In this document: positions 1 through 44,829 of the stretch, in pieces
How the letters are laid out: every line of letters starts with the position of its first letter
How positions within the stretch are numbered: the first letter of the stretch is position 1
Sequence record: PQ295796
Direction: 5' to 3' (one strand)
Origin: Escherichia phage vB_Eco_Lzu_P3
Length of the DNA stretch: 44,829 nt
Program-made: the position numbers and the translations under genes
The notes under the pieces: model-generated
The model's database searches: none
What the model saw: only the letters and a program-made list of their open reading frames with translations
Told to the model about the DNA's origin: nothing

Positions 1-127
1 CCCGCTTCGTTATGCGGGGTTCTGTCGCGCCATTTCGTCCAGCGCAACGCGTTCCATTAGCTTGATATCTTTAAACGCACGTTGCGCGTTTTCGATTCCG
101 TGCATCTTAAATAACCATTCCAGTACG
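1..127. repeat. Terminal duplication: 1..127 is identical to 44703..44829 (probable circular-assembly overlap)
   Basis: Compared directly: the window begins cccgcttcgttatgcgg… and ends …ccattccagtacg, both present at each end. 127 bp is a common maximum assembler k-mer size. Confidence 0.8.
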
Positions 128-333
128 CCGTAGTCTATGCCGTATGCCCCGCCAAATCCGGTACGCCACTGCGTGGAGCAATCTGAGAAGACTGCGACTA
201 CCTTAGCGTTGTCGGGCCACAGCGCAACGGGCGGACACACGTCTTCAGGTGTCGCACCCCATAAACTCGCGGCTAAATCTTCTGAGGGTGGCGGCGGGCC
301 ATAAAAGCGCCGCGCCGCCTCAATTAGTTTTTT
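10..333 (-). CDS. Tail assembly chaperone, T-frame extension reached by -1 frameshift from the G frame (GT fusion product)
   Basis: I translated the -1 frame by hand: it is open from the slippery heptamer A_AAA_AAC (minus strand, + coords 327..333) through the ORF-track ORF 10..240 with no stop. Position directly upstream of the tape-measure gene on the circular map matches the lambda G/GT arrangement. Confidence 0.5.
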   Translation of the reverse strand, partial: KKLIEAARRFYGPPPPSEDLAASLWGATPEDVCPPVALWPDNAKVVAVFSDCSTQWRTGFGGAYGIDYGVLEWLFKMHGIENAQRAFKDIKLMERVALDEMARQNPA

Positions 334-686
334 TCACGCAACCCCATCAATTCGAGGTAGTACGACGTATGGAACACGCCGAACGCGCGCGGGTAGTTGA
401 CTACCAGGCGGCGGACGTTGGTAGCATTAAATTCGTCCGGCAAATTCCAGCCTTCAGCGACGTGCATGATGGCCTCGACCATAACGTTAAATCCTTCCGG
501 GTCATTGTCGTCATACTCCGACAATTTGCGCTCAGTGTCCTGCATGGTCTGCGAAAATTCGTCGATAGGGCGGTGGCGCACGGTAAACGTCATTTTGCCC
601 GGTTCGTTCTCACCAGGGCGCGGGATCTCAATCGGCAGCTTAAAGGTAGGTTTAGGGTCAAGTGTGAAGAGTGGTGATTTAGCCAT
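324..686 (-). CDS. Tail assembly chaperone (lambda gpG-like)
   Basis: 120-aa ORF immediately downstream of the major tail protein gene. Start moved to ATG at 686, which has a GGAGAA RBS 7 nt upstream. Ends in ...GLREKN* with the slippery site at its 3' end. Confidence 0.6.
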   Translation of the reverse strand: MAKSPLFTLDPKPTFKLPIEIPRPGENEPGKMTFTVRHRPIDEFSQTMQDTERKLSEYDDNDPEGFNVMVEAIMHVAEGWNLPDEFNATNVRRLVVNYPRAFGVFHTSYYLELMGLREKN

Positions 687-701
687 TATGTAATTCTCCA
701 A

Positions 702-725
702 TAAAAAAGGGGCCGTACTGGCCCC
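702..725 (-). terminator. Intrinsic terminator (GGGGCC-gtact-GGCCCC plus U-tract on minus strand)
   Basis: Perfect 6-bp GC stem followed on the minus strand by TTTTTT. Lies after the major tail gene. Confidence 0.55.
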
Positions 726-755
726 ATATTAACACCCGCTATTTAAGCGACCAAA

Positions 756-1481
756 TTACGACAGCGCCTCGACCAAGTCCTTACGGTAAATAACCATATC
801 GGACTGCATAGTGAGGGTGGACTCCACCGTCTCCACGTTGTTTACTTCAGCAGACGGAATCTTCCGGAAAGACACCTTAGCCGGGTAAATGCGGATCTCA
901 CCTTTGCCGCTTGCCGCTGCCGGGTTGGTGAACTTAATCACAGTGGTTTTCTGTGTGTCGTCCAGGTCTTCCAGAATCGGGCGGATCGGGTCTTCTTCGT
1001 CGTGGGTGAAAGTGTAGGTCTGGACCAACGGGTTTTTCGTGGTGTTCAGACTGATCGCGGTATTCACCTGCAACGGCTGGAAGGTGGTGGTCTGCTGGTC
1101 GCCACCCGACACGGCAACGTTAGTGATAAACGGGAAGTCGATAAAGCTCGACACCTTCACCACCTCACCAGGTGTGCCTACGCCGAAAGCACCGGTCGGG
1201 TATTTGGTGACGTCTTGAGTATCGAAGCGCGCCAGCGTCACGTCGTTAGTATCCACTTTACCCACGATAAACGCGCGGTTAAGCGCACGTACCCACGGGG
1301 TTTTAGTGAACATAACCACGTCCCCCACAGCAAGACCATGCGACGCCGCGCAGGTGATAACGCATCCTTGCGTAAGATCGGAGATTGACGCCGCGGCGTT
1401 GGTCGCTGCCGTAACTGCGATGCCTGCACCCAATACGGACCCAATCTGCACGCTGGACCCGTTAGGAAGTTGATAACCCAT
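756..1481 (-). CDS. Major tail (tube) protein
   Basis: 241-aa ORF with AGGAG RBS, sitting between head-tail joining genes and the chaperone pair. Followed by an intrinsic terminator, typical of a highly expressed tail tube gene. Confidence 0.6.
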   Translation of the reverse strand: MGYQLPNGSSVQIGSVLGAGIAVTAATNAAASISDLTQGCVITCAASHGLAVGDVVMFTKTPWVRALNRAFIVGKVDTNDVTLARFDTQDVTKYPTGAFGVGTPGEVVKVSSFIDFPFITNVAVSGGDQQTTTFQPLQVNTAISLNTTKNPLVQTYTFTHDEEDPIRPILEDLDDTQKTTVIKFTNPAAASGKGEIRIYPAKVSFRKIPSAEVNNVETVESTLTMQSDMVIYRKDLVEALS

Positions 1482-1542
1482 AATGAACGCTCCTGTTTAG
1501 ATATACGGTTTAATGATACAGCACGCGCATAATTGCGCCAAA

Positions 1543-1965
1543 TCAGGCGCAACAGGTGTAGGGGACTGTAACCACGATGCGGGCGCGATCAACGTCCTCG
1601 ACCACCGAACTGGTATAAGGCGAGTCCTGAAGCTGGAAGGCCGCTCCGGAAATCCTTACGGCCTGCCATTTATCCGACGTCGCGATGGCGTCCGCCAGTT
1701 CGCTCGCATACTGTGTACCAGTGCCCGCGGGAAACACTACGGCAACCTGATATACGCCAGCATAGATCCGGCCCTTCTGCTGGAAGCCCACAAACTGGGT
1801 CGGGGCGGGTAGCAGGTACGGCTCCAGGTAGACACCGCTGCCGTTTGCGTGGTCGCCGCTCACGTTCTCCCAGTTAACCTGGATCGGGCGCTGGCTAGTG
1901 CTCAGGCTTACCGATAACTCTTCTACCACGCTGTTAAGCGCTTTGCGGATTGCGGTATTGCTCAT
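1543..1965 (-). CDS. Putative tail terminator / tail completion protein
   Basis: 140-aa ORF in the head-tail joining cluster, translationally coupled to the upstream gene (ATGA overlap at 1965). Confidence 0.4.
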   Translation of the reverse strand: MSNTAIRKALNSVVEELSVSLSTSQRPIQVNWENVSGDHANGSGVYLEPYLLPAPTQFVGFQQKGRIYAGVYQVAVVFPAGTGTQYASELADAIATSDKWQAVRISGAAFQLQDSPYTSSVVEDVDRARIVVTVPYTCCA

Positions 1966-2558
1966 TATTTCACCTTCGAATTAATCTCTGCCGCTACGAC
2001 GCGAACAATCCCCGCGGGCGCTTGTTTACTCCAGCCATACTCAAGTCGCTGCGCGTATGGCACGTTGTTAGTAAACCAGATCGACCCGTATTCACTCGAA
2101 TCGTAATGCGCCAGCACTTCACGTCCCGCGGCTAATGTTGCCGTTCCGGCCTTGTCAACGCGGTCAATAGCACCGACAGCCGGGCGATCAAATGTCACCT
2201 GCCAGTTACCACGGAAGCGCCCGCCGGTGTAATTCTTCGCGGCCCAGCCACGCTGGCGGAATGTCACATTGCCGTTTTTAGTCTTGAATGATACCAGCAC
2301 ACTGGCGTGCTTCTTCTGCCCGCGCTTCAGTTTGCCGCCATTCTTGCGACGCTGTGCGGCGTTCACCTTGTTCGCGTGCTGGCGAGCCATTGCATAAGCC
2401 TTGTTAATCTTCCACCGGCGAGGGTCGCCCACCGGGGAGATCTCAATAAGGCGTCCGAGTATTTGCATCCCGTACGCCCGCACCGCCTTATCGTTGTTCT
2501 CCTTCGTCTTATCCACCCATGTAGCAATAGTGGCGGCGAATGAGTAGACTTCAGCCAC
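1965..2558 (-). CDS. Putative neck / head-tail joining protein
   Basis: 197-aa ORF with GTG start at 2558 and AAGGGG RBS. Function assigned by position between connector and tail genes only. Confidence 0.4.
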   Translation of the reverse strand: MAEVYSFAATIATWVDKTKENNDKAVRAYGMQILGRLIEISPVGDPRRWKINKAYAMARQHANKVNAAQRRKNGGKLKRGQKKHASVLVSFKTKNGNVTFRQRGWAAKNYTGGRFRGNWQVTFDRPAVGAIDRVDKAGTATLAAGREVLAHYDSSEYGSIWFTNNVPYAQRLEYGWSKQAPAGIVRVVAAEINSKVK

Positions 2559-2559
2559 G

Positions 2560-2913
2560 TTAGCCCCTTAGCTGTAGTTGAAACAGCATGGTCTGGCCCG
2601 CCGGTTGCAGGGGGTTGGGATTGACAACCCGGTAGTCTGTATTGTTCAGGCTAACCAAATCCCCGACCTTTACCTGCTTAACGGCCTGACACAAAAACTT
2701 CACATCACCGGCAACGATACGCGTCCCGTCGATCTCGCTCGGCTTGTACTCCTCTCGAAGACCGATGACGTCGAACGACGTTGGCGGGATTATCACTTCG
2801 TCGCCGTCTACGCGGTCAACCGACCCCGGACGCGTCACCGTAGCCGTCATGCCGAACTTTTTAATCAGCGGATTGACTTTCCGCTTTAACCCCGCGTAAT
2901 TAAAGCCCGCCAT
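2560..2913 (-). CDS. Putative head-tail adaptor protein
   Basis: ORF 2560..2919; start moved to the second ATG (2913), which has AGGAGG 6 nt upstream. Confidence 0.4.
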   Translation of the reverse strand: MAGFNYAGLKRKVNPLIKKFGMTATVTRPGSVDRVDGDEVIIPPTSFDVIGLREEYKPSEIDGTRIVAGDVKFLCQAVKQVKVGDLVSLNNTDYRVVNPNPLQPAGQTMLFQLQLRG

Positions 2914-3016
2914 TATCATCCTCCTGTACCGGTGGTTCCGGTTCTGGCGCTGGTTCCGGTTCTGGTTGGCGTTTAGTATTTGCGGCGATAATAGCCGCCA
3001 GAAATGCAGGATTCAT
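2900..3016 (-). CDS. Small hypothetical protein (38 aa, PEPEPAPEPEP repeat)
   Basis: Internal ATG of ORF 2900..3247 with a GGGGG RBS-like run 5 nt upstream. Fills the gap between two head-tail genes. Very short, so low confidence. Confidence 0.25.
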   Translation of the reverse strand: MNPAFLAAIIAANTKRQPEPEPAPEPEPPVQEDDNGGL

Positions 3017-3017
3017 A

Positions 3018-3518
3018 TCACCCCCGGAATACATCAAAATTACCCGCTGCGTTGCCGTCTGAGTCAATCCAGTGGCCCAGCAAGCCATCCCACCACGGGA
3101 ACGAGACACCGCTACCAATCGTCGCAGGGTCATATTCCATCGTGATCGGGCCAACAGTTTCGCGGATAGTCTCCTTACCGCTGCCCACAGGAGAAATATC
3201 AACCTCGTCCGCCACCAACATCGCCAACCTGTAAACGGCTTGCTCAACGGCTACGGGGATTGATGCGAAGTCTACTATTTGCCCTGCAGGCACTACTGCC
3301 AAAACTTCAGTGAGCGTGTCGCGCACCGGCTTACCGTCAGATGGGTAATTGATGCGGGGCCATGCGGCGATGCCTGTCTGGTCCGCGGGTTCTCCGATCC
3401 AGTTGATGCCGTTAAGGAAGTCATTAACGACGGTAAGGTGGCGCGTTGCATCGATCAGCGTGACTTCAACGCCTCGCGCGGCGGCATAATCAATAAAGGT
3501 TTGTGGGTCGCCATACAT
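3018..3518 (-). CDS. Putative head-tail connector / head completion protein
   Basis: ORF 3018..3548; the listed first ATG lies inside the terminator hairpin after the capsid gene. Start moved to ATG at 3518, which has an AGGAGTG RBS. Confidence 0.45.
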   Translation of the reverse strand: MYGDPQTFIDYAAARGVEVTLIDATRHLTVVNDFLNGINWIGEPADQTGIAAWPRINYPSDGKPVRDTLTEVLAVVPAGQIVDFASIPVAVEQAVYRLAMLVADEVDISPVGSGKETIRETVGPITMEYDPATIGSGVSFPWWDGLLGHWIDSDGNAAGNFDVFRG

Positions 3519-3533
3519 TTCATTCACTCCTAT

Positions 3534-3557
3534 AAAAAAGGCGGGCATAAGCCCGCC
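3534..3557 (-). terminator. Intrinsic terminator after the major capsid gene
   Basis: GGCGGGC-ataa-GCCCGCC stem followed on the minus strand by TTTTTT. Confidence 0.6.
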
Positions 3558-3576
3558 CCTTTGGGATGTGCGCCTG

Positions 3577-4677
3577 TTAGGACGCTGTGGTCGCGGTCAG
3601 CGTAACCAGTACGCCCGCCGTTTCCTTGATGTGACGGGTAGGCACTGCCTGTGCGGCCTGGGTCTTACGACGGCCTTTAGTATCGCCATCACCAACGGCG
3701 CCAACATCCTGCACGGTTGCCGGTGCGTTGTCCACCTGGCCCTGGTCCAGTTCCCAGTTAGCGGAAGTGGTAATATCGTCCAGTTTGAACGAGCGAACAC
3801 CTTCGATCGGAGTACGAGCGGACGCCTTCAGACGATAGCCTTTAACAGCCACGTTGAAGTCGAACTCGCCCTGCCACCAGCGCTCAATGTTCTCGTTACC
3901 ACCTTTTTCCTGCGCCAGCATATCAAGGCCATTGGTGGTGACTGCAACCGCGCCAGGGACCAGACCCAGCATTTTACCAGCACCCATTGCATCGGCAGCG
4001 GCATCGGAGATAATGAAACGGCGGCCCAGGCCATCGCCCATTACCTGCAGATCGCCGATCGCGAATACCTGCTCGGCAGATGGAAGCGCCTGGTAAGCAA
4101 TGAAGTTTGCCCAGGTAACGCCGTCCATAAACCAGGACTTAATCAAAGACGCCTGATCGCCGAACTTAGAAGCCGCCAGCGGGAAGTCTGCCAGGGTCGG
4201 GAAGGTACGACCGCCAACGCCGTCAACGCGCGCCGGTTGGGTGTAGTTTGCCGCTGCGTTGCTTTCAATAGCGGCTTTGCCCGCACCGATACCAGCTTTG
4301 AGGTAATGCAGCATAATCGCTTGAGTAGCCTGTGCCGCAATCTCAGCCGCAACGCTGTTAACGTTGGTTTCGATCTTAGCCATCATGGCCTTAGTGATTG
4401 CTACCGGACCCACTTTCGCGGAAAGGTTAACCGAGTTGGTCAGCATACGCGCCAGCACTTTTGCGGTCGCTGGAGTACCGACAGGGGCGTAGGCGTTACG
4501 GTCGGTAACGAGGTTGGCGATCAAGCCTACGGACATTTTTTCTACAACGTCCTTCAGCACTTCACCCGTGCCGAGAACAACAGCGCCGTTAGCGGCAGCG
4601 TTGAACACGTTCAGGTTATCGGGGATCATTTGCGTAACCGCGGTGACGAGTTTACGCTGGAACACTGTTAAAGACAT
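3577..4677 (-). CDS. Major capsid protein
   Basis: 366-aa ORF with AAGGA RBS, preceded by a scaffold-like gene and followed by a strong intrinsic terminator. Size and position are typical of a major capsid gene. Confidence 0.7.
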   Translation of the reverse strand: MSLTVFQRKLVTAVTQMIPDNLNVFNAAANGAVVLGTGEVLKDVVEKMSVGLIANLVTDRNAYAPVGTPATAKVLARMLTNSVNLSAKVGPVAITKAMMAKIETNVNSVAAEIAAQATQAIMLHYLKAGIGAGKAAIESNAAANYTQPARVDGVGGRTFPTLADFPLAASKFGDQASLIKSWFMDGVTWANFIAYQALPSAEQVFAIGDLQVMGDGLGRRFIISDAAADAMGAGKMLGLVPGAVAVTTNGLDMLAQEKGGNENIERWWQGEFDFNVAVKGYRLKASARTPIEGVRSFKLDDITTSANWELDQGQVDNAPATVQDVGAVGDGDTKGRRKTQAAQAVPTRHIKETAGVLVTLTATTAS

Positions 4678-4774
4678 ATCGAAATCCTTTGAGTTGTGAG
4701 CATTCGCTCAGTGTCGTTAATGTTACCTTAGATTTACGCGCTCGCAAAATCGCCCGCTTTCGCTGGCGATCTGC

Positions 4775-5479
4775 TTACTCGTCGTCGCCCATTTTAGCGA
4801 TGATTTCACCCGCCTGTTTCGTCAAGTCAGTGATACCGAAGCTATGACCCATAGTGATTTTAGACTTCACATCTTCGACGACCTGCGTCGGTTTGCTCGG
4901 CGCACCACCGGCTGGCGTGCCTGCCAGGACAGATGCAAAATCGGCGTTACTACGGAACTCTTTTTCAAGTTCGTCCATAGTCAGCGCGGACGGTTTGCCG
5001 TCCTTCAATACCCGCACCTTCAAGCTGCCGTCTTCGCCGTCTTCCAGCGTTAGGCGGTCCATAACGTGGCGTTGCATGATACCCGCATTCTTACCGAACA
5101 GCTTCGATGCCAGGTCTTTGGCAGCGCTGCCGATGGTCAGGTCGTGGATCTGCTTGCGATAGGCTTCGATTTTCCCCGATGTGTCCGCTTCATGTTTTGC
5201 GAACTTATCTTTCCAGGACTTATCGATCGCTTCGAGGTCGCCATTTTTGCGCGCGGCGGCTTCCTCTTTCTCTTTCGCAAGGCGCTCCGCTTCGGCGCGA
5301 CGTTCGGCTTCTGCTTTCTTCTCGCTAACCAGCTTCGCGTTGTTGTCTTTCAGACCCTTGATTTCCGCCTGTACTTCTTCGGCGGTCATGAACGTGGATT
5401 TATACCCATCGCCATCGGCAACAAATAAAGCCTTCATGCCTTCTGGCAACGCGTCATATTCTGCTTTAGTAAGTTTCAT
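4775..5479 (-). CDS. Putative scaffolding protein
   Basis: Lys/Glu/Ala-rich, coiled-coil-like sequence (…KKAEAERRAEAERLAKEKEEAAARK…) immediately upstream of the capsid gene. Start moved to ATG at 5479 with AGGGGGA RBS. Confidence 0.5.
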   Translation of the reverse strand: MKLTKAEYDALPEGMKALFVADGDGYKSTFMTAEEVQAEIKGLKDNNAKLVSEKKAEAERRAEAERLAKEKEEAAARKNGDLEAIDKSWKDKFAKHEADTSGKIEAYRKQIHDLTIGSAAKDLASKLFGKNAGIMQRHVMDRLTLEDGEDGSLKVRVLKDGKPSALTMDELEKEFRSNADFASVLAGTPAGGAPSKPTQVVEDVKSKITMGHSFGITDLTKQAGEIIAKMGDDE

Positions 5480-5568
5480 GCTATCCCCCTGGGATTGTGG
5501 CAAAGCGGGCCACCCGCTTGACTTCACGCCTTAATATTATCAGCGATAAAAATAATCGCAAAATTCGC

Positions 5569-5615
5569 TTGCATTGCGGATGTTGGTTGCATTATATTGG
5601 TTGCACACCAACAGA
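5569..5615 (+). promoter_or_regulatory. Promoter TTGCAT-N18-TATATT, with two TTGGTTGCA elements flanking and overlapping the -10
   Basis: gcTTGCATtgcggatgTTGGTTGCAtTATATTGGTTGCACACCAACA. The -10 plus downstream element is almost identical to the 16.5-kb promoter. Confidence 0.5.
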
Positions 5616-5633
5616 GATATGAAGGAAGACAAA

Positions 5634-5948
5634 ATGACTAACATGACCGTAGCAACTCCAGTAGACGCCGCAATGGCCCGTTTCAATAAAGCTACCGTAG
5701 CGAATACCTTTACCTTTCACGCAATGCGTAACGCGGAAGCGCTGAATCTGTGCCAGAGCATGAATGCATCTGAAGCGGCAAAAGCGGCGATCAACTCCGC
5801 GACATTCGATAATCCGGCTTGCGGCCTGGTTCCGGCATCTTTCATAAACGCCCTGGTCGAAGCCTTTAACGATTTCATGTGCGTCGATGCCGTTGAAGCT
5901 GTATGTGCTCGCTTAACCTCAACCGGCGGCAACATCAAATTTAACTAA
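5634..5948 (+). CDS. Hypothetical protein (first gene of reverse-oriented cassette)
   Basis: Plus-strand ORF inside a minus-strand structural block. Start taken at ATG 5634 with GAAGGAAG RBS. A sigma70-like promoter with TTGGTTGCA elements lies upstream. Confidence 0.5.
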   Translation: MTNMTVATPVDAAMARFNKATVANTFTFHAMRNAEALNLCQSMNASEAAKAAINSATFDNPACGLVPASFINALVEAFNDFMCVDAVEAVCARLTSTGGNIKFN

Positions 5949-5987
5949 ACCAATCGGGGCGAAAGCCCCTAAAATGAGGACATAAAA

Positions 5988-6752
5988 ATGAGACTGACGA
6001 AAGACATTAAAAATCAGATCCTGGCTAACATCCTGCGCGACCACGAAATCGCGGCAGAAGCCAAACAAATCATGATGGACTCTCGCGACCTGGCGTACGC
6101 AATCACGCTGGACTGTATGCCGGAAGGCATTCGCACGTTCGCAGCGCTCCGCGAGCATATCAAGGCAATCCACGATGACCAGTCGCAGATGTACGGCGTC
6201 AGCGTATACACCAACAAGGCGACGTATAGTTATAACACCGACCGCCCGAAGGGTATCGGCAGCGTTTACGACGCCACCTTTGAAATCAACGCAGGCGGCA
6301 ATGTTCGCACCTTGTCCTTGAGCGGTGACGGTCGCCAATTCCGCGTGCATCGCGGATACTGGGAAGAGAAATATATGAATAAGCTCGCGCCTGATCTCGG
6401 CGATATCGTTCCGGGGTTCGAGACAGTTATGCTCGCGTCAGTGTGCGAAGTGGACGAGGAAGGAAAAGCGCTGCCGATATATCTCCCACGCGGTCGCGTA
6501 GACTACCCGGCGGACCATGACTTCTGTAAGCGCCTGGACCGCAACGACAAGGCACGTCGCGAGTTGCGTGCGAAGTATGACGCGTTCAAACTCACCGTTA
6601 CCGGTGTACTGGACCTGCACAATACTGACAAGAAGCTGATTAAGGCATGGCCTGAAGTTGAGCAATTCATACCATACCCGGACAAGCCAAAATCCACGGC
6701 GGTGGCGCTGGACGTGAAAACACTCAACGAGATTTGCGGCATTCCGCGCTAA
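5988..6752 (+). CDS. Hypothetical protein (254 aa, second gene of reverse-oriented cassette)
   Basis: ORF with AGGA RBS, followed by a bidirectional terminator at 6753..6786. No motif I could recognise. Confidence 0.6.
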   Translation: MRLTKDIKNQILANILRDHEIAAEAKQIMMDSRDLAYAITLDCMPEGIRTFAALREHIKAIHDDQSQMYGVSVYTNKATYSYNTDRPKGIGSVYDATFEINAGGNVRTLSLSGDGRQFRVHRGYWEEKYMNKLAPDLGDIVPGFETVMLASVCEVDEEGKALPIYLPRGRVDYPADHDFCKRLDRNDKARRELRAKYDAFKLTVTGVLDLHNTDKKLIKAWPEVEQFIPYPDKPKSTAVALDVKTLNEICGIPR

Positions 6753-6786
6753 CAAAAAGGGGCCATTACGGCCCCTTAATTATTTG
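6753..6786. terminator. Bidirectional intrinsic terminator
   Basis: AGGGGCC-attac-GGCCCCT with A/T tracts on both sides. Lies between the convergent cassette and the spanin genes. Confidence 0.6.
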
Positions 6787-6996
6787 CTGCAACTCCAGCA
6801 CCTGCGCCCTTAGCTTCGCCCCGCATTCCATATTTTTAACATCAATCATCAAATCTTCGTCGGGGTCCGCGGACGGGTTATCGAACTTGCACGGCGGTCG
6901 CAGTGCCGACTCCGTTAGCGGCATCAACGGCACGCTGCTTGATCCGCACGCGCTCAGCGTCAAAATTACAATCAGGGCGGTTAGGGCGCGTAACAT
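6766..6996 (-). CDS. Outer-membrane spanin (Rz1-like lipoprotein)
   Basis: Out-of-frame ORF overlapping the 3' part of the i-spanin gene. N-terminal MLRALTALIVILTLSACG has a lipobox (LSAC), followed by a Pro-rich region. Start at ATG 6996 with AGAGG RBS. Confidence 0.5.
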   Translation of the reverse strand: MLRALTALIVILTLSACGSSSVPLMPLTESALRPPCKFDNPSADPDEDLMIDVKNMECGAKLRAQVLELQQIIKGP

Positions 6997-7207
6997 ATTT
7001 AACAACCTCTTTTGTGATAGTCCGGTATTCCACGTCGCGGGCTTGTTCTGCCTGCACGGAGCGTTCAATTACTTTAGTTTGCTGCCGTTGGGCTCGGGCT
7101 TGCGCTTCTTGCGCCGCCTCCGCCACTACGCCAGTGCGATAGGAGTCACCTAGCCAGAATCCTACCGCCAGACCGATAATCAGTCCAATCGCTGCATATT
7201 TAATCAC
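6878..7207 (-). CDS. Inner-membrane spanin (Rz-like)
   Basis: 109 aa with an N-terminal transmembrane segment (AAIGLIIGLAVGFWL) followed by a charged coiled-coil-like region. GTG start at 7207 with a G-rich RBS. Confidence 0.5.
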   Translation of the reverse strand: MIKYAAIGLIIGLAVGFWLGDSYRTGVVAEAAQEAQARAQRQQTKVIERSVQAEQARDVEYRTITKEVVKYVTRPNRPDCNFDAERVRIKQRAVDAANGVGTATAVQVR

Positions 7208-8303
7208 GCCATAACCCCCGGTTTTTAAGCTGTGCGATAGTCATTAGTTCGCCTGAATCGGTGAACATCTTCGGCACTTTCACGCCGCGCATAATCTGGT
7301 CGGCGCGTTGCACTCCGTATAATTCTTCCAGAATATGGCGCGGCTGGCGCTGCACCCATGAGAAGAAATCAGTCTGCGCGTCGACCTGCTCACTCAGCAA
7401 TCGACCAGCGTCAGCCTTCAGTGCCGGACGCTTACCACTGGGCCAATCTTCCATGCCTTTAACCTTCCACGTCTCCGTAGACCGGCAACAATAATGCAAC
7501 TTGCCCGGCCCAGCGCCATATTGTGACCCAGCCACCATTTTCCCGCCGCGCTTTCCTTTGGTGTCGGGAGTAACATCAACCGGATAAAACAGGCGATCGC
7601 GTAGCTGGCACATGGGAGAAGTATGCGTGTCCAATGTAGATAACCATTGGCGACCTTCGAGAATATCGTCATTTGCTTTTACCATTAGTTCGCGGGCGGT
7701 CGCCGCATAGTGGTTGACTGCTGACTTAACAACGCTTGAGATAGCTTGCGCACTACGACCGCCGAGCGAGCGCCTCACGTCCGCTATAATTTCCATAGTC
7801 GGCTTGCCCTGGATGAATCCGGCGCGCACCTGATTGCCGATCTGCGTTCTGGTCCATTCTGAAAGTGAATCGGGCCATTGCATCAGGGTATTGCCCTGAA
7901 ACGGGTTTTTCATTGCCGTCGCTGCGATCTGCGCACCGGTCACTACGCCAACCACCTCGACCGCAGGTACAGCGACCACCGGCTGGATCGCTGCCGTTAA
8001 TGTGTCGGCGAGATAATCAGCCTCCGTGTCGGCGAACTCCTGAAGGCTTTCAGCTAACGCCTTAAACTCGGTGCGCAGTTCCGTTTTGACGGTCTTGTCC
8101 AGTTGCGTCAACAGTGTGGTAAGTGCCTTGTTACTCATGGTCTTTTTGCCATCAAGTAACTCGGTCAGCTTACCCAGTAACGTGGGCCGGAACTTCTCCC
8201 ACATAGCCAACACCCTTCGCGCCTGGTCATTACTCAGGCGCTGGGTGAAGATGTGTCGGCGGATCATTCGATCCGCCATATATTGATTAATTGTCTTCGC
8301 CAT
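7200..8303 (-). CDS. Head morphogenesis protein (SPP1 gp7 / Mu F-like minor head protein)
   Basis: 367 aa with the LDTHTSPMCQLRD motif characteristic of the SPP1 gp7 family. Lies immediately downstream of the portal gene with an overlapping start/stop. Confidence 0.65.
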   Translation of the reverse strand: MAKTINQYMADRMIRRHIFTQRLSNDQARRVLAMWEKFRPTLLGKLTELLDGKKTMSNKALTTLLTQLDKTVKTELRTEFKALAESLQEFADTEADYLADTLTAAIQPVVAVPAVEVVGVVTGAQIAATAMKNPFQGNTLMQWPDSLSEWTRTQIGNQVRAGFIQGKPTMEIIADVRRSLGGRSAQAISSVVKSAVNHYAATARELMVKANDDILEGRQWLSTLDTHTSPMCQLRDRLFYPVDVTPDTKGKRGGKMVAGSQYGAGPGKLHYCCRSTETWKVKGMEDWPSGKRPALKADAGRLLSEQVDAQTDFFSWVQRQPRHILEELYGVQRADQIMRGVKVPKMFTDSGELMTIAQLKNRGLWRD

Positions 8304-9807
8304 TGTCCGCTACCTTGTCCGGGTCTTCTTCGGTAGATTCTACCGCATCAGGGGACATTTGAGGCAATGGATTCTGATTTCGCAGTTCGTCTTCCACCTG
8401 CTCGACGGTTTGCGAGTCATCAATGACGCCCTGGGCCATCATCCACTTGATAAAGTCCGCCAGCCGGACCGTACCGGTCTGCACACCCGCCATCATTGCG
8501 GTCATAAGCTGTGCGTCAACCGTGATTTCGGTGTAGAACTTATTCAGCGTTACGCGTTGATCTGCGGTGTCGCCCGTGAACAGCTTGACGATTTGCAGCG
8601 CACGGTTGAAAGCCTTCTCGACGTTACCGGCAATCAGTGACAGGATACTGTTATCAGTCTGCGCATCGTAGGCCGCTTCGGTTGCCGTCTTAGGTGCGGT
8701 CCCCTTCTCTACCAGGGCCGCGCCAAGTTTAGCCATTTGCAGCTCTCGGCGTTCACACAGTGCGACCGATAGGTTTCGTTCTTCGGCCTGAAGCAGTTTG
8801 GCGTCCATGTTCTGACCCAGGATAACGCCCTTAGTTGCCCCGAGCGCGATGCCCCCTTTCAGGTTCTTGTCCGCCCATGACTGGGTCAGGCCGGTCGCAA
8901 CGAGGGTAGGTTGGCCCACGATGTGCGCAATCTCGGCGACGTCCGCTTCGGCGTTGTAGTGCTTAATGTTGATGGACGCAATATCCGCCAGCGGTGCGGC
9001 GTCCGGTGTCGCGTTGTTGTCCACCGCGCCACACCAGCAAAATGGCAGTTGCGTAAGCGCGTTACCGGCAGCATCCACCAGTGGTACAAGGTCGGTGCGG
9101 GTGAAACCACGCGGCAAGTCCATTTGCACTTCTGACGTGTCCGCATTGTAAAACCAGCGGCGGGCGTGTGCCGCACCGTTAATCATGCGAAGCTCAGTCC
9201 AGATCGTTACTTCGTGGTTTGCGAAGTCGTCCGGGTCTACGGTGCTGATTTCGTCCGTCTCCTTCAGCACGATTAGCGTGTCGACCCCGTGGGTCTGTCG
9301 CCAGTTAATGATCTGTTCAGCCGTATACAGGCGGATAAGCGGGCGATGTGTCGCCATTTCAGCGGCTGTCTGCGGCACTACGTTACCCAGTTCATCAAAG
9401 TTAGCCTGGCGGTCGTAGTCCACCATAAAGCCAGCGCGGCCCGATTGCAGCACTTCCGACATAGCGCCGCGCAGGAGTTGCGCCAGCGGCATCCCGCTGC
9501 CGTCTACGTCATCAATCAGGTCAGCCATTGCCCCGGAAAGGTCAATACTCACCGGTTTGGCGAAGGCGACGCCTAACAGTGCATTCAGTGTGCGGGCGGT
9601 GGCATTCAGGAAGACAGCACGTTGCTTATATGCCTTATAGCGCGCACGCGATTTCGGGTCTGTGGTGTCGCCGCTGGCTGGGTGTGGCAGGTACAATGTC
9701 CCGCACGCCTTTACGGCGCGCTCCCCTGCTACGCAGTCACGGATCATTTTCCACTCAGGCGCGATGCGCGCATATAGCGGGTGTTGGTTGTCAACGCTAA
9801 CGGTCAT
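8287..9807 (-). CDS. Portal protein
   Basis: 506-aa ORF directly downstream of the large terminase, with AAGGAAA RBS and an acidic C-terminus. Assigned by size and position. Confidence 0.7.
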   Translation of the reverse strand: MTVSVDNQHPLYARIAPEWKMIRDCVAGERAVKACGTLYLPHPASGDTTDPKSRARYKAYKQRAVFLNATARTLNALLGVAFAKPVSIDLSGAMADLIDDVDGSGMPLAQLLRGAMSEVLQSGRAGFMVDYDRQANFDELGNVVPQTAAEMATHRPLIRLYTAEQIINWRQTHGVDTLIVLKETDEISTVDPDDFANHEVTIWTELRMINGAAHARRWFYNADTSEVQMDLPRGFTRTDLVPLVDAAGNALTQLPFCWCGAVDNNATPDAAPLADIASINIKHYNAEADVAEIAHIVGQPTLVATGLTQSWADKNLKGGIALGATKGVILGQNMDAKLLQAEERNLSVALCERRELQMAKLGAALVEKGTAPKTATEAAYDAQTDNSILSLIAGNVEKAFNRALQIVKLFTGDTADQRVTLNKFYTEITVDAQLMTAMMAGVQTGTVRLADFIKWMMAQGVIDDSQTVEQVEDELRNQNPLPQMSPDAVESTEEDPDKVADNGEDN

Positions 9808-9818
9808 GGTCGGTTTCC

Positions 9819-11204
9819 TTAGTAGAAGTCTACGGTTGGAACAACGGCGATCGGACGAATCACAGGGAACAAGTGCGCAATAGGGTAGCCCGCCGCGTCA
9901 TTCATGTGGTCCACACCGGCAGTTTTATCCGGTTCGCCTTTCTTCAGGTCGTACACCTGCTGTTCCAGACATTTCGCTAGTGTAGGGCATTTATCCAGGT
10001 TGACAAAATACTGGCGCACACCCTTCGAGTTGCACATCATCGTATTCATCGCGATAAGTCTGTCTTTCACAGGCGGGTTAACGCTGTCATATTCCACATC
10101 GAAGCCCGCGTCTTCCAGTTGTGCGATATCGGACGACGACGCGTTGACCGTCTTGCGGGATTTGCCACTGCTATCCGGGTAAACGACGACCCTACCGGCG
10201 GCACAATGTTCCGGGTAGCGCTCTTCGATCGCCTCAATCATAGCCGGGGTGTCAAACAGGTCCACAAATTCATCCACCGCGTGAATCTCGTCGCGGAACT
10301 CCTTGTTCTCGGTAACTCGCTGCCGTCTGACGTACACAACCGCCGCCATCTTCGTGACGTTAAAGTCCATACCGATAATCAGCGTGTCGTCCGGCTGCAC
10401 TTCTTCGGTGCTGGCGTTCTCCTCGCGGTTGAACATCTTGTACACCGCGCCCGACGTAAGGTTAACAAACAGGCCGTTCAGGTACGCATCAATCAGGTTA
10501 GCCGGGTACTGACTGCGCAGCGTGTCGATAAAGTCCGCCGGTAAATGGTGGTTGTCCGTGGTCTTCGCCCGGATCAAGCGTTTCTGGTTGTCTTTCTCCA
10601 CCTCGAAAATTTGGTACATCGCCCGGTAGCCTTCAGGCGTTGACACGATGACGAACTGGCGGACGAAGCCAGCACGCAGACGACCGAGCAATTTGTGATA
10701 TGCCGCCAGCGCGACGTCTTGCTTCGTAGTGTCGAATTCATCGGCAACAATCCACGCGGCGTTGACCCCGATCAGGCGGGTATAGTTCTCCATTGATTCA
10801 CAGATAACGCGTGTCCATTTCCCTTTCACCAGCACGTTATAGATCTTGTCCTGCTTATTGAACTTCCACCGGAATCCAGCCTCATCAAACGCCTTTTCCA
10901 ATTCCGGGTACATGATTTTAACCAGGAGGGGAATAGTCGGTTCTGTAACGATGCCGTCATGACCGGGGTTAAGGGTTAAAAGCTGGATGACCTTACGCGC
11001 AGCGACCCACGACTTTCCACCACCGAAGCCGGAACACAGGCCGAGGATTTTAGTCTTCGTGTCGCGCAGTAGTTCAACCTGGTGCGGCAAGCAATCAGGC
11101 TGGTAAAGGCGGACGGCCTGCGCAACGCGTGTTGGGCGTGGCGGTCGGTTGCGCTTTGCGATCGCGCGTTCCAGTGCGCGGTGTTCTGCCGCATAGTTAC
11201 GCAT
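9819..11204 (-). CDS. Terminase large subunit
   Basis: 461 aa with an N-terminal P-loop-like motif (GFGGGKS) and a C-terminal nuclease-like region. Start codon overlaps the small-subunit stop (ATGA). Confidence 0.8.
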   Translation of the reverse strand: MRNYAAEHRALERAIAKRNRPPRPTRVAQAVRLYQPDCLPHQVELLRDTKTKILGLCSGFGGGKSWVAARKVIQLLTLNPGHDGIVTEPTIPLLVKIMYPELEKAFDEAGFRWKFNKQDKIYNVLVKGKWTRVICESMENYTRLIGVNAAWIVADEFDTTKQDVALAAYHKLLGRLRAGFVRQFVIVSTPEGYRAMYQIFEVEKDNQKRLIRAKTTDNHHLPADFIDTLRSQYPANLIDAYLNGLFVNLTSGAVYKMFNREENASTEEVQPDDTLIIGMDFNVTKMAAVVYVRRQRVTENKEFRDEIHAVDEFVDLFDTPAMIEAIEERYPEHCAAGRVVVYPDSSGKSRKTVNASSSDIAQLEDAGFDVEYDSVNPPVKDRLIAMNTMMCNSKGVRQYFVNLDKCPTLAKCLEQQVYDLKKGEPDKTAGVDHMNDAAGYPIAHLFPVIRPIAVVPTVDFY

Positions 11205-11755
11205 TATTCACCCTGGCCTTTGCCGGTAGGTTCCACTACGACGTCGCCGTTATCATCTTCGTCGTCGTCCAGCGTTACATCGTCGCGGACGCCGTGGTTT
11301 GCTTTAAGCAGGAACGTAGCGAAGCCTGCCGCGATGGTCACGCCGCCAGCTTCCATCAGGAAAGTTTTCTGCAACTCCATAGCGTCCGCCATCGCCTCGG
11401 CGAACTCCTCATGCGCACGCGCCCAGCGATACAGGCAAGCTACGCCCACGCCGATTTCCGCGGCAAATCGACCGAAGGTTGGCATTTTGTTGCGGGGGAT
11501 TACTTGCGCAGCGCCTTTATCGGAGTAGTTTACCTGCCAGGCGTCGGCATCGGCAAAATAGCGGCGAAGCTGGTCGCAGTAAACGGATCGGTAGTCAGTA
11601 GGGCGTCCACATTTGCCGCCTTTACGGCGCTTTCCGTACTCGATTTCAGGTCCGAGATTGGTATGCTCGGTTTGCTCGCCTGGTTTACGGCGCGGGGTTA
11701 CTGCTACTCGTCCGTCCAGTTTGGCGCGTCGGCCCTTAACTTTGATTTCTGCCAT
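11204..11755 (-). CDS. Terminase small subunit
   Basis: Contains GRPTDY…MPTFGRFAAEIGV…LYRWARAHEEF, resembling the HTH region of terminase small subunits. Start is uncertain: ATG 11755 or 11776, or further upstream. Confidence 0.55.
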   Translation of the reverse strand: MAEIKVKGRRAKLDGRVAVTPRRKPGEQTEHTNLGPEIEYGKRRKGGKCGRPTDYRSVYCDQLRRYFADADAWQVNYSDKGAAQVIPRNKMPTFGRFAAEIGVGVACLYRWARAHEEFAEAMADAMELQKTFLMEAGGVTIAAGFATFLLKANHGVRDDVTLDDDEDDNGDVVVEPTGKGQGE

Positions 11756-11885
11756 GATATAAGCCCTTTTGTTCATATGTGCCGACCATCGGCAACATAG
11801 GAGACGGCCCTGCCATCTAAGGGGGATTATAACAGGCACAAAAAAGCCCACCAAATCGGCAGGCTGGGAGGCTTACCGGTTGCCG

Positions 11886-13028
11886 TTACTTCAACATTTC
11901 CGGGCTAATGGTTAAGCGCGCTACTTCGCCGTAGTTGGCGCTGTAGGTAATGACGTTGGCGCTGCGACCGGACATCCAACCGCCACGACTGGCGTAGGCG
12001 TCTTTCGCCGCGAGCGTCCGGTGCTGTTCAACAATCATGTTGCGGGATTCAACAATCTTCTGGTGGTGCAAATGGCCTACGTGCGCGTAGCTGTATTCGC
12101 TCGACCCGAACGCCTGTCTGAATTTAGCGATCATAACCTGCTCGATAACATCGAATCGCGCTTTGTGCCCGTGGTGGAAAAATAGCGTAGTCTTACCGTG
12201 CTGCACCATCTTGTAGACGTCCGGGGACGTGTCCACATCGACGCGCGGCTCGTTCTCATACAAGGTATTGAACATCTCAGCAAGCCAAATCATACCGGAT
12301 TCGTCATGATTACCCTGGACGATTAGCAGTTTGACTTTGTAGTGTTTTTGCAGCGCAAGTTCTACGACGTTGCGCACCATGCGAATCATGTAGCGGACCA
12401 ACTTCTGGTACCGGGTGTCGGCGTCCAATACGTGCCCGCTGGCAGGGGTGACGGCATCGAGACTATCAAAGTGGGCCATATCCCCGAGGATGTTGATCAC
12501 GGCAGTGCCTGCGTCTGGTGCGCGTGCGAAGGCTTCGACAAACCAGCGGTAGAACAGGTCTTCGGCGATCGCCATATCCCAATCTTCTCCAGTCTCCTCG
12601 CCCCATGCCAGCATACCCAGGTGGAAGTCGGACACAGTGTACAGGTTGAGCAAGTCGAGCGCCTGGGTATGCTGGCATGGGGCGTTTACTGGCGCTGCCG
12701 GTGTGATTTCGCTGTTCATACCATCGACAACAGCACGCATGGCTTCGAGTTGGTGCTCCTTATCCTGCTCAGTGATGACCCACGACATGACCTCTTCGCC
12801 ATTGCCGCGCACCAGGGCCGATACGCGCTTAACCCCAAACCCATCGGCAACGCGCTTACGGATCACGGCATCATTGCCGTGCCCAATTCCTTTTTTCGAT
12901 AGGCGGGCTTTCCGCATGTAGACGTTACGAAGTGCAATGCCGTATTTCTTCGCAATCTCTTTAACCGTAGTCCCTGCCTGAATTTCTGCGATCAATTGCT
13001 CATCGGTGATTTTAGTTTGCGGGTGCAT
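11886..13028 (-). CDS. Calcineurin-like metallophosphoesterase with N-terminal HTH domain
   Basis: Phosphoesterase motifs are visible in the translation: DFHLG, ILGDMAHFD, LLIVQGNHDE, FHHGH, GHLHH. The N-terminus has an HTH-like segment (TTVKEIAKKYGIALRNVYMRKARL). Confidence 0.6.
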   Translation of the reverse strand: MHPQTKITDEQLIAEIQAGTTVKEIAKKYGIALRNVYMRKARLSKKGIGHGNDAVIRKRVADGFGVKRVSALVRGNGEEVMSWVITEQDKEHQLEAMRAVVDGMNSEITPAAPVNAPCQHTQALDLLNLYTVSDFHLGMLAWGEETGEDWDMAIAEDLFYRWFVEAFARAPDAGTAVINILGDMAHFDSLDAVTPASGHVLDADTRYQKLVRYMIRMVRNVVELALQKHYKVKLLIVQGNHDESGMIWLAEMFNTLYENEPRVDVDTSPDVYKMVQHGKTTLFFHHGHKARFDVIEQVMIAKFRQAFGSSEYSYAHVGHLHHQKIVESRNMIVEQHRTLAAKDAYASRGGWMSGRSANVITYSANYGEVARLTISPEMLK

Positions 13029-13089
13029 ATTTAATTAATTCCTGATTAGTGGACCGTGGACAATATATCACGGTCCGTATGGCGGCGGG

Positions 13090-13170
13090 CTATATCAATT
13101 CGCAAATAACCATGCCGATAAAAGCCGCGGTGGTCCAGATCGCTAATACCCAAATATCTTTACGTGCCAT
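13090..13170 (-). CDS. Candidate micro-ORF encoding a 26-aa hydrophobic peptide (MARKDIWVLAIWTTAAFIGMVICELI)
   Basis: Not in the ORF track because it is under 60 aa. Has a strong GAGAGGAG RBS 8 nt upstream of the ATG, a sigma70-like promoter upstream and a terminator further upstream. Confidence 0.3.
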   Translation of the reverse strand: MARKDIWVLAIWTTAAFIGMVICELI

Positions 13171-13199
13171 CTTTATTACTCCTCTCGTTGATTGGTCGC

Positions 13200-13229
13200 A
13201 GTATGGCGTCTATGTTGGTTGCAAGTCAA
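13200..13229 (-). promoter_or_regulatory. Promoter TTGACT-N18-CATACT (minus strand), with TGCAACCAA in the spacer
   Basis: Lies upstream of the candidate micro-ORF and the phosphoesterase/terminase genes. Confidence 0.35.
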
Positions 13230-13233
13230 GCAA

Positions 13234-13258
13234 TAAAAAGCCCGGAATTAACCGGGCT
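13234..13258 (-). terminator. Intrinsic terminator after the Big_2 gene
   Basis: AGCCCGG-aattaa-CCGGGCT stem followed on the minus strand by TTTTTATT. Confidence 0.55.
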
Positions 13259-13265
13259 TGTTGGT

Positions 13266-13667
13266 TTACTCTGCTGCCGTTACTGTGAAGCCTGCGTCAG
13301 CCTGCACCCCGCTACCGTCGGACGCCACCCAAACGATGCGGACGTTACCCGCAGCTTTCGCGGTGATTTCGCCGGTAGTCGGATTGATTGAGGCGCGGTT
13401 AGGGTTAGCCGACACCCACGACCCGGCTTTGTTGGTCGCGTCGGATGGCAGGATGGCAACCGTCGCGGTGGCTGTCTCTCCAACGGCGGCGGTAACTGGG
13501 TCGATGGTGACGGTCGCACTTGTCACCGGCTTGCCTTCCGGAACGGCCTTATCAAAGACGCCTGAGACATTCATATCCCCGGCCAGGATGCGGCGCGCTT
13601 CTGGGTTCTGCACTGCGGGCAGTGTCTTGATAATGCGTTCTTTACGTCGCAAGATCGAATCTAACAT
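13266..13667 (-). CDS. Bacterial Ig-like (Big_2) domain protein
   Basis: Start moved to internal ATG 13667 (GAGGGGA RBS) so it does not overlap the lysozyme gene. C-terminal region has a Big_2-like pattern (…ATVTIDPVTAAVGETATATVAILPSDATNK…ITAKAAGNVRIVWVASDG…). Confidence 0.45.
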   Translation of the reverse strand: MLDSILRRKERIIKTLPAVQNPEARRILAGDMNVSGVFDKAVPEGKPVTSATVTIDPVTAAVGETATATVAILPSDATNKAGSWVSANPNRASINPTTGEITAKAAGNVRIVWVASDGSGVQADAGFTVTAAE

Positions 13668-13683
13668 ATCGTGTCCCCTCGTA

Positions 13684-14175
13684 TTATGCTGCGTTACGAC
13701 CGATTCGCTCGGCAACGTCCCACTGCTTACCATCAAACAACGCCTGTCTGCCGATTGCACGGCGTACCAGACCCTTAAGCACTTCCCCGCCTTGCTTGCG
13801 GAACTGCGGCAGAGTAGCACGGACCTTCGCCCAGTCGCCCAACCGCACCGCATCATCGAAATCATTCGCGACGTCATCCGGTACGATCGGACCAGGACCG
13901 GCGTTGATTACCAGGTCCACCAGCGCGTCGAATTGCGCTTGATTAATGCTCGGATGTGCGTATTTGTTCACCCAGTCCTCGGCATACGCCACATCGCGCT
14001 TGAGTAGCTCCAGCGCTTCTGCACGTGTAATGCTTCGTGGCGGATTAGTGCCGGTGTGCCCATAACCCCAGGTGTACAGGCCGCGGGCCTGCTCTTTCTT
14101 GGTCGCGAAATACGGCACCGGGCTGAAAGCCTCCCATGCTGCCGTAAATCTTAGACCGTTGTCACTGAATCGCAT
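13684..14175 (-). CDS. Endolysin (phage lysozyme, GH24-like)
   Basis: 163 aa with a T4-lysozyme-like N-terminal catalytic region (…EAFSPVPYF…GLYTWGYGHTG…). Start overlaps the stop of the upstream membrane-protein gene. Confidence 0.7.
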   Translation of the reverse strand: MRFSDNGLRFTAAWEAFSPVPYFATKKEQARGLYTWGYGHTGTNPPRSITRAEALELLKRDVAYAEDWVNKYAHPSINQAQFDALVDLVINAGPGPIVPDDVANDFDDAVRLGDWAKVRATLPQFRKQGGEVLKGLVRRAIGRQALFDGKQWDVAERIGRNAA

Positions 14176-14407
14176 GTTTTACCCCATTCAAAACAGCATT
14201 ACGCAGTGTGCGCAACGCAAACAGCCATATTAACGCGGTCCAGGTGGTATCAGATACGTCTCCTGTTTGCAACAATCCGATAATACAGACCATTGCCGTT
14301 AACAGATACAGCACCCGGCCGAAAATGCCATCCCGGACGGACGGCGCATACACGTTAAACAGGGACGAAGCCCCGATGATAACAAACAACAGGACGGAGA
14401 TAATCAT
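14162..14407 (-). CDS. Holin/antiholin-like small membrane protein
   Basis: 81 aa with two or three hydrophobic segments, immediately upstream of the endolysin. G-rich RBS. Confidence 0.5.
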   Translation of the reverse strand: MIISVLLFVIIGASSLFNVYAPSVRDGIFGRVLYLLTAMVCIIGLLQTGDVSDTTWTALIWLFALRTLRNAVLNGVKHAIQ

Positions 14408-14694
14408 TTTGCACCCCCCGGAAGTCGGAACGACGCAATAGTCTCCCTGATCCGGTCGGCGATTGGCATCCAGAAAATTGCGGTCACGAAGCCCAAACCG
14501 GCGACAGTGCGCTCACCCGACAAACCAGCCCACTCAGCGATAGCCGGTGCGCCAAATATGGCACACAGGAAGCCAACTACGACATACAAAACGAAGTTTA
14601 GCGGCCCTTTCGTAGCCTCACCATGAATGCGTGCGCCTACGAAGCCACCCGCCAGACATGCCAGGGCGAATAGCCACTCGTTTAGCTTATCCAT
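14404..14694 (-). CDS. Holin-like membrane protein
   Basis: 96 aa with about three predicted transmembrane segments, in the lysis cassette. The start codon abuts a terminator hairpin and has no obvious SD. Confidence 0.45.
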   Translation of the reverse strand: MDKLNEWLFALACLAGGFVGARIHGEATKGPLNFVLYVVVGFLCAIFGAPAIAEWAGLSGERTVAGLGFVTAIFWMPIADRIRETIASFRLPGGAK

Positions 14695-14729
14695 AAAAAA
14701 GTCCCAGTAAGTTTTATCTCACTGGGACT
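14694..14729 (-). terminator. Hairpin plus U-tract immediately upstream of the holin start codon
   Basis: 9-bp stem AGTCCCAGT/ACTGGGACT with a 12-nt loop, followed on the minus strand by TTTTTT and then ATG. Confidence 0.45.
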
Positions 14730-14746
14730 ATATCACGCTTGCATAA

Positions 14747-15034
14747 TTAATCGAAAACGGACCACTTGCCGACGCCTTTCCACTCCCATCCTTCCGAGCG
14801 GACGGCCTCGAACATCCGGCCTCCAATCATATCCCGATACCACAGCCACCACATGCGCAACCTGGTCGGGTGCTCCGTGATTCCACGGCGCTTGTATACC
14901 TCGAACGTCATGCGGGTAATGCTGGCGGCTTCCACGGCGGGCCACACCAGGAATACCCATATCGCGCCCAGCACTCCCGTAACCAGGCATAATATGCTGG
15001 CCATACCAAACCAATAAATCACATCATGAATCAT
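14747..15034 (-). CDS. Hypothetical membrane protein
   Basis: N-terminal hydrophobic segment (FGMASILCLVTGVLGAIWVFLVW). Start is uncertain (15034 or 15046). Confidence 0.35.
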   Translation of the reverse strand: MIHDVIYWFGMASILCLVTGVLGAIWVFLVWPAVEAASITRMTFEVYKRRGITEHPTRLRMWWLWYRDMIGGRMFEAVRSEGWEWKGVGKWSVFD

Positions 15035-15253
15035 AATCTGCCCCATAGGTATTTAACCAGACTAATAACCGACGCCAACAGCACCAGGGCCGCCAGACTA
15101 CCGCCACATACTACCGCGAAGACGTATAGCATCGAATTGCCCCTTCCGGTTTGCCAATATGGCGCGCCCACGCACGCGCCACGAAGTAATTGCGAAATAC
15201 CCGACCGCCTATCTCGAAGCGGTTATGCTGAAGCATATCACGGATCGTCGCAC

Positions 15254-15871
15254 TCATTTCAGAATCACCGAGCGCGGGTCGATGGCTTTCATGCTGCCGT
15301 CTCGTTCTACCCGGATAAACCCCACGCCATATTCCTGCGCATGGCGCTGTGCATTCGTAACGGCATCAAAGCGATTGATGATTTGGTGTACGGCTCGGCC
15401 CATCTCCGCTTGCACCTGGTGGGAGTCGTAGGTTGCATAGGCGGGCTGCGACTTGCGGAACTCCACACGCGTCTTCTGCGCCACTTCACGCGTTACGCGG
15501 TTAACTGCGTCCGCTATGGCGCTCGCCCGCTCATGCGGCTGGCGGTCCCGAAGGCTGTATTTGCGGCCCACTCGTTCGTAGTTGACAAGGCCGAAGTAAG
15601 TCATACCGGCGACGCCATCCTTGCGGGATTGCATACGCAGGCCATGAAGCCCGACATACTCGACGATCCACATACTGCCGTCGCGAATATCACGCAGCAC
15701 ATCGCCGCGCTCAATATCATGCGTGACAATATCGTATTTCTCCGGAAGTTTAGCTTTTGTCGCCCACCAGACACGATCGCTTGCGGCGTGGTGTAGGCGC
15801 ACGTATGCGGAAAGGGTCTGTATTGGTCTAAGGATTTTGCCGTCCGATTTGCGGCGGAATAGTAATTTCAT
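15254..15871 (-). CDS. Hypothetical protein (205 aa)
   Basis: ORF with GGAGA RBS upstream of ATG 15871. No recognisable motif. Confidence 0.5.
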   Translation of the reverse strand: MKLLFRRKSDGKILRPIQTLSAYVRLHHAASDRVWWATKAKLPEKYDIVTHDIERGDVLRDIRDGSMWIVEYVGLHGLRMQSRKDGVAGMTYFGLVNYERVGRKYSLRDRQPHERASAIADAVNRVTREVAQKTRVEFRKSQPAYATYDSHQVQAEMGRAVHQIINRFDAVTNAQRHAQEYGVGFIRVERDGSMKAIDPRSVILK

Positions 15872-16137
15872 CTGCTCAGTCTCCAGTGTTTGCCTACCCG
15901 CTCGACTGCGGGCTTTCGGCGTAATGTAATACGTATGCCAATTGGTTGCAAGGACGTTTTTATGGCAAGTCCATGCTCCCTGGCGAACTGGCGCAAGTAG
16001 CGGGTCTGCGTTAATGGCTTCACATCGTAGCGATAGCTCCAGAACACAGAATCGCCCTCAACCGCATTCTGCGCCCATATTCGTATGCAATGCAGTGGAA
16101 TATGCCACGAAAGCTGTTTAGCTCGTCTGCGGTCCAT
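15868..16137 (-). CDS. Hypothetical basic protein (89 aa)
   Basis: AAGGGG RBS 5 nt upstream of ATG 16137. Arg/Lys-rich. Contains a TTGGTTGCA element internally. Confidence 0.4.
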   Translation of the reverse strand: MDRRRAKQLSWHIPLHCIRIWAQNAVEGDSVFWSYRYDVKPLTQTRYLRQFAREHGLAIKTSLQPIGIRITLRRKPAVERVGKHWRLSR

Positions 16138-16146
16138 TTTGGCCCC

Positions 16147-16452
16147 TTATTTCGCAAGCTGGGCGAATAGTTCACGTTGTGCTGCAATCCGGGCGACGTT
16201 TGTCGCTGCCGTCTCACCGATCCCGAAGCGATACGCCAGGCGCTCGCGGGCAAATGCCCTCGCATATTCGCAGATTGCCACGCGCAGCGGTTCCAGTTCG
16301 TCCAGGCTGGCAAACATATCGTCGAACGCGTTTATGATTCCCTGCTGGGCCAGGATAACAGCCTGGCGCGCGTCATCTGCGTTGCCGTCTGTGTGCTTCG
16401 CTTCGTACATCTTCGCCACCGCCATTGCGTAATTCCAGATTAATTTTTTCAT
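16147..16452 (-). CDS. Hypothetical protein (101 aa), first gene after the 16.5-kb promoter
   Basis: GAGGA RBS 7 nt upstream of ATG 16452. Preceded by a predicted promoter with operator-like elements. Confidence 0.5.
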   Translation of the reverse strand: MKKLIWNYAMAVAKMYEAKHTDGNADDARQAVILAQQGIINAFDDMFASLDELEPLRVAICEYARAFARERLAYRFGIGETAATNVARIAAQRELFAQLAK

Positions 16453-16465
16453 TGTTCAGTCCTCA

Positions 16466-16513
16466 TGTTGGTGTGCAACCAATCTAGCAGGGTGCCAGGC
16501 GGAATGCAACCAA
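16466..16513 (-). promoter_or_regulatory. Promoter TTGCAT-N17-TAGATT (minus strand) with an ATTGGTTGCAcACCAACA operator-like element overlapping -10 and +1
   Basis: Minus-strand read: attaatATTGGTTGCATtccgcctggcaccctgcTAGATTGGTTGCACACCAACAtgaggactgaacaATG. Confidence 0.5.
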
Positions 16514-16668
16514 TATTAATCATGCGCATGAAAAAGTCGATCGCTATCTGCTGTGACTGCAAACTGCATTTTCCGCCCACCATTCAGCAACTCGCATTGG
16601 TTGCCTAGTTCAGTGACGACCGCAATCCGCAACATGCTGCCGTGTATTTTGCAATCCCGGATTTTATG

Positions 16669-16838
16669 CAGTCTCAGACGAGGGGGGCCATCGACCCCCG
16701 TCTAGTCTGAAAGACTGGGGGTTGTCCCGCCTGTCCCGCTCCCCTCCAGGCCGCGTCATCCGGGGGTGGGACGGGGTGCTGTCCCGCTTTGTCCCGCCCC
16801 TGGTCTGTCCCGCTTTTTGTCCCGCTTACTTTATGCAG
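16669..16838. repeat. Iteron element A: 70-bp GC-rich hairpin block plus six direct TGTCCCGC iterons, then an A+T-rich segment with TTATGCAG boxes
   Basis: Read directly. 16669..16738 matches 44397..44466 with one mismatch. TGTCCCGC starts at 16723, 16732, 16780, 16790, 16806 and 16818. Confidence 0.85.
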
Positions 16839-16931
16839 TTTTATTGCATAACTATGCACTATATTCACACTACACGGCAACCAATGCGACCAGCTAAAAA
16901 CACTCAAAATGGCAACCAATGCGCGCAAAAA

Positions 16932-19196
16932 TTAATCTTTCAGGTCATCATCGGTCGCCGAAAGCGTGATGGGGATATCCGATTTGATGACTAAATTCGA
17001 CGACCCATATATGGCCCCGGTGTGCGGATCTGTATAGAAACCAATCACGCCGCGCTCGACCATATCGTCGATTGCCTTCGTCGAAGTGCCACCCTTAGCG
17101 AGTCCCGCCTGGCGGACGATTGCCGATTTACTGAAACCAGTATGGTCCGGGTTATCTTCCATCAGTTTTTCCAGGGCCGCATAAAGCACTTTCTCTTTTT
17201 CGGTGCGCGGACCGGCGGCGTTTTCTTCCTTAACTGCGGCTTTTCCTGCGGCCTTCGCTTGTTCTATAGCGAACGGAGCCAGGGCGACCGGTACGAGGTA
17301 GAGAGTCTCGTCGCGTGGCGTGGATGCAATTGGCTTGACGTCCCAACCGGCAACCACATCCCCGAAGTCTGGCCCGGTGCTGGTGGACTGGTGCGACGCG
17401 AATGCCTCAGACTTGCGTAGATCAACCTTAACTTTGCACTTGAGCAGGACGAAGCCACGCGGCGCTTGCTTGATGCCGTTACGTGATTTTTCGTGGTACA
17501 GGTTCAATTGTCCGGGCTGGTTGTCGTCCGGCTGTTCCAGGAAGAAAGCAGAATCGACAGCACCATGCAGCGCGCCGGACCCGCGTGGCGTTCTGCTGCC
17601 GTTTGCCCCTTTCGCCGGGTGGTGGATGACGCCCGCACTGCCGCCTGTATTTTCCGCGATGGCTTTCAGCGCTTTGACAACTTCACCCATATCGCTGGCG
17701 TTGTTCTCGTCGAACGGTTTAGCATCGGCGGACCGCAACGCAACAGTCTGGTTGAGTGAGTCGAACGCCACCAGGCCGACCGGCTCGCCGTTAGCAGTGC
17801 GGTTGATATAGCTGATAACTTCGCGCAAACCGGACTTGCTGGTGATATCCCATCCGCGTGACTGCAGATCGATAATGTGCAGCTTGTCGAGGTCGTGCTC
17901 GTATTTAATCTGCAATGCTTCTTTGCGCTGGTTAGAGGCTTCACCACCTTCCGCGTCGAAATAGAAGCAATGAGACTGGACGACCTTCGCACCACCAAAC
18001 GGAATACCGGCGGCAACCGCACCCATCTGCCCAAGCACATAGAAAGACTTACCGATATTCGACTCACCCGCCATATACCAGGTCGATTTAAAGTTAATCA
18101 GACCTTCGATGATCGGGTCGTGCTTACTGAACAGCGCAACCGGCTCGTTATCCAGATCCGCATCGGTGCACACGCCATATTCTTCGCCGTCGCCCACCGC
18201 ATCAACAATGTGATCATATAAGGATTCGACTTCCTCGTCGTCCAGACCTGGCAGGATGGCGGCGATTTGCTTACGCGACATGTTGTGCGGCTCGACGTTC
18301 AGGTGGTCCGGTATCCCGATAAGACGTAGCGCCAGGTGCTGGTGTCTATTTAGCTCCGAGCAACACTCGTTGCCGGTGTGCATACACTTGAAACGGATCT
18401 CGCCATCCTTGACCATGATAGCCGTCGACCCTTCTCCGCTGTGCAGATGTTCGTTCGGGCACGGCACTTCATAACCGCGACCGGAAGATAACTCCTCGAA
18501 TCCTGCCTGGAAGCACCAGTCCAGAATCCCGTCCGCCACTGCGTCGTCGCCCTGGGTAAGCTCGCGGCGTACTTCCTCCTTCTCCACCCCCAGCTTATCC
18601 GCCAGGCGAAGCAGACGACGCACATTAGCGCGCTTGCCGTAGTGGCACTTAATGACAGACTGCTGGTGTGGCAGGTACATAAGACGGTTTGTGTCTTTCG
18701 TGCAATCGTCGAAGTCAACATCCGACAGACCAAGTTGGTCTAACAGCGCGTACTGCACGCGGCCCAGGTCTTCCGCCGGGACAGGCTTGTCAGTGAGTAC
18801 CAGGAAGCGAGCGCAACGCGTGCCGCCTTTCAGTGGGTGACGGTCGCCGGTTGTGGTGTGGAATACGTGCTCCAGCCCCGCGTCTATAAAAGCCTTACGG
18901 CAGCGGCGTAGGGTGCGGGTGTCGGTACGGTCGATATCGAAGAACAGGATCGAGCGGTCCACCGCACTGGTCTTACGACGTAAGCCGTCACTGGTATATG
19001 CCACGATGCCATCGGCCTTACGCTTGCGGCGTGCATACTCGGCTTTATCTTCCGTCTTGTTGATATGCACCGAGGAGATTTCTTTCGCGTCATTGATAAA
19101 TTCGAAAAATTCATCGGTGGTCATCTGGAAGTTTTCCGCCCTGGCTTTTTCGCCTTTTTTAGCGGGTTTTGTTACAGCGAATTTAATTAAGCTCAT
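16932..19196 (-). CDS. DNA primase-helicase with C-terminal putative DNA-binding domain
   Basis: 754 aa. N-terminal primase-like region, a Cys/His cluster (CPNEHLH…CMHTGNECC) and a P-loop (GESNIGKS) in a RecA-like ATPase region. C-terminal segment is winged-helix-like. Confidence 0.7.
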   Translation of the reverse strand: MSLIKFAVTKPAKKGEKARAENFQMTTDEFFEFINDAKEISSVHINKTEDKAEYARRKRKADGIVAYTSDGLRRKTSAVDRSILFFDIDRTDTRTLRRCRKAFIDAGLEHVFHTTTGDRHPLKGGTRCARFLVLTDKPVPAEDLGRVQYALLDQLGLSDVDFDDCTKDTNRLMYLPHQQSVIKCHYGKRANVRRLLRLADKLGVEKEEVRRELTQGDDAVADGILDWCFQAGFEELSSGRGYEVPCPNEHLHSGEGSTAIMVKDGEIRFKCMHTGNECCSELNRHQHLALRLIGIPDHLNVEPHNMSRKQIAAILPGLDDEEVESLYDHIVDAVGDGEEYGVCTDADLDNEPVALFSKHDPIIEGLINFKSTWYMAGESNIGKSFYVLGQMGAVAAGIPFGGAKVVQSHCFYFDAEGGEASNQRKEALQIKYEHDLDKLHIIDLQSRGWDITSKSGLREVISYINRTANGEPVGLVAFDSLNQTVALRSADAKPFDENNASDMGEVVKALKAIAENTGGSAGVIHHPAKGANGSRTPRGSGALHGAVDSAFFLEQPDDNQPGQLNLYHEKSRNGIKQAPRGFVLLKCKVKVDLRKSEAFASHQSTSTGPDFGDVVAGWDVKPIASTPRDETLYLVPVALAPFAIEQAKAAGKAAVKEENAAGPRTEKEKVLYAALEKLMEDNPDHTGFSKSAIVRQAGLAKGGTSTKAIDDMVERGVIGFYTDPHTGAIYGSSNLVIKSDIPITLSATDDDLKD

Positions 19197-19206
19197 TGCC
19201 GTTGCC

Positions 19207-19536
19207 TTATTTGGAAGTTTTATTATTGCGTACCCAGGATCGCACGGTGCTCTGATTAATTCCTGTCAACTCCGCGATCATTGCCCATGACTTCCCCTCA
19301 TCACGTAAACGGATAACCTGTTTTTTGTATTCTTCCATTTCCTCATTGTGCTTTTGCAGCTTGCTTGCTGCCGTACCGTTGAGTAATTCCAGCTTCGCGC
19401 GCAATTCTTTCTCGGTAAGTCGCAGACGTTCGATTTCAAATAGCACCGCACCCACGGCATCGGTATATGCCCAGGACCGGCTTGTCTCACTGCAAACAGT
19501 CTTAGTTAACATTTCGATTGCGTCGTCGATATTCAT
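19207..19536 (-). CDS. Putative HTH transcriptional regulator (first gene of leftward early operon)
   Basis: 109 aa. C-terminal segment GKSWAMIAELTGINQSTVRSWV resembles an HTH. GGAGA RBS. A palindromic operator-like site lies in its own leader. Confidence 0.5.
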   Translation of the reverse strand: MNIDDAIEMLTKTVCSETSRSWAYTDAVGAVLFEIERLRLTEKELRAKLELLNGTAASKLQKHNEEMEEYKKQVIRLRDEGKSWAMIAELTGINQSTVRSWVRNNKTSK

Positions 19537-19550
19537 TGTTCTGTCTCCGG

Positions 19551-19596
19551 TTGGTTAATGACCAACGAAACTACACCTAAAACCGCGGGGTGTCAA
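19551..19596 (-). promoter_or_regulatory. Leftward early promoter TTGACA-N17-TAGTTT, followed by the palindrome TTGGTtaatgACCAA (19551..19565)
   Basis: Read on the minus strand; the palindrome overlaps the predicted transcription start of the HTH regulator gene. Confidence 0.45.
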
Positions 19597-19666
19597 CTTC
19601 TTTGGGATATTGAAACGGGCGCGCACGCGTGTAATAATACTCCCGTCTCATTGTCTCTTATTGGTT

Positions 19667-19701
19667 AGCGCCGTCGCATTTTGCTTCGGCGCTTTTTTTT
19701 T
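19667..19701 (+). terminator. Intrinsic terminator-like hairpin plus T9 tract, immediately upstream of the rightward early promoter
   Basis: AGCGCCG-(13-nt loop)-CGGCGCT followed by a T9 tract. Confidence 0.4.
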
Positions 19702-19711
19702 AAATTAGTTG

Positions 19712-19740
19712 TTGACTCCCTTCTGCAACCAATCTAATAT
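19712..19740 (+). promoter_or_regulatory. Rightward early promoter: TTGACT-N17-TAATAT, with TGCAACCAA in the spacer
   Basis: Near-consensus sigma70 hexamers with 17-bp spacing at the head of the plus-strand early block. Confidence 0.55.
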
Positions 19741-19936
19741 TCACCTCGTCGACAGGATGCAGGACGCAAACTGGAGAGGGGCAACGCAGGGGCCGGATCG
19801 AAGTGTCAGGATTCCCAACCGTGATTATATAACCAGGTCCACTACCCGAAAGGGAGAACGCGTAACCTGGCAATATGTTAAGGCCACCGACGAAGTTAAC
19901 TGCCGACACCTAAACTTAACCAATTGGAGATACACC

Positions 19937-20446
19937 ATGTTTGAACAAATCGTAAACCTGATTACTCGCGGCGTAGTAGCACTGGAAACAATCGCTAAAC
20001 ATTATGAAACCGTTGGCGCTGCCGTTGGTAAGCAGGAAGATAAAAAGCCATCTAAGGCGAAAAAAGAAGTCGTAGAAGATGACGACGCTGAAGACGAAGC
20101 ACCGGCGAAAACCAAAAAAGCACCGGCGAAAGGTAAGGCCAAAAAAGAAGTCGTAGAAGATGACGACGATGAAGCCGAAGACGAAAAACCGGCGAAAGGT
20201 AAAAAAGCCACGGCGAAAGGCAAAGGTAAGAAAGATGCCGATCCGCTGGCAGAGATGCGCGACGAAATCAAACAGTATGCCGCGATTATCGCCGGTGGTG
20301 ATGACGACGACGCCAACGACGAATTTGACGACCTGCTGGAATCGTTCGAGATCAAATCAATCGCTAAACTGGAAGATGACGACGTCGAAGACTTCCACAA
20401 AGATCTGAAAGAAATCGTCGAAACCTATTTCGAACTGGAAGACTAA
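19937..20446 (+). CDS. Highly acidic early protein with internal charged repeats
   Basis: Start chosen at ATG 19937 with GGAGA RBS; the ORF track extends it to 19709. Contains tandem KKEVVEDDD(A/D)E…PAKGK repeats. It is the first gene downstream of the strongest predicted early promoter. Confidence 0.5.
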   Translation: MFEQIVNLITRGVVALETIAKHYETVGAAVGKQEDKKPSKAKKEVVEDDDAEDEAPAKTKKAPAKGKAKKEVVEDDDDEAEDEKPAKGKKATAKGKGKKDADPLAEMRDEIKQYAAIIAGGDDDDANDEFDDLLESFEIKSIAKLEDDDVEDFHKDLKEIVETYFELED

Positions 20447-20452
20447 TATTAT

Positions 20453-20482
20453 CCGGCCCGCTAATCTGCGGGCCTATTTTTA
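20453..20482 (+). terminator. Intrinsic terminator after the acidic early gene
   Basis: GGCCCGC-taatct-GCGGGCC stem followed by TATTTTTA. Confidence 0.55.
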
Positions 20483-20494
20483 GAGGACGAGACA

Positions 20495-20746
20495 ATGGCA
20501 CGCTTCACGCTAATCGAGGCGGTGGATTCCCGCGACCAGCGCCCGTACTATTGGCTATTCGAACGCATCGGCAGCTTTCAGTCACGCGTTGCCGTAATTG
20601 ATAAACGCCGCAATACTCCCGCGCAAATTAAGCGCACCACATTTACTAACCCCGACTTTTATATTTGGGCGGACTCCAATCTGGAATATGTTCGCTTCGC
20701 CGTTGCGTCCGAAGCAAAAACAATTGACCGCTGGGATACAAAATAA
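20495..20746 (+). CDS. Hypothetical protein (83 aa)
   Basis: AGAGGA RBS before ATG 20495. Follows an intrinsic terminator. Confidence 0.45.
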   Translation: MARFTLIEAVDSRDQRPYYWLFERIGSFQSRVAVIDKRRNTPAQIKRTTFTNPDFYIWADSNLEYVRFAVASEAKTIDRWDTK

Positions 20747-20935
20747 ATGGCTATATTCTTTGTTTTATTTCGTTGCCGTATTACCGGCGATGAGCAACCG
20801 GAAATCGTTATGAATCAGAACTGGAATTGCTGCTGGACTCAAGCCAGAGGACTGGCGGCTACCATGAACGAAGCCGCGAAGCGGGCTGGGGTTAAACATG
20901 AATATTACATTGCTCAGTTTTCAAGGGTGGAATAA
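20747..20935 (+). CDS. Hypothetical protein (62 aa)
   Basis: ORF in the early operon with a weak RBS; start is uncertain. Confidence 0.3.
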   Translation: MAIFFVLFRCRITGDEQPEIVMNQNWNCCWTQARGLAATMNEAAKRAGVKHEYYIAQFSRVE

Positions 20936-22365
20936 TGGCGATTAAACCAAAACGTAAAACGCAATCCGGTAGCAATACGGAACACTCATTACTTGGTCCA
21001 TCCGGTGCTAAAAAATGGATGGGTTGCCCTGCCGCCCTGGTGGTGGAAAAAGATATCCCGAACGAATCCGGGCAAGCCGCGATTAACGGTACGAGTATGC
21101 ACACCGTATCTGAGGTGGTGCTAAACCGCATTATCGCCGGTGAGAAGCTGATAACCGCGAAGACGTATAAAGGGTGCTACGTCGAGAACGAAGGCAAGGG
21201 GCCAGTAAAGGCACACCCTAAAGCACCGAAAGGCGGCGTACTGGTCAACGACGACATGGTGAAACAGTGCGATGCATACATCGACCACTGGCGACCGCTC
21301 CTCGAAGTGGCGGAGTTTGTCCAGCTTGAGATGCGCGCCGACCTAACCCGCGTTCTCCACCCCGGCGTCGAGATCAACGGCAACAAGGTTAAGACGTTCG
21401 GCACTGCCGATATGGTCATGGTCATGAAGAAGACCGACGGCACGTACATGCTGATTGTTGGCGACCTGAAGACCGGGCGACATAAGGTCGAGGCGAAAGA
21501 AAACAAACAGCTTATGTTGTACGCGCTGGGCCTGCTGCGCAAGCTGCAAACCATGTACGACATTACGACCGTGCGCCTGGTCATCTTTCAACCGTATTGC
21601 GGCGGGGCGTCAGAGTGGGATATCACAGTGGAAGCGCTGGAGATATTCGCGAAGTTTGCATCCAAGCGCGCTGTCATAGCACTGGATGCGTACGAACGCG
21701 GCAAAAAAGGACTCACCCGCGCCGACTTCCGACCCAGCGTCGATGCGTGCCAGTGGTGCAGATTTGCGGACCAGTGCAGCGTCCGGGCGAAGGCCGCAAT
21801 CGACACGATGACGCCACCAACGGCAACTGACGAAGACCTGGGCGACGACGTGAGCGTGGCAACCGAGGAAGAGTGCGCCAACCACGACCGCAATATGGCC
21901 CGCGAAGCCCGGAAGGCTGCCCGACGTGCTAAACGGGGCAAGAAGGAATCCACCCCAGGCGCTATGAGCGCGGCGGAACTGCGCAAGGCTTATGAAGGAC
22001 TTGACGCAATGCGCCAGCACATCAAAGCTATCGAATCCGCGGTATTCAAGGCGGTCATGGCGGGCGATGGCGAATCGTTGGGCCTTAAGATGGTTGCCGG
22101 TAAGGAAGGGATCCGTAAGTGGGCGGACGAGAGCGAAGTGATTGAAATCTTCACGAAGGCCCGGATCAAGCGCGATGTGATGTACAAAGAAACATTGCTC
22201 AGCCCGACCGATGCCGAGAAGGTACTGAAGGACGAAAAACCGAAAGTGTGGGCGAAGCTGTGTGCTAAAATCACGCGCGCACCCGCTAAACCGGTGTTAG
22301 CACCAATCGACGACCCGCGCCCCGCGTGGTCTGAAGCTACTGACGAGGACTTAAGCGATGAATAA
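20935..22365 (+). CDS. PD-(D/E)xK exonuclease, Cas4/RecB-like (DUF2800-type)
   Basis: RecB-type motifs are visible: GDLKTG, QLMLYA (QxxxY), one N-terminal Cys (WMGCP) and a C-terminal Cys triad (CQWCRFADQC), consistent with an Fe-S cluster as in Cas4-like nucleases. Confidence 0.6.
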   Translation: MAIKPKRKTQSGSNTEHSLLGPSGAKKWMGCPAALVVEKDIPNESGQAAINGTSMHTVSEVVLNRIIAGEKLITAKTYKGCYVENEGKGPVKAHPKAPKGGVLVNDDMVKQCDAYIDHWRPLLEVAEFVQLEMRADLTRVLHPGVEINGNKVKTFGTADMVMVMKKTDGTYMLIVGDLKTGRHKVEAKENKQLMLYALGLLRKLQTMYDITTVRLVIFQPYCGGASEWDITVEALEIFAKFASKRAVIALDAYERGKKGLTRADFRPSVDACQWCRFADQCSVRAKAAIDTMTPPTATDEDLGDDVSVATEEECANHDRNMAREARKAARRAKRGKKESTPGAMSAAELRKAYEGLDAMRQHIKAIESAVFKAVMAGDGESLGLKMVAGKEGIRKWADESEVIEIFTKARIKRDVMYKETLLSPTDAEKVLKDEKPKVWAKLCAKITRAPAKPVLAPIDDPRPAWSEATDEDLSDE

Positions 22366-22600
22366 AGTATTCGCATTCTTATTGATGATTATGCTCGGTG
22401 CGCTGGGATTTATCCTGCATTGCGTGCAAGGCGTGTTAATGGTCGCCTGGATGATTCGCCATCCGACACTCTGGCCGGACGATGGGTATAGTGTCGCTGC
22501 CGCCGACTGGGTGGCGAAGAACATAGACCGACCACCGTTAAGCTGGATCGAGAACGCCGTCAGCTACGTGACCAGAAATCTTTTTAATAAAAGTGCTTGA
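22358..22600 (+). CDS. Hypothetical small membrane protein
   Basis: Hydrophobic N-terminus (VFAFLLMIMLGALGFILHCV). GAGGA RBS. Overlaps the upstream stop. Confidence 0.4.
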   Translation: MNKVFAFLLMIMLGALGFILHCVQGVLMVAWMIRHPTLWPDDGYSVAAADWVAKNIDRPPLSWIENAVSYVTRNLFNKSA

Positions 22601-22635
22601 CCGCTTAGGCGCAACCAAGTAGATTAGCAACCAAG
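22597..22635 (+). promoter_or_regulatory. Promoter TTGACC-N17-TAGATT, with GCAACCAAG elements in the spacer and just downstream of -10
   Basis: Upstream of the SSB-like gene. The motif is a variant of TGCAACCAA. Confidence 0.4.
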
Positions 22636-22690
22636 CCGAACGGGGTGGCTCATAATAACCCCGATACATGTGAGAATGAGGAATTGGAAA

Positions 22691-23473
22691 ATGGCTAAAG
22701 TCAACCTGAAAAATGTGCGCGTATGTTTCCTTAAAATTTGGGAGCGCGATACCCCTAAACAGGATGGTCAGAAACCGGCATACCGTGCAGTGATTCTTCT
22801 TGATAAAGAAGATCCGCAGGTGGACAAAGTGGAAGCGGCAGCGCGCGCAGTGCTCACCGACAAGCTGAAATCCGAGAAGAATGCTGATAAGTGGATGGAC
22901 CGCCACTACGCCCAGGATTCTAAGGAATGCGCAGTTCGCGACGGTGACGAGCGCGATGAAGTGACCGAAGAATTCGAAGGCATGTTGTACATCAACGCCA
23001 AATCGTTCAAACAGCCGATCATTCAAACGTCACTCGGCGAGAAGCAGACGGAACAAGGTCTGACCGTAGAAGGCGACGAGATCGAAGGCCAGGAGATCTA
23101 CTCCGGTTGTTATTGCAATGTGTCCCTGGATATTTGGGCGTGGAACAATACCAACGGCAAGGGACTCGGTGCTGGTCTTTTGGGTCTGCGCTTCCGCGAT
23201 GACGGCGAAGCCTTCGGCGGTGGCGGGTCTTCTTGCTCAGACGAAGACCTGGGCGACGATGACGAAGATGAAAGCCCGCGCAAGTCCAAAAAATCAAAAC
23301 GTCGTGATGACGATGACGAAGACGACAAGCCGCGCAAGTCCAAAAAATCCAAGCGCCGCGATGACGACGACGAAGATGAAGATGAGAAACCTCGTAAACG
23401 TCGTAAGCCACGCGATGACGAAGATGAGGACGACGACGAAGACGAAGCACCACGTAAACGTCGCCGCCGTTAA
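22691..23473 (+). CDS. Putative ssDNA-binding protein (T7 gp2.5-like / DUF2815-like) with charged repeat C-terminus
   Basis: N-terminus MAKVNLKNVRVCFLKIWE… resembles phage SSB-like proteins. C-terminal third is made of PRKSKKSKRRDDDDEDD-type repeats. Start at ATG 22691 with GAGGAA RBS. Confidence 0.45.
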   Translation: MAKVNLKNVRVCFLKIWERDTPKQDGQKPAYRAVILLDKEDPQVDKVEAAARAVLTDKLKSEKNADKWMDRHYAQDSKECAVRDGDERDEVTEEFEGMLYINAKSFKQPIIQTSLGEKQTEQGLTVEGDEIEGQEIYSGCYCNVSLDIWAWNNTNGKGLGAGLLGLRFRDDGEAFGGGGSSCSDEDLGDDDEDESPRKSKKSKRRDDDDEDDKPRKSKKSKRRDDDDEDEDEKPRKRRKPRDDEDEDDDEDEAPRKRRRR

Positions 23474-23491
23474 GGGTAAAGCCCACTATTC

Positions 23492-23517
23492 AAGCCCGCT
23501 TAATGCGGGCTTTTTTA
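23492..23517 (+). terminator. Intrinsic terminator after the SSB-like gene
   Basis: AAGCCCGC-ttaat-GCGGGCTT stem followed by TTTTTT. Confidence 0.6.
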
Positions 23518-23532
23518 ATAGGACAATGAAAA

Positions 23533-23703
23533 ATGCGCATTAAAGCCAGCGAAGTAAAAGTCGGAATGCGAGTATGGTCCAAGCTACTGGGGGAATATTT
23601 CACCGTTGCCGAGATTCGCAACAACGGCGAGGAGATAACCCTTTCCGACGGTATCTTCTCCATGATCGGCAGCGCCGACGCCGTAGTGAGGATTAAGCAA
23701 TGA
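23533..23703 (+). CDS. Small hypothetical protein (56 aa), translationally coupled to the DNA polymerase gene
   Basis: Not in the ORF track. Has an AGGA RBS; its stop overlaps the polymerase ATG (ATGA). Confidence 0.3.
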   Translation: MRIKASEVKVGMRVWSKLLGEYFTVAEIRNNGEEITLSDGIFSMIGSADAVVRIKQ

Positions 23704-25991
23704 AAGACTTCGAACGCCTGTTTCTCGATACCGAGACATTTAGCGGGGTGGATCTGAAGAAAGTGGGCGCATACGCCTACGCGGAACACCCAACTACCGA
23801 GATTATGATTTGCACATACGCCATCGACGAGGGCCGCGTGCAGACGTGGGATTGCACCGAGTCCCCCACAATGCCGCGGGAACTGCGCAAGGCGCTCCGC
23901 CGTGTCTCCCGCAAGAAAGCAAAAATAGTGATGGCTAACGGCCTCCTGTTTGACCGCCTGGTCATTCGCGAGAAGTGGGGTATAGATCTGCCGGTGTGCC
24001 AGATCGAAGACACCATGATTATGGCCTTCAGACACGCGCTGCCGGGTAGTCTCGACATGCAATGCCAGGTGCTGGGCGTTGACGCAGAACACGCGAAGGA
24101 TAAGGCAGGCAAGGCGCTGATTAAACGATTCTGTAAGCCTACCCCTAAGACCTACAAAATCCGCCGCTACACGCGCGAGACGCACCCCGAGGAGTGGGCT
24201 AAATTCCTGCGCTATGCCGCGCTGGATATCATCGCGATGCGCGAAGTCTATTGGCGCATACCGGACTGGGGTAACACGCCGAAGGAAGACGAAATCCTGC
24301 TTATTGACCAGTTGATCAATGATCGCGGCTTCTATGTGGACGTTGACCTGGCGCGCGCTGCGATCAAAGCGGTGCAAGCGCATAAGGAAGAATTGAAGGA
24401 AGAAGCCTGGGAGCGCTTCGGCGGTAAGCTGACCGGCAATGACTTCCTGCCAGCGCTGCGCGACCTCGCTCCTGCGTTCACAATCCACAACGCGCAGAAA
24501 TCCACGCTTAACGACCTGCTGGAAGATCCAGACTTCCCGGACGAAGGCAAAGTGCTTATCGAGATGCGCCTCGGTGCGTCATCCACGGCGTCGACTAAGT
24601 ACAATCCGCTCGTTAATGGCCTATCCGCCGATGGTCGCCGCCGTGGGTGTCTTCAGTATGGCGGCGCAAAGCGTACGCTACGCTGGGCGGGCAAAGGATT
24701 CCAGCCGCAAAACCTGGCGCGCGGCGAGTATAGCGACGACCACGAAGGGAAGATTAAACGCCGTGAAGGCGAGAGCGATATATCCTTTTGGGTGCGGTCG
24801 CACATGCTCACCAACGGCATCAACTCCCTGTTACGCGGGACAGCGCACTGGGCGTATGACATATCGAAGTTAACGGCCTCGACCGTTCGCGGGTGCATTA
24901 TTCCGGCGAAGGGTAAGAAGTTTGTCGTAGCGGACTATTCCAACGTGGAAGGGCGTGGACTTGCCTGGATCGCTGGCGAGAAAACAGCGCTCATGGTGTT
25001 TAGGGCCGATCGCGATATTTATTGTGAAACTGCCGGTAAGATGTTTGGCCTCGACCCGGAATACATCAAAGCCAACCGCAAAGACTTGCGCCAGATTGGT
25101 AAGGCGTGCGAATTGGGACTTGGCTATGGCGGCGGCGTGGCTGCGTTCTTGCAGTTCGCTAAAAACCTGGGCCTCGACCTTTACGCGATGGCGGACGTCA
25201 TGAAGGGCACATTCCCCGATCACATTTGGGCAGCGGCTAAACGGGGTTATGAGTACGCCCGCATTAACGAAGCGAAGCGACCGCCGAAGCCTGGCAAGAA
25301 GGACGAGCGCCCGACTTACATACTGCCGAAAAACGTATGGCTGACGTGTGATGCGATTAAACGCATGTGGCGCGAGGCTCACCCGAAGACGGTAGCCTTT
25401 TGGGCCGAGCTTGAGGACGCGGTGTTGTGTGCAATCCGCAATCCGGGCAAAGCGTACTGGGCTGGCGCGAACGTTCGCCCGGATGGTAAGAAAGCGCTCA
25501 AGATAGTCCGCACGAAGGCGAAGCATGACCCAACCTTCGACGAGGAACGCGACGACCCGAACGCCGCGGGGTGGTGGTTGAAAATTGAGTTGCCGTCGGG
25601 GCGTATTATGAGTTACCCAGGCATTGCGCTGTCAGTGACGACCGAGATCGACGAAGACACCGGCAAGAAGCGCACCAGTACCCGCATCAAATACCAGGGC
25701 GAGAATCAGACGACGCGCCAGTGGGGATCCCAGTACACCTACGGCGGCAAACTGACAGAGAACATCGTACAGGCGCTGTGTCGCGATATCCTCGCGTGGT
25801 CCATGCCGGGGGTTGAAGCCGCGGGCTATGAGATCGTACTGTCCGTACATGATGAACTGATCACCGAAGTGCCGGATACTGACGACTACACAACCGAGGA
25901 GTTGTGCGCGCTTATGTGCGACCTGCCTGTTTGGGCGAAAGGCTTCCCGCTTGCCGCTGAAGGCGACATCATGTACAGGTACAGGAAATAA
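23700..25991 (+). CDS. DNA polymerase, family A (Pol I-like) with 3'-5' exonuclease domain
   Basis: Exo I motif LFLDTETFSG. Polymerase motif A (DYSNVEGR), motif B (RQIGKACELGLGYGGG) and motif C (SVHDEL) are all present. 763 aa. Confidence 0.9.
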   Translation: MKDFERLFLDTETFSGVDLKKVGAYAYAEHPTTEIMICTYAIDEGRVQTWDCTESPTMPRELRKALRRVSRKKAKIVMANGLLFDRLVIREKWGIDLPVCQIEDTMIMAFRHALPGSLDMQCQVLGVDAEHAKDKAGKALIKRFCKPTPKTYKIRRYTRETHPEEWAKFLRYAALDIIAMREVYWRIPDWGNTPKEDEILLIDQLINDRGFYVDVDLARAAIKAVQAHKEELKEEAWERFGGKLTGNDFLPALRDLAPAFTIHNAQKSTLNDLLEDPDFPDEGKVLIEMRLGASSTASTKYNPLVNGLSADGRRRGCLQYGGAKRTLRWAGKGFQPQNLARGEYSDDHEGKIKRREGESDISFWVRSHMLTNGINSLLRGTAHWAYDISKLTASTVRGCIIPAKGKKFVVADYSNVEGRGLAWIAGEKTALMVFRADRDIYCETAGKMFGLDPEYIKANRKDLRQIGKACELGLGYGGGVAAFLQFAKNLGLDLYAMADVMKGTFPDHIWAAAKRGYEYARINEAKRPPKPGKKDERPTYILPKNVWLTCDAIKRMWREAHPKTVAFWAELEDAVLCAIRNPGKAYWAGANVRPDGKKALKIVRTKAKHDPTFDEERDDPNAAGWWLKIELPSGRIMSYPGIALSVTTEIDEDTGKKRTSTRIKYQGENQTTRQWGSQYTYGGKLTENIVQALCRDILAWSMPGVEAAGYEIVLSVHDELITEVPDTDDYTTEELCALMCDLPVWAKGFPLAAEGDIMYRYRK

Positions 25992-25995
25992 TATT

Positions 25996-26187
25996 ATGAA
26001 AGCAGATATGAGCATTATGCGCGCTGGCGCGGCGGACAATGATGAAATTAGCATCGTCATTAGACTGGAACGTGGCAAGACCATTACGGCACTTGTCACA
26101 CCTGAAAACCTGGCGCTGGCACTAACTGGTCGATCGGAGATACCGGTAGACCTCCGTCTGCGTAACGTGGAGTTGCAAACAAAATGA
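25996..26187 (+). CDS. Hypothetical protein (63 aa)
   Basis: AGGAAA RBS. Its stop overlaps the VRR-NUC start. Confidence 0.35.
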   Translation: MKADMSIMRAGAADNDEISIVIRLERGKTITALVTPENLALALTGRSEIPVDLRLRNVELQTK

Positions 26188-26462
26188 CCCCCGAAGGCAA
26201 GATCCAAAGTCACCTTATGAAGCTGGTGAAAGCTGTCGGCGGATTCTGCCGTAAAGTGGCATGGGAGGGGCGCGCGGGTGCGCCCGATCTGATTATCATC
26301 ATCAACGGCAGAATAGTTTTCGTCGAAGTGAAGCGCCCCGGTGGTAAACCGAAGCCGCACCAGGTACGAGAACATGAGCGAATGGCCCGCCGCGGTGCGG
26401 ACGTTCGCGTCATCGACAACATAGCCGACTGTGATTTATTGGTTGCTGAATTGGTCGCGTAG
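26184..26462 (+). CDS. VRR-NUC domain nuclease
   Basis: 92 aa with PD-(D/E)xK-type motifs (GAPDLIIIINGRIVFVEVKRPGGK…Q) typical of VRR-NUC. Confidence 0.65.
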   Translation: MTPEGKIQSHLMKLVKAVGGFCRKVAWEGRAGAPDLIIIINGRIVFVEVKRPGGKPKPHQVREHERMARRGADVRVIDNIADCDLLVAELVA

Positions 26463-26502
26463 CGGTATAGTGGGCCGGTTAGCACTATCGAGGATTTTAG
26501 AA

Positions 26503-26676
26503 ATGATTGAAGAAAAACGCTGCAGTAATTGCGGCTGCGTTAAACCGATATCCCAGTTCCATAAATACACCGGTAAGACTGCGCGAAGTCCGGACGGGTA
26601 TCGGGCAGAGTGCAAATCGTGCCGCAATAAAAAAGAGCGCGAACGGCAGCGCCGCTACCGCGCAGAGCAAAAATAA
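26503..26676 (+). CDS. Zinc-ribbon protein (CxxC…CxxC)
   Basis: Start at ATG 26503 with GAGGA RBS. CSNCGC…CKSCRNKKERERQRR. Followed by a terminator. Confidence 0.4.
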   Translation: MIEEKRCSNCGCVKPISQFHKYTGKTARSPDGYRAECKSCRNKKERERQRRYRAEQK

Positions 26677-26683
26677 TTAATAA

Positions 26684-26706
26684 GGCGGGCTTGTCCCGCC
26701 AATTTT
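26684..26706 (+). terminator. Intrinsic terminator after the zinc-ribbon gene
   Basis: GGCGGG-cttgt-CCCGCC stem followed by AATTTT. Confidence 0.45.
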
Positions 26707-26719
26707 GGGAGACATGACG

Positions 26720-26938
26720 ATGAAAGAACATTATCGACTCACCAAGCTGGGCGAATGTAAACCAGGCGATCGCGTATGGTTTATTGCTGGCATTAATTCC
26801 CCGCTGCCGTTGACGGTGTGCTGGCAGAAGTTTAAGCGCTTCCGGGCCACCGGTGTCCACATCGGACACGCCACCAACTACGACGCCACAAAAAGGAACT
26901 GGAACAGTGAAACCGAAGTCTGGAAAAAGGCGGAATAA
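26720..26938 (+). CDS. Hypothetical protein (72 aa)
   Basis: GGGAGA RBS 7 nt upstream of ATG 26720. Confidence 0.4.
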   Translation: MKEHYRLTKLGECKPGDRVWFIAGINSPLPLTVCWQKFKRFRATGVHIGHATNYDATKRNWNSETEVWKKAE

Positions 26939-26942
26939 AGAA

Positions 26943-28367
26943 ATGGCACGTTTCCGACGTCGCGAATATCAGAAGTTGATAACCGCGTTCATCCTCAAGC
27001 ATAAGCGATGCAATATATGGGCGACAATGGGGTCGGGTAAAACCGGCGCGACCATGTGGGCACTGAATAAAATGTTCCAGACTGGCATCCTGTCCAACCA
27101 GGAGGACCGCGTACTGGTGCTGGCCCCGCTGCGCGTTGCGTCCGGTACATGGCCCCCGGAGCAGGAGAAATGGCGATTCCCCGCCTTGCTGGTCGTAGAC
27201 GGCACCGGGTCTGAAAAAGACCGTATCGCCGCGCTTGAGAGCGGCGCTAACGTAGTTTGTGTTAACTATGATGTAGTTGAGTGGCTGGTTGACTATTACG
27301 GAGATGCGTGGCCATTTACGGTCGTTGTTGCCGATGAATCCACTAAGCTGAAAGGCTATAGAAGCAAGCAGGGGAGTAAGCGCGCCCGCGCACTGGCGGC
27401 GATTGCCCATAAGCACGTCAAGCGATGGATTAACCTTACCGGCACACCCGCGCCAAACGGACTGAAAGACCTGTGGGGTCAGACGTGGTTTGTCGACGGA
27501 GGCGAACGCCTCGGCAGTAGTTATAAGGCATTTACGGATCGCTGGTTTATTAGCAAGCCTGTTAAGCCGGGCAGCTTCACTATGCAGCACGCCCCGCTTA
27601 AGAACTCCGAGAAAGAAATACAACAACGCCTGTCCGACGTGTCGCTCACCGTTGATGCGGCTGAATACTTCGGATGTGACAAGCCAATCTATACGCCGGT
27701 TGTAGTGGACCTGCCGAAGAAAGCCCGCAAGATTTATGACCAGTTCGAAGCGGAGCTATTTGCCGAACTGGAAAGCGGAACGGTGGAGGCGGCGAACGCT
27801 GCTTCGAAGACCATTAAGTGCCTTCAGCTTGCTTCCGGGGCCGTGTATAAGGTCGACGAAGACGGCGAACGGACCGACGAATGGGTGAAAATTCACGACG
27901 CTAAACTGGACGCGCTGGAAAGTATCGTGGAGGAGTTGAACGGAGCACCGTTGCTCGTCGCGTACCAGTACAAGCATGATCTGGCGCGTCTCAAGAAGAA
28001 ATTCCCGCACGGCGTTGCGTTGGGCAAGGGCAAGCAGGGCAATAAGGATATGGAAGCGTGGAACAGGGGCGAGATCCCCATCATGTTTGCGCACCCGGCA
28101 TCGGCGGGCCACGGCCTCAACCTGCAGGACGGCGGACACCACCTTGCTATCTTCTCAGACACCTGGAACTTTGAGCACTTTTCGCAGATCGTGGAGCGTA
28201 TCGGGCCGGTTCGCCAGATGCAAGCCGGGCACCCCCGTCCAGTATTCGTCTATATTATCCAGGCGCGCGGGACATTGGACGAACTGGTCGCCGAGCGTCG
28301 CGACAGTAAGCGAGATATACAGGACGACTTGATGGAATACATGAAAGCTAAAAAGGCGCGCAAATGA
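26943..28367 (+). CDS. Superfamily-2 helicase (DEAD/DEAH-box or SNF2-like)
   Basis: Walker A GSGKTGAT and motif II VVADESTKL are present, with a C-terminal helicase domain. Start at ATG 26943. Confidence 0.75.
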   Translation: MARFRRREYQKLITAFILKHKRCNIWATMGSGKTGATMWALNKMFQTGILSNQEDRVLVLAPLRVASGTWPPEQEKWRFPALLVVDGTGSEKDRIAALESGANVVCVNYDVVEWLVDYYGDAWPFTVVVADESTKLKGYRSKQGSKRARALAAIAHKHVKRWINLTGTPAPNGLKDLWGQTWFVDGGERLGSSYKAFTDRWFISKPVKPGSFTMQHAPLKNSEKEIQQRLSDVSLTVDAAEYFGCDKPIYTPVVVDLPKKARKIYDQFEAELFAELESGTVEAANAASKTIKCLQLASGAVYKVDEDGERTDEWVKIHDAKLDALESIVEELNGAPLLVAYQYKHDLARLKKKFPHGVALGKGKQGNKDMEAWNRGEIPIMFAHPASAGHGLNLQDGGHHLAIFSDTWNFEHFSQIVERIGPVRQMQAGHPRPVFVYIIQARGTLDELVAERRDSKRDIQDDLMEYMKAKKARK

Positions 28368-29074
28368 CTATTGCTAAAATGACAATCTGGTCATTGTTTG
28401 ACGGCAGCGGCTTGATGATTGAGCGTGCTGCCGAGATGGGGCATAAGTGTTATTGCTTCAACTACTCCGAAGCCGACCACGGGTCTTATCTGGACTACCG
28501 GATCTATGGTCGCGGTATCCGATATCGCAATGAGTTTATTGACCTGGACTTCGTGGACCGCGCTATGAATGGCGACTTCGGCACGCCGGATATCATCTAT
28601 GCATTCCCGCCGTGTACTGATCTGGCGGTGAGCGGCGCGCCAGCTTTCCCGCGCAAACGCGCCCGCGACCCTGCCTTCCAGCTTAAGGCGGTGCGCACCG
28701 CGAAGATCGCCGCTTACCTGGGCGATTTCTTCGAAGTGCCATATATGATTGAGAATCCGCGCAGCGTGCTCTCCACTCAATGGCGTAAGCCGGACCACTC
28801 GTTTGACCCGTGGGAGTATGGCGGCTATTTGCCAGAGGATGACGTACACCCGTTATTCCCTGAATACATCAACGCCCGCGATTCATATCCGAAGCTGACC
28901 TGCTTATGGACCGGCAACGGCTTCCGTATGCCAGAGAAGAAACCTGTTTTCGTTGAAAAAGGGTACTCGAAACAGTATAGTCGCCTCGGTGGTAAATCCG
29001 CTCGTACAAAATTAATCCGCTCACTCACCCCGCGCGGCTTCGCGATAGCGGTTAACGAGGAAAATTTAAAATGA
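28364..29074 (+). CDS. DNA cytosine-5 methyltransferase-like protein (short, atypical)
   Basis: Motif I LFDGSG, motif IV-like FPPCTD (PCT rather than PCQ) and motif VI-like IENP (rather than ENV), with spacing like C5-methyltransferases. Only 236 aa, with no obvious target-recognition domain. Confidence 0.5.
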   Translation: MTIAKMTIWSLFDGSGLMIERAAEMGHKCYCFNYSEADHGSYLDYRIYGRGIRYRNEFIDLDFVDRAMNGDFGTPDIIYAFPPCTDLAVSGAPAFPRKRARDPAFQLKAVRTAKIAAYLGDFFEVPYMIENPRSVLSTQWRKPDHSFDPWEYGGYLPEDDVHPLFPEYINARDSYPKLTCLWTGNGFRMPEKKPVFVEKGYSKQYSRLGGKSARTKLIRSLTPRGFAIAVNEENLK

Positions 29075-29394
29075 ATACTACATTCGACGCCATCGACTTT
29101 TCAGTGGCAATGACCAATCAGCTTTTTTCCTACGACAGCAAGACCGGCGTCATTCGCCTGAAGTCCACAGGCTGCAAGATTGGCAACCTTAACACTGCCG
29201 ATGGCGGAACACGTATCGAATACAACGGTAAGACGCTGTCTGGCGCACGCGTGGCGTGGATTATTGAGACGGGCAATACAATCCCCCCAGGCTTCGCCGT
29301 TGTGTGCCGCCAGCGCACGCCAGGGCACTACGGCAACCGGATCAGCAATCTGTATCTGGTAGACGTAGCGCGCGACCCAAACTTTTATGCGTAA
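29071..29394 (+). CDS. HNH_3/AP2-like domain protein (possibly degenerate)
   Basis: YNGKTLSGARVAWIIETGNTIPPGFAVVCRQRTPGHYGNRISNLYLV follows the HNH_3 pattern, but the position usually occupied by the conserved His reads CRQRT. Confidence 0.3.
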   Translation: MNTTFDAIDFSVAMTNQLFSYDSKTGVIRLKSTGCKIGNLNTADGGTRIEYNGKTLSGARVAWIIETGNTIPPGFAVVCRQRTPGHYGNRISNLYLVDVARDPNFYA

Positions 29395-29395
29395 A

Positions 29396-29428
29396 TTGGT
29401 TGCATAATCATATTGGTTGCATTATATT
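29396..29428 (+). promoter_or_regulatory. Promoter TTGCAT-N17-TATATT, with tandem TTGGTTGCA elements (29396..29404 and 29413..29421)
   Basis: Read directly, upstream of the gene at 29476. Confidence 0.5.
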
Positions 29429-29475
29429 GAGGGTGTCCGGTTTGGACGCCCTTTTTAATACCTGGAGACAACACG

Positions 29476-29940
29476 ATGAAAATTTTACAAGAAGAGAAAA
29501 ATTACTGGGCCGCGCAATGCCTCGAAGCCCGCGAGCAAACGGCCAACGCGAAACAATCGGCCGAAATCTTCCGGTCAGGTTATGAAACGGAAGAAAAGCG
29601 TCGCATGGAGTTAGAGGAGCGCTTCGAACTGCTATTCGAATTGATGGGGATTATGCAGCGCACCGGATACACCACCAGCGTTGCACTAAACCGCATCACT
29701 GCCGATAGTTTGCGTGAGCACTGTAAACGTGCGGAGGAGTACGTGCGTCCGAAGGGTCGCCAGTCTTCGATCGCCAGGAAAGATTTGGTGCTTATGGCGT
29801 GGCGCAACCCGACAAACGGCAGCTTCTACCCGGACGCGCGCCCGCTTAGTGCTGAGGAGACAAAGCGCGTGCAACGCATTCTCAAAACCGGCAATAAAAT
29901 CGCCCTGTATGCGATAGATACCGACCATGCAGAAGAGTGA
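29476..29940 (+). CDS. Hypothetical protein (154 aa)
   Basis: GGAGA RBS. A promoter with tandem TTGGTTGCA elements and a 5'-UTR hairpin lie upstream. Confidence 0.5.
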   Translation: MKILQEEKNYWAAQCLEAREQTANAKQSAEIFRSGYETEEKRRMELEERFELLFELMGIMQRTGYTTSVALNRITADSLREHCKRAEEYVRPKGRQSSIARKDLVLMAWRNPTNGSFYPDARPLSAEETKRVQRILKTGNKIALYAIDTDHAEE

Positions 29941-30412
29941 GCAAAAAGATAGCTGGCGCACGCCGCCAGCTTTATTTAAACCGCTGCGCCGGAAGTACCG
30001 ATTCCGTTATGACATGGCGGCGAGCGACGCCAACCACCTGCTACCGCGTTACTTCACGGCGGAGCACAGCGCGCTCGATGTGGACTGGTCAGAGTTGAAA
30101 GGGTGGAAGTGGTGCAACCCGCCGTATTCCGATCCGCTTCCGTGGGTTAAGTGCGCAGCGCACGGACGCCGGACAGTCATGCTACTGAATCAGGACACGT
30201 CGACAAAGTGGGCGCGGTTGGCCCGGAAGACTGCAAACCTGATAATTCTTCTGGACTGGCGGATACGATTCATACATGCTGTGACCGGTGAAGTCGGGCC
30301 GAGCAATAACAAGTGCCAGCAATTAATAATCTTTGACGAAGCGCCGCCCACCGGCAGCGCACAAATTGAAATAATGAGCGAAGGAGAACTCCTTGAATAT
30401 CTTAATCGTTGA
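29927..30412 (+). CDS. dam: DNA N6-adenine methyltransferase (phage Dam family)
   Basis: SWRTPPALF…YDMAASDANH…WCNPPYSD. The NPPY catalytic motif and a size of about 160 aa are typical of small phage Dam methyltransferases. Confidence 0.65.
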   Translation: MQKSEQKDSWRTPPALFKPLRRKYRFRYDMAASDANHLLPRYFTAEHSALDVDWSELKGWKWCNPPYSDPLPWVKCAAHGRRTVMLLNQDTSTKWARLARKTANLIILLDWRIRFIHAVTGEVGPSNNKCQQLIIFDEAPPTGSAQIEIMSEGELLEYLNR

Positions 30413-30617
30413 CCGCGACCCCGCGGTCGTAGACCAAATGCAAAGAGACTACTGTATTGATCCGCGACGCAATCGGGTAGTGCGCGCGTCTCGCCCCGAA
30501 TACATCCTGGGCCTTGACCTCACCGGTTGGCTTGTCATTACTCAGCGTTGCCATTTCGTGTGCAACTCCTTTACTGCGCGAAGCGCCCGTTACACCCTTA
30601 TTGAGAGTTTAAAATGA
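30393..30617 (+). CDS. Hypothetical protein (74 aa, TTG start)
   Basis: AAGGAG RBS 7 nt upstream of TTG 30393. Confidence 0.3.
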   Translation: MNILIVDRDPAVVDQMQRDYCIDPRRNRVVRASRPEYILGLDLTGWLVITQRCHFVCNSFTARSARYTLIESLK

Positions 30618-31084
30618 AATTACTGATTTGCGATTTGGATGGCGTTATTAACGGTTCAAGCGATGCGCGTGCCGACTTGGTGCCTGGCATAAAAACTAAA
30701 TCCACCTTTTGGGCGAAGTGGCACAAGGCGCACGTCCGCGAAGACCTTAACATGGATATGCTGCCGCTACTGCGCATGTATAAAGAGCAAGGCTTCGAGA
30801 TCGCGTATCTGACCAACCGGCAGCGAGAATGTTGGGACACCACCGCCGAGCAATTGGAGGTCTTCCCAGTAGGCCGGTTGTTTATGCGCCACATGCTGGA
30901 CGACACCCCGCCGCCTGAGTTTAAAGCGTGCGCCGTGTTCAAAATGGTATGTTACGCGGACGTGTCTGAACTGGTCATCATTGAAGATTGCGAGAAGAAC
31001 ATCGCGGCAATTCGTCGGGCGTGTAGTGATTTGGTCCCGAAAATTTACGCAATAAACGTTGCAAAATTCACTTGCAACCAATAG
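30614..31084 (+). CDS. HAD-superfamily hydrolase (putative nucleotidase/phosphatase)
   Basis: N-terminal motif I LLICDLDGVI (DxDG). GAGAG RBS. ATGA overlap with the upstream gene. Confidence 0.5.
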   Translation: MKLLICDLDGVINGSSDARADLVPGIKTKSTFWAKWHKAHVREDLNMDMLPLLRMYKEQGFEIAYLTNRQRECWDTTAEQLEVFPVGRLFMRHMLDDTPPPEFKACAVFKMVCYADVSELVIIEDCEKNIAAIRRACSDLVPKIYAINVAKFTCNQ

Positions 31085-31101
31085 GTTGGTTGCACTATAG
31101 T
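31072..31101 (+). promoter_or_regulatory. Promoter TTGCAA-N18-TATAGT, containing the inverted repeat TGCAACCAA-N4-TTGGTTGCA (31073..31094)
   Basis: A perfect 9-bp inverted repeat separated by 4 bp, embedded in the promoter. Confidence 0.5.
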
Positions 31102-31150
31102 AAACGTGTCGGGGGCAATACAGCCCCCCTCGCTTAAAAGGGGTAATACT

Positions 31151-31705
31151 GTGAAAGCATACGAATACTGCAAAAACGCCGCCACCACTATGGAACAGCG
31201 CGGGAAAGAAAACGGCTATGACAACGCGAAAGAAGAACGCAGCGCTAAACAAATCGCTGCCGTGTTTAACGCGCTTACCGGGCGCGACCTTACCGAGCAA
31301 GAAGCCTGGACCTTCCTGATCTGCCTGAAGCTGGTGCGCCAGCACCGTAAGCACCAGGAAGATAACATCGTGGACCTGGTGGCGTATGCCGCCCTGCTGG
31401 GCGAGTCTTACATGACCGTGCATGACGAGATTCAGATCGATACAACGGCCGCACAATTCGACAGCCTCAAAGGCCTGTCCGTGCGCCTGGACGGCGAGAT
31501 TAATGCGTATAACAGCGCAATTCGCGTTGCAGAGGACACGGTAGCCTCGTTCGGCAAGACGGTTAAGGCCCGCGATTTTGGAGTTGTAGCCCAGGACGTC
31601 CAGCCTATGGTCGTGCTCACCGGCGAAGACGGATCGAAAATCTGCATGACGCAGGAAGACTTCCGTAACATGGAAAAAACACTGGTGACGGGCGCACTTA
31701 AATAA
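31151..31705 (+). CDS. Hypothetical protein
   Basis: ORF 31106..31705; I prefer GTG 31151, which has an AAAAGGGG RBS, because the upstream part overlaps a G5/C6 hairpin. Confidence 0.4.
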   Translation: MKAYEYCKNAATTMEQRGKENGYDNAKEERSAKQIAAVFNALTGRDLTEQEAWTFLICLKLVRQHRKHQEDNIVDLVAYAALLGESYMTVHDEIQIDTTAAQFDSLKGLSVRLDGEINAYNSAIRVAEDTVASFGKTVKARDFGVVAQDVQPMVVLTGEDGSKICMTQEDFRNMEKTLVTGALK

Positions 31706-31747
31706 TTCTAATCGCGGGCTTCGGCCCGCATCAATGAGGGATTCACA

Positions 31748-32323
31748 ATGTACGGCGAATATGAAATAACCGGTAAACAATTCCACCTGGCGGCAATGAT
31801 TGCAAGCATCGAGTTTGAACAGTGGCGATACAAGTCTGACGCGTGCAAGCAAAGCAGACTCGTCGGTGTGCTGGGCGAAATGTTTGCAGGCATGTACCTC
31901 GAAGGGCAGGCGGGCGGGCGTAGCTGTATCCCGCAAGGTTTGCTAATGCGTACCGGCCTGTTTAGCGCTAACACTATCGACCGCGGCGATATTATCATGG
32001 TTGGCAAGCGCAAGGTAAAATCCGGTCCCGACTTCCGCGAACATATGATTGATGCCGTCTGGACCTACGAGGTTAAGGCTACCAGCGGCATCCGTCGTGG
32101 GCTGGTTGAGGCACGTTGCGCTCGCGAGTATCTCATTCGTCGAGTTGCCGGTGTTATTCTGGTGGGGGTGTCGTTCGGGCAGCATAGCGCCAGCGGCGTG
32201 ATTGAGGATATTGCGGAGCCATACGTGATAGTTAACGATTGGCCCCTGGTGGAAGTGGACGGTAAGGAATATTACGAAAGCCCGCTTGTGCGGCGCAAAA
32301 TGGACTGGGAAAACTCAAACTAA
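31748..32323 (+). CDS. Hypothetical protein (191 aa)
   Basis: GAGGGA RBS. It is the last gene of the plus-strand block before the bidirectional terminator. Confidence 0.5.
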   Translation: MYGEYEITGKQFHLAAMIASIEFEQWRYKSDACKQSRLVGVLGEMFAGMYLEGQAGGRSCIPQGLLMRTGLFSANTIDRGDIIMVGKRKVKSGPDFREHMIDAVWTYEVKATSGIRRGLVEARCAREYLIRRVAGVILVGVSFGQHSASGVIEDIAEPYVIVNDWPLVEVDGKEYYESPLVRRKMDWENSN

Positions 32324-32350
32324 AAATAGGGGCCATATGGCCCCTTATCC
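32322..32350. terminator. Bidirectional terminator between the convergent early block and the tail fibre gene
   Basis: AGGGGCC-atat-GGCCCCT with flanking A and T tracts. Confidence 0.6.
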
Positions 32351-34174
32351 TTATTTCTCCGCTAACTTACTTTCTAACGCCTCAACCTTCGCCGCCAAAT
32401 GCTGAACAGTAGCGATGAGGTCAAGTAGCAGGACGTTTTCGTCTAATGCCAGAAACTCTTTACCCGTTGCGCTGGTGTACTTACGAACATACTGCGGGTC
32501 GATCTCTTCCAACTGCTGCGCGATAAAACCACGTCTGACCGTTTCCTTTTTGTCGTAGTTATAAACAAAGGAAGAGTATTCCATTGCCATAACGTTATCG
32601 AACGCAACTTGAGTGCCGATCCTGGCGATATCATGCTTCAGCGCCCTGTCGGACACAGGGGACTTTGAGAAAAGATAGTTAACAGTCCCGGAGTTGTTGC
32701 CAAAGGTAATTTCGTAGCCTTCTGGGTTAAAGGTAGTATTTCGAATGATATCGCCGTTAGGCTGTACTCCTGACGCCATATCATAGTCAAAGACCTGCGA
32801 AATCATAGCGTGAGGGTGGGACGACGCCGATTCGGGGTGAATCAACGCCCCGAACGAAATAAAGTTACGCCACCCGCCACCTGTCGTACCAGTGCCGCCG
32901 CCGACAAAACCTACGTGACCCGCGTATTGACCGCTATTCCATGTATTCGCGAGGGTGACGTAGGTATTACCCGGCGACGCCGCGGTGGACGATGGATTCA
33001 GTCCTTTGTTGAAAATGATCTTGCCATCATATTTAAAGTCCCACGACGGCGAGGTCACCGGGTTGAGGGCGTTAACGGTCGCCAAACGGGTCCAGGCGTC
33101 TACGTTATTACGGCCTTGAATCTGTAGCGACGTTCTGTATTTTTCGGCCCCAGCAACGATCACAGATGAGTCAAATCTACCGCCGTATACTTCTGTGCCA
33201 TTCGCCGGATCTGAAGCGTAATTATTGCGTAATCCCCAAAGTCCCACGTCATCAAGGCCGCGCCACACCCACCCTTTAGTCGCAGAGTCGAGAGGGTCGA
33301 CTGGATCCGCTCCTACGCGAAGCGGTCCTGACGGCATAAGGTTAGCCCACGACGCACTTTTGTCCGCAAGCCCGGCGAGGTTGCCGGATTTGGTTAGCAG
33401 ATTGTCGGGGTTTACGCTTTGCGCCCATTCTTCGGCCTGATCGCGAAATCCCTGCGCGGCAGTGCTGGCGGCTTGCGCTTCAGCCTTCGCGGCGTTGGCC
33501 TCGTCGCGAATAGCGCCGGTGTCAGTCTTGATCTGGTTAGTCTGGTCTTTGATCGCCTGCGTATCAGCCTTAATCTGGTCAGTCTGCGTTTTGATGGTAT
33601 TAGTAGCGTCGCGAATGCCTGCCGTCTCTGCCTTAATCTGATTGGTGGCGTCGCGAATGCCTGCCGTCTCAGTCTTGAAGCCTTCGGCCTCATTGCGAAA
33701 TCCTTGCGCTGCTGCTTCAGATGCCGCGGCTTGTTGTTGCAGGTTGCGCATTTCAACGGGGTCAACTTCCTTCAGCAATTGCGACAGATAGCCCCACGAC
33801 ATGCCCTGCATAACTTGCCCGTTCGGCAGCGTTACCGTGACTTCTTCTTCGTCTCCGAAGATGGCACGCCAGTTGTTTTCGTCCGCGATCAGCATACGGA
33901 GCGCTTTCTGCGCCTGGACGGTGACACCCATAGTGGCAAGTGACATGGTATCGCGCTTAACGCCATCCCACGCAAGACCTGCCGCCGTTGGGCCGTCGAA
34001 CGGCAGCACAAGCGTAAGCGCGGTGTCGCTTTCGACGGACGCTATCGCAACAGTGTAAGGCACTTGCCCTACTACCAGCGATAAGAAGTCGCCAGCTGTA
34101 AACGAGGTAAACGTCGTGCCTACCCCGACAACCGCCTTGCTGTTATTCGTTACGGATAGTGTACCCGCTGCCAT
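32351..34174 (-). CDS. Side tail fibre protein with C-terminal intramolecular chaperone (peptidase S74-like) domain
   Basis: Start at ATG 34174 with GAGGA RBS. Contains repeated …TAGIRDATNQIK…-type units. The C-terminus (…ALKHDIARIGTQVAFDNVMAMEYSSFVYNYDK…GFIAQQLEEIDPQYV…) matches the auto-cleaving chaperone domain found on phage tail fibres and endosialidases. Confidence 0.65.
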   Translation of the reverse strand: MAAGTLSVTNNSKAVVGVGTTFTSFTAGDFLSLVVGQVPYTVAIASVESDTALTLVLPFDGPTAAGLAWDGVKRDTMSLATMGVTVQAQKALRMLIADENNWRAIFGDEEEVTVTLPNGQVMQGMSWGYLSQLLKEVDPVEMRNLQQQAAASEAAAQGFRNEAEGFKTETAGIRDATNQIKAETAGIRDATNTIKTQTDQIKADTQAIKDQTNQIKTDTGAIRDEANAAKAEAQAASTAAQGFRDQAEEWAQSVNPDNLLTKSGNLAGLADKSASWANLMPSGPLRVGADPVDPLDSATKGWVWRGLDDVGLWGLRNNYASDPANGTEVYGGRFDSSVIVAGAEKYRTSLQIQGRNNVDAWTRLATVNALNPVTSPSWDFKYDGKIIFNKGLNPSSTAASPGNTYVTLANTWNSGQYAGHVGFVGGGTGTTGGGWRNFISFGALIHPESASSHPHAMISQVFDYDMASGVQPNGDIIRNTTFNPEGYEITFGNNSGTVNYLFSKSPVSDRALKHDIARIGTQVAFDNVMAMEYSSFVYNYDKKETVRRGFIAQQLEEIDPQYVRKYTSATGKEFLALDENVLLLDLIATVQHLAAKVEALESKLAEK

Positions 34175-34191
34175 AGCTGAATCCTCATAAA

Positions 34192-34224
34192 TTGGTTGCA
34201 ATCCTGGTCGAGCGGTGTAATACT
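34192..34224 (+). promoter_or_regulatory. Promoter TTGCAA-N17-(TGt)AATACT, with TTGGTTGCA at the -35
   Basis: Upstream of the lipoprotein gene; divergent from the tail fibre gene start. Confidence 0.4.
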
Positions 34225-34254
34225 AAAACTCAACCAAATATAGGAAATGATACC

Positions 34255-34479
34255 ATGAAAACTTTAATTATGATTTGTGCGGTTATGTTGTCCGGCTGTG
34301 CTGTAGAACGCAACAACGGCGATTGCATTACTATGGCTTACGGTAGCTGCATGCTGCGCTACGTTGACGGGCAAAAAGTGCCCTCCGGGGATGTGGACTT
34401 GCGATTCACTGGGCTGTCTGCCGATAGTGACGGCAATTTTTCCGGCACTGTTTCAGTTAAATCACGGGAGTGGAAGTAA
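34255..34479 (+). CDS. Small lipoprotein, candidate Cor/Llp-like superinfection-exclusion protein
   Basis: Signal peptide with lipobox (MKTLIMICAVMLSGC). About 74 aa. Transcribed divergently from the tail fibre gene, from a promoter at 34196..34224. Confidence 0.45.
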   Translation: MKTLIMICAVMLSGCAVERNNGDCITMAYGSCMLRYVDGQKVPSGDVDLRFTGLSADSDGNFSGTVSVKSREWK

Positions 34480-35444
34480 TGGGCGCTGGGATACTTATCG
34501 ACTACAACGACGGAAGGCCGCGCATGGAGATAACCGCAGGACTTCGCGCGCCGTCATTCTGTACCTCATTCTATCAGCGCTGCCAGTCTGATAAGACGCT
34601 TACTATTAACACTCAGCTAACGCCAGGGTCAGATCTGGTCGTCGCGCTCACAAGCCCCGTTGAAGTTATAGAAGTATTCGACCAGACACTGGTCTTGCCC
34701 GACCCTTTCTACGTCACCTCAGTACAACGTAATGGGGATGGCGGAATCACCTTGCGAGGTGAAGACGCATATGGCGCATATAGCGGGCTTCCAACATGGG
34801 GCGGGGTGATCATGGAAGTGTTGCCGGTGGGTTCGAGCAACGCAGGGTTACTGGTGGCGAACTCGACGGACTTCACCGCCATATCAAATGTATCCAGGCT
34901 AATGACCTGCCAATATGCGCAGCGCGTGTGGGTGAACGGAAGTATGCCGTTACCTGTAGGCGGTGTCCCATTCGCGCGCTGGGACGACGGAAACGTGTCG
35001 GTCGGCTTCGATGGCGGAAGTATTATCGTCCGTAATGCGTCCTATGGTGGGATTGACGACGTAGGCGCTGCCGTTGAAATGGACCTGGTTATATTCAACA
35101 ATACGCCACCCACCCCTGGAAACGGCATCACCATGACAAACAACCAGGGTCAGGTCACGTTCTCAACAGTGAATAAGCCATTTGTTTATGACCGCCTTAT
35201 CTATATCGGCGGCGGCGATCAGTACATAGGCAATAGCCTGGTCCAGCTTTCGTATACCGGCGCGCTCATTGAGAACAACGGCGGCTACAATCACGTTCGA
35301 ATGAACGGGATTCGAATGGCGGGCGGTAATGTGCGCATCGCCAAAAACCGGGTAATCGGCAACTATTCACGGCAGCAATTCCAAATGCCGGGTAAAAATA
35401 TTGCAGTACCCACCCCGTTACTCGTAATTCCTAACATCTATTAA
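34479..35444 (+). CDS. Hypothetical Gly/Asn/Val-rich protein, predicted beta-helix-like
   Basis: ATG overlaps the lipoprotein stop (TAATG), with a GGGAG RBS. Repetitive …NGGYNHVRMNGIRMAGGNVRIAKNRVIGN… segments suggest a parallel beta-helix. Confidence 0.4.
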   Translation: MGAGILIDYNDGRPRMEITAGLRAPSFCTSFYQRCQSDKTLTINTQLTPGSDLVVALTSPVEVIEVFDQTLVLPDPFYVTSVQRNGDGGITLRGEDAYGAYSGLPTWGGVIMEVLPVGSSNAGLLVANSTDFTAISNVSRLMTCQYAQRVWVNGSMPLPVGGVPFARWDDGNVSVGFDGGSIIVRNASYGGIDDVGAAVEMDLVIFNNTPPTPGNGITMTNNQGQVTFSTVNKPFVYDRLIYIGGGDQYIGNSLVQLSYTGALIENNGGYNHVRMNGIRMAGGNVRIAKNRVIGNYSRQQFQMPGKNIAVPTPLLVIPNIY

Positions 35445-35470
35445 AAAGGGGCCGGATGGCCCCTTCTCCT
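35443..35470. terminator. Bidirectional terminator between the beta-helix gene and the J-like gene
   Basis: GGGGCC-ggat-GGCCCC with an A-tract upstream and T-rich sequence downstream. Confidence 0.55.
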
Positions 35471-38400
35471 TTACCACGTCCCCACTTTCACCCTACCCCC
35501 GCCAGGTAATGGCACGTTAATGCCGGTGGCGTCGATCTGTACCGACCCTCCAGAGAATCCGAAGTTACCAGTAGTAGCGAACAAGTTGCCTCGTACCGTT
35601 ACGTTGTTGAACTCCGCCCCGCCATCCTTCGCGATACGCCAGCCACTGTTGCCTGGATTCCAGTTATTCGACTGCAGCGTGTCCGTGATCTGCGCGAAGT
35701 TGATAGACGCGTTCTTAATGCGTGCGGTGTCAATGTACACCTGACCGCCGTCAACGATAAACGCGGACGAAAGCGACCCATTAGATGGGTGCATGATGTA
35801 GAACTGGTCCGCCTTGAACGCGATGCGGGATTTAACCTCGCCACCTTCCGCAACAACTGAAAGCTGCATACCGGCATCGTAGTAAGCCCCGTTATACGTC
35901 ACGCCAGCCTTAAGGCTATATGTGGCGCTGCCACCAGCATGGTTAAACGAAGACGTCATCTTCTGCTCGATAGCTGCAGACTGCTGACCGAACTGTGCCG
36001 CGACCTGGGTCTTGTACTCCGCCAGTGCGCCAGCTACGTCTGCCGTTGCCGTTTGTACCTGCTGGATGGCGGCTTCCTGTTCCCCAAACTTAGCGGCAAC
36101 AGTTTGTTGGTACTGGGCGAACGCTTGTTCGTGCGTGCTTTGCGCTGTCTGCAACGTGTGGATTGATGCCTCCGCATCATCAAGTCGTGTGCCGATCAAC
36201 GTTTCCAGTTGCGCTACTGCCTTGTGGGCGTCCGTGGCAACGTTATACGCCACCTTGATTTCCGCATAAATCCCTTGATACTCGGAGCGGGCGTTAATCA
36301 ATTGCTGTGCGTCCGTTAGCATAGACTCATAAATGCCTTGAGGAATGGTGTCGATTGCTTCCTGGAAGTGTTTACCGTCTTCGGAAGTCAAGAACTCGTC
36401 ATCAAGCCCCTTCATGTACTCGTCAACTTTGTCACTCACCTGCCCTTCAAACGGGGCCGACCAGTCCGACAGGTTGCCGATTTTATCCGCTACACGGGCG
36501 CGCAACTGCTGGTAAATTCCGAACTCCAGCGACGTTTGCGCATACTCCGCTCCGGGGTATGGGACGTTTGTTAAGAACTTCCATTCCGTTTCGCCCGTCT
36601 TGCGGACTTCAAGCTCGGTGTAAGAAATATCCGTCGCGGCGTTGTTGTGGTTCCACTTCCATAGAATTTGATGCAGACCCGAAATCGCGTTGGTGATGAT
36701 TGGTGCGTTAAGCCCACCGAGGCGACCTTCCACCGGCGTGATCGCGGAAGACACCCACGGGGACGAGATTTCGCCCATGCCAATTGCGCGGACGCGTGCC
36801 TGATAGTTACCGGAGAACACGTTAGGGATGTGCGCCCCATTCGACGCCGTGCGCGGGATATTCACCCAGTCGTTACCCCACTGGATCGCCATATTCTGCA
36901 GGCTAGTACGCCTCCACTGGATTTCATACACCACGGCATCTTTCACCGGCGGGAAAACAATATCCACGTTGGTGATTAGCTGGCCTTGCGATGAGATCTG
37001 CGACGGGGTGATGGTAACGGATTCCGGCCCCTTCATCACACCGTCCGGCACTTGCGTAAAGATGCCTGGGTCTAGTCGTGCGCCATTATCAACGGCATCA
37101 TATTTGCTATCGTTGTATTCAATCCCGCGCACCGAGAAAGTGCTCGTAGAGTCGTCATACTCCAGATCGGTGATGCGGAATTTTTGCAACTGGATATCAT
37201 CGCCATCAACGCAAAACGGTTGGTCTGGAATCGGGTCGGCATCCAGTGCGGTTTTTAGCGTGACCTTGTTGCCGTTGACGCTGGCGATCTCGCGAGTCTC
37301 CACATTTCCGCTATCGGTGCGCACCAGGAACTTATCACCAGGGCGGAATGTGATTTCGCTGTCTGTGTTAAGCACGGTACGCGTGCCAGGGTCTGACAAC
37401 AGGCGACCGCCGCGAGTCTCGAATCCGCCAGAAATATTAGTATCCGCGATCGCGACTACGCTACCAGGAATAAAGAATAGCCCCTCCATGCCAACCTTAA
37501 AGCTGACCTGCTGGTCCAACTGGTTGGAGATTAGCGCCCAGTGTCCGCGGCGTTGCGCTTCAGATTCGCGCGTACAGCCGATCGCCGTTATATCAAGACG
37601 GTTAATCTTATGGCGGCGCACCAGTTCGACGCGCTGGCCCGTTGCGATAGCGTCATCATAGTGGTTTTTCGGGTTGCCGTATGCTACCGCGAAAGTGGAG
37701 TACCGCGTTTTCTGGCTGCCAGATGCGTAGTCGAATCGACCATCAATAACCGAGGCGTTGGTGATAGTGTGCGACACTGCTGCGACCGGTTGGTCACTGA
37801 CGATATTCAACATTTGGTTTCCCCACCAGGTCATCCCGGCGAAGATGGCAGCTAAATCCTTAAGCACGGTCCAGGCGTCTGTCTGCGACTGGATGTACAT
37901 ATCATTCTTAAATCTGATTTCCCGTCCGCCGTTGCCGTCGCTGACCAACTGATCGCAGCGCTGCGCGATCTGGTAGAGCGCGTACCGGTTCAGCATTTGC
38001 GGTTTGATCCGGCGACCGAGGCCGAAGCGCTCAGTAATACAAATATCGTACCAGTGCCACGCAGGGTTATCCGTCCATGCGCGTTTGAACGTGCCGTCCC
38101 AGTCCCCCGAATAGGTATGATTAATCGGGTCGTAGTTGTTAGGTATTAGAACTTTGCGACCTTTGCACTTAATGGACACGCGCGGGATGTTCTGGAACGC
38201 TTTAGCGTCGAACTCCACGAACAACAGCGCGGTTAGCGGGTAGCGAAGACGGGCGTCTATAATCTCAGTAATAGATTGCACCTGGATATCGTTAACCACT
38301 TTTGCCGATGTGGAGTCTGCCGTTATGCGGTGCACCTCCACGCGCCAGCCGGTGTTAACGTTCGGCGGTAGCTCGATGCGGTGATCGCGCTCGTATAGCG

Positions 38401-38917
38401 ACATTGTTTTACCAACGGCAGCGAAGGTAAACTCACGCGGGTCGGCGTTATCCGTATACACAACGATCTTATAGTCTATGCGCCCGCCCACCAGGTCGCC
38501 ATTATCTTCGTTTGTGTACAGGGCCGGAATGCCGATGCGAATGCGCACGGCGTCCAAACTGGTGTCGTTAATCTGGCGCACCCACGGCGTGCCGTTTTCC
38601 AGTTTTACGCCGACAGATTGCTCACTTTCCACCGCTGAAAATCCGTGGATCACATCCTGGTGCTGTGTTCCGGGGCGGAACTCCACACGCGCGCCGGGGA
38701 AGTTTTCAGACAGGTCTGCATTCTGGATCGGTGTTCCGTCCAGATATACGCGCCGCCGTAATTCGTTAGGGTCTGGAATACCTTCGAACTCACCTTCTCC
38801 CAGCGCAAGCAAGATGCGGATTTTAGCCAGCGAATGCAGGCTATCGGGTGTCTCCTGTGGGGTGTGCTGTTTGCCACCGCCGCCTTTATGGCCTGTGACG
38901 TCATAGACAATCGTCAT
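35471..38917 (-). CDS. Central tail fibre / host specificity protein (lambda gpJ-like)
   Basis: 1148 aa, immediately downstream of the I-like gene with an ATGA overlap. Size and position are those of J-like tail-tip proteins. Confidence 0.8.
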   Translation of the reverse strand: MTIVYDVTGHKGGGGKQHTPQETPDSLHSLAKIRILLALGEGEFEGIPDPNELRRRVYLDGTPIQNADLSENFPGARVEFRPGTQHQDVIHGFSAVESEQSVGVKLENGTPWVRQINDTSLDAVRIRIGIPALYTNEDNGDLVGGRIDYKIVVYTDNADPREFTFAAVGKTMSLYERDHRIELPPNVNTGWRVEVHRITADSTSAKVVNDIQVQSITEIIDARLRYPLTALLFVEFDAKAFQNIPRVSIKCKGRKVLIPNNYDPINHTYSGDWDGTFKRAWTDNPAWHWYDICITERFGLGRRIKPQMLNRYALYQIAQRCDQLVSDGNGGREIRFKNDMYIQSQTDAWTVLKDLAAIFAGMTWWGNQMLNIVSDQPVAAVSHTITNASVIDGRFDYASGSQKTRYSTFAVAYGNPKNHYDDAIATGQRVELVRRHKINRLDITAIGCTRESEAQRRGHWALISNQLDQQVSFKVGMEGLFFIPGSVVAIADTNISGGFETRGGRLLSDPGTRTVLNTDSEITFRPGDKFLVRTDSGNVETREIASVNGNKVTLKTALDADPIPDQPFCVDGDDIQLQKFRITDLEYDDSTSTFSVRGIEYNDSKYDAVDNGARLDPGIFTQVPDGVMKGPESVTITPSQISSQGQLITNVDIVFPPVKDAVVYEIQWRRTSLQNMAIQWGNDWVNIPRTASNGAHIPNVFSGNYQARVRAIGMGEISSPWVSSAITPVEGRLGGLNAPIITNAISGLHQILWKWNHNNAATDISYTELEVRKTGETEWKFLTNVPYPGAEYAQTSLEFGIYQQLRARVADKIGNLSDWSAPFEGQVSDKVDEYMKGLDDEFLTSEDGKHFQEAIDTIPQGIYESMLTDAQQLINARSEYQGIYAEIKVAYNVATDAHKAVAQLETLIGTRLDDAEASIHTLQTAQSTHEQAFAQYQQTVAAKFGEQEAAIQQVQTATADVAGALAEYKTQVAAQFGQQSAAIEQKMTSSFNHAGGSATYSLKAGVTYNGAYYDAGMQLSVVAEGGEVKSRIAFKADQFYIMHPSNGSLSSAFIVDGGQVYIDTARIKNASINFAQITDTLQSNNWNPGNSGWRIAKDGGAEFNNVTVRGNLFATTGNFGFSGGSVQIDATGINVPLPGGGRVKVGTW

Positions 38918-39531
38918 TCGTTCAAGTCCTCGGTTACGATTCCGGCTGAAATAATAGCGCCGCCGATCTCACGCTCGCCCCATAATACACCAAGTGCCGT
39001 ACCTTGTGCGGTCGTGTTTACCGGTCCGCCGAACGCATACGACGCTTTGTTATCCACGTCCTGCCGTGTCTGCAATCCTTTCGGCTGTGGCGACAGCAAT
39101 TGCATAGCACCGCCCAGCGCAAGCGACATGCCGAACGAAAACGTAGCCGTTCCGATAGCGGCAGCGGTTGCAGCCGAAGCCCCGAAAGCGGCAGTAGCAA
39201 GTCCGCCCGTATAGAACGACGCCACTACAATCGCGACACCTGCCAGCAATTGGCCCAGCCCCCTTTTTGCACCGGTTATAACCGGCGCGATGGTAATGAC
39301 GCGGTTGCCGTGGAACTCGCCTAGCTCATCATAGCCGGTCATTGTGTGGTTGCCTTTGCGCACCTTGAACATCATATTGTCCAGGTGGGCCGACATTAAA
39401 AAGTCTTGTAACCCTGGCAACTTCACGCACAGGCCGGTGATGCCTTCGCCCGGTGTGAAGCAGTCCAGCTTATGCACTTTACCAAAACGACGCCCTAAGA
39501 CGCCGTACAATTTAAACGTGGTCATTGCCAT
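38914..39531 (-). CDS. Tail assembly protein (lambda gpI-like)
   Basis: 205 aa with a Gly/Ala-rich hydrophobic C-terminal half. Lies between the K-like and J-like genes. Confidence 0.65.
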   Translation of the reverse strand: MAMTTFKLYGVLGRRFGKVHKLDCFTPGEGITGLCVKLPGLQDFLMSAHLDNMMFKVRKGNHTMTGYDELGEFHGNRVITIAPVITGAKRGLGQLLAGVAIVVASFYTGGLATAAFGASAATAAAIGTATFSFGMSLALGGAMQLLSPQPKGLQTRQDVDNKASYAFGGPVNTTAQGTALGVLWGEREIGGAIISAGIVTEDLNE

Positions 39532-40262
39532 TCTGTGATATCCCCCGGTAGGTCTTTATGACGTACCCATTTAACCACATTGTCGCGGAAAAATCCTGAC
39601 CGGAAGGGTATCACGCTCGACAGACTGCCGTAGATATGGTGAAGTAGTTGGTTGCCCGGAAGGAATATCCCGGCATGGTTAGGTACTGGCGCGCTGATTT
39701 GCATAATTACCATTGCCCCCGGCGTATTTTCCTCACACTCCCTGAAGCCCGCTCCGTACCAATTATCCATATACAGATTCTCGCCTGTCTCCCACCAGTT
39801 ATACGGCACGCGGAAGTCATGCAGGTTTACACCCTGCTTTTTGTGCCAGTCCATGACGAGGCCGTAACAATCCGTAATTCCGAGAACAAATCGACGCCCC
39901 ACCAGCGGAGGATCTTCAGGGTCGATCTCGATAAAGTCGCCATATTCGTTAGTGATGGCCCAGACTACGCCGCTGCCGTTGCATCCGTTAACGTCGCCCA
40001 GTGATGGGGTAAGCTCTCGCTGGCCTGGATGCGAGTGGACTACGCGCACGACGTCGCCCATATCCTCCGCATCCATCCAGGCCATATCACTAATCGTGAA
40101 CGCGTCTTTGCGTGAGCGCACGCCGGTAGGGTCTTCGAATACGTTCGGGCACGGGACAAATACTTGTTTGCGGCCCACCATGACGACCAGCCCACAGGCT
40201 TCTTCCGGCAGACATGCCGCAACGTGCGCGGCGATATCGCTTTTAACCTTTTTCGTTAACAT
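39522..40262 (-). CDS. Tail assembly protein (lambda gpK-like; MPN/JAMM plus NlpC/P60)
   Basis: JAMM-like motif VVRVVHSHPGQ at the N-terminus and a Cys/His peptidase-like C-terminal half. Confidence 0.75.
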   Translation of the reverse strand: MLTKKVKSDIAAHVAACLPEEACGLVVMVGRKQVFVPCPNVFEDPTGVRSRKDAFTISDMAWMDAEDMGDVVRVVHSHPGQRELTPSLGDVNGCNGSGVVWAITNEYGDFIEIDPEDPPLVGRRFVLGITDCYGLVMDWHKKQGVNLHDFRVPYNWWETGENLYMDNWYGAGFRECEENTPGAMVIMQISAPVPNHAGIFLPGNQLLHHIYGSLSSVIPFRSGFFRDNVVKWVRHKDLPGDITEWQ

Positions 40263-40264
40263 GG

Positions 40265-41053
40265 CTACCCCTTAATCAATTTGGACCCTGGAAAACCACC
40301 GAAGTCCAGCACCGCAGCTTTCGGGTCAGCAAGCCCCTGGCCAAAACGAAGATAACAATCTGACAAACAGCCACCGCATCTGTCCATATTCATTGCGATG
40401 ACTTCGTTTCCGCGTTCGTCGTAATACTTGATGCCTGGCTGCGCAAGGTTCCAAGTGCAACCGTCCCCGCTGGCGTACTTCCCGTTGAGCGCCCATTCGC
40501 ACATGTTCATGATTTGGCGACGTGGAACGACCTGCCCTTCCATATCCGCAGGTGAGGATAGTGCGAAGGTGATTTGCTTGCCCGGATTGCGCCCGACCTG
40601 CGAGTCGATGTAATACTCCTGAACTCGTTTCTGCGTCGGGTCTGGGTCTGTCCCGTTGTCCAGGAACTTCGCGAACGTATCAATGATCTCAACCTTCGCC
40701 CCCAGTAGCTGGTCGTGGTTCAGCGACAGCCTGGTGATTATGCCGCCAATATCGACAATGGTCAGCTGCGGTTCCGCTGCCGTTGACGTGGAGAAGTTGA
40801 GGCCGGACAAATCAAAGGGCCAAAATTCGAACTCCTGCCCGCCGAAGAAGATGGATTTAGGCTTCAGCTTGTCCTCGTCACCCCCAGCGGCAGCAATATC
40901 CTCGGCAGTGTGCGGGATAAAGCAGTAATGAAAATAGTGATGGCCCGCTCCGATCGCGCCGTCGCCTGGTTCCACGTCCTGCGCGTCGATATGAATCAGG
41001 CGAACGCGGCCCGATGGGTCGAAGCGCGTCGCCTCGCGATATAATTTATTCAT
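40265..41053 (-). CDS. Minor tail protein (lambda gpL-like)
   Basis: 262 aa in the position of gpL, with a C-terminal Cys cluster (CGGCLSDC). Confidence 0.7.
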   Translation of the reverse strand: MNKLYREATRFDPSGRVRLIHIDAQDVEPGDGAIGAGHHYFHYCFIPHTAEDIAAAGGDEDKLKPKSIFFGGQEFEFWPFDLSGLNFSTSTAAEPQLTIVDIGGIITRLSLNHDQLLGAKVEIIDTFAKFLDNGTDPDPTQKRVQEYYIDSQVGRNPGKQITFALSSPADMEGQVVPRRQIMNMCEWALNGKYASGDGCTWNLAQPGIKYYDERGNEVIAMNMDRCGGCLSDCYLRFGQGLADPKAAVLDFGGFPGSKLIKG

Positions 41054-41649
41054 CTTACAAATCCGATAGCAGTCTTAAGGGTGGCGGATACCGTTGCCGT
41101 GTAGTGTCCGTTGTCAGTGTACGACAAGCTCGAACGCTCGACCACGAATAAACCCGTTTCGCCATCCGGCGCGGTGACGGCAAACGGTTTGACGAAGTGA
41201 CCGCGAAGGAAGTTGTATACCAGCTTAGGGTCGCACCATTTGTCAGTAGTCAGCCCGACGAATTGCACGGGGAACTGTTTCGTTTCGGCGTTCGGACCGT
41301 CCGCGATGTTCTGTCCGTAGCCATTACCGAATTGCAATTCCTCCGACCGGAAGGCTAACTGCACGTCGCCGCCGCCCTGCAATTGCATGTGCCAGTAATA
41401 TGGCCATTCGTTTGACCGCGGGTCGTGTGCTTCGATTAGCTCATATACCGCACCGGATTTCGTTGGACCGGCCCAGTTATCTGCCAGGGTGATGACGGTG
41501 TTAGAGTTGAATGCCGCAATTTTGCCGGTGTAGTCGTTGCCGTCGATGCTGGCGAATACGCGGACCTTACCGACCTCGCTCAAGAACGCCGTCCCAGCGC
41601 CCGTGACGGTCTTACTTCCGTTCGTTAGTGTGATTGTGCCTTGTGCCAT
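41050..41649 (-). CDS. Minor tail protein (lambda gpM-like)
   Basis: 199-aa ORF directly downstream of the tape-measure gene. Confidence 0.65.
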   Translation of the reverse strand: MAQGTITLTNGSKTVTGAGTAFLSEVGKVRVFASIDGNDYTGKIAAFNSNTVITLADNWAGPTKSGAVYELIEAHDPRSNEWPYYWHMQLQGGGDVQLAFRSEELQFGNGYGQNIADGPNAETKQFPVQFVGLTTDKWCDPKLVYNFLRGHFVKPFAVTAPDGETGLFVVERSSLSYTDNGHYTATVSATLKTAIGFVR

Positions 41650-41685
41650 AGAAAAGCCCCCACGATGGATGTGGGGGCCATTTTA

Positions 41686-44328
41686 TCATCGTTTGTAAAG
41701 TACACCACCCGGTTTCGTCGCTTTCACGATCTCGGCCTTCACCGCCTCGGTGATTTGCTTGCCGAACGCCTGCGCTGTACGGGGGTCTGGGCCGCTCACA
41801 CTGGTGTCTGTTTTACCGGACCCAGTGTAAACGTTAGTCGTCACGACCATACCACCGCCTGCACCCGACGCGGCAACGCCAAGTTTCCCGTCCGGCCCGC
41901 GCTTCAGTGGCATGATGGCCTCGGGTCCAGCCTCACCCATCAATCCTGCGCCCTTAGCGAACGCCTGAACGCCATAACTGAAAAAGGTAGGCTGGCTTAC
42001 CACTTTCCCCGAATAGGCCGCCAGATTGCCTCCTGCGTACGCTCCGCCGTCCGCATTCTTAGTCAGGCCAGAGAAGATAGCGCCGAACAATCCGTTTTTG
42101 CCGCCGTCGCCACCGAAAGCGCTAACGATGGACTTGAATGCCTGCGAGGTGGCCAGCTTGATTAGTTCGCTCAGGATGGATTTAACCATATCCTTTGCGT
42201 TCAGCTTGCCAGTCTCGAAAAACTCGTTCATCGTGTCCTGCATAGCGCTGAACGTGAATTTTGTGAGAGACGTCATCTGCGTATAGCCGTTACCCATTTC
42301 ATCCACGCTATCCTTAAGCCCGCGACTGAAGCCATCCCATAGCGAGGCGTTAGCACCGGTCTGTGCTTCCTGCACTTCGCGCAGCTTAGACACCGCCTTG
42401 TCGATATCCGTATCGTTAGCGCCAACCCGCTTCAGGCGGTCAATTAGCTGCAATTCTTCCCGTAGGTTTGCCGCTTCGCGAGTGGAAAGCGCATAGCCCG
42501 CGGCGGTGGCTTTTAGTTCGGCGTTCTGATTCTTAACGAAGGCATCGATCTGCGCGTGCGCCTTAACCTGCTTCTCTTTCGCGTCCAGCAATTTGGCTTC
42601 TTCGACGATCTGCTCGCGCACTTCCTTCACGCGTCCGAATTCGGCCATCTGCTGCTTTTCGGCTGCCGTTAGTGCTCTTTCTTTGCTCGCAGCGATTAAC
42701 TGCTCATTGTCGGCGATCAGCTTGTTTAGGGCCGCTTGCGCGCGTTGCGTGCGGGTCTGCATAGACGCGTTGGCTTCGATCTGCTTGCCGGATTCTCGAA
42801 GCTGGGCCAGTTCGCTCCGTGCGACTTCCAGCATTTTCATACCGGCATCCACGCGAACAGCCGCGGCCTTCTTCGGGGCCGGGTCTTTGTAACGCTCGTT
42901 TACCTGCTTAACCGCCTCAGCAAGCTCTTTCTCGTCAATAACGCCGCGCTTATTCAGCAAATTGAGGCGGGCGATCTCGTCTGCGCGCTTCTTCGCGTTG
43001 GTTGCGTACTCCTTCTCGAACGCAGCGCGGTCGCGGGCGGTGCGGTTAGCCTCCTCGTTCGCCTTTGCGGATTCGTCTGCGGATCGGGCGTTGTCTCGCT
43101 CCGCACGGTTACGCAAGGTGAGCGACGCCACTACCTTTTCCTGGGCGACCAGTTCGCTATAAAGCATGTTAATACGTGCTTTCTGCGCTTCGGTCATCAC
43201 TCCACCGGCAGCGTTTACCGCTTTCATCTCGGCATAGTAAGCCGTTGTCATGCGCTGGAGTGATTCGCGCGCTTTCATCTCCGACTCATTGGAGGACTGC
43301 GCGCGGCCCACATCCAGGATAGCGTCCCACATAGATTTAGCCGCCGATGTGACGACGTTCATCGACCGCTCAAGCGTGCCCATGTTCGCCTTGATATCGT
43401 TGGTCATAGTGGTGAACGATGCCGCGGCGGTTTTGTTCGCCAGCGCAACTGCGTCTGTCTCACGACCCATATCCACAAGCGACTGCACCTGCTGGATCTG
43501 CGCTTCGTTTACGACGTGATACTTATCTGCCAGTGCGCGCAAACCGCCTACGGGGTCAGTTGACAGCTTCGCCACCGCCGCGACCACATCTTCGACCGGC
43601 TGGCTGGACACCTTAGAGAAGTCATTAACCACCTTCGCCAGTGCACCGAAGTCAGCACCCGCCTTCACACCCGCCGCCGCCAGTGCCTGAATTGTGTCAC
43701 GCGTCTTGCGGAATGATCCGCCCATCCGCTCGGCGTTCTCGGATAGCACCAGGATCTGGTTAGCGGTGAGGCCAGAAATATTACCGGACAGCGCCAGCGT
43801 CTTGTTAAGCGCCGCCACTTGGTTTTCCGCGCGGGACATAATAGACACGCCAACGCCCATCGTTGCCGTTAATGCCGCGATGCCGATCCCTAACGGGCCG
43901 AGTGTGCCGACGACATAACGCAGCGTATTCCCCAACCCGCCAAACGCCCCCGTAAGCTGTGGTAACTGCTGAAGCATGACTCGATGCACCGGCATACCCA
44001 TTTCAAGCGTCACCGCGATATCCTGTAACTGGAATGCGGCGTTCCGCGATGCGAATCCCAGGTTTTTGGTCGACATGCCTAATCGGCTGGCGAGTCGCTC
44101 CTGTTTCGTCATGCCGTCGGCGGCCCGATGCGATTCAGTCGCTAACTTTTCCATCCCGCCAGCGGCGTCACCCGTGACCTTTTTCGTGTTGCCGAGGGTG
44201 TCGTTTAATTTTTTAGCTTTCCATTCCGCAGTCTCGGACTTCTGGGAAAATGAGTCCAGCGCGGTATTTGCCGTTTTGACTTGCGTGGCATCGACCTTTA
44301 GTGTGATGCCTGCTGCTTGATCTGCCAT
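41686..44328 (-). CDS. Tail tape measure protein
   Basis: 880 aa, largely alpha-helical/coiled-coil composition with Gly-rich segments, in the position upstream of M-L-K-I-J. Confidence 0.8.
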   Translation of the reverse strand: MADQAAGITLKVDATQVKTANTALDSFSQKSETAEWKAKKLNDTLGNTKKVTGDAAGGMEKLATESHRAADGMTKQERLASRLGMSTKNLGFASRNAAFQLQDIAVTLEMGMPVHRVMLQQLPQLTGAFGGLGNTLRYVVGTLGPLGIGIAALTATMGVGVSIMSRAENQVAALNKTLALSGNISGLTANQILVLSENAERMGGSFRKTRDTIQALAAAGVKAGADFGALAKVVNDFSKVSSQPVEDVVAAVAKLSTDPVGGLRALADKYHVVNEAQIQQVQSLVDMGRETDAVALANKTAAASFTTMTNDIKANMGTLERSMNVVTSAAKSMWDAILDVGRAQSSNESEMKARESLQRMTTAYYAEMKAVNAAGGVMTEAQKARINMLYSELVAQEKVVASLTLRNRAERDNARSADESAKANEEANRTARDRAAFEKEYATNAKKRADEIARLNLLNKRGVIDEKELAEAVKQVNERYKDPAPKKAAAVRVDAGMKMLEVARSELAQLRESGKQIEANASMQTRTQRAQAALNKLIADNEQLIAASKERALTAAEKQQMAEFGRVKEVREQIVEEAKLLDAKEKQVKAHAQIDAFVKNQNAELKATAAGYALSTREAANLREELQLIDRLKRVGANDTDIDKAVSKLREVQEAQTGANASLWDGFSRGLKDSVDEMGNGYTQMTSLTKFTFSAMQDTMNEFFETGKLNAKDMVKSILSELIKLATSQAFKSIVSAFGGDGGKNGLFGAIFSGLTKNADGGAYAGGNLAAYSGKVVSQPTFFSYGVQAFAKGAGLMGEAGPEAIMPLKRGPDGKLGVAASGAGGGMVVTTNVYTGSGKTDTSVSGPDPRTAQAFGKQITEAVKAEIVKATKPGGVLYKR

Positions 44329-44396
44329 TATGCAGTCCCCTTTTCTATGCAGTTGCCGTCGTTCATTGTATCAGCGAATTTACAACAAACCTTATT

Positions 44397-44711
44397 CAGT
44401 CTCAGACGAGGGGGGCCATTGACCCCCGTCTAGTCTGAAAGACTGGGGGTTGTCCCGCCTGTCCCGATCGGCTAAAACCCGCGGCAGCACTGACGGGGAC
44501 GGGGTGCTGTCCCGCTTTGTCCCGCCTCATTCTGTCCCGCTTTCTGTCCCGTTTGTATTATGCAGAAAAACCGCATAGCTATTCACTTTTAAGGGGCGGG
44601 GCAGATCGGGACAGCACCCCGTCCCGCTTTTAGTTTATGCAATGAAAGTGAGTATATATGCGGTTTAATGGTGGCGGGACAAAACGGGACGTCACGTTTT
44701 GTCCCGCTTCG
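44397..44711. repeat. Iteron element B: paralog of element A with at least eight direct and three inverted TGTCCCGC-type iterons and A+T-rich TTATGCAG/TTATGCGG boxes
   Basis: Direct copies start at 44451, 44460 (degenerate), 44508, 44518, 44533, 44545 (degenerate), 44620 (cGTCCCGC) and 44700. Inverted GCGGGACA-type copies are near 44606, 44674 and 44685. Confidence 0.85.
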
Positions 44712-44829
44712 TTATGCGGGGTTCTGTCGCGCCATTTCGTCCAGCGCAACGCGTTCCATTAGCTTGATATCTTTAAACGCACGTTGCGCGTTTTCGATTC
44801 CGTGCATCTTAAATAACCATTCCAGTACG

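What the first reader, a model, noticed from the sequence alone, without database searches (positions are those of the whole stretch)
324..340. Canonical A_AAA_AAC -1 frameshift site joining tail chaperone G and T frames
On the minus strand, the last codons of the G-like ORF read GAA AAA AAC TAA. The heptamer A AAA AAC (+ coords 327..333) is a classic X_XXY_YYZ slippery sequence. I translated the -1 frame by hand: it is open from the slip site (…KK-LIEAARRFYGPPPPSEDLAASLWGATPED-MCPPVALWPDN…) to the stop at 10..12, giving a GT fusion. The conserved G/GT frameshift of long-tailed phages is established knowledge.
Basis: partly seen in the sequence, partly recalled or inferred. Interest (0 to 1): 0.5.

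Follow-up and report, generated by a model that had tools for sequence, protein, structure and literature searches.

The report
Phage tail chaperone G/GT frameshift site
This is the usual programmed -1 ribosomal frameshift that lets a long-tailed phage make a short and a long tail-assembly chaperone from one gene pair; it is real and well conserved, but it is an ordinary, already understood kind of feature.

Summary
On the minus strand, gene G (686..324, 120 aa, Pfam Phage_TAC_4) ends CGT GAA AAA AAC TAA. The -1 frame is closed by TGA at 336..334, then open from 333 to TAA at 12..10, and encodes a DUF1799 domain. The two open frames overlap by exactly the 7 nt of A_AAA_AAC (333..327), the only in-frame X_XXY_YYZ in G.

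The window is a whole Dhillonvirus (HK578-like) genome. G and T lie between the major tail gene and the tape-measure gene.

I retrieved 87 loci using the T domain alone. All 76 distinct junctions carry a slippery heptamer at the frame switch: A_AAA_AAC or G_GGA_AAC directly before the stop in 70, and A_AAA_AAC or A_AAA_AAA with a later stop in 6.

The 86 nt between the slip site and the first possible start codon evolve as T-frame coding sequence (7/0/18 substitutions by codon position). A GC-rich hairpin 7 nt downstream is position-specific across lineages.

T1-like phage Tls has the same cassette, annotated as a joined CDS. None of the eight Dhillonvirus records I inspected annotates it.

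Verdict: interpretation supported; a new member of a known kind; low interest.

The parts
324..686 (-). Gene G, tail assembly chaperone: 120 aa plus TAA stop at 326..324.
   Evidence: Translation. Pfam Phage_TAC_4 E 5.8e-23, above the curated cut-off. RBS GGAG at 699..696 lies 9 nt before ATG 686.
327..333 (-). Slippery heptamer A_AAA_AAC, the only place where a -1 shift can join the G and T frames.
   Evidence: [quoted passage not shown]
324..326 (-). 0-frame stop codon TAA directly abutting the heptamer. It is a likely pausing element, placing a slow-to-decode codon in the A site.
   Evidence: A stop directly follows the heptamer in 35 of 39 sequence clusters. A functional role is inferred.
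334..336 (-). TGA in the -1 (T) frame that closes that frame upstream, so the frames overlap by 7 nt only.
10..333 (-). T-frame segment: -1 frame, 105 aa after the shift, TAA at 12..10. The GT fusion is join(686..327, 327..10), 225 aa.
   Evidence: Translations. Pfam DUF1799 E 3.7e-21. Substitutions in the start-less 86 nt after the heptamer fall 7/0/18 on T-frame codon positions 1/2/3.
284..321 (-). Candidate stimulatory hairpin. The core 7-bp stem is GGCGGCG (319..313) paired with CGCCGCC (296..290), with a 16-nt loop, starting 7 nt after the heptamer. An extended form is GAGG...CCUC.
   Evidence: MFE -22.7 kcal/mol, better than all local control windows. All Dhillonvirus variation falls outside the 7-bp stem. 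The dip in folding energy is position-specific across 37 clusters. Arm changes are compensatory in a sub-family.
342..345 (-). GGGG, a possible Shine-Dalgarno-like element 8 nt upstream of the heptamer. Weak evidence.
   Evidence: Family-wide peak of anti-SD complementarity 12-14 nt upstream of the heptamer start. The third G varies within Dhillonvirus.
703..725 (-). Intrinsic-terminator-like hairpin plus T6, between the major tail gene and G.
756..1481 (-). Major tail (tube) protein gene, immediately upstream of G.
   Evidence: Pfam Phage_tail_3 E 1e-32; phrog_584 major tail protein.
41686..44328 (-). Tape-measure protein gene. It is next downstream of T across the circular junction, after a ~380-nt repeat-rich spacer.
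   Evidence: Pfam TMP_2 E 5e-43 and Tape_meas_lam_C. Same order in Kenya-K19.

Best explanation
A programmed -1 ribosomal frameshift at A_AAA_AAC (333..327, minus strand) makes two tail assembly chaperones from one translation start.

Most ribosomes read GAA AAA AAC and terminate at TAA, giving G (120 aa). A minority slip back one base: tRNA-Lys moves from AAA to AAA and tRNA-Asn from AAC to AAA. This happens either in tandem or after translocation, while the slow stop codon sits in the A site. These ribosomes continue with CUA AUU GAG..., giving GT (225 aa, junction ...REKN-LIEAARR...), whose C-terminal part is a DUF1799 'T' domain.

The GC-rich hairpin 7 nt downstream probably raises slippage, and a G-rich stretch upstream may add to it.

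By analogy with lambda G/GT, the G parts coat the tape-measure protein and the T domain recruits the major tail protein. The slip frequency would then fix the G:GT ratio.

Shown here: the frames, the site, the domain families, gene order, coding-type evolution of the start-less T segment, family-wide conservation of the site, and enrichment of the hairpin. Inferred: the shift itself, its efficiency, the role of the stop codon and hairpin, and the protein functions.
For: - Sequence and frames.
- G is Phage_TAC_4 and T is DUF1799. phrog_17368 (213 positions) matches G over its first half and T over its last third.
- Gene order is major tail, G, T, tape measure.
- Relatives at 57% G identity (L019, L021) and a very distant high-GC contig with a different tube family (L022) all read ..A AAA AAC TGA/TAA, followed by KKLIEAARR... 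in the -1 frame.
- T-domain-only retrieval gave 76 distinct junctions: 57 AAAAAAC+stop, 13 GGGAAAC+stop, 2 AAAAAAC with the stop one codon later, and 4 A_AAA_AAA with a later stop.
- In 19 Dhillonvirus sequences, the 86 nt between the site and GTG 240 carry 7/0/18 changes on T-frame codon positions 1/2/3. GTG 240 is ATT (Ile) in L016 and L019, so no start codon is conserved.
- The 70-nt cassette is at least 95% identical in 136 of 157 phage records. The surrounding 1.5 kb reaches that level in only 12 of 158.
- Hairpin evidence.
- Tls (T1-like) has GTA AAA AAC TAA with a hairpin 7 nt downstream. It is annotated as a joined CDS, tfmS, and its tfmA is Phage_TAC_4.
- Literature: AAAAAAC next to the stop was proposed as the chaperone shift site in phage Loki (PMC5313236). 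T1-like Stevie has a 'conserved translational frameshift' (PMC4319613). An A_AAA_AAC insertion-sequence cluster is listed as a proven case of frameshifting (PMC4066793). [quoted passage not shown]
Against: - There are no protein data for this phage or, as far as I found, for any member of this chaperone family.
- A_AAA_AAC is much less shift-prone in E. coli than A_AAA_AAG (PMC5009743). That fits a low GT level but does not prove one.
- The hairpin stem is invariant within Dhillonvirus, so there is no covariation there. It also encodes conserved EAA...PPP residues, so protein constraint could explain part of its conservation.
- Only 21 of 39 clusters show a hairpin that stands out locally.
- None of the eight Dhillonvirus GenBank records inspected annotates a shift.
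Confidence: 0.9

Rival explanations
1. T is a separate gene. It would be translated by its own initiation, or by termination-reinitiation at the UAAUU overlap (ATT at 324..322, as annotated for gp16 of Sodalis phage SO-1), or from GTG at 240 (as annotated in Kenya-K19). No fusion protein would be made.
For: Public records annotate T that way: SO-1 gp16 starts on the last base of the G stop, and Kenya-K19 starts at the GTG. ATT is invariant within Dhillonvirus.
Against: - ATT is a very rare start codon. That codon is ATC, AAA, AAG, ACC or GAG in relatives, including AAA in Tls, so no start is conserved.
- GTG 240 is ATT (Ile) in L016 and L019.
- No SD precedes GTG 240.
- The 31 codons upstream of GTG evolve as coding sequence.
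- This model does not explain why a slippery heptamer sits exactly at the frame junction in 76/76 junctions.
- Annotated T starts disagree among eight records, or T is missing altogether.
Confidence: 0.05
2. The fusion arises mainly from transcriptional slippage. RNA polymerase would add one A in the run of seven A (334..328), giving mRNA that reads GAA AAA AAA CUA... and a GT with junction ...EKK-LIEAARR.
For: The window has an A7 run. An inserted A would give the T frame. Four related lineages have A8.
Against: From my own knowledge, productive slippage in bacteria usually needs runs of about 8-9 or more. Among 37 clusters, 16 have only A6 and 11 have GGGAAAC (A3), which cannot support polymerase slippage but fits X_XXY_YYZ tRNA re-pairing. 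The adjacent stop and the hairpin 7 nt downstream fit ribosomal signals.
Confidence: 0.04
3. The heptamer and the open -1 frame are coincidental or vestigial, and only G is functional.
For: No direct protein evidence exists.
Against: The T frame shows purifying selection: 20/10/75 changes by codon position in the domain and 7/0/18 in the linker. It matches a curated Pfam family. The whole arrangement is conserved from enterobacterial phages to high-GC proteobacterial prophages.
Confidence: 0.01

Closest known systems
Tape measure chaperones tfmA/tfmS of T1-like phages (Drexlerviridae), e.g. phage Tls, GenBank AY308796
   Same: - Same protein families: tfmA is Phage_TAC_4, and the T part matches the window's T at 34% identity.
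- Same gene order.
- Same site, GTA AAA AAC TAA, with the stop abutting the heptamer.
- A hairpin (GGCGGUUU/AAACCGCC) 7 nt downstream.
- Annotated as a joined, frameshifted CDS.
   Different: - A different phage group (Dhillonvirus).
- T is only about 35% identical.
- Hairpin arm sequences differ.
- A ~380-nt repeat-rich spacer separates T from the tape-measure gene here.
- None of the eight Dhillonvirus records inspected annotates the shift.
Phage lambda G/GT (Levin, Hendrix & Casjens 1993; Xu, Hendrix & Duda 2004, 2013, 2014)
   Same: [quoted passage not shown] It gives a short chaperone and a C-terminally extended one. The heptamer is of X_XXY_YYZ type (PMC5009743).
   Different: - Lambda uses G_GGA_AAG, several codons before the G stop (my recollection of the lambda sequence, not checked here).
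- Here the site is A_AAA_AAC directly abutting the stop, with a clear downstream hairpin.
- The G and T domains belong to other Pfam families than lambda's.
E. coli dnaX -1 frameshift signal (SD-like element, A_AAA_AAG, 3' stem-loop)
   Same: A lysine-codon-rich heptamer, a stem-loop a few nucleotides downstream, and possibly a G-rich SD-like element upstream.
   Different: The A-site codon is AAC (Asn), not AAG, so efficiency should be far lower than the high efficiency of dnaX. The 0-frame stop abuts the site. The SD-like element is only weakly supported, and it lies closer (about 8 nt) than in dnaX.
Acinetobacter phage Loki gp12/gp13 (PMC5313236) and insertion-sequence A_AAA_AAC frameshifting (PMC4066793)
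   Same: [quoted passage not shown] PMC4066793 lists an A_AAA_AAC insertion-sequence cluster as a proven case of frameshifting. From my own knowledge this is IS1 insA-insB'.
   Different: Loki's case is also only predicted, and its homology to the window's G and T was not tested here. The insertion-sequence case is an unrelated gene system and has no established stimulator.

Membership tests
Conserved G/GT tail assembly chaperone frameshift of long-tailed phages (Xu, Hendrix & Duda 2004) | Two overlapping ORFs located between the major tail protein gene and the tape-measure gene. | tested here: met
   Major tail 756..1481, G 686..324, T 333..10, and tape measure 44328..41686 across the circular junction. 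Same order in Kenya-K19.
Conserved G/GT tail assembly chaperone frameshift of long-tailed phages (Xu, Hendrix & Duda 2004) | The downstream ORF is in another frame, lacks its own conserved start or RBS, and is coding right from the overlap. | tested here: met
   The -1 frame is open from 333. The first canonical start is GTG 240, which is not conserved. The 86 nt in between carry 7/0/18 changes by T-frame codon position.
Conserved G/GT tail assembly chaperone frameshift of long-tailed phages (Xu, Hendrix & Duda 2004) | A slippery sequence lies in the overlap and is conserved among diverged relatives. | tested here: met
   A_AAA_AAC at 333..327. [quoted passage not shown]
Conserved G/GT tail assembly chaperone frameshift of long-tailed phages (Xu, Hendrix & Duda 2004) | Both G and GT proteins are made at a fixed low GT:G ratio, are required for tail assembly, and are absent from virions. 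| not testable with these tools
   Needs western blot or mass spectrometry, and genetics.
Pfam PF08748 Phage_TAC_4 (G part) | Whole-protein score above the curated gathering cut-off. | tested here: met
   81.9 bits against a cut-off of 21.1, full-length match 1-120.
Pfam PF08809 DUF1799 (T part) | Whole-protein score above the curated gathering cut-off. | tested here: met
   75.6 bits against a cut-off of 26, profile positions 1-80 of 80.
Canonical -1 PRF signal (X_XXY_YYZ plus a 3' structure 5-9 nt downstream) | A heptamer that allows re-pairing of two tRNAs in the -1 frame. | tested here: met
   A_AAA_AAC in the G frame.
Canonical -1 PRF signal (X_XXY_YYZ plus a 3' structure 5-9 nt downstream) | A stable downstream stem-loop or pseudoknot at the right distance, supported by conservation or covariation. 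| tested here: met
   - A 7-bp GC stem starts 7 nt after the heptamer, and its MFE beats all local control windows.
- The family-wide energy dip at +0..+8 reaches z -1.8.
- In a sub-family, 72 of 81 cells are paired against 22-55 of 81 with slid partners, with CG<->UA exchanges.
- Caveats: the stem is invariant within Dhillonvirus, and only 21 of 39 clusters stand out.
dnaX-type three-element signal | An SD-like element about 10 nt upstream of the heptamer. | tested here: inconclusive
   Anti-SD complementarity peaks (mean -5 kcal/mol against -1.1 overall) for windows starting 12-14 nt upstream. This could instead reflect conserved Gly/Ala codons. In the window the element is GGGG at 345..342, 8 nt upstream, and its third G varies.
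dnaX-type three-element signal | A_AAG in the A-site half of the heptamer. | tested here: not met
   The A-site codon is AAC in the window and in 72 of 76 junctions.
Programmed transcriptional slippage | A long homopolymer run (usually 8-9 or more A/T), conserved among relatives. | tested here: not met
   The run is A7 here. Among the other clusters, 16 have A6 and 11 have GGGAAAC.

The most novel reading that the evidence does not exclude
The whole Phage_TAC_4/DUF1799 chaperone family, from T1-like and Dhillonvirus coliphages to high-GC proteobacterial prophages, may share one fixed recoding cassette. It would consist of a G-rich element about 8 nt upstream, X_XXA_AAC, a 0-frame stop codon directly abutting the heptamer, and a hairpin about 7 nt downstream. 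In this reading the stop codon is a working part: slippage of the E/P-site tRNAs would compete with release-factor action at an occupied stop. The G:GT ratio would then be set by termination kinetics rather than by the heptamer alone.
Probability: 0.3. Interest if true: 0.4.

Novelty: new member of a known kind. Interest (0 to 1): 0.2.

Why it matters
Practically, it corrects the annotation of a whole phage genus. In the eight Dhillonvirus records inspected, T is missing, truncated to 31-76 aa, given an ATT start, or called on the wrong strand. G and T are also often mislabelled 'tail length tape measure protein' through PHROG names.

For recoding research it adds a large, clean comparative set of 76 distinct junctions. 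This set shows a nearly invariant 'X_XXA_AAC + stop + hairpin' arrangement, which could be used to test how an adjacent stop codon and a weak A-site codon tune low-level frameshifting in bacteria.

It does not change what is known about tail assembly.

Tried and rejected
- The protein homology search with the GT fusion returned only 3 proteins, so I gathered relatives through DNA-level retrieval instead.
- RNAalifold on the ungapped alignment of 28 cassettes gave no consensus structure. The 3' arms lie at different distances in different lineages. I replaced this with per-sequence folding against local control windows, an offset profile, and a hand-gapped sub-family pair count.
- The first MFE register of the window hairpin (GAGG...CCUC with inner pairs) is contradicted by Dhillonvirus variation at G13, R24, C48 and U49. 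The 7-bp GGCGGCG/CGCCGCC register fits all variants.
- Rfam shows no known RNA family at 1..1000, only sub-threshold chance hits.
- PDB sequence search found no solved relative of GT.
- NCBIfam has no model for G or T.
- Literature searches for a Dhillonvirus frameshift and for DUF1799 found no description of this site.
- I did not run structure prediction, because the allowed alignment would be too shallow to be informative.

Full report
**Observation.** Read on the minus strand, window 338..324 is CGT GAA AAA AAC TAA.
- The ORF ending there starts at ATG 686, with GGAG 9 nt upstream, and encodes 120 aa. The ORF listing reports it from an upstream TTG at 701.
- The -1 frame contains TGA at 336..334. 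It is then open for 107 codons to TAA at 12..10.
- The only stretch where both frames are open is therefore 333..327, which is exactly the heptamer A_AAA_AAC.
- It is the only in-frame X_XXY_YYZ in the gene.
- Two corrections: GTG 240 would be an internal Val in a fusion, and the expected junction is ...REKN-LIEAARR..., with Asn decoded before the slip.

**What the region is.** The window is a complete genome of about 44.7 kb, with 127 nt duplicated at its ends.
- It belongs to Dhillonvirus (HK578-like siphophages). 158 phage records match the first 1.5 kb at 80-97% identity.
- The minus strand carries a standard head-to-tail module: major capsid, adaptor, head closure, neck, tail terminator and major tail protein (756..1481, Phage_tail_3). 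G and the -1 frame ORF follow.
- G is Pfam Phage_TAC_4 (E 6e-23) and the -1 frame part is DUF1799 (E 4e-21).
- PHROG 17368, a 213-position profile, matches G with its first half and T with its last third. This suggests fused sequences of this type already exist in that family.
- The tape-measure gene (41686..44328; TMP_2 and Tape_meas_lam_C) follows across the circular junction, after about 380 nt of repeat-rich spacer.

**Evidence from moderately distant relatives.** The protein search returned little, but its three hits led to informative contigs.
- Two phages with 57-58% G identity read GAA AAA AAC TGA and GAA AAA AAC TAA.
- A very distant high-GC contig, with a different tube-protein family, reads AGA AAA AAC TGA.
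- In all three the -1 frame continues KKLIEAARR/KKLIEAVSR....

**Unbiased family survey.** I built an alignment of the T domain only, starting 34 residues after the slip site, so that retrieval would not depend on the site. I used it to fetch 80 viral and 7 genomic loci.
- Of 76 distinct G/T junctions, 57 end AAAAAAC+stop and 13 end GGGAAAC+stop.
- Two have AAAAAAC followed by one codon and then a stop.
- Four use A_AAA_AAA with the G stop eight codons later.
- A contig cut within G (L037) also shows AAAAAAC TGA.
- No junction lacks a heptamer.

**Evidence that the T frame is translated from the slip site.** I compared 19 distinct Dhillonvirus sequences.
- In the body of G, substitutions fall 15/11/113 on G-frame codon positions 1/2/3.
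- In the 86 nt between the heptamer and GTG 240, they fall 7/0/18 on T-frame positions.
- In the T domain they fall 20/10/75.
- The stretch with no start codon is therefore coding, in the T frame.
- GTG 240 is ATT (Ile) in L016 and L019. The ATG that a gene caller used in L019 is TTA here.
- Public Dhillonvirus records disagree on T: absent in three, 76 aa from GTG in one, 31-38 aa fragments in three (one of which also carries an opposite-strand call), and an ATT start on the G stop in SO-1. This is the usual symptom of an unrecognised frameshift.

**Stimulatory elements: the hairpin in this window.** Seven nucleotides after the heptamer, GGCGGCG (319..313) can pair with CGCCGCC (296..290).
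- The 45-55 nt after the site fold to -22.7 kcal/mol. That is better than every control window within 700 nt.
- Against shuffles, z is -1.8 to -2.4.
- Within Dhillonvirus, all variable positions in this stretch fall outside the 7-bp stem. Its five third-codon positions never change, although third positions elsewhere change about once per codon (my count from that alignment).
- The 70-nt cassette is at least 95% identical in 136 of 157 records. Only 12 of 158 reach that level for the flanking 1.5 kb.

**Stimulatory elements: the hairpin across the family.**
- Across 37 sequence clusters, mean folding energy shows a sharp dip only for windows starting 0-8 nt after the heptamer (z -1.8).
- 21 of 39 clusters rank in the best 10% of local windows, where about 4 would be expected.
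- Arm sequences differ between lineages while staying complementary. Examples are GGCGGCG/CGCCGCC, CGCUGUUA/UAACAGCG, CCGCCGCUG/CGGCGGCGG and ACGCAGCCAG/CUGGCUGCGU.
- In a sub-family aligned with one 3-nt gap, 72 of 81 cells pair, against 22-55 with slid partners, and CG<->UA exchanges occur.
- A downstream hairpin is thus a common, though not universal, part of the signal.

**Other possible elements.**
- A peak of anti-Shine-Dalgarno complementarity lies 12-14 nt upstream. In the window this is GGGG at 345..342. It could equally reflect conserved Gly/Ala codons, so I leave it open.
- The 0-frame stop follows the heptamer directly in 35 of 39 clusters. This suggests, but does not show, that pausing at the stop contributes.

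**Rival: separate initiation or reinitiation of T.** No start codon is conserved: the codon after Leu is ATT, ATC, AAA, AAG, ACC or GAG across lineages. This model also leaves the universal heptamer unexplained.

**Rival: transcriptional slippage.** The window has an A7 run, so a small contribution is possible. However, 16 clusters have only A6 and 11 have GGGAAAC, which only fits tRNA re-pairing.

**Comparison with what is known.**
- The closest known case is the tfmA/tfmS 'tape measure chaperone' pair of T1-like phages.
- In Tls, tfmA is Phage_TAC_4 and the T part is a homologue of the window's T. The site is GTA AAA AAC TAA with a hairpin 7 nt downstream, and GenBank gives a joined CDS.
- The announcement of T1-like phage Stevie mentions the conserved frameshift (PMC4319613).
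- For Acinetobacter phage Loki, AAAAAAC adjacent to the stop was proposed as the shift site (PMC5313236).
- PMC4066793 lists an A_AAA_AAC insertion-sequence cluster as a proven case of frameshifting. From my own knowledge this is IS1.
- A_AAA_AAC is much weaker than A_AAA_AAG in E. coli. The lambda G:GT ratio is 30:1, which suits a weak site (PMC5009743).
- I found no paper or record that describes the shift for Dhillonvirus (and the eight records).

**Verdict.** It is a new, unannotated member of a well-known kind. It is useful for annotation and as comparative material on weak heptamers next to stop codons, but not surprising. Interest 0.2.

Noticed in passing
window 1..127 and 44703..44829: The two ends of the window are an exact 127-nt direct repeat. 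It is therefore a circular or terminally redundant whole phage genome opened inside the T gene, and the 3' end of T appears twice.
   Followed up: yes
window 44390..44710 and 16660..16825 (minus strand): - The 8-mer GCGGGACA has 17 exact copies, against about 1.4 expected. Six lie in each of two short non-coding stretches.
- Both stretches share a ~170-nt module that ends in CCCCCAGTCTTTCAGACTAGACGGGGGTC(A/G)ATGGCCCCCCTCGTCTGAGACTG.
- One copy lies between T and the tape-measure gene. The other follows the 754-aa ORF 16932..19196.
- The Sodalis phage SO-1 record annotates the first as repeat 'region A', similar to a 'region B'.
- Relative L021 has a different repeated word (GGTGCCA) at the same place.
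- This is likely a protein-binding array or regulatory module. Its function is unknown.
   Followed up: partly
window 703..725 (minus strand): An intrinsic-terminator-like hairpin, GGGGCCAGTACGGCCCC plus T6, lies between the major tail gene and G. It could lower expression of G/GT relative to the tube protein.
   Followed up: no
public Dhillonvirus records (loci L001-L003, L112-L116): T is annotated inconsistently: absent, as 31-76 aa fragments, with an ATT start, or accompanied by an opposite-strand call. G and T are often named 'tail length tape measure protein'. This name appears to come from the PHROG labels of phrog_569 and phrog_680, which are chaperone families rather than tape measures.
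   Followed up: partly
loci L054, L056, L059, L087: One lineage of the same T family uses A_AAA_AAA (an A8 run), with the G-frame stop eight codons downstream rather than abutting the site. It shows no outstanding downstream hairpin. This is the subgroup where transcriptional slippage is most plausible.
   Followed up: partly
12-14 nt upstream of the heptamer in 37 clusters; window 342..345: There is a position-specific peak of complementarity to the 16S anti-Shine-Dalgarno sequence just upstream of the slip site across the family. The mean is -5 kcal/mol, against -1.1 overall. It may be a dnaX-like upstream stimulator or simply conserved Gly/Ala codons.
   Followed up: partly

Follow-up and report, generated by a model that had tools for sequence, protein, structure and literature searches.

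An nmad5 cassette of reverse orientation, with predicted promoter and terminator, within the head gene block of a Dhillonvirus

What are two plus-strand genes doing in the middle of a head gene block that is otherwise read from the minus strand, and what might their products do? We asked this of Escherichia phage vB_Eco_Lzu_P3 (record PQ295796), the whole analysed stretch of 44,829 nucleotides being referred to as the window. The window is a Dhillonvirus genome, with 97% nucleotide identity to known Dhillonviruses. An earlier note on this DNA had placed two plus-strand genes between minus-strand scaffold and capsid genes on one side and spanin and head-morphogenesis genes on the other, and both coordinates and strands were confirmed (Table 1). 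The cassette runs in the order promoter, optional ORF1, nmad5, bidirectional terminator. It is real, ordinary in kind and already described, and nmad5 is published as a locus of escape from Tmn immunity. In all probability it is a Dhillonvirus-specific add-on in reverse orientation, with predicted promoter and terminator and of known identity. The best overall explanation, in which such a cassette carries Nmad5 as a non-catalytic binding protein of the early or DNA-metabolism gene set, has in our estimate a probability of about 0.5.

Table 1. Coordinates of the cassette, its predicted signals and the flanking genes in the window.
Feature	Position	Strand	Remarks
MCP	3577..4677	minus	
Scaffold	4775..5479	minus	
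Predicted sigma-70-type promoter	5569..5598	+	-35 TTGCAT 5569-5574, 18-nt spacer, -10 TATATT 5593-5598
Motif TGGTTGCA, two copies	5584..5613 region: 5584-5591, 5598-5605	+	Phage-wide repeat
ORF1 indel segment, 359 bp	5614..5972	+	ORF1 with its RBS and 3' hairpin
ORF1	5634..5948	+	104 aa; real gene; phrog_24635
Inter-gene hairpin GGGGC-GAAA-GCCCC	5956..5969	+	dG -11.4; no T-run on + strand; part of ORF1 indel
ORF2 (nmad5)	5988..6752	+	254 aa; PF18757, phrog_1965; cassette anchor gene
K216 codon AAG	6633..6635	+	In family motif T213-x-x-K-L-x-x-A-W-P-E
Bidirectional intrinsic terminator hairpin	6757..6777	both	Serves cassette (+) and convergent Rz1/late transcript (-)
Rz1	6766..6996	minus	
Rz	6878..7207	minus	
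Head morphogenesis	7200..8303	minus	

ORF2 matches the Pfam family Nmad5 (PF18757) at full length, residues 1-253 aligning with model positions 1-206 of 206 (E=2e-61, 207.9 bits against a cutoff of 27), and it also matches phrog_1965. ORF1 matches phrog_24635 (E=1e-67), a phrog without assigned function. The earlier note had recognised neither protein; ORF2, however, is a textbook Pfam Nmad5 protein that has already been handled experimentally in Dhillonvirus. Neither protein matched NCBIfam or PADLOC models at E<=0.1. Nmad5 stands for nucleotide modification associated domain 5 (Iyer et al. 2013, NAR 41:7635, cited through PMC11846954), and the family owes its name to association with nucleotide-modification genes. 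In a search of the window with the family profile for a paralogue (for example the 205-aa gp58), the cassette gene was the sole match. Values of dN/dS between Dhillonviruses (0.07-0.18) indicate purifying selection on nmad5. Residue conservation was assessed in an alignment of 51 diverse representatives. Both family motifs are present here, RLT...I..NAL at the N-terminus and TxxKLxxAWPE...LNxxCG[IL]P at the C-terminus, as are the conserved residues (the N-terminal R-L-T, T213, L217, W221, P222, P229, L246, N247, G251 and P253). W221, P222, L246 and N247 are invariant; no D, E, H, C, K or S residue is invariant among the 51 sequences. ORF1 is preceded by a Shine-Dalgarno-like GAAGGAAG 5 nt before its ATG and nmad5 by GAGGA 7 nt before its start, and 39 nt separate the two genes. 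An Rfam scan of 5400-6900 returned no match.

The predicted cassette promoter is kept in all Dhillonvirus loci compared, whichever gene stands first. A generic promoter scan did not call it because its -35 element is weak, matching at three of six positions. The window holds 12 copies of the motif TGGTTGCA, with 1.6 expected, and 0 of 100 shuffles reached 12. Six promoter regions account for ten of these copies, which fall within intergenic DNA or at its edge; four of the regions hold a pair, and all but one palindrome arm are oriented toward the downstream gene. The second copy at the cassette lies within TTGGTTGCACACCAAC and overlaps the end of the -10 element and the predicted transcription start. 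Of the signals proposed in the earlier note, the operator-like motif is therefore real, and the bidirectional terminator is borne out by a strong hairpin called on both strands (dG -15.9 kcal/mol on the plus and -22.5 on the minus strand), with a better T-run on the minus strand than on the plus strand and an annotated terminator at the equivalent position in PTXU06. The cassette's own promoter is conserved in Dhillonvirus and shares the motif, but it remains a predicted element with the weak -35 box that the scan missed. The promoter core TTGGTTGCATTATATTG recurs at 29400-29431, upstream of the true homologue of the anti-Tmn protein ORF35 (29476-29940, 79% identity), and the TAnATTGGTTGCACACCAAC element recurs at the gp55 promoter (16460-16480, minus strand). 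Since promoter and leader resemble those of four non-structural units (the anti-Tmn homologue, the cor-like exclusion gene, the gp55 block and the primase operon), the cassette is probably transcribed with the non-structural genes of the phage and not with its late head genes.

As the earlier note had proposed, presence or absence at this locus was checked in related phages. Edwardsiella phage eiAU and Klebsiella phage HSE3 are the closest outgroups that share this head module; in both, scaffold comes immediately after the head-morphogenesis gene and the slot is empty. Pectobacterium phage Ymer has an insert at this place too, but another one. Among Dhillonviruses the cassette varies: ORF1 may be there, missing or replaced (its slot may hold an unrelated 135-aa gene), an extra downstream gene occurs in some genomes, a "rolling"-type cassette has an additional beta-clamp-like/phrog_3007 DNA-metabolism gene beside nmad5, and Teewinot has lost the cassette by deletion. 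These comparisons mark the site, which lies between scaffold and the head-morphogenesis/spanin genes, as an insertion hot spot. As a naturally tolerated insertion site inside the head genes that comes with a predicted promoter and terminator, it could suit the engineering of payloads into these phages. Present in ~95% of Dhillonvirus records, nmad5 behaves for that reason as a near-core gene; it is labelled accessory because of a published deletion and the loss in Teewinot. The GC content of the cassette is 0.531, that of the window 0.546; nmad5 has a GC3 of 0.675 (core-gene range 0.56-0.70), and ORF1 is slightly lower (GC 0.505, GC3 0.543).

ORF1 encodes an acidic protein (pI 5.1), predicted to be helical, in which H29, C63, C83 and C91 are invariant and which is possibly metal-binding. 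Its AF2 model is of low confidence (pLDDT 50.6), and comparison with PDB sequences gave only noise (E=1.5). The gene is found in ~40% of Dhillonvirus records, corresponding to 60 of the ~150 that bear nmad5. Its 359-bp segment is missing with identical junctions, joining 5613 to 5973 in blastn alignments, in SM_S22 and Teewinot. None of the ORF1 neighbours checked in other phages is Nmad5-like. ORF1 may be a small early gene that moves horizontally on its own and landed between the leader and nmad5.

The earlier note had raised host interaction, exclusion or anti-defence as possible roles of the cassette. Dhillonvirus mutants with nmad5 K216E or K296E escape Tmn immunity (Yamashita et al. 2025, Commun Biol 8:290, PMC11846954), which makes nmad5 one of only two Dhillonvirus loci known to control Tmn escape. 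In the same study the deletion mutant was viable and still Tmn-sensitive, and nmad5, cloned from SM_S22, was toxic (PMC11846954). The link of the gene to Tmn therefore stands, but an anti-defence or exclusion activity is supported for neither protein, and loss of nmad5 left Tmn sensitivity unchanged. K216 is kept here, inside the most conserved Nmad5 motif; its alignment column holds K in 32 of the 51 sequences, and the five commonest residues, none of them acidic, cover 50 of 51. The "K296" numbering in SM_S22 stems from an ORF annotation with 80 codons too many: the possibility of a genuine N-terminal extension of 80 aa was considered and rejected in favour of an over-extended ORF call, which crosses the promoter and enters the scaffold gene. 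BLASTP of ORF1 and Nmad5 against the anti-Tmn ORF35/CDS0035 of SM_S22 found nothing significant, with a best E of 0.11 over 13 residues. The escape determinants of the Dhillonvirus SECphi4 are SSB, DNA polymerase and a 56-aa protein; nmad5 is not among them. The reading of K216E as a neomorph draws on the genetics of one paper (PMC11846954).

Most Nmad5 homologues lie among early or replication genes. The order DUF2800, SSB, Nmad5, PolA was found on five contigs whose Nmad5 proteins are only 39-56% identical, and a sixth lineage has Nmad5 in the same operon. In HK542 the gene follows N in the pL operon, in eiAU it lies between primase-helicase and holins, in Bas95 and Vibrio D283b it belongs to small-early-gene arrays, and in one Vibrio phage it sits inside the tail module. 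The window has a DUF2800-SSB-PolA module without Nmad5 (replication genes checked by Pfam). In Yuavirus/Vojvodinavirus, Nmad5 falls within a thymidine-hypermodification cluster (PMC9476957), and PAC9 and LK3 have hypermodification genes together with Nmad5; such a modification-gene context is one of about eight context types and is confined to these two related genera.

We then considered whether Nmad5 is an enzyme or a binding protein. Comparison of its predicted model with solved structures revealed no enzyme-like fold, which is negative evidence only. Matches to PDB sequences were noise, the best being lipoyl domains over residues 124-185 (E>=0.085), and all 72 of 72 homologues from the profile search are single-domain, without fusions. 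Hydroxymethylase, 5-hmdU kinase and aGPT-Pplase are not annotated in a near-identical collinear genome, and PLP/radical-SAM hypermodification enzymes are absent from the Dhillonvirus gene list. What is new here is thus an Nmad5 protein without enzyme-like fold, catalytic-type invariants or fusions, in a genome without a hypermodification pathway and with homologues sited mostly in early or replication regions; because of these observations the label "DNA-modification enzyme" is weak and poorly supported.

Our tentative view of the mechanism, held with less than even confidence, is that Nmad5 has no catalytic role and acts by binding or as an adaptor. It would serve the early/DNA-metabolism gene set through a module of conserved N- and C-terminal helices, including the conserved C-terminal motif, that contacts a phage or host partner, and its central beta-domain would be variable and free to diverge. 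Wild-type Nmad5 would be neutral for Tmn sensing, and K216E would be a gain of function at the partner-binding surface, by which the protein either hides the real trigger or inhibits Tmn. A more specific version, which we regard as rather doubtful, has Nmad5 as a misnamed new-fold adaptor that travels with the replication genes and contacts the phage replisome or else a component of the host membrane or of host defence, with K216E turning it into a Tmn blocker and ORF1 acting as a metal-binding counter-defence protein. Nmad5 would then be located next to the real Tmn trigger, a single charge reversal would suffice for the conversion, and ORF1, with its invariant His and three Cys, would be exchanged between unrelated phages as a small counter-defence protein.

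The Pfam name and the account of Yamashita et al. suggest instead that Nmad5 is a DNA base-modification factor and that Tmn senses, or is affected by, the modification. The association behind the family name and the presence of two DNA methyltransferases elsewhere in the window fit this. So does the position of Nmad5 between a 5-hmdU DNA kinase and a dUMP hydroxymethylase-type thymidylate synthase in Yuavirus/Vojvodinavirus (PMC9476957), but that context is a minor one, hypermodification genes are not annotated in Dhillonvirus, and the invariants of the family are limited to W, P, L and N, with no enzyme fold or catalytic fusion. Sensing by Tmn of a modification made by Nmad5 is also hard to reconcile with the published genetics because the nmad5 deletion stays Tmn-sensitive (PMC11846954), and we consider this explanation distinctly improbable. 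Unlikely, to a lesser degree, is an accessory protein of the replisome or of recombination that the phage can do without, such as one partnering gp2.5-type SSB or PolA. In Dhillonvirus it would have been moved out of the replication operon, it would have no host-conflict role of its own, and its link to Tmn would be indirect, Tmn sensing proteins associated with the replisome. Conservation of the SSB, Nmad5, PolA order across such divergent proteins, the module kept in the window with Nmad5 missing from it, and the beta-clamp-like gene of the "rolling"-type cassette all favour such an accessory, as does the nature of RIIB of T2, the direct protein trigger of Tmn, which is described as a membrane-anchoring replisome component (bioRxiv 2026, PMC13001434). 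However, lambdoid phages with Nmad5 (HK542, Stx phages) have neither PolA nor gp2.5-type SSB, elsewhere the gene is found in small-early-gene arrays or a tail module, and cloning toxicity and a divergent central domain are more typical of conflict proteins. Replication synteny itself fits a replisome helper and a host-directed protein alike and does not separate them.

Two further explanations concern both genes. ORF1 and Nmad5 are adjacent behind one promoter, and nmad5 was toxic when cloned alone from SM_S22, which is without ORF1 (PMC11846954); a functional pair, such as a toxic effector and its modulator, would explain these facts and the common transcript. Most nmad5-bearing Dhillonvirus records are without ORF1, however, homologues of each gene elsewhere are not neighbours of the other, and the unrelated 135-aa gene can take the place of ORF1, so that a pair seems very unlikely. 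Head-assembly or virion components would explain the location in the head block, and one Nmad5 gene does lie in a tail module; this explanation is largely refuted by the reverse orientation and the predicted promoter of non-late type, the absence of both genes from this locus in outgroups that share the head module, the viable deletion mutant (PMC11846954), the natural loss in Teewinot and the early or replication regions in which homologues are found. The refutation named in the earlier note, that the proteins would be clear homologues of conserved virion or assembly proteins which all relatives have at this locus, is not borne out. If Nmad5 is indeed a binding protein, the published explanation of escape, in which Tmn senses modified DNA, would need revision and the experimental focus would move to a search for partners, in phages that are common both in phage therapy and as model coliphages.

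Compared with known systems, the cassette resembles morons in the Juhala/Hendrix concept, as the earlier note had proposed, in being an extra unit among structural genes, with predicted promoter and terminator, that is absent from this site in relatives. The lineage-specific insertion supports this assignment; of the predicted signals the terminator is strong and the promoter, with its weak -35 element, tentative. A composition that is typical and not foreign, and an nmad5 gene almost universal in the genus, speak against a moron in the strict sense; the phage is moreover virulent, hence lacks the prophage-expression side of morons. A parallel within the same phage is the cor-like lipoprotein gene (~34255-34479), likewise reverse-oriented, in the tail block, and with the same TGGTTGCA promoter motif. 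Relative to most PF18757 members, Dhillonvirus Nmad5 is ~40-50 residues longer, with a larger central beta-domain, and its gene has scaffold and spanin genes as neighbours and no adjoining nucleotide-modification gene of the kind on which the family was named. The Yuavirus/Vojvodinavirus proteins (M6, SN1, PAC9, LK3) belong to the same family, but BLAST aligns the C-terminal third only (38-41% identity), and the flanking 5-hmdU DNA kinase, hydroxymethylase-type thymidylate synthase and PLP and radical-SAM-type enzymes (PMC9476957) have no counterpart here. T2 RIIB and Nmad5 are both early/middle proteins, and in each one missense change is enough to abolish restriction by Tmn (PMC13001434). 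Nonsense mutants of RIIB escape and RIIB activates Tmn by itself, whereas nmad5 deletion gives no escape; the structural matches to the Nmad5 model in BFVD included no RIIB-like protein. SM_A8 CDS7 and SM_S22 CDS6 (PMC11846954) are this very gene in the identical location next to scaffold, with the same promoter and terminator; ORF1 stands upstream here and in SM_A8 but not in SM_S22, and both proteins likewise have 254 aa, the same HNTDKKLIKAWP segment and K216.

Two plus-strand genes inside the minus-strand head-gene block had been described in an earlier note, from sequence alone, as a moron-like cassette; the cassette is real, correctly described there and indeed moron-like, and both open reading frames, ORF1 and ORF2, lie where they had been placed. 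When the genes of phage SSL-2009a are mapped to the window, the genome proves complete and collinear with that of SSL-2009a, with primase, lysis genes, terminase, portal, head morphogenesis, Rz/Rz1, scaffold, capsid and tail genes on the minus strand and the replication operon on the plus strand. Over the 1.7 kb around the cassette, many Escherichia Dhillonvirus genomes match at 95-97% identity (among them vB_EcoS_PNS1 and SSL-2009a), and the base composition of the cassette is not foreign. The same note had found neither protein recognisable, which does not hold for the larger: Pfam model PF18757 (Nmad5) spans the whole of ORF2 (207.9 bits, E = 2e-61), and ORF2 (nmad5) also matches phrog_1965. 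The anchor gene of the cassette is thus already known, as a member of a named family previously studied in Dhillonvirus, with a link to host defence in print (PMC11846954). Its dN/dS values (0.07-0.18) indicate purifying selection. ORF1, an acidic protein (pI 5.1) predicted to be helical, with a structure model of low confidence, matches only phrog_24635, a family of unknown function; H29, C63, C83 and C91 are invariant across its homologues (59-97% identical).

Features of the cassette and related loci in the window
Feature	Position	Strand	Details
Predicted cassette promoter	5569-5598	+	TTGCAT-N18-TATATT; near-invariant across Dhillonvirus loci
ORF1	5634..5948	+	104 aa; good ribosome-binding site
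ORF2 (nmad5)	5988..6752	+	254 aa; good ribosome-binding site
Terminator hairpin	6757-6777	both called	dG -15.9 (+), -22.5 (-)
ORF1 indel	5614-5972		359 bp
Rz/Rz1 spanin genes	6766-7207	-	
Holin and endolysin genes	13684-14694		
Replication operon	19.9-32.3 kb	+	
DUF2800-SSB-PolA module	20935-25991		
56-aa ORF	23533-23703	+	
gp52	19207-19536	-	109 aa
Anti-Tmn homologue	29476-29940	+	154 aa; promoter 29397-29431
cor-like lipoprotein gene	34255-34479	+	MKTLIMICAVMLSGC...
324-aa ORF	34470-35444	+	
TGGTTGCA	5584, 5598		upstream of cassette
TGGTTGCA	16474, 16505	-	upstream of gp55 block
TGGTTGCA	19724	-	upstream of gp52-primase operon
TGGTTGCA	29397, 29414		upstream of gene at 29476
TGGTTGCA	31073, 31087		upstream of gp30; perfect palindrome TGCAACCAA-N4-TTGGTTGCA, 31072-31094
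TGGTTGCA	34193		upstream of cor-like lipoprotein gene
TGGTTGCA	13216, 15943	+	no plus-strand gene downstream

Comparison with relatives shows that the cassette is an insertion in the structural block, as the note had proposed. In the nearest outgroups sharing the head module, Edwardsiella phage eiAU (capsid 60% identical) and Klebsiella phage HSE3 (44%), the scaffold gene comes immediately after the head-morphogenesis gene, and in Pectobacterium phage Ymer the slot holds three small genes and a tRNA. Rz/Rz1 sit in this slot too, some 7 kb away from the genes for holin and endolysin; since the slot is empty in eiAU and HSE3, it took at least two separate insertions. The locus also varies within Dhillonvirus. 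An indel comprising ORF1, its ribosome-binding site and a 3' hairpin is absent from SM_S22 and Teewinot with identical junctions, and in Teewinot nmad5 codons ~34-246 are missing as well. ORF1 occurs in 60 phage records, nmad5 in about 150 and the Dhillonvirus capsid in about 158. An unrelated 135-aa gene replaces ORF1 in seven Dhillonvirus records, and about 16 carry an extra 170-aa beta-clamp-like/phrog_3007 gene 3' of nmad5 (2325-2837 in phage rolling), which strongly matches phrog_3007 ("RusA-like resolvase") and shows sub-threshold similarity to the central domain of the DNA Pol III beta-clamp; its database annotations are inconsistent. Promoter and leader are shared by all these variants.

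A promoter, a terminator and an operator-like motif had likewise been attributed to the cassette, and the sequence agrees, with a conserved predicted promoter, a terminator called on both strands (also annotated in phage PTXU06) and 12 copies of TGGTTGCA in the window against 1.6 expected; promoter activity and timing we infer from sequence. A generic scan did not call this promoter because its -35 element is weak. Ten of the 12 copies fall in six promoter regions, within intergenic DNA or at its edge, and all but one arm of a palindrome are oriented toward the downstream gene. At promoters serving non-structural or accessory genes the motif usually follows a -10-like element, TAnAT. It looks like a binding site for a phage regulator, and the cassette is probably transcribed along with the non-structural genes of this promoter type. 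What this adds is a picture of the locus as a polymorphic hot spot whose promoter class is also that of the phage's other accessory genes. A candidate regulator is gp52, an HTH protein matching Sigma70 region 4 and HTH_23 and labelled "transposase" in SSL-2009a; its gene opens the primase operon and has a TGGTTGCA site upstream. The cor-like gene is a second reverse-oriented gene in the structural (tail) block, carries the motif upstream and is followed by the 324-aa ORF.

An exhaustive phmmer search with Nmad5 yielded 98 cluster representatives, and in the 51 aligned the termini are conserved (N-terminal RLT..I...I..NAL; C-terminal TxxKLxxAWPE...P...AL....LNxxCG[IL]P) and the middle is variable. 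Only W221, P222, L246 and N247 are invariant, a set that is no catalytic signature. In a confident AlphaFold2 model (pLDDT 89.7, pTM 0.82), helices at the N-terminus precede a central sheet of six strands (79-127), a long helix (178-209) and short helices at the C-terminus; a Foldseek search of viral models returned other Nmad5 proteins only, one of them in eiAU. A profile search found 72 homologues; each consists of one domain, none is a fusion, and lengths reach ~300 aa (most 190-254). NCBIfam and PADLOC searches gave no matches. The published label of DNA-modification enzyme rests on Iyer et al. 2013 (PMC11846954); a new result here is that this label is poorly founded.

Genomic neighbours add that the nmad5 gene tracks early and replication modules. 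Five metagenomic phage contigs, with Nmad5 proteins only 39-56% identical, share the order DUF2800 exonuclease, Enc34/gp2.5-type SSB, Nmad5, zero to two small ORFs and PolA, and in a sixth lineage Nmad5 heads the same type of operon. Elsewhere it lies between primase-helicase and holins (eiAU; 188 bits to the family profile), directly after N in the pL operon of lambdoid HK542, within arrays of small early genes (Bas95, Vibrio D283b and one contig) and, in one Vibrio phage, in the tail module. The window's own SSB-PolA gap, the position of Nmad5 in other phages, holds only the 56-aa ORF, which may be the gene for the "SECphi4 56aa protein of unknown function" cloned as a candidate defence-sensitivity determinant (Stokar-Avihail et al., bioRxiv 2022.08.27.505566). 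ORF1 is probably an independent mobile small gene: beyond Dhillonvirus it is found in unrelated phages, in regions of early or DNA-metabolism genes, and there it never adjoins Nmad5. These are Pantoea AAM37, Aglimvirinae myoviruses, a contig that encodes a PurZ-like adenylosuccinate synthetase and has ORF1 3' of a DNA ligase gene, and a contig with ORF1 between primase and a superinfection-immunity gene. One 47-kb contig with an ORF1 homologue (Logan SRR23967305) encodes a PurZ-type adenylosuccinate-synthetase-like protein and an HD/YfbR-like phosphohydrolase, and may be a diaminopurine (Z-genome) phage.

Dhillonviruses escaping the bacterial defence system Tmn carry nmad5 K216E (SM_A8) or K296E (SM_S22), in a gene that adjoins the scaffold gene in both (Yamashita et al. 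2025, PMC11846954). The deposited SM_S22 CDS (PP627283, 5005-6009) encodes 334 aa because its annotated start lies 80 codons too far upstream, past the promoter and within the scaffold gene; counted from the conserved start the protein has 254 aa, and K296E in the publication corresponds to K216E. In the window's Nmad5 the identical HNTDKKLIKAWP segment is present, including K216. This residue lies within the best-conserved motif; in its alignment column K (32/51), then Q, A, R and T, none acidic, cover 50 of 51 sequences. Reverting the mutation restores Tmn sensitivity and introducing it gives escape, deletion is viable without escape, and toxicity prevented cloning of the gene (PMC11846954). 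The window also encodes a homologue (79% identical) of SM_S22 CDS0035, the published anti-Tmn ORF35, which sits between methyltransferase and HNH genes; SM_A8 has no ORF35 gene between its own. The promoters of this homologue and the cassette have a common TTGGTTGCATTATATTG core, which may mean that both Tmn-related loci are regulated together.

The most likely reading, to which we give a probability of only about 0.35, is that Nmad5, as part of the early/DNA-metabolism gene set, would act without catalysis as a binding or adaptor protein. K216E would be a gain-of-function change on its conserved surface, which fits escape by missense mutation and not by deletion. Base modification is weakly supported: Nmad5 lies inside a thymidine-hypermodification cluster only in Yuavirus and Vojvodinavirus (PMC9476957), and that pathway is absent from the Dhillonvirus genome, according to the gene list mapped on the window. 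A virion role, for all the cassette's place among head genes, is essentially excluded. A close rival to the adaptor reading is a genuine replisome-accessory role, with Nmad5 beside SSB and PolA in several lineages; a preprint reports that T2 RIIB, described as a membrane-anchoring replisome component, triggers Tmn directly (PMC13001434).

Follow-up and report, generated by a model that had tools for sequence, protein, structure and literature searches.

A helix-turn-helix metallophosphoesterase encoded between lysis and terminase genes of a Dhillonvirus, a widespread phage protein with a possible relationship to T4 gp47/Mre11 nucleases

The metallophosphoesterase (MPE) superfamily is functionally promiscuous. 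Its closest described members to the protein considered here are T4 gp47, Mre11 and SbcD, whose nuclease domain carries motifs I-V. Mre11 engages DNA via a capping domain and a Rad50-type ATPase, and the gene of the Rad50/SbcC/gp46 partner is usually adjacent to that of Mre11/SbcD/gp47. Enzymes of this group are homodimers whose exo/endonuclease activity depends on Mn2+. According to the T4 annotation, both recombination and the degradation of host DNA require gp46/47. Another point of reference is DP1, the small subunit of archaeal PolD and a 3'-5' proofreading exonuclease, whose partner DP2 is the catalytic subunit. The superfamily also comprises the PPP-family Ser/Thr protein phosphatases, such as lambda NinI, and an MPE phosphatase domain is present in bacterial Pnkp. 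Our analysis concerned a 380-aa phage protein that has motifs I-V in common with gp47, Mre11 and SbcD, and joins them to an N-terminal helix-turn-helix (HTH) and a β-hairpin-helix module.

Locus and predicted transcription signals

The window, i.e., the whole analyzed stretch of 44,829 nt from Escherichia phage vB_Eco_Lzu_P3 (PQ295796), comes from a Dhillonvirus (HK578/JL1-like coliphage); megablast of positions 11000-14500 retrieved 156 phage records, nearly all of them Escherichia Dhillonviruses (HK578/JL1/SO-1-like siphophages), at 88-96% identity. The HTH-metallophosphoesterase gene is complete in the ORF list (11886-13028, minus strand; ATG start, stop codon at 11886-11888). Scanning the ORFs of the window against PHROG and Pfam identified two holins (14404-14694 and 14162-14407) and a lysozyme (13684-14175) upstream of the gene, and TerS (within 11204-11854, about 11204-~11776) and TerL (9819-11204) downstream of it, in agreement with the original prediction, which had placed it between lysis and terminase genes. 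The gene order in close relatives is primase-helicase, small genes, two holins, lysozyme, small ORFs, the HTH-metallophosphoesterase, TerS, TerL, and portal. No Rad50/SbcC/gp46 gene was found in the phage, all window ORFs of at least 400 aa being otherwise assigned (portal, TerL, primase-helicase, DUF2800 nuclease, PolA, SNF2 helicase, and tail proteins), and neither a dNMP kinase nor a polynucleotide kinase was found among its scanned ORFs. Near-identical DNA is missing from the 5,426 complete E. coli genomes searched, so the gene is not one of E. coli prophages.

Transcription signals were predicted from consensus matches. A terminator-like hairpin with a T-run (11845-11865, minus strand; consensus scan and sequence) is situated 20 nt past the stop codon and is directly followed by the extended -10 element TGTTATAAT (11826-11834, minus strand; read from the sequence), the likely promoter of the terminase/structural operon. 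Both elements are identical in JL1 and HH3, although in HH3 the gene is separated from the downstream terminator by a 213-bp insertion that carries an additional small ORF; an annotated terminator also follows ST16, the homolog in phage T1. Given this conserved terminator and promoter between the gene and terS, the gene is predicted to be transcriptionally insulated from the terminase operon.

On the upstream side, another predicted terminator-like hairpin, found by the consensus scan and kept in JL1 and HH3, follows an Ig-domain ORF (13238-13259, minus strand). A weak promoter-like site, TTGACT-18-CATACT (13200-13229, minus strand; 9/12 matches in the consensus scan), is doubtful, since its -10 is deleted in HH3; promoter-like sites in the region are no more numerous than in shuffles. 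An 8-bp inverted repeat, GGACCGTG-N10-CACGGTCC, is situated shortly before the start codon and has no second copy in the window. It was considered as an operator and discarded, being imperfect in JL1 and not recurring elsewhere in the genome.

Domain architecture

The catalytic MPE domain occupies aa 126-380 (11889-12653, minus strand). All five motifs were mapped on the sequence, on the same strand: motif I, SDFHLG (aa 133-138; 12615-12632), motif II, GDMAHFD (aa 182-188; 12465-12485), motif III, GNHDE (aa 239-243; 12300-12314), motif IV, HHGH (aa 285-288; 12165-12176), and motif V, GHLHH (aa 318-322; 12063-12077). In an alignment of 63 sequences, with homologs 32-49% identical to the 380-aa protein, residues D134, H136, G182, D183, N240, H241, H286, G318, and H321 are invariant. 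Judged from this alignment, the conservation of the five motifs and of the ligand residues is far above chance, and the full set of signature motifs reported in the original prediction was confirmed. Both marks of the calcineurin-like MPE superfamily, the five motifs and the β-sandwich MPE fold, are present.

Motif II is followed by an insert specific to the family (AVTPASGHVLDADTR, aa 192-206; 12411-12455, minus strand), with the consensus VTP.SGH.LDAD.R, in which T194 is invariant and L201, D202, and R206 are nearly so in the 63-sequence alignment. Another conserved segment (TLAAKDAYASRGGW, aa 338-351; 11976-12017, minus strand), recognized by hhalign and MAFFT comparison with T4 gp47, is located after motif V.

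The protein scores slightly below the Pfam cut-offs both for Metallophos (20.3 bits vs. 21.5, E 8e-4) and for Metallophos_2 (22.8 bits vs. 27, E 1e-4), and by sequence it is a divergent MPE family just under the gathering thresholds. Since these scores are sub-threshold and the HTH families match the protein itself at E 0.03, a plain Pfam search alone is equivocal. The profile-based domain search suggested with the original prediction thus yielded HTH and MPE only below threshold in Pfam, whereas PHROG 704, “DNA repair exonuclease”, matched over the full length (E 8.9e-160, aa 5-380 vs. profile positions 2-390 of 390).

With the 63-sequence alignment as input, AlphaFold gave a high-confidence model (pLDDT 91.7, pTM 0.81) consisting of three helices (aa 9-17, 22-29, and 33-45), a disordered linker (aa 49-57), a long β-hairpin, a helix, and the MPE core. 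The same elements were obtained in a separate model of residues 1-112. The three helices form a tri-helical HTH (aa 9-45; 12894-13004, minus strand), modeled at pLDDT 93-95, which falls within the resolvase / LuxR-GerE / sigma-70 region 4 class and resembles sigma-70 region 4 and LuxR-type (GerE) domains. When family members were scanned singly, Pfam gave matches to Sigma70_r4_2 (12 members, best 1.5e-9), GerE (2.4e-8), and HTH_1 (14 members); with an HMM of the HTH columns, 113 of 142 cluster representatives and 54 of 74 homologs from bacterial genomes were positive, about 20-25% of the family members having no detectable HTH. The segment of aa 1-48 is basic, with pI 10.1 vs. 6.0 for the catalytic domain. 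According to the models, the N-terminus is a genuine three-helix HTH fold with a recognition helix, as had been suggested, and DNA binding is predicted for it.

The HTH is joined to the rest of the protein by a flexible, poorly conserved linker (aa 46-60; 12849-12893, minus strand), whose pLDDT is below 50 for aa 49-57 in the full model and 51-54 in the N-terminal model. Next is a family-specific module (12711-12848, minus strand) of a β-hairpin (aa 64-88) and a helix (aa 90-106), delimited by DSSP on the models. The hairpin has the consensus G..KG.ST.Y...G....WVK with nearly invariant G77 and W83, and no specific structural match was found for the module. It was detected in 88-97% of homologs, including a Campylobacter-phage branch that has no HTH and in which the protein begins directly at the β-hairpin.

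Family distribution and genome contexts

PHROG 704 is the family of the 380-aa protein and includes T1 ST16 (YP_003929.1) and JL1 gp03 (YP_006990390.1); its members have the same architecture of HTH, β-hairpin-helix module, and MPE domain, and its name is a computational label. The closest deposited protein, a “DNA repair exonuclease” of phage HH3, is 99% identical, other Dhillonvirus copies are 95-99% identical, and T1 ST16 is 44% identical over 377 aa (E 6e-106). Relatives were found by tblastn in about 2,060 phage records, the hosts being Escherichia, Klebsiella, Salmonella, Vibrio, Campylobacter, and others. An exhaustive search yielded 4,632 clusters at 50% identity (E <= 1e-3), 1,117 of them at E <= 1e-30. 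When one genome of each bacterial species was scanned with a 10-sequence alignment as the query, 120 relatives were obtained. Since many of them are embedded in large contigs or in complete chromosomes of alpha-, beta-, and gammaproteobacteria, integrated elements, presumably prophages, carry members of the family as well. The gene is persistent in 508 of 522 Drexlerviridae (PMC13164509), and the unusualness implied by the original prediction did not survive these counts: this is an ordinary, widespread, already annotated phage gene, not a new one.

The names in public records conflict, ranging from phosphoesterase, DNA repair exonuclease, oxidoreductase, and phosphatase to DNA polymerase II small subunit and winged-HTH protein. 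A literature search found no biochemical or genetic study of any family member. The anti-Tmn protein of a Dhillonvirus is a different gene product, ORF35, with a predicted rod-shaped fold; the phosphoesterases in the papers on Metis and PUA-Cal-HAD host-DNA degradation are bacterial defense proteins of another family; and the escape-mutant study of Stokar-Avihail does not mention an HTH-metallophosphoesterase gene. According to the Retron Eco2 paper, the tRNA-cutting retron does not restrict Drexlerviridae or most Dhillonviruses, a correlation too weak to use.

Among the contexts compared, the gene is directly upstream of terS only in Dhillonvirus, and the terminase adjacency is a feature of this one genus. 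In T1 and Webervirus it ends the DNA-metabolism module, after the helicase and Dam methylase genes; ST16 of T1 precedes an HNH gene, a small gene, and the lysis cassette, and about 16 kb separate ST16 from terS. Webervirus GZ9 has a gene for a 205-aa polynucleotide kinase directly downstream, which the HTH-metallophosphoesterase gene overlaps, and where Drexlerviridae have no SH3 gene, the next gene is most often one for a polynucleotide kinase or for a dNMP kinase (PMC13164509). A holin gene is found five small genes downstream in a Rogunavirinae phage; in a Rhodobacter phage the gene follows a holin-endolysin pair, and in a Vibrio phage it is flanked by two endolysin-annotated genes. Jerseyvirus-like phages carry it in a small opposite-strand, moron-like island within the tail module, together with a superinfection-immunity gene and an anti-repressor. 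In the Campylobacter myophage F336, it adjoins DNA ligase and Holliday-junction resolvase genes. Thus, of the features on which the original prediction depended, the HTH and a fold other than that of a protein phosphatase (see below) held, while the special position did not, the gene being common at unrelated genome positions.

Neighbors in bacterial genomes were clustered by BLAST at 76 loci; as this clustering alone was fragmented, Pfam scans of four ORFs per side were added for 37 loci. The BLAST clusters contained GH24 lysozymes (14) and HD-domain proteins (4); dNMP-kinase-like genes occurred within 8 ORFs at 8 of the 76 loci, and TerL at +6 to +8 ORFs downstream at 4 of them. In the Pfam scans, the upstream neighbors comprised six endolysin families, Rz1-like spanins, NinG, and, at 7 loci, a trypsin-like protease, and the downstream ones DUF1937, DUF4406, dNMP kinase, a phage integrase at 4 loci, and occasionally terminase or portal; in prophage loci, the gene can directly adjoin the integrase. 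The recurrent lysis-cassette neighborhood, which a nuclease model leaves unexplained, may reflect the boundary between DNA-metabolism and late genes.

Possible function and comparison with known enzymes

Structure prediction, proposed earlier as a way to distinguish an Mre11/SbcD-like enzyme from a phosphatase, favored the former. The structural neighbors of the 380-aa protein are PolD-DP1, SbcD, and Mre11, and, as Foldseek ranks Mre11 (3e-8) and then PolD DP1 first, the fold clearly differs from that of a protein phosphatase and leans to the nuclease branch. Its margin over small phosphodiesterases is modest. In a calibrated hhalign test of the family profile against single sequences, T4 gp47 was aligned with 85.9% probability (E 5e-6, 187 columns, gp47 residues 3-220), as compared with 7.7% for E. 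coli YfcE, 2.8% for E. coli SbcD, which was not recognized, 1.0% for E. coli CpdA, and 0.4% for E. coli LpxH. Searched against PDB, the single sequence retrieved only spurious repeat-protein matches, and the family profile only weak HTH matches and marginal ones to SbcD/Mre11 and other nuclease MPEs (E about 1); an NCBIfam search gave no sequence-level match to Mre11/SbcD. The failure of the profile to recognize SbcD, the lack of a sequence-level Mre11/SbcD match in PDB or NCBIfam, and the promiscuity of the superfamily were counted against a nuclease. The motifs GDxHG / GDxVDRG / GNHE and the PPP fold, by which a Ser/Thr phosphatase of the lambda NinI type would be recognized, were not found, and neither profile nor fold showed an affinity to class III cyclic-nucleotide phosphodiesterases (CpdA / Rv0805).

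Of the three roles named in the original prediction, a DNA nuclease fits best, given the structural neighbors, the gp47 match, and the basic HTH, although its activity is deduced rather than observed. The protein could be a Rad50-independent, HTH-tethered two-metal DNA nuclease of phage DNA metabolism, belonging to a phage/prophage clade distantly related to the nuclease domain of T4 gp47/Mre11/SbcD. We give this reading about even credence, since we infer its substrate, DNA, and its biological role, as we do the metal dependence and the function of the HTH. Such an enzyme would be a two-metal phosphodiesterase acting on DNA, probably Mn2+-dependent, with the basic HTH on its flexible linker and the β-hairpin-helix module tethering and orienting the catalytic domain on DNA. 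Its candidate jobs are the processing of DNA ends or of replication/recombination intermediates, and the breakdown of host DNA to dNMPs for reuse; it would probably act outside the packaging motor. A role in DNA metabolism fits the recurrence of dNMP-kinase and polynucleotide-kinase neighbors and the dual role of T4 gp46/47. The linkage to kinases is only partial, as the source Dhillonvirus has neither kinase among its scanned ORFs.

The kinase neighbors could also be read differently. By analogy with Pnkp, the protein would be a 3'-phosphatase/2',3'-cyclic phosphodiesterase of nucleic-acid end-healing, acting with a polynucleotide 5'-kinase in mending tRNA or DNA cut by host defense nucleases. 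The overlap with the kinase gene in Webervirus GZ9, the presence of polynucleotide kinase among the two commonest next genes in SH3-less Drexlerviridae, and the Pnk encoded by T1 are in line with this; however, the T1 pnk gene (4.9 kb) is far from ST16 (40.8 kb), no polynucleotide kinase is annotated or found in the source Dhillonvirus, and the HTH suggests duplex DNA rather than RNA, so that we regard end-healing as unlikely. The remaining two roles of the original prediction fared worse. HK97-like phages encode HNH proteins beside their terminases, and an analogous accessory nuclease might aid terminase in recognizing or cutting concatemers, as the gene immediately precedes terS in Dhillonviruses, TerL follows six to eight ORFs downstream at four bacterial loci, and the HTH could in principle recognize a pac-type site. 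Such a packaging function is nevertheless quite improbable in view of the conserved predicted terminator and extended -10 between the gene and terS, the extra ORF tolerated there by HH3, the 16 kb that separate the two genes in T1, the lysis rather than terminase neighbors in T1, Webervirus, and Rogunavirinae, the opposite-strand location within the Jerseyvirus tail module, the DNA ligase neighbor in the Campylobacter phage, and the integrase neighbor in some prophage loci.

A counter-defense phosphodiesterase degrading host immune signals (CBASS, Pycsar, Thoeris, type III CRISPR) would suit the moron-like Jerseyvirus island, with its superinfection-immunity gene and anti-repressor. The affinity to CpdA is 1% by hhalign, however, the nearest relatives are DNA nucleases, a conserved DNA-binding-type HTH would be unexpected in a small-molecule hydrolase, PADLOC gave no match for the protein (a weakly relevant result), and the gene belongs to the persistent core of entire phage families, unlike an accessory gene of patchy distribution; of all the roles weighed, we hold this one to be the least probable. 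Finally, the likeness of the HTH to sigma-70 region 4 and LuxR-type domains, the recurrent adjacency to lysis cassettes in several phage families, and the inverted repeat before the start codon could indicate a transcription regulator, e.g., of late or lysis genes, with the HTH as the main part and the MPE domain as an accessory or sensory one. The invariance of the catalytic residues in the 63-sequence alignment, within a family that comprises over 4,600 clusters at the 50% identity level, argues for catalysis instead; moreover, the Campylobacter branch has no HTH at all, about a fifth to a quarter of the members have no detectable one, and the repeat is neither perfect in JL1 nor recurrent in the genome, which makes regulation as the main function rather implausible.

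The gene is a persistent core gene in T1-like Drexlerviridae, Dhillonvirus, and Guernseyvirinae, abundant virulent siphophages of enterobacteria that serve in phage therapy and as laboratory models, and the remaining question about it is biochemical, not one of discovery. Should the protein be a self-sufficient, HTH-guided Mre11-like nuclease, it would represent a universal DNA-repair nuclease in a minimal form that does not depend on Rad50, and would supply a missing piece in the handling of host DNA and replication intermediates by these small phages.

Of the known systems, lambda NinI is likewise a phage-encoded MPE near the late/lysis region. Archaeal DP1 is only 13% identical to the 380-aa protein, in which no OB fold was detected; no DP2 is encoded by the source phage, which uses a family-A polymerase, and no polymerase is annotated in T1. 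The fold resemblance to DP1 is the probable source of the GenBank label “DNA polymerase II small subunit”. T4 gp47 shares, besides the motifs, the segment TL.A.D....RG.W after motif V (TLAAKDAYASRGGW here vs. TLTAGDENDPRGFW in gp47). It is aligned up to residue 220 of 339 and thus has 119 further residues, whereas the 380-aa protein ends 58 residues past motif V and has no Mre11-type capping domain, and the source phage encodes no Rad50/SbcC/gp46 partner. Conversely, gp47 is without the N-terminal HTH, the β-hairpin module, and, as seen with both hhalign and MAFFT, the VTP.SGH.LDAD.R insert. Tentatively, and with less confidence than in the nuclease activity itself, one may picture a distinct, very large Rad50-free clade of the Mre11/gp47 type, whose HTH and β-hairpin module would engage DNA in place of a capping domain and an ATPase clamp. 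Its members would degrade host DNA or process DNA ends for dNMP salvage in T1-like phages and Dhillonviruses as well as in Jersey-like phages and many prophages of proteobacteria.

Immediate surroundings of the phosphoesterase gene

The start codon of the phosphoesterase gene is preceded, at a distance of 22 nt, by a perfect 8-bp inverted repeat (GGACCGTG-N10-CACGGTCC, 13051-13076). This repeat occurs once in the window, the chance expectation being 0; in the related Dhillonviruses compared, the copy of HH3 is perfect and that of JL1 carries one mismatch. The repeat might form a hairpin in the RNA or be bound by a protein. A mini-ORF of 26 codons (MARKDIWVLAIWTTAAFIGMVICELI, 13090-13170, minus strand), preceded by a strong ribosome-binding site (GAGAGGAG, 13179-13186), lies in the interval from the lysis cassette to the phosphoesterase gene. 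Its hydrophobic product resembles a transmembrane peptide. The mini-ORF is kept in JL1; in HH3 its stop codon is mutated, and the product is therefore lengthened to 52 aa, overlapping the phosphoesterase start. On the other side of the gene, a 213-bp insertion in HH3 (positions 4609-4821 of locus L003) carries an additional ORF of 70 aa; the insertion separates the phosphoesterase gene from the conserved terminator/promoter and is absent from the window and JL1.

Seemingly interrupted copies, host labels and neighboring genes in other genomes

In some relatives the phosphoesterase gene is seemingly truncated or interrupted. The match in phiJLA23 (NC_047740.1) is confined to phosphoesterase residues 6-100, and in Salmonella phage S119 (MH370372.1) the annotation beneath the match is that of a homing endonuclease. 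As, moreover, HNH genes immediately flank the phosphoesterase gene in the T1, Vibrio and Jerseyvirus loci, these observations together suggest that homing endonucleases have invaded the locus repeatedly. Two close relatives, "Acinetobacter phage NJ01" and "Sodalis phage SO-1" (OQ221563.1, NC_013600.1), share ~95% identity with Dhillonviruses of E. coli across the phosphoesterase region, and an entry labelled "Acinetobacter baumannii", located on a 41-kb contig, likewise belongs to a 99%-class protein cluster. The Acinetobacter and Sodalis host names on these records may reflect contamination or mis-assignment.

Near the homologs from bacterial genomes, 8 of 76 loci (e.g., L037:3780-4439, one of several such loci among L025-L097) encode a trypsin-like serine protease 1-8 ORFs upstream of the phosphoesterase gene and in the same orientation; among the 37 loci that were scanned, 7 have the Trypsin_2 domain. 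This recurrent protease has a lipoprotein-type signal sequence, and may be part of the lysis region in these prophages.

Additional ORFs in the window

The replication module contains a 156-aa ORF (30614-31084, plus strand) with a sub-threshold match (E 3.6e-5) to HAD-superfamily acid phosphatase (Acid_phosphat_B); a small nucleotidase or polynucleotide 3'-phosphatase is a possible function. Directly 3' of the lysozyme gene, and sharing its 3' end in a different frame, there is an ORF (13266..13877, minus strand) within which a stand-alone bacterial Ig-like domain protein is encoded at 13266-~13680 (Big_2, Pfam E 2e-10; PHROG 215, "structural protein with Ig domain"). Relatives have at this site only a short remnant, which is labelled "major tail protein" and in HH3 measures 55 aa. 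The position of the Ig-domain gene beside lysozyme recalls that of the stand-alone SH3 gene, which adjoins lysis cassettes in Drexlerviridae (PMC13164509).

Follow-up and report, generated by a model that had tools for sequence, protein, structure and literature searches.

Layout of the locus

The window, which is the whole 44,829-nucleotide stretch of DNA analysed here, is a Dhillonvirus (HK578-like) genome with 95% identity to 011D5 and HK578. Between its lysis genes and its phosphoesterase and terminase genes, the minus strand carries a short segment in which an earlier note had proposed an unannotated, hydrophobic 26-aa micro-ORF with its own promoter and a strong ribosome-binding site. 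The micro-ORF indeed lies on the minus strand between the terminator on the Big_2 side and the phosphoesterase gene (Table 1). By comparison with relatives, 13229..13090 is a self-contained accessory cassette in which a sigma-70-type promoter (P1) and a short leader bearing a strong Shine-Dalgarno sequence precede the 26-codon gene.

Upstream, the T-tract of the terminator that closes the preceding unit adjoins the -35 box of P1; in relatives the stem of this terminator is invariant and its loop variable, and it carries a terminator annotation in PTXU06, WFI and WF5505. Downstream, the phosphoesterase gene has the same orientation and begins 61 nt after the micro-ORF stop, and no terminator-like site is found between that stop (13090) and the phosphoesterase ATG, which suggests that P1 transcripts would continue past P2 into the phosphoesterase gene. 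The hairpin 3' of that gene is the first possible end for transcripts from P1 or P2. The phosphoesterase is labelled "DNA repair exonuclease" in relatives; it matches Metallophos_2 and Metallophos and, weakly, HTH families at its N terminus, all under the Pfam cut-offs.

Table 1. Features of the cassette and its surroundings (positions in the window)
Feature	Coordinates	Strand	Details
Holin (lysis block, upstream)	14404..14694		
Holin (lysis block, upstream)	14162..14407		
Endolysin (lysis block, upstream)	13684..14175		followed by a Big_2 or gp57-type gene
Intrinsic terminator AAGCCCGGTTAATTCCGGGCTT + TTTATT	13259..13238	minus	closes lysis/Big_2 transcription unit; 8-bp stem, 6 G-C pairs
Promoter P1	13229..13200	minus	-35 TTGACT 13229..13224, 18-nt spacer, -10 CATACT 13205..13200
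Operator-like 9-mer TGCAACCAA	13223..13215	minus	immediately 3' of P1 -35 box
Second 9-mer copy TGCGACCAA	13200..13192	minus	covers last T of -10 and putative start site
Shine-Dalgarno GAGAGGAG	13186..13179	minus	8 nt 5' of ATG at 13170
Micro-ORF, 26 codons + TAG, product MARKDIWVLAIWTTAAFIGMVICELI	13170..13090	minus	hydrophobic peptide
P2, extended -10-like element TGATATATTG (TG + TATATT)	13070..13061	minus	phosphoesterase gene
Imperfect inverted repeat GGACCGTG / CACGGTCC around P2	13076..13051	minus	no U-tract after
Phosphoesterase gene, 380 aa, HTH + calcineurin-like	13028..11886	minus	ATG at 13028
Terminator-like hairpin 3' of phosphoesterase gene	11865..11845	minus	9 pairs, then TTTTTGTG

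Putative promoters and a repeated 9-mer

The putative promoter TTGACT-N18-CATACT named in the earlier note is present at the sequence level, and its hexamers match the consensus at 9 of 12 positions. Such hexamers alone occur at chance frequency (three sites in 5 kb versus 3.4 expected), but those of P1 are kept across 21 distinct relatives, with TATACT as the -10 in some of them, in contrast to a variable 3' half of the spacer. Host RNA polymerase would start near 13193. In relatives in which a 70-aa gene precedes the micro-ORF, P1 stays upstream of the insertion; the promoter travels with the cassette.

A prominent feature of P1 is the 9-mer TGCRACCAA (TGCAACCAAT), of which the window contains 13 copies where 1.07 are expected, a number reached in none of 100 shuffles. 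Most copies lie in promoter-like regions, and the TGCAACCAA copy beside the -35 box of P1 is conserved in relatives. The promoter at 22597 on the plus strand has the same geometry, with one 9-mer in the spacer and another adjoining the -10. Since P1 holds two copies, a single phage DNA-binding factor probably switches both P1 and about eight other promoter regions, and P1 is thus probably a member of a phage regulon. In the literature, a search for the 9-mer retrieved nothing but unrelated primers, and this promoter-linked motif offers an entry into the unstudied transcriptional programme of Dhillonvirus.

The P2 element TGATATATTG occurs once in the window, and its core TG[AG]TATATTG is invariant in 28 of 28 distinct relatives, including those without P1 and the ORF; P2 would be the promoter of the phosphoesterase gene. 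The inverted repeat around it has 77.8% of its cells paired across relatives; the inner C-G pairs are preserved in 24-27 of 28 sequences, with frequent disruption of the outer ones. It is a candidate for either an RNA hairpin or a DNA operator. RNA folding of the region gave no excess stability (z = 0.38), and the only Rfam matches on the cassette region were sub-threshold terminator look-alikes centred on the upstream terminator.

The micro-ORF as a gene

Whether the micro-ORF exceeds chance is settled by the comparative data. Among 22 distinct 72-nt alleles, dN/dS in the micro-ORF frame is 0.075 (mean pairwise dN 0.054, dS 0.72), a ratio from pairwise comparisons among related sequences that are not independent of one another and carry no tree correction. 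The neighbouring phosphoesterase gene has a value of 0.042, and for the same alleles the other five frames either contain stops or have values of 0.39-0.88. Codon position 3 accounts for 17 of the 29 variable columns, and the changes comprise 23 synonymous versus 16 mostly conservative nonsynonymous ones, where random mutation expects 21% synonymous (p = 2e-7). In the comparison with L074, for example, the first 24 codons contain 13 nucleotide differences and only two amino-acid changes, both conservative. The conservation of the ORF and its ribosome-binding site, which the earlier note had put forward as a check, is thus borne out: the ATG and the AGGAG core of the Shine-Dalgarno sequence are invariant in 32 distinct contexts, and the 8-9-nt spacer between them is variable. 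The Shine-Dalgarno sequence is also unpaired in the centroid fold.

The micro-ORF also stands out within the window, since of the 151 ORFs of 20-40 aa that start with ATG in its six frames, four have a transmembrane-grade stretch, two have a 5-mer Shine-Dalgarno sequence, and only the micro-ORF has both. Moreover, it persists where relatives have acquired neighbouring genes. Downstream insertions overlap it through a joint stop/start, which is ATGGCTTTTAA in SSL-2009a and Opt212 and ATGGCTGA in KarlBarth, WF5505 and L074, and in EK99P-1, L016 and 101114BS4 the micro-ORF is kept behind a 70-aa gene inserted between it and P1 with its Shine-Dalgarno sequence. Alleles with W12R, G19D or 26-residue stop-loss extensions exist, and the roughly one quarter of the genus that lacks the gene likewise indicates that the constraint is not absolute. 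By these comparisons, the micro-ORF is a real gene with purifying selection on its amino-acid sequence, yet it is a dispensable accessory. Neither ribosome-profiling nor peptide data for Dhillonvirus turned up in a literature search.

Distribution, loss and resemblance to morons

The micro-ORF is found in about 110 phage records, all of them Dhillonvirus, and the cassette is carried by roughly three-quarters of the genus. Beyond Dhillonvirus, the peptide had no match in plasmids (tblastn) or in 5,426 E. coli genomes (blastn), and a search of IMG/VR, JGI metagenomes and GTDB genomes with a degenerate DNA pattern encoding DIWVLAIW retrieved only Dhillonvirus-like contigs and chance matches in unrelated genes. 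The unit of presence and absence is a precise 141-nt indel that runs from TTGACT to TAG and lies between TTATTGC and CCGCC. Its GC content is 43.6% versus 54.6%, among the lowest 2% of 140-nt windows, although this is partly due to promoter sequence and hydrophobic codons.

The cassette has been lost or damaged in at least six different ways. Both P1 and the ORF are gone in Sloth-type phages, UAE_MI-01 and TheodorHerzl; P1 remains without the ORF in Ioannina and L017; the -35 box is joined to P2 in SM_A2; SO-1 has a 45-nt internal deletion; in HH3 the promoter is deleted and the stop lost; and in PS2 the stop is lost and the hexamers are weakened. In all three lineages with a damaged ORF (SO-1, HH3 and PS2), P1 is weakened or deleted as well, and the pattern that would have spoken against a gene according to the earlier note, in which the nucleotides are kept and the ORF is destroyed, is absent. 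Presence in most of the genus, precise absence elsewhere and repeated independent decay thus suggest a gene that is useful but dispensable, in the manner of a miniature moron.

Morons (Juhala et al. 2000; PMC3594210) share several properties with this cassette: an additional transcription unit with what appears to be its own promoter separates two conserved genes in some genomes, is missing at a precise junction from close relatives, and has a GC content unlike its surroundings. One example is the moron gp15 of HK97, whose product is a small superinfection-exclusion protein of the inner membrane (Cumby et al. 2012; PMC3594210); a small inner-membrane product is also predicted here. However, the cassette product is far smaller (26 aa) and has no sequence relationship to gp15, and exclusion is only inferred for it. 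The precise indel, low GC and repeated loss therefore mark a moron-like accessory cassette, though one without its own terminator. In addition, published descriptions call Dhillonviruses lytic; for a virulent phage there is no prophage expression, so the classical moron rationale is inapplicable. Among phages, both small hydrophobic proteins and moron-like cassettes form well-known categories, and the best overall explanation of the locus is, with good probability, a selected accessory membrane-peptide gene cassette of Dhillonvirus.

The peptide and its possible role

The peptide begins with a basic N terminus (R3, K4) and continues as a hydrophobic helix of 21 residues, with a GRAVY of 1.38 and a top 19-aa window of 2.13 (Kyte-Doolittle). 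Its invariant residues are M1, R3, D5, I6, V8, A10, I11, F17, I18, M20, I22, C23 and E24. The near-invariance of the C-terminal half (F17-E24), together with the free variation of residues 13-16, argues for sequence-specific helix-helix packing with a partner in the membrane and against bulk membrane damage. A lipoprotein signal peptide was considered and rejected: M-V-I-C has Ile at -1 and does not fit the lipobox [LVI][ASTVI][GAS]C, and any cleavage of the lipobox type would leave only 3-6 residues. No paralogue was detected within the window, holins included.

We infer that the product is a single-pass inner-membrane micro-protein that acts on a membrane partner. Its basic N terminus (MARKD) would remain cytoplasmic, residues 6-26 would form one inner-membrane helix with the invariant Cys23-Glu24 at its periplasmic edge, and this helix would pack sequence-specifically on the partner. 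As a tentative proposal, to which we give rather less than even weight, the peptide may exclude superinfecting phage DNA or, in the course of infection, otherwise modulate a host or phage protein of the inner membrane. This functional assignment is drawn from hydrophobicity, the residue-conservation pattern and position only, and exclusion or modulation comes to mind mainly because the same slot in Kagunavirus relatives carries an Imm-type superinfection immunity gene. Where otherwise near-identical phages differ in exclusion, host range or lysis behaviour, the presence or absence of the peptide could be the reason.

In Kagunavirus, a related siphovirus genus, the immunity gene (PF14373/phrog_1039; Imm_superinfect, the family of T4 Imm) lies immediately 5' of the homologous phosphoesterase gene. 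Its products are likewise small, Trp-rich membrane proteins whose gene is found in only some members, but they are 59-68 aa long and have two hydrophobic segments. Homology of the peptide to the Imm-type proteins was rejected, as there is no Pfam or PHROG match at E <= 1 and the hhalign probability against Kagunavirus members is 0.8%; the sole BLASTP match, in one comparison, covers 14 residues at E = 0.007. A regex match in Kagunavirus ("MANLFLGW...") proved to belong to the C-terminal portion of a longer Imm-type ORF and is no micro-ORF. At the corresponding position, Kyungwonvirus-type and Klebsiella phages have unannotated hydrophobic ORFs of 24 and 26 aa with Shine-Dalgarno sequences. It is conceivable, though doubtful, that the peptide is among the smallest phage effectors, a regulated single-helix protein that blocks the entry of competitor DNA or disarms a membrane-bound host function by helix packing, and also one case of a broader, unrecognised "membrane-peptide slot" immediately 5' of phosphoesterase/terminase genes in several siphovirus genera, filled by Imm-type genes in Kagunavirus and by the 24- and 26-aa ORFs in Kyungwonvirus-type and Klebsiella phages.

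Among bacterial proteins, peptides of fewer than 50 aa that bind and modulate larger membrane proteins, as we propose here, are represented by AcrZ, MgrB, SgrT, KdpF, MgtS, PmrR and DicB, and annotation routinely misses their genes as well. Most are single helices; DicB is not a helix but a small prophage protein that blocks inner-membrane phage receptors (PMC6832061). The micro-ORF product shares no sequence similarity with these regulators and, in contrast to them, is phage-encoded and restricted to one genus.

Alternative explanations

The position of the cassette directly after the lysis block, together with a product whose only transmembrane helix has a conserved face, could suggest that the peptide is real but controls lysis, setting its timing either as an antiholin-like helix or by otherwise modulating the two upstream holins. 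This reading is unlikely, since a strong terminator separates the cassette from the lysis genes, it has its own promoter, there is no detectable similarity to holins or other window products, and relatives without the peptide retain the same lysis cassette. Slightly less probable still is a membrane poison resembling type I toxins, which would depolarise or permeabilise the inner membrane to shut off the host. ShoB (26 aa), Ibs, TisB and DinQ are similar to the peptide in length and hydrophobicity, and they share strong translation signals, which here consist of a strong Shine-Dalgarno sequence and a promoter of its own. However, no antisense promoter-like site is found on the plus strand in 13000..13300, no NCBIfam or PADLOC-independent family and no Rfam family above threshold matches, the charges are N-terminal and not C-terminal, and the near-invariant C-terminal half beside the free residues 13-16 suggests a specific contact surface rather than bulk toxicity.

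Two further readings would deprive the product of a function. In one, the micro-ORF is a cis-acting uORF or leader whose translation tunes the phosphoesterase by coupling or attenuation, as might be thought from the nearby co-oriented phosphoesterase gene with no terminator in between, the hairpin-like inverted repeat after the stop codon, and a Klebsiella-phage analogue in which 1 nt separates the micro-ORF stop from the ATG of the phosphoesterase gene. We regard this as improbable: selection acts at the amino-acid level across the whole ORF, the interval between the ORF and P2 can accommodate cargo genes of 56-70 aa, and the phosphoesterase gene, with its own invariant extended -10, is presumably expressed in relatives that lack the ORF. 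In addition, the repeat has no U-tract and so does not look like a terminator or antiterminator, and neither the fold nor the sub-threshold Rfam leader matches, which fall on the upstream terminator, point to a leader. In the other, there is no gene here, only a chance open frame in a conserved promoter/leader or small RNA, or else a different frame or strand holds the true gene. Annotators do differ in the frame they choose, the +2 frame is open in all relatives, and the nucleotide-level conservation of the region is high. Nevertheless, this reading is very unlikely and the least probable of all, as alternative frames show 5-7 synonymous versus 31-33 nonsynonymous changes (16 versus 22 in the best antisense frame) besides their high dN/dS, the 35-aa frame begins at a TTG inside the micro-ORF and has no Shine-Dalgarno sequence, and the region has no RNA family or structure signal. 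The selected accessory membrane-peptide gene is thus the reading that we retain.

Annotation in public records

Dhillonviruses serve in phage-therapy and defence-system studies. A gene present in about 110 sequenced coliphages is missing from nearly all annotations, with wrong-frame or over-extended calls in its place in some records. Gene finders miss it because it is too short for their length limits. The exact 26-aa sequences were not found among about 15 billion predicted proteins, searches of the peptide against Pfam, PHROGs, NCBIfam and PDB sequences were all empty, and the literature search found no paper covering the micro-ORF. Ksap1 and anti-Tmn, small Dhillonvirus proteins known from the literature, are different genes, and the EE09 proteomics paper makes no mention of the region. 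No known function was found for the cargo genes that adjoin the micro-ORF in relatives (SSL orf66, bas17_0064, bas17_0065 and 101114BS4_007).

The description "unannotated" accordingly holds for most public relatives but not for a few records (SSL-2009a, Opt212, Dru_SM5, CHD5UKE2, HH3 and PS2), all of which label the frame as a hypothetical protein. The only correctly delimited public annotation found is SSL-2009a orf65 (YP_008550178.1, 29 aa, "hypothetical protein"), a direct orthologue in the same frame with the same P1 and Shine-Dalgarno sequence, in which 22 of the first 26 residues are identical (85% in tblastn); it is three codons longer because the 57-aa orf66 is inserted with an 11-nt overlap. 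In Opt212, Dru_SM5 and CHD5UKE2 the frame is annotated with artefactual N-terminal extensions, as proteins of 46-49 aa, and in Opt212 and Dru_SM5 the -35 box supplies the TTG annotated as the start. The alternative 35-aa frame is annotated in Bas84, McMelon and 101114BS4, and an antisense ORF in PEC14, JL1 and CEC_Kaz. In HH3 and PS2 the frame appears as 52-aa stop-loss read-throughs, and this form, used as a query against a large protein database, retrieved five clusters, each labelled "hypothetical".

Genomic context and coding evidence

The region downstream of the Big_2 gene, the last of the lysis block, contains a minus-strand micro-ORF of 26 codons followed by the phosphoesterase gene (see table). 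An earlier note had read this ORF from the sequence as unannotated and provided with its own promoter and a strong ribosome-binding site, and strand reading together with a mechanical ORF list bore out the terminator, promoter hexamers, ribosome-binding site, 26-aa ORF and phosphoesterase position. The promoter (P1), TTGACT-N18-CATACT, was also called by a promoter scan and its hexamers are conserved in relatives; by themselves such hexamers occur at chance frequency (3 sites vs 3.4 expected in a 5-kb scan). The six frames of the window contain 151 ATG ORFs of 20-40 aa; a transmembrane-grade hydrophobic stretch occurs in four of these and a 5-mer Shine-Dalgarno in two, and the micro-ORF is the only one to combine both. 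Transcription from P1 would start near 13193, as judged from the -10 box, giving a leader of ~23 nt with the Shine-Dalgarno unpaired in the centroid fold.

Features of the micro-ORF locus, the repeated 9-mer and the corresponding slot in other genera (L numbers denote contigs of related phages)
Feature	Position	Strand	Basis or context
Intrinsic terminator, strong, 3' of Big_2 gene	13259..13238	minus	sequence reading
P1 -35 box TTGACT	13229..13224	minus	sequence reading, promoter scan
9-mer copy TGCAACCAA, immediately 3' of -35 box	13223..13215	minus	P1
P1 -10 box CATACT, 18 nt after -35	13205..13200	minus	sequence reading, promoter scan
9-mer copy TGCGACCAA, overlapping -10 box end	13200..13192	minus	P1
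Shine-Dalgarno GAGAGGAG, 8 nt 5' of ATG	13186..13179	minus	sequence reading
Micro-ORF, 26 codons + TAG, product MARKDIWVLAIWTTAAFIGMVICELI	ATG 13170, TAG ends 13090	minus	ORF list
Phosphoesterase start	13028	minus	ORF list
TGCRACCAA copies/regions	5583-5605, 13192-13223, 15942-15950, 16474-16513, 19724-19732, 22610-22634, 29396-29421, 31073-31094, 34192-34200	both	
TGCRACCAA one-mismatch copies	16597, 16876, 16911		
Imm_superinfect gene (PF14373, phrog_1039), 59-68 aa	~75-255 nt upstream of phosphoesterase start		L031, L033, L041, L063, L064, L072 (Kagunavirus-type)
Micro-ORF VKSFIGVVLAALITWFFVYIVVMQ, 24 aa, GTG start, good Shine-Dalgarno	L054 1412-1486		L054 (Cronobacter phage ESP2949-1), L118, L119
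Micro-ORF MWRLFALPFPVIIATAIMYKIIMLGA, 26 aa, ATG start, good Shine-Dalgarno	L073 1407-1487		L073, L117 (Klebsiella phage RCIP0096-like)

The 43 loci collected with the micro-ORF represent 32 distinct contexts and 22 distinct 72-nt cores. In its frame, third codon positions account for 17 of the 29 variable columns, and replacements are mainly conservative (A/T, S/T, I/V, L/M, A/G/V/S); one of the most divergent alleles, that of contig L074, has 13 nucleotide differences from the window over 72 positions and only two residue changes (T13S, L25V). Allele changes comprise 23 synonymous and 16 nonsynonymous, where random mutation expects 21% synonymous (binomial p = 2e-7), and mean pairwise dN of 0.054 and dS of 0.72 give a ratio of 0.075, near the value for the first 100 phosphoesterase codons (0.042); in the five other frames the ratio is 0.39-0.88 or stop codons intervene. 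Since the sequences are related and the comparison was not tree-based, these ratios and the p-value should be taken as indicative rather than exact. Across the intergenic alignment, the terminator has an invariant stem and a variable loop, P1 has conserved boxes and a variable spacer, the Shine-Dalgarno is conserved and the ATG invariant with a variable spacer between them, and variation through the ORF is three-base periodic. Together these features form the pattern typical of a small transcription unit. The conservation of ORF and ribosome-binding site that the earlier note had proposed to check is therefore present, with mostly synonymous substitutions in the ORF, and we hold with high confidence that the micro-ORF is real.

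The region might instead be non-coding, or carry its true gene in another frame, and a 35-aa ORF in the +2 frame is indeed open in all relatives; both readings are contradicted by the substitution pattern, which supports none of the alternative frames at this locus. Existing records vary in what they call here. The TTG-started 35-aa ORF is called in three (Bas84_0066, McMelon CDS0065, 101114BS4_008), an antisense ORF in three (PEC14_9, JL1_4, CEC_Kaz QCO71641.1), and the right frame with a 46-49-aa, N-terminally extended product in three (Opt212_5, Dru_SM5 XEC67275.1, CHD5UKE2_025), the Opt212 and Dru_SM5 calls taking the TTG within the -35 box as start codon. All nine look like mis-annotations of the micro-ORF locus.

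Distribution

The region shares 95% identity with Escherichia phages 011D5 and HK578, which places the window in Dhillonvirus. A tblastn search with the peptide matched 112 phage records (52 at >=99% identity), all Dhillonvirus save two chance matches in ssRNA phages, and since ~145 records match the surrounding 1 kb, about three quarters of sequenced members have the micro-ORF. Neither 72,556 plasmids nor 5,426 complete E. coli genomes contained a similar sequence, and a degenerate DIWVLAIW pattern found only Dhillonvirus-type contigs and chance matches within unrelated genes in IMG/VR, JGI metagenomes and GTDB genomes. One record, Acinetobacter phage NJ01 (OQ221563.1), lists A. baumannii as its host; it shares 95.7% identity with the Dhillonvirus region and has exactly the same peptide, and the host label looks doubtful.

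The description of the ORF as unannotated stands in part: exact 26-aa sequences are absent from ~15 billion predicted proteins, but orf65 of phage SSL-2009a is annotated, the one correctly delimited case found. Only five protein clusters correspond to the peptide, all 'hypothetical' and of 29-aa or artefactual 46-52-aa forms, and Pfam, PHROG, NCBIfam and PDB gave no match. The gene family is undescribed, with no profile or paper found, while a small phage membrane protein within a moron-like cassette is a familiar category.

An accessory cassette and its neighbours

In Sloth-type L011, YD-2008.s-type L012, UAE_MI-01 and TheodorHerzl, the terminator (…TTTTTATTGC) joins CCGCC…TGATATATTG directly, and exactly 141 nt, from TTGACT through the stop codon, are missing. 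Other relatives show independent decay of the cassette (P1 plus micro-ORF): Ioannina and L017 retain P1 without the ORF; SM_A2 has its -35 box fused to P2, the element upstream of the phosphoesterase gene; SO-1 has a 45-nt deletion between CCGCCGC repeats that truncates the ORF; HH3 has a 23-nt promoter deletion between the two 9-mer repeats and TAG>TTG; and PS2 has TAG>TAT with hexamers TTGACC and TATACG. The promoter is weakened in all three lineages with a damaged ORF (SO-1, HH3, PS2), a pattern that fits promoter and micro-ORF acting as one functional unit. Cassette GC is 43.6% vs 54.6% for the genome, a value in the bottom 2% of all 140-nt windows. Of the features by which morons are defined in the literature (PMC3594210), the cassette has presence/absence variation, its own promoter and deviant composition, and has no terminator of its own; since the latter is lacking and the phage is described as lytic, 'moron-like' is the accurate label.

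Several relatives carry additional genes here. In SSL-2009a, Opt212 and L009, a 57-aa gene is inserted 3' of the micro-ORF, which is lengthened to 29 codons with its stop overlapping the start of the inserted gene (ATGGCTTTTAA; 11-nt overlap in SSL-2009a), and a different 56-aa gene is joined in like manner in KarlBarth, WF5505 and L074 (ATGGCTGA). In EK99P-1, L016 and 101114BS4, a 70-aa gene (phrog_16851) is inserted precisely at the original ATG and takes over P1 and the original Shine-Dalgarno, the micro-ORF following with an overlapping or closely spaced start. Thus, P1 drives a mini-operon of one to three genes, of which the micro-ORF is the one always present; no known function was found for any inserted gene.

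Expression signals

Relatives keep both 9-mer copies of P1 and differ in the stretch between them. The motif, TGCRACCAA (consensus TGCAACCAAT), has 13 copies in the window vs 1.07 expected, a number reached in 0 of 100 shuffles, and its extension ATTGGTTGC/TGCAACCAA ranks in the top four of all genomic 9-mers by frequency. Copies lie mostly in pairs in promoter-like intergenic regions, with a perfect palindrome (TGCAACCAATAGGTTGGTTGCA) at 31073..31094 and the geometry of P1 repeated at the 22597 promoter, and the partial genomes of relatives are also enriched (3.4-6.4 copies per 10 kb). A phage DNA-binding protein probably uses the motif as its operator or iteron, and an operator would imply timed expression; the five copies clustered at 16.4-16.9 kb could mark an origin or control region.

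Downstream of the micro-ORF, TG[AG]TATATTG (13070..13061) is invariant in 28 of 28 distinct relatives, cassette-less ones included; in Kagunavirus and other more distant relatives, TGGTTAAATA takes the corresponding position. The invariant element is probably the extended -10 promoter P2 of the phosphoesterase gene, possibly with an operator; an imperfect inverted repeat surrounds it (13051-13076) directly upstream of that gene. Since pairing within this repeat is kept only in part (77.8% of cells, with the outer pairs often broken) and no U-tract follows, it is not a micro-ORF terminator, and P1 transcripts should therefore run into the phosphoesterase gene; they would extend through it to a terminator-like site at 11865..11845. 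The phosphoesterase has a weak N-terminal HTH signal.

Possible role of the peptide

The peptide consists of MARKD and 21 hydrophobic residues (GRAVY 1.38; best 19-aa window 2.13), with M1, R3, D5, I6, V8, A10, I11, F17, I18, M20, I22, C23 and E24 invariant and positions 13-16 freely variable. By the positive-inside rule and what is generally known of small membrane proteins, it would span the inner membrane as a helix, N-terminus inside and C-terminus outside, and its conserved C-terminal half may touch a partner. AcrZ, MgrB, SgrT and KdpF are bacterial peptides that act as a membrane helix contacting a partner, a mode of action like that proposed here. The proposed action also resembles that of the prophage protein DicB, which is reported to block inner-membrane phage receptors (PMC6832061).

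The same slot is occupied in other genera. In Kagunavirus relatives, whose phosphoesterase is ~75% identical, a superinfection immunity gene (PF14373/phrog_1039) lies directly upstream in some members only, and an unrelated 79-aa gene replaces it in other contigs of this type (L021, L027 etc.), so that the slot is a variable accessory-gene position across genera. A search for homology between the peptide and the Imm family found none. In a Kyungwonvirus group and in a group of Klebsiella phages, the unannotated gap of ~90 nt directly upstream of the homologous phosphoesterase houses candidate hydrophobic micro-ORFs of 24 and 26 aa, copies of each being closely similar.

A role in superinfection exclusion, or in another accessory function at the membrane, is a tentative and rather doubtful proposal drawn from position, favoured because the Kagunavirus slot holds an immunity gene and those of other genera hold hydrophobic micro-ORFs. 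Lysis timing is a plausible alternative given the genomic neighbourhood, but a terminator stands between cassette and lysis genes, and the same set of lysis genes is present in phages without the cassette. In size the peptide would suit a type-I-toxin-like activity, whereas the conservation pattern does not fit one and the promoter scan gave no antisense signal. That the micro-ORF is a purely cis-acting leader is contradicted by selection at the amino-acid level, by P2 lying downstream of it, by relatives without the ORF, by cargo genes inserted between it and P2, and by the absence of attenuator structures.

Nearby genes in the lysis region

A small minus-strand ORF at 15031-15171, just upstream of the holin genes, is a homologue of the 46-aa HK578 gp53 (…MLYVFAVVCGGSLAALVLLASVISLVKYLWGRL) and the most hydrophobic short ORF of the window. 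The gene between endolysin and terminator (noted at 13258-13290) is not constant across the genus: the window, HK578 and Ioannina encode a ~133-aa Big_2 protein there, whereas many other members have a protein of 53-55 aa (phrog_11068, 'gp57'), and the TheodorHerzl copy of this small gene contains an in-frame stop.

Follow-up and report, generated by a model that had tools for sequence, protein, structure and literature searches.

The region at 16466-16513 of Escherichia phage vB_Eco_Lzu_P3 carries two copies of a 9-mer, TTGGTTGCA, that recurs elsewhere in the genome near predicted promoters. This raises the question of whether the sequence is an operator for a phage protein, a part of the promoters themselves, a replication element, or a site for a host factor. 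The stretch of DNA analyzed here (the window; 44,829 bp) is a near-complete genome of a Dhillonvirus, i.e., an HK578/SSL-2009a-like lytic siphovirus of E. coli, with 89-95% identity to many database records and in reversed orientation relative to the SSL-2009a RefSeq record. Projection of the 67 SSL-2009a RefSeq CDSs onto the window provided the gene map, according to which intergenic DNA amounts to 3,103 bp, or 6.9% of the genome. Dhillonviruses are among the most common lytic coliphage isolates (more than 170 phage-collection records match the region), and members form part of the BASEL collection and feature in studies of phage therapy and defence systems. We found no description of Dhillonvirus promoters, temporal regulation, or the 9-mer in the searchable literature, and the genome papers on YD-2008.s, vB_EcoS-B2, and eiAU mention neither promoters nor the motif. 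Likewise, no report of a motif-based regulatory circuit in Dhillonvirus was found in the literature searched.

An exhaustive count on both strands gave 12 exact copies of the 9-mer, compared with 0.46 ± 0.66 expected, and none of 100 shuffled sequences reached this number. Allowing one mismatch yields 27 sites (11.6 expected), the 8-mer TTGGTTGC occurs 20 times (1.9 expected), and the commonest 10-mer of the genome is ATTGGTTGCA. The positions given in the initial annotation were all recovered, with the small correction that the copy placed at 19725 starts at 19724. The same is true of the variants GCAACCAAG (22611 and 22627) and CGCATTGGTTGCC (16593, 16876, and 16911), the inverted repeat at 31073..31094, the near-palindrome TTGGTTGCAcACCAA (5597 and 16468), and the palindrome TTGGTtaatgACCAA (19551-19565) in the leader of a gene for a helix-turn-helix (HTH) protein. 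Intergenic DNA holds 10 of the 12 exact 9-mers and 15 of the 20 TTGGTTGC copies, a clear excess over coding DNA given the small intergenic share and in keeping with what had been noted by eye. The two remaining exact copies overlap the last codons of a gene (31073) or lie within a gene (15942). The motif is solidly real as a cis-element. Two other 8-mers, ACGGCAGC and CGCTGCCG, occur 28-32 times in the window; their abundance is probably a compositional or codon-usage effect and not a signal, since they are also top k-mers of the outgroup phage FSL SP-031.

The suggestion that half-sites are paired to accommodate a dimeric protein fares less well. Most sites are single asymmetric or directly repeated 9-mers, and the spacing of paired copies is irregular (12, 13, 14, 16, 17, 23, 31, and 35 bp). 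The arrangement TTGGT-N5-ACCAA is found at three sites (0.07 expected), and the copies at 31073 and 31086 constitute the sole inverted-repeat pair. The coordinates of the copies and of the predicted promoters with which they are associated are collected in Table 1.

Table 1. Motif copies, predicted promoters, and associated features in the window (promoters given as −35 hexamer, spacer in nt, −10 hexamer).
Feature	Position	Strand	Remarks
Exact TTGGTTGCA copies	5583, 5597, 13215, 15942, 29396, 29413, 31086, 34192	+
Exact TTGGTTGCA copies	16474, 16505, 19724, 31073	-
TTGGTCGC, possible weak or degenerate copy	747..754	-	downstream of major tail gene; 17 nt upstream of the hexamer in TGtTAATAT; kept in L001-L004 and L023
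Scaffold gene promoter (predicted)	5542..5534	-	TGaTAATAT
P1 (predicted)	TTGCAT 5569-5574, 18 nt, TATATT 5593-5598	+	would drive cassette 5619-6752
P1 spacer copy	5583..5591	+	invariant in 4 genomes
P1 second copy	5597..5611	+	overlaps −10/+1; extends to near-palindrome TTGGTTGCACACCAA
Terminase/packaging operon promoter (predicted)	11834..11826 (region 11826-11865)	-	TGtTATAAT; directly after terminator, upstream of small terminase gene
P10 (predicted)	13229..13200	-	TTGACT-18-CATACT; directly after a terminator
P10 copy, inverted	13223..13215	-	TGCAACCAA, in spacer
P10 copy, inverted	13200..13192	-	TGCGACCAA, at +1
Copy inside gene hyp56	15942..15951	-	supplies TTGCAA −35 of predicted internal promoter
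Internal promoter in hyp56 (predicted)	15951..15923	-	TTGCAA-17-TACATT
P2, flagged locus (predicted)	16474..16513	-	promoter of small-gene and lysis operon
P2 copy	16513..16505	-	supplies −35 TTGCAT
P2 −10	16486..16481	-	TAGATT, after hypervariable spacer of about 16-17 nt
P2 copy	16482..16474	-	overlaps −10/+1; extends to TTGGTTGCACACCAA
Region B left bracket	16593..16605	+	CGCATTGGTTGCC variant; invariant
Region B right bracket	16888..16876, 16923..16911	-	two CGCATTGGTTGCC variants; inverted vs 16593
Candidate regulator gene, 109 aa	19207..19536	-	immediately upstream of helicase-primase gene, 10 nt gap
HTH gene promoter (predicted)	TTGACA 19596..19591, 17 nt, TAGTTT 19573..19568	-	read from sequence
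Palindrome TTGGTcattaACCAA	19565..19551	-	about +1, between −10 and SD; ATG at 19536
P7, rightward replication operon (predicted)	19712..19740	+	TTGACT-17-TAATAT; scanner-found
P7 copy	19724-19732		inverted, in spacer adjoining −10
P8 (predicted)	22597..22635	+	TTGACC-17-TAGATT; scanner-found
P8 copies	22611-22619, 22627-22635		inverted variants GCAACCAAG, in spacer and at +1, respectively
P6 (predicted)	26439..26471	+	TTGGTTGCT supplies −35 TTGCTG; −10 TATAGT 26466-26471
P6 degenerate copy	26451-26459	+	TTGGTCGCG, in spacer
P3 (predicted)	29396..29428	+	copy 29396-29404 supplies −35 TTGCAT; −10 TATATT 29423-29428
P3 second copy	29413-29421	+	in spacer, abuts −10
P4 (predicted)	31072..31101	+	TTGCAA-18-TATAGT; inverted copy 31073-31081 supplies −35
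P4 forward copy	31086-31094		abuts −10; pair forms inverted repeat TGCAACCAA-N4-TTGGTTGCA
P5, cor/membrane-protein cassette (predicted)	34192..34223	+	copy supplies −35 TTGCAA, 16 nt, TAATAC; divergent from tail-fibre gene start at 34174

At the flagged locus, P2, both copies are invariant among 17 unique Dhillonvirus sequences while the approximately 16-17 nt that separate the first copy from the −10 are hypervariable. The copy in the fast-evolving gene hyp56 is, together with the downstream predicted −10, an invariant island in 16 unique sequences. Over nine intergenic regions, 80% of the motif columns are invariant compared with 55% of the other intergenic columns (Fisher p = 6e-9, which, being derived from related sequences, is not a true probability). 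These data support that the copies are under purifying selection. The strongest evidence suggesting selection is the retention of the motif in the metagenomic relatives L025-L027, which share about 70% DNA identity with the window in conserved genes and whose intergenic DNA is unalignable. There, the top 9-mer is still ATTGGTTGC, present in 10 copies in 20 kb, at equivalent promoters and with the same architecture. Counterparts of the P3, P6, and P10 sites are present in L026, and equivalent sites are seen in both L026 and L027, as anticipated for a motif kept at orthologous promoters; outside genes, BLAST matched L026 to the window only over a 28-bp segment (96%), which covers the P7 copy. 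Since the ninth base is less fixed in L025-L027, the core is better written (A)TTGGTTGC, with A preferred at the ninth position.

The motif also accompanies the HTH gene. All six complete genomes examined that encode the HTH protein carry 11-12 exact copies, and in three partial, more divergent loci the motif is the top k-mer. Dhillonvirus "rolling," a divergent member, encodes the protein and carries 12 copies. In the outgroup Salmonella phage FSL SP-031 (L024), the helicase-primase of which is 44% identical to that of the window, the same layout is found, i.e., a divergent control region followed by a small HTH gene and the helicase-primase gene, but the HTH protein is of an unrelated XRE-type and the 9-mer is at chance level (one copy). 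This co-occurrence is effectively one phylogenetic event, a single contrast. FSL SP-031 has repeated 12-mers of its own, AATAAATTATTC and AATAATTTATTC, three copies each, which might be operators of its XRE-type regulator in the equivalent slot.

Phages of E. coli, Shigella, and Sodalis retain the motif, as could be the case if the sites bind an enterobacterial transcription factor or nucleoid protein that is exploited by the phage. Moreover, TTGGT-N-ACCAA has what we take to be a resemblance to the half-sites of GntR/FadR-type host regulators. However, the motif is no more frequent than expected by chance in the syntenic outgroup phage of Salmonella, the invariant asymmetric 9-mer exceeds the length of a GntR-type half-site, and the motif tracks a lineage-specific phage HTH gene that has a copy in its own leader. 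We know of no host regulator with such a site, nor did we find one in the literature, and we consider a host factor to be a very unlikely binder.

Where are the copies positioned relative to the promoters? Every intergenic copy lies within −35 to +5 of a predicted sigma70-type promoter, which upholds the claim of the initial annotation that the copies overlap sigma70-like core promoters, and they do so at variable positions and in both orientations. About 10 variants share this placement with the exact copies. In the first class, the copy constitutes the −35, with TTGCAx 16-18 nt before a −10-like hexamer (P2, 16513; P3, 29396; P5, 34192; P6, 26439), or does so in the inverted orientation (P4, 31073; the internal promoter in hyp56, 15942). 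In the second class, the copy is in the spacer and abuts the −10 (5583, 29413, and 31086; inverted at 19724 and 22611), and in the third, it overlaps −10/+1 (5597 and 16474; inverted at 22627 and 13192). The −35 and −10 hexamers are separated by 16-18 nt and are kept in relatives; the spacer bases outside the motif vary. A consensus scanner independently identified four of the overlapping promoters (19712+, 22597+, 31072+, and 13229-), although its total promoter count is not above shuffle expectation and its predictions are leads, not proof. The other motif-overlapping promoters were read from the sequence by eye, at lower stringency and with 16-18 nt spacers.

The first class of sites raises the possibility that the motif is a lineage-specific extended −35 (TTGG followed by TTGCAx) that is read by the sigma70 holoenzyme or by polymerase helped by the HTH protein; in the latter case, a sigma-region-4-like HTH protein would act as a surrogate −35 reader or activator. 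The six class 1 promoters and similar ones in L026 would be accounted for in this way, and nine of the 12 exact copies are oriented as the downstream gene. In addition, the HTH domain scores above the Pfam threshold for Sigma70_r4_2 (27.7 vs 25.7 bits), and the fold matches of the protein include sigma factors and LuxR/GerE domains. This scenario, however, leaves aside the copies of the second and third classes, which show no −10-like hexamer 16-18 nt downstream when inspected by eye; for the same reason, we rejected the idea that the spacer and +1 copies are −35 elements of tandem promoters. It also does not fit P7, P8, and P10, where a near-consensus −35 (TTGACT, TTGACC, and TTGACT, respectively) is already present and the copies are inverted in the spacer, or the three copies at region B (see below), which have no fixed orientation. 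Moreover, neither a phage RNA polymerase nor a full sigma gene is annotated, and the projected annotation and the Pfam/PHROG scans revealed no phage RNA polymerase, sigma factor, or MotA/AsiA-type factor, only the region-4-like HTH domain. An extended −35 is thus an unlikely explanation for the motif as a whole. A sigma54 reading (TGGCAC-N5-TTGCA) was also discarded, as judged by eye, on account of its spacing.

The alternative put forward in the initial annotation, a phage-specific promoter consensus, accordingly holds in part: TTGCA serves as a predicted −35 at about six promoters, but the motif's distance from the −10 or the start is not constant, nor is its orientation. Because the position is variable, both orientations are used, a good −35 can already be present, and copies bracket region B, the predicted sites fit better as operators than as a fixed promoter consensus. 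The element is probably dual-purpose, with its TTGCA part doubling as the −35 at about six promoters, since TTGCAx is the only plausible −35 there.

Two non-coding regions, B (16600-16935) and A (44329-44829), have in common a near-identical core of about 170 bp with a GC-rich hairpin (16672-16712 in B, 44400-44440 in A) and a TGTCCCGC iteron array. Region B comes after the helicase-primase gene; region A is flanked by the tail chaperone genes and the tape-measure gene. The two match the "repeat regions A/B" annotated in the record of Sodalis phage SO-1 and may be replication origins. The HTH gene is followed, after 10 nt, by the helicase-primase gene, and three conserved ATTGGTTGCC copies bracket region B with its hairpin and iterons, which would be consistent with the motif being primarily a replication element, i.e., boxes for an initiator or helicase-loader protein. 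Yet some 17 of about 20 copies are found at promoters spread over 30 kb, only three are at region B, the near-identical region A has none, and the clustered repeat in these regions is TGTCCCGC and not the motif. The right-bracket copies are present but flipped in L026. We regard a primary function in replication as highly improbable; a dual role of the binding protein as regulator and origin accessory factor is possible and would be compatible with operators at promoters.

Which protein would bind these operators? Of 20 small proteins compared with Pfam and PHROGs, the 109-aa protein encoded immediately upstream of the helicase-primase gene is the only one recognizable as DNA-binding. It matches HTH_23 (4.6e-7) and Sigma70_r4_2 (2.1e-6), both above threshold, and the match to HTH_3 (XRE/Cro fold) is weak (E = 0.009, below threshold). 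The AlphaFold model (pLDDT 86.5) shows its fold class, a continuous helix spanning residues 21-79 and then a C-terminal HTH (84-107). The long helix would suit a coiled-coil dimer. Fold searches returned only generic tri-helical HTH domains (resolvase/Hin, LuxR/GerE, sigma region 4, and IstA) and no match to the whole protein (all E > 0.8), and the sole sequence match among solved structures, a designed repeat protein, was uninformative. The family comprises 24 clusters confined to this phage group, with nearly invariant C-terminal 60 residues and N-termini that vary or are swapped. Two weak hits obtained when looking for distant homologs in IMG/VR (L021 and L022) were set aside, being unrelated AT-rich contigs or a homing-endonuclease-like protein. 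No covariation between protein and site was seen, as the HTH domain hardly varies within the family and provides no informative contrast. The initial annotation spoke of operators of a phage-encoded dimeric regulator. Promoter overlap, selection, the site in the HTH leader, and co-occurrence all speak for the operators and the phage regulator; for "dimeric," the predicted 59-residue helix is the single argument.

The leader of the HTH gene itself carries the palindrome TTGGTcattaACCAA, 14 of the 15 columns of which are invariant. We assign it to the motif family because a standard GCAACCAAT copy occupies this position in L026, after TTGCAC-17-TATATT. The presence of a motif copy or palindrome in the HTH gene leader in two divergent lineages, i.e., the window and L026, suggests conserved autoregulation. 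On the other strand, the stretch 19610-19706 (+) contains a strong, fully conserved predicted promoter (TTGAAA-17-AATAAT and an upstream TG). Downstream of it come roughly 60 conserved nt and then, just before P7, an intrinsic terminator (stem 19668-19693, T9; dG -16.2, z -3.5). L026 has the same order of promoter, short transcript, terminator, and P7, with a different sequence. The stretch is a candidate small RNA or terminated leader, and its layout is reminiscent of lambda PR'-tR'; it has no match in Rfam, and a scan of the entire window gave zero matches at gathering thresholds.

Collectively, these observations lead us to propose, with a probability of roughly 0.55, that (A)TTGGTTGC(A) is the operator of a phage DNA-binding protein, most likely the 109-aa helix-plus-HTH protein, and that it is most likely repressive and autoregulatory. 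In this model, about 20 copies would be built into the −35, the spacer, or −10/+1 of sigma70-type promoters in front of almost all non-structural transcription units. These are the promoters of the replication operon, others inside the replication module, and those of the small-gene/lysis operon, of two inserted cassettes, and of the gene for the regulator itself. Another three copies would bracket repeat region B, the putative origin. Early in infection, host RNA polymerase would fire the motif-bearing promoters; as the regulator accumulates, it would occupy the sites and most likely lower the activity of these promoters, its own included. That the sites are most likely repressive is suggested by their overlap with the polymerase footprint. 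The packaging and structural operons would escape, because their predicted promoters, upstream of the terminase and scaffold genes, are of the extended −10 type and have no core copy. Both lack a recognizable −35, and both are retained throughout the genus. A tentative inference is that the regulator lowers −35-dependent non-structural promoters while −35-independent late ones continue.

Several observations do not sit easily with this model. Asymmetric sites with irregular pair spacing fit a simple symmetric dimer poorly, and in CHD5UKE2 the recognition helix is divergent (INRSTIRQW vs INQSTVRSW) yet the motif is unchanged. P10 is located upstream of the exonuclease gene on the route to the terminase genes, such that its inclusion in blanket repression would have to be explained separately. 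The use of TTGCA as a −35 could account for part of the conservation, and about 15 of the 20 small proteins scanned, which have no assigned function, could include the binder instead. More far-reaching, and to our mind rather unlikely, is a version in which the 109-aa protein is the master early-to-late switch, its about 20 sites silencing every −35-dependent promoter including its own and those at region B coupling the switch to replication. Even bolder would be a version in which the protein takes the place of sigma region 4 on the polymerase, with TTGGTTGCA serving as the surrogate −35 that it recognizes.

Some features adjoining the motif-bearing promoters deserve a comment. The flagged promoter P2 and both its copies overlap hyp54, a 37-aa ORF annotated in the SSL-2009a RefSeq record (16452-16562, -); given this overlap and a middle part that is hypervariable among relatives, hyp54 is probably not a gene. 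At the P3 −10 region (29423-29455, +) and at 734-709 (-), a terminator-like hairpin starts 1-2 nt after the −10 hexamer and the predicted start falls within its 5′ arm; transcripts from upstream would terminate there, and locally started ones could not form the hairpin because they would begin inside the 5′ arm. Terminator and promoter would thus overlap in a compact arrangement. The cassette that P1 is predicted to drive (5619-6752, +) consists of two genes inserted within the minus-strand structural module. The product of the second one is an Nmad5 (nucleotide modification associated domain 5) protein (Pfam 2e-61), which hints at a DNA-modification or anti-defence function.

The map of operators, candidate regulator, and predicted promoters offers a testable model of the Dhillonvirus transcription program. 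It also calls for correction of the annotation of the 109-aa gene, currently "transposase," "resolvase," or "recombination nuclease inhibitor gamma," and hyp54 serves as a warning, being a RefSeq ORF that is probably a promoter-overlapping non-gene. For Dhillonvirus engineering, the sites might be used as compact regulated promoter parts.

How does the proposed circuit relate to known systems? It would belong to a known kind, phage regulator operators that overlap promoters, with the binder and the direction of regulation in this case being what we infer. Any likeness to P1 C1, lambda Cro/CI, or T4 MotA lies in the mode of working and not in membership, since homology to these proteins was not found. 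As with T4 MotA, a 9-bp asymmetric phage motif would replace the −35 at a class of promoters read by host polymerase. However, MotA boxes are fixed in both position (about −30) and orientation and require AsiA, whereas here position and orientation vary and many copies are in the spacer or at +1; no MotA or AsiA homolog was detected in the Pfam/PHROG scans of the 20 small proteins. Thermus phage P23-45 gp39/gp76 and T4 AsiA act by binding RNA polymerase or sigma. There, −35-dependent promoters are shut and extended −10 late ones stay on, which resembles the situation of the terminase and scaffold operons with their predicted TGnTATAAT-type promoters devoid of the core motif; the proposed agent here would instead bind DNA operators, and the switch itself is our conjecture.

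The likeness to lambda Cro/CI concerns a small HTH protein encoded beside a divergent control region, sites over sigma70 core promoters, and a putative autoregulatory site. The role proposed here, turning down early transcription in lytic growth, would be Cro-like, and it is a true XRE/Cro-type HTH that occupies this gene slot in the outgroup FSL SP-031. Lambda operators, however, are 17-bp dyads clustered at two loci, while the sites in the window are mostly asymmetric and distributed over at least 10 loci, and the 109-aa protein is not an XRE/Cro-fold HTH_3 protein. The temperate phage P1 maintains lysogeny through C1 (283 aa), which has a 17-bp operator. Here we have a strictly lytic phage, a protein of 109 aa with a different fold, and a 9-bp core. 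In both cases, however, one phage protein would act on many asymmetric operators throughout the genome, single or paired and in either orientation, that overlap the promoters of many operons, including those for replication functions. By this analogy, the P1 C1 repressor with its dispersed asymmetric operators appears to be the closest functional analog of the regulator proposed here.
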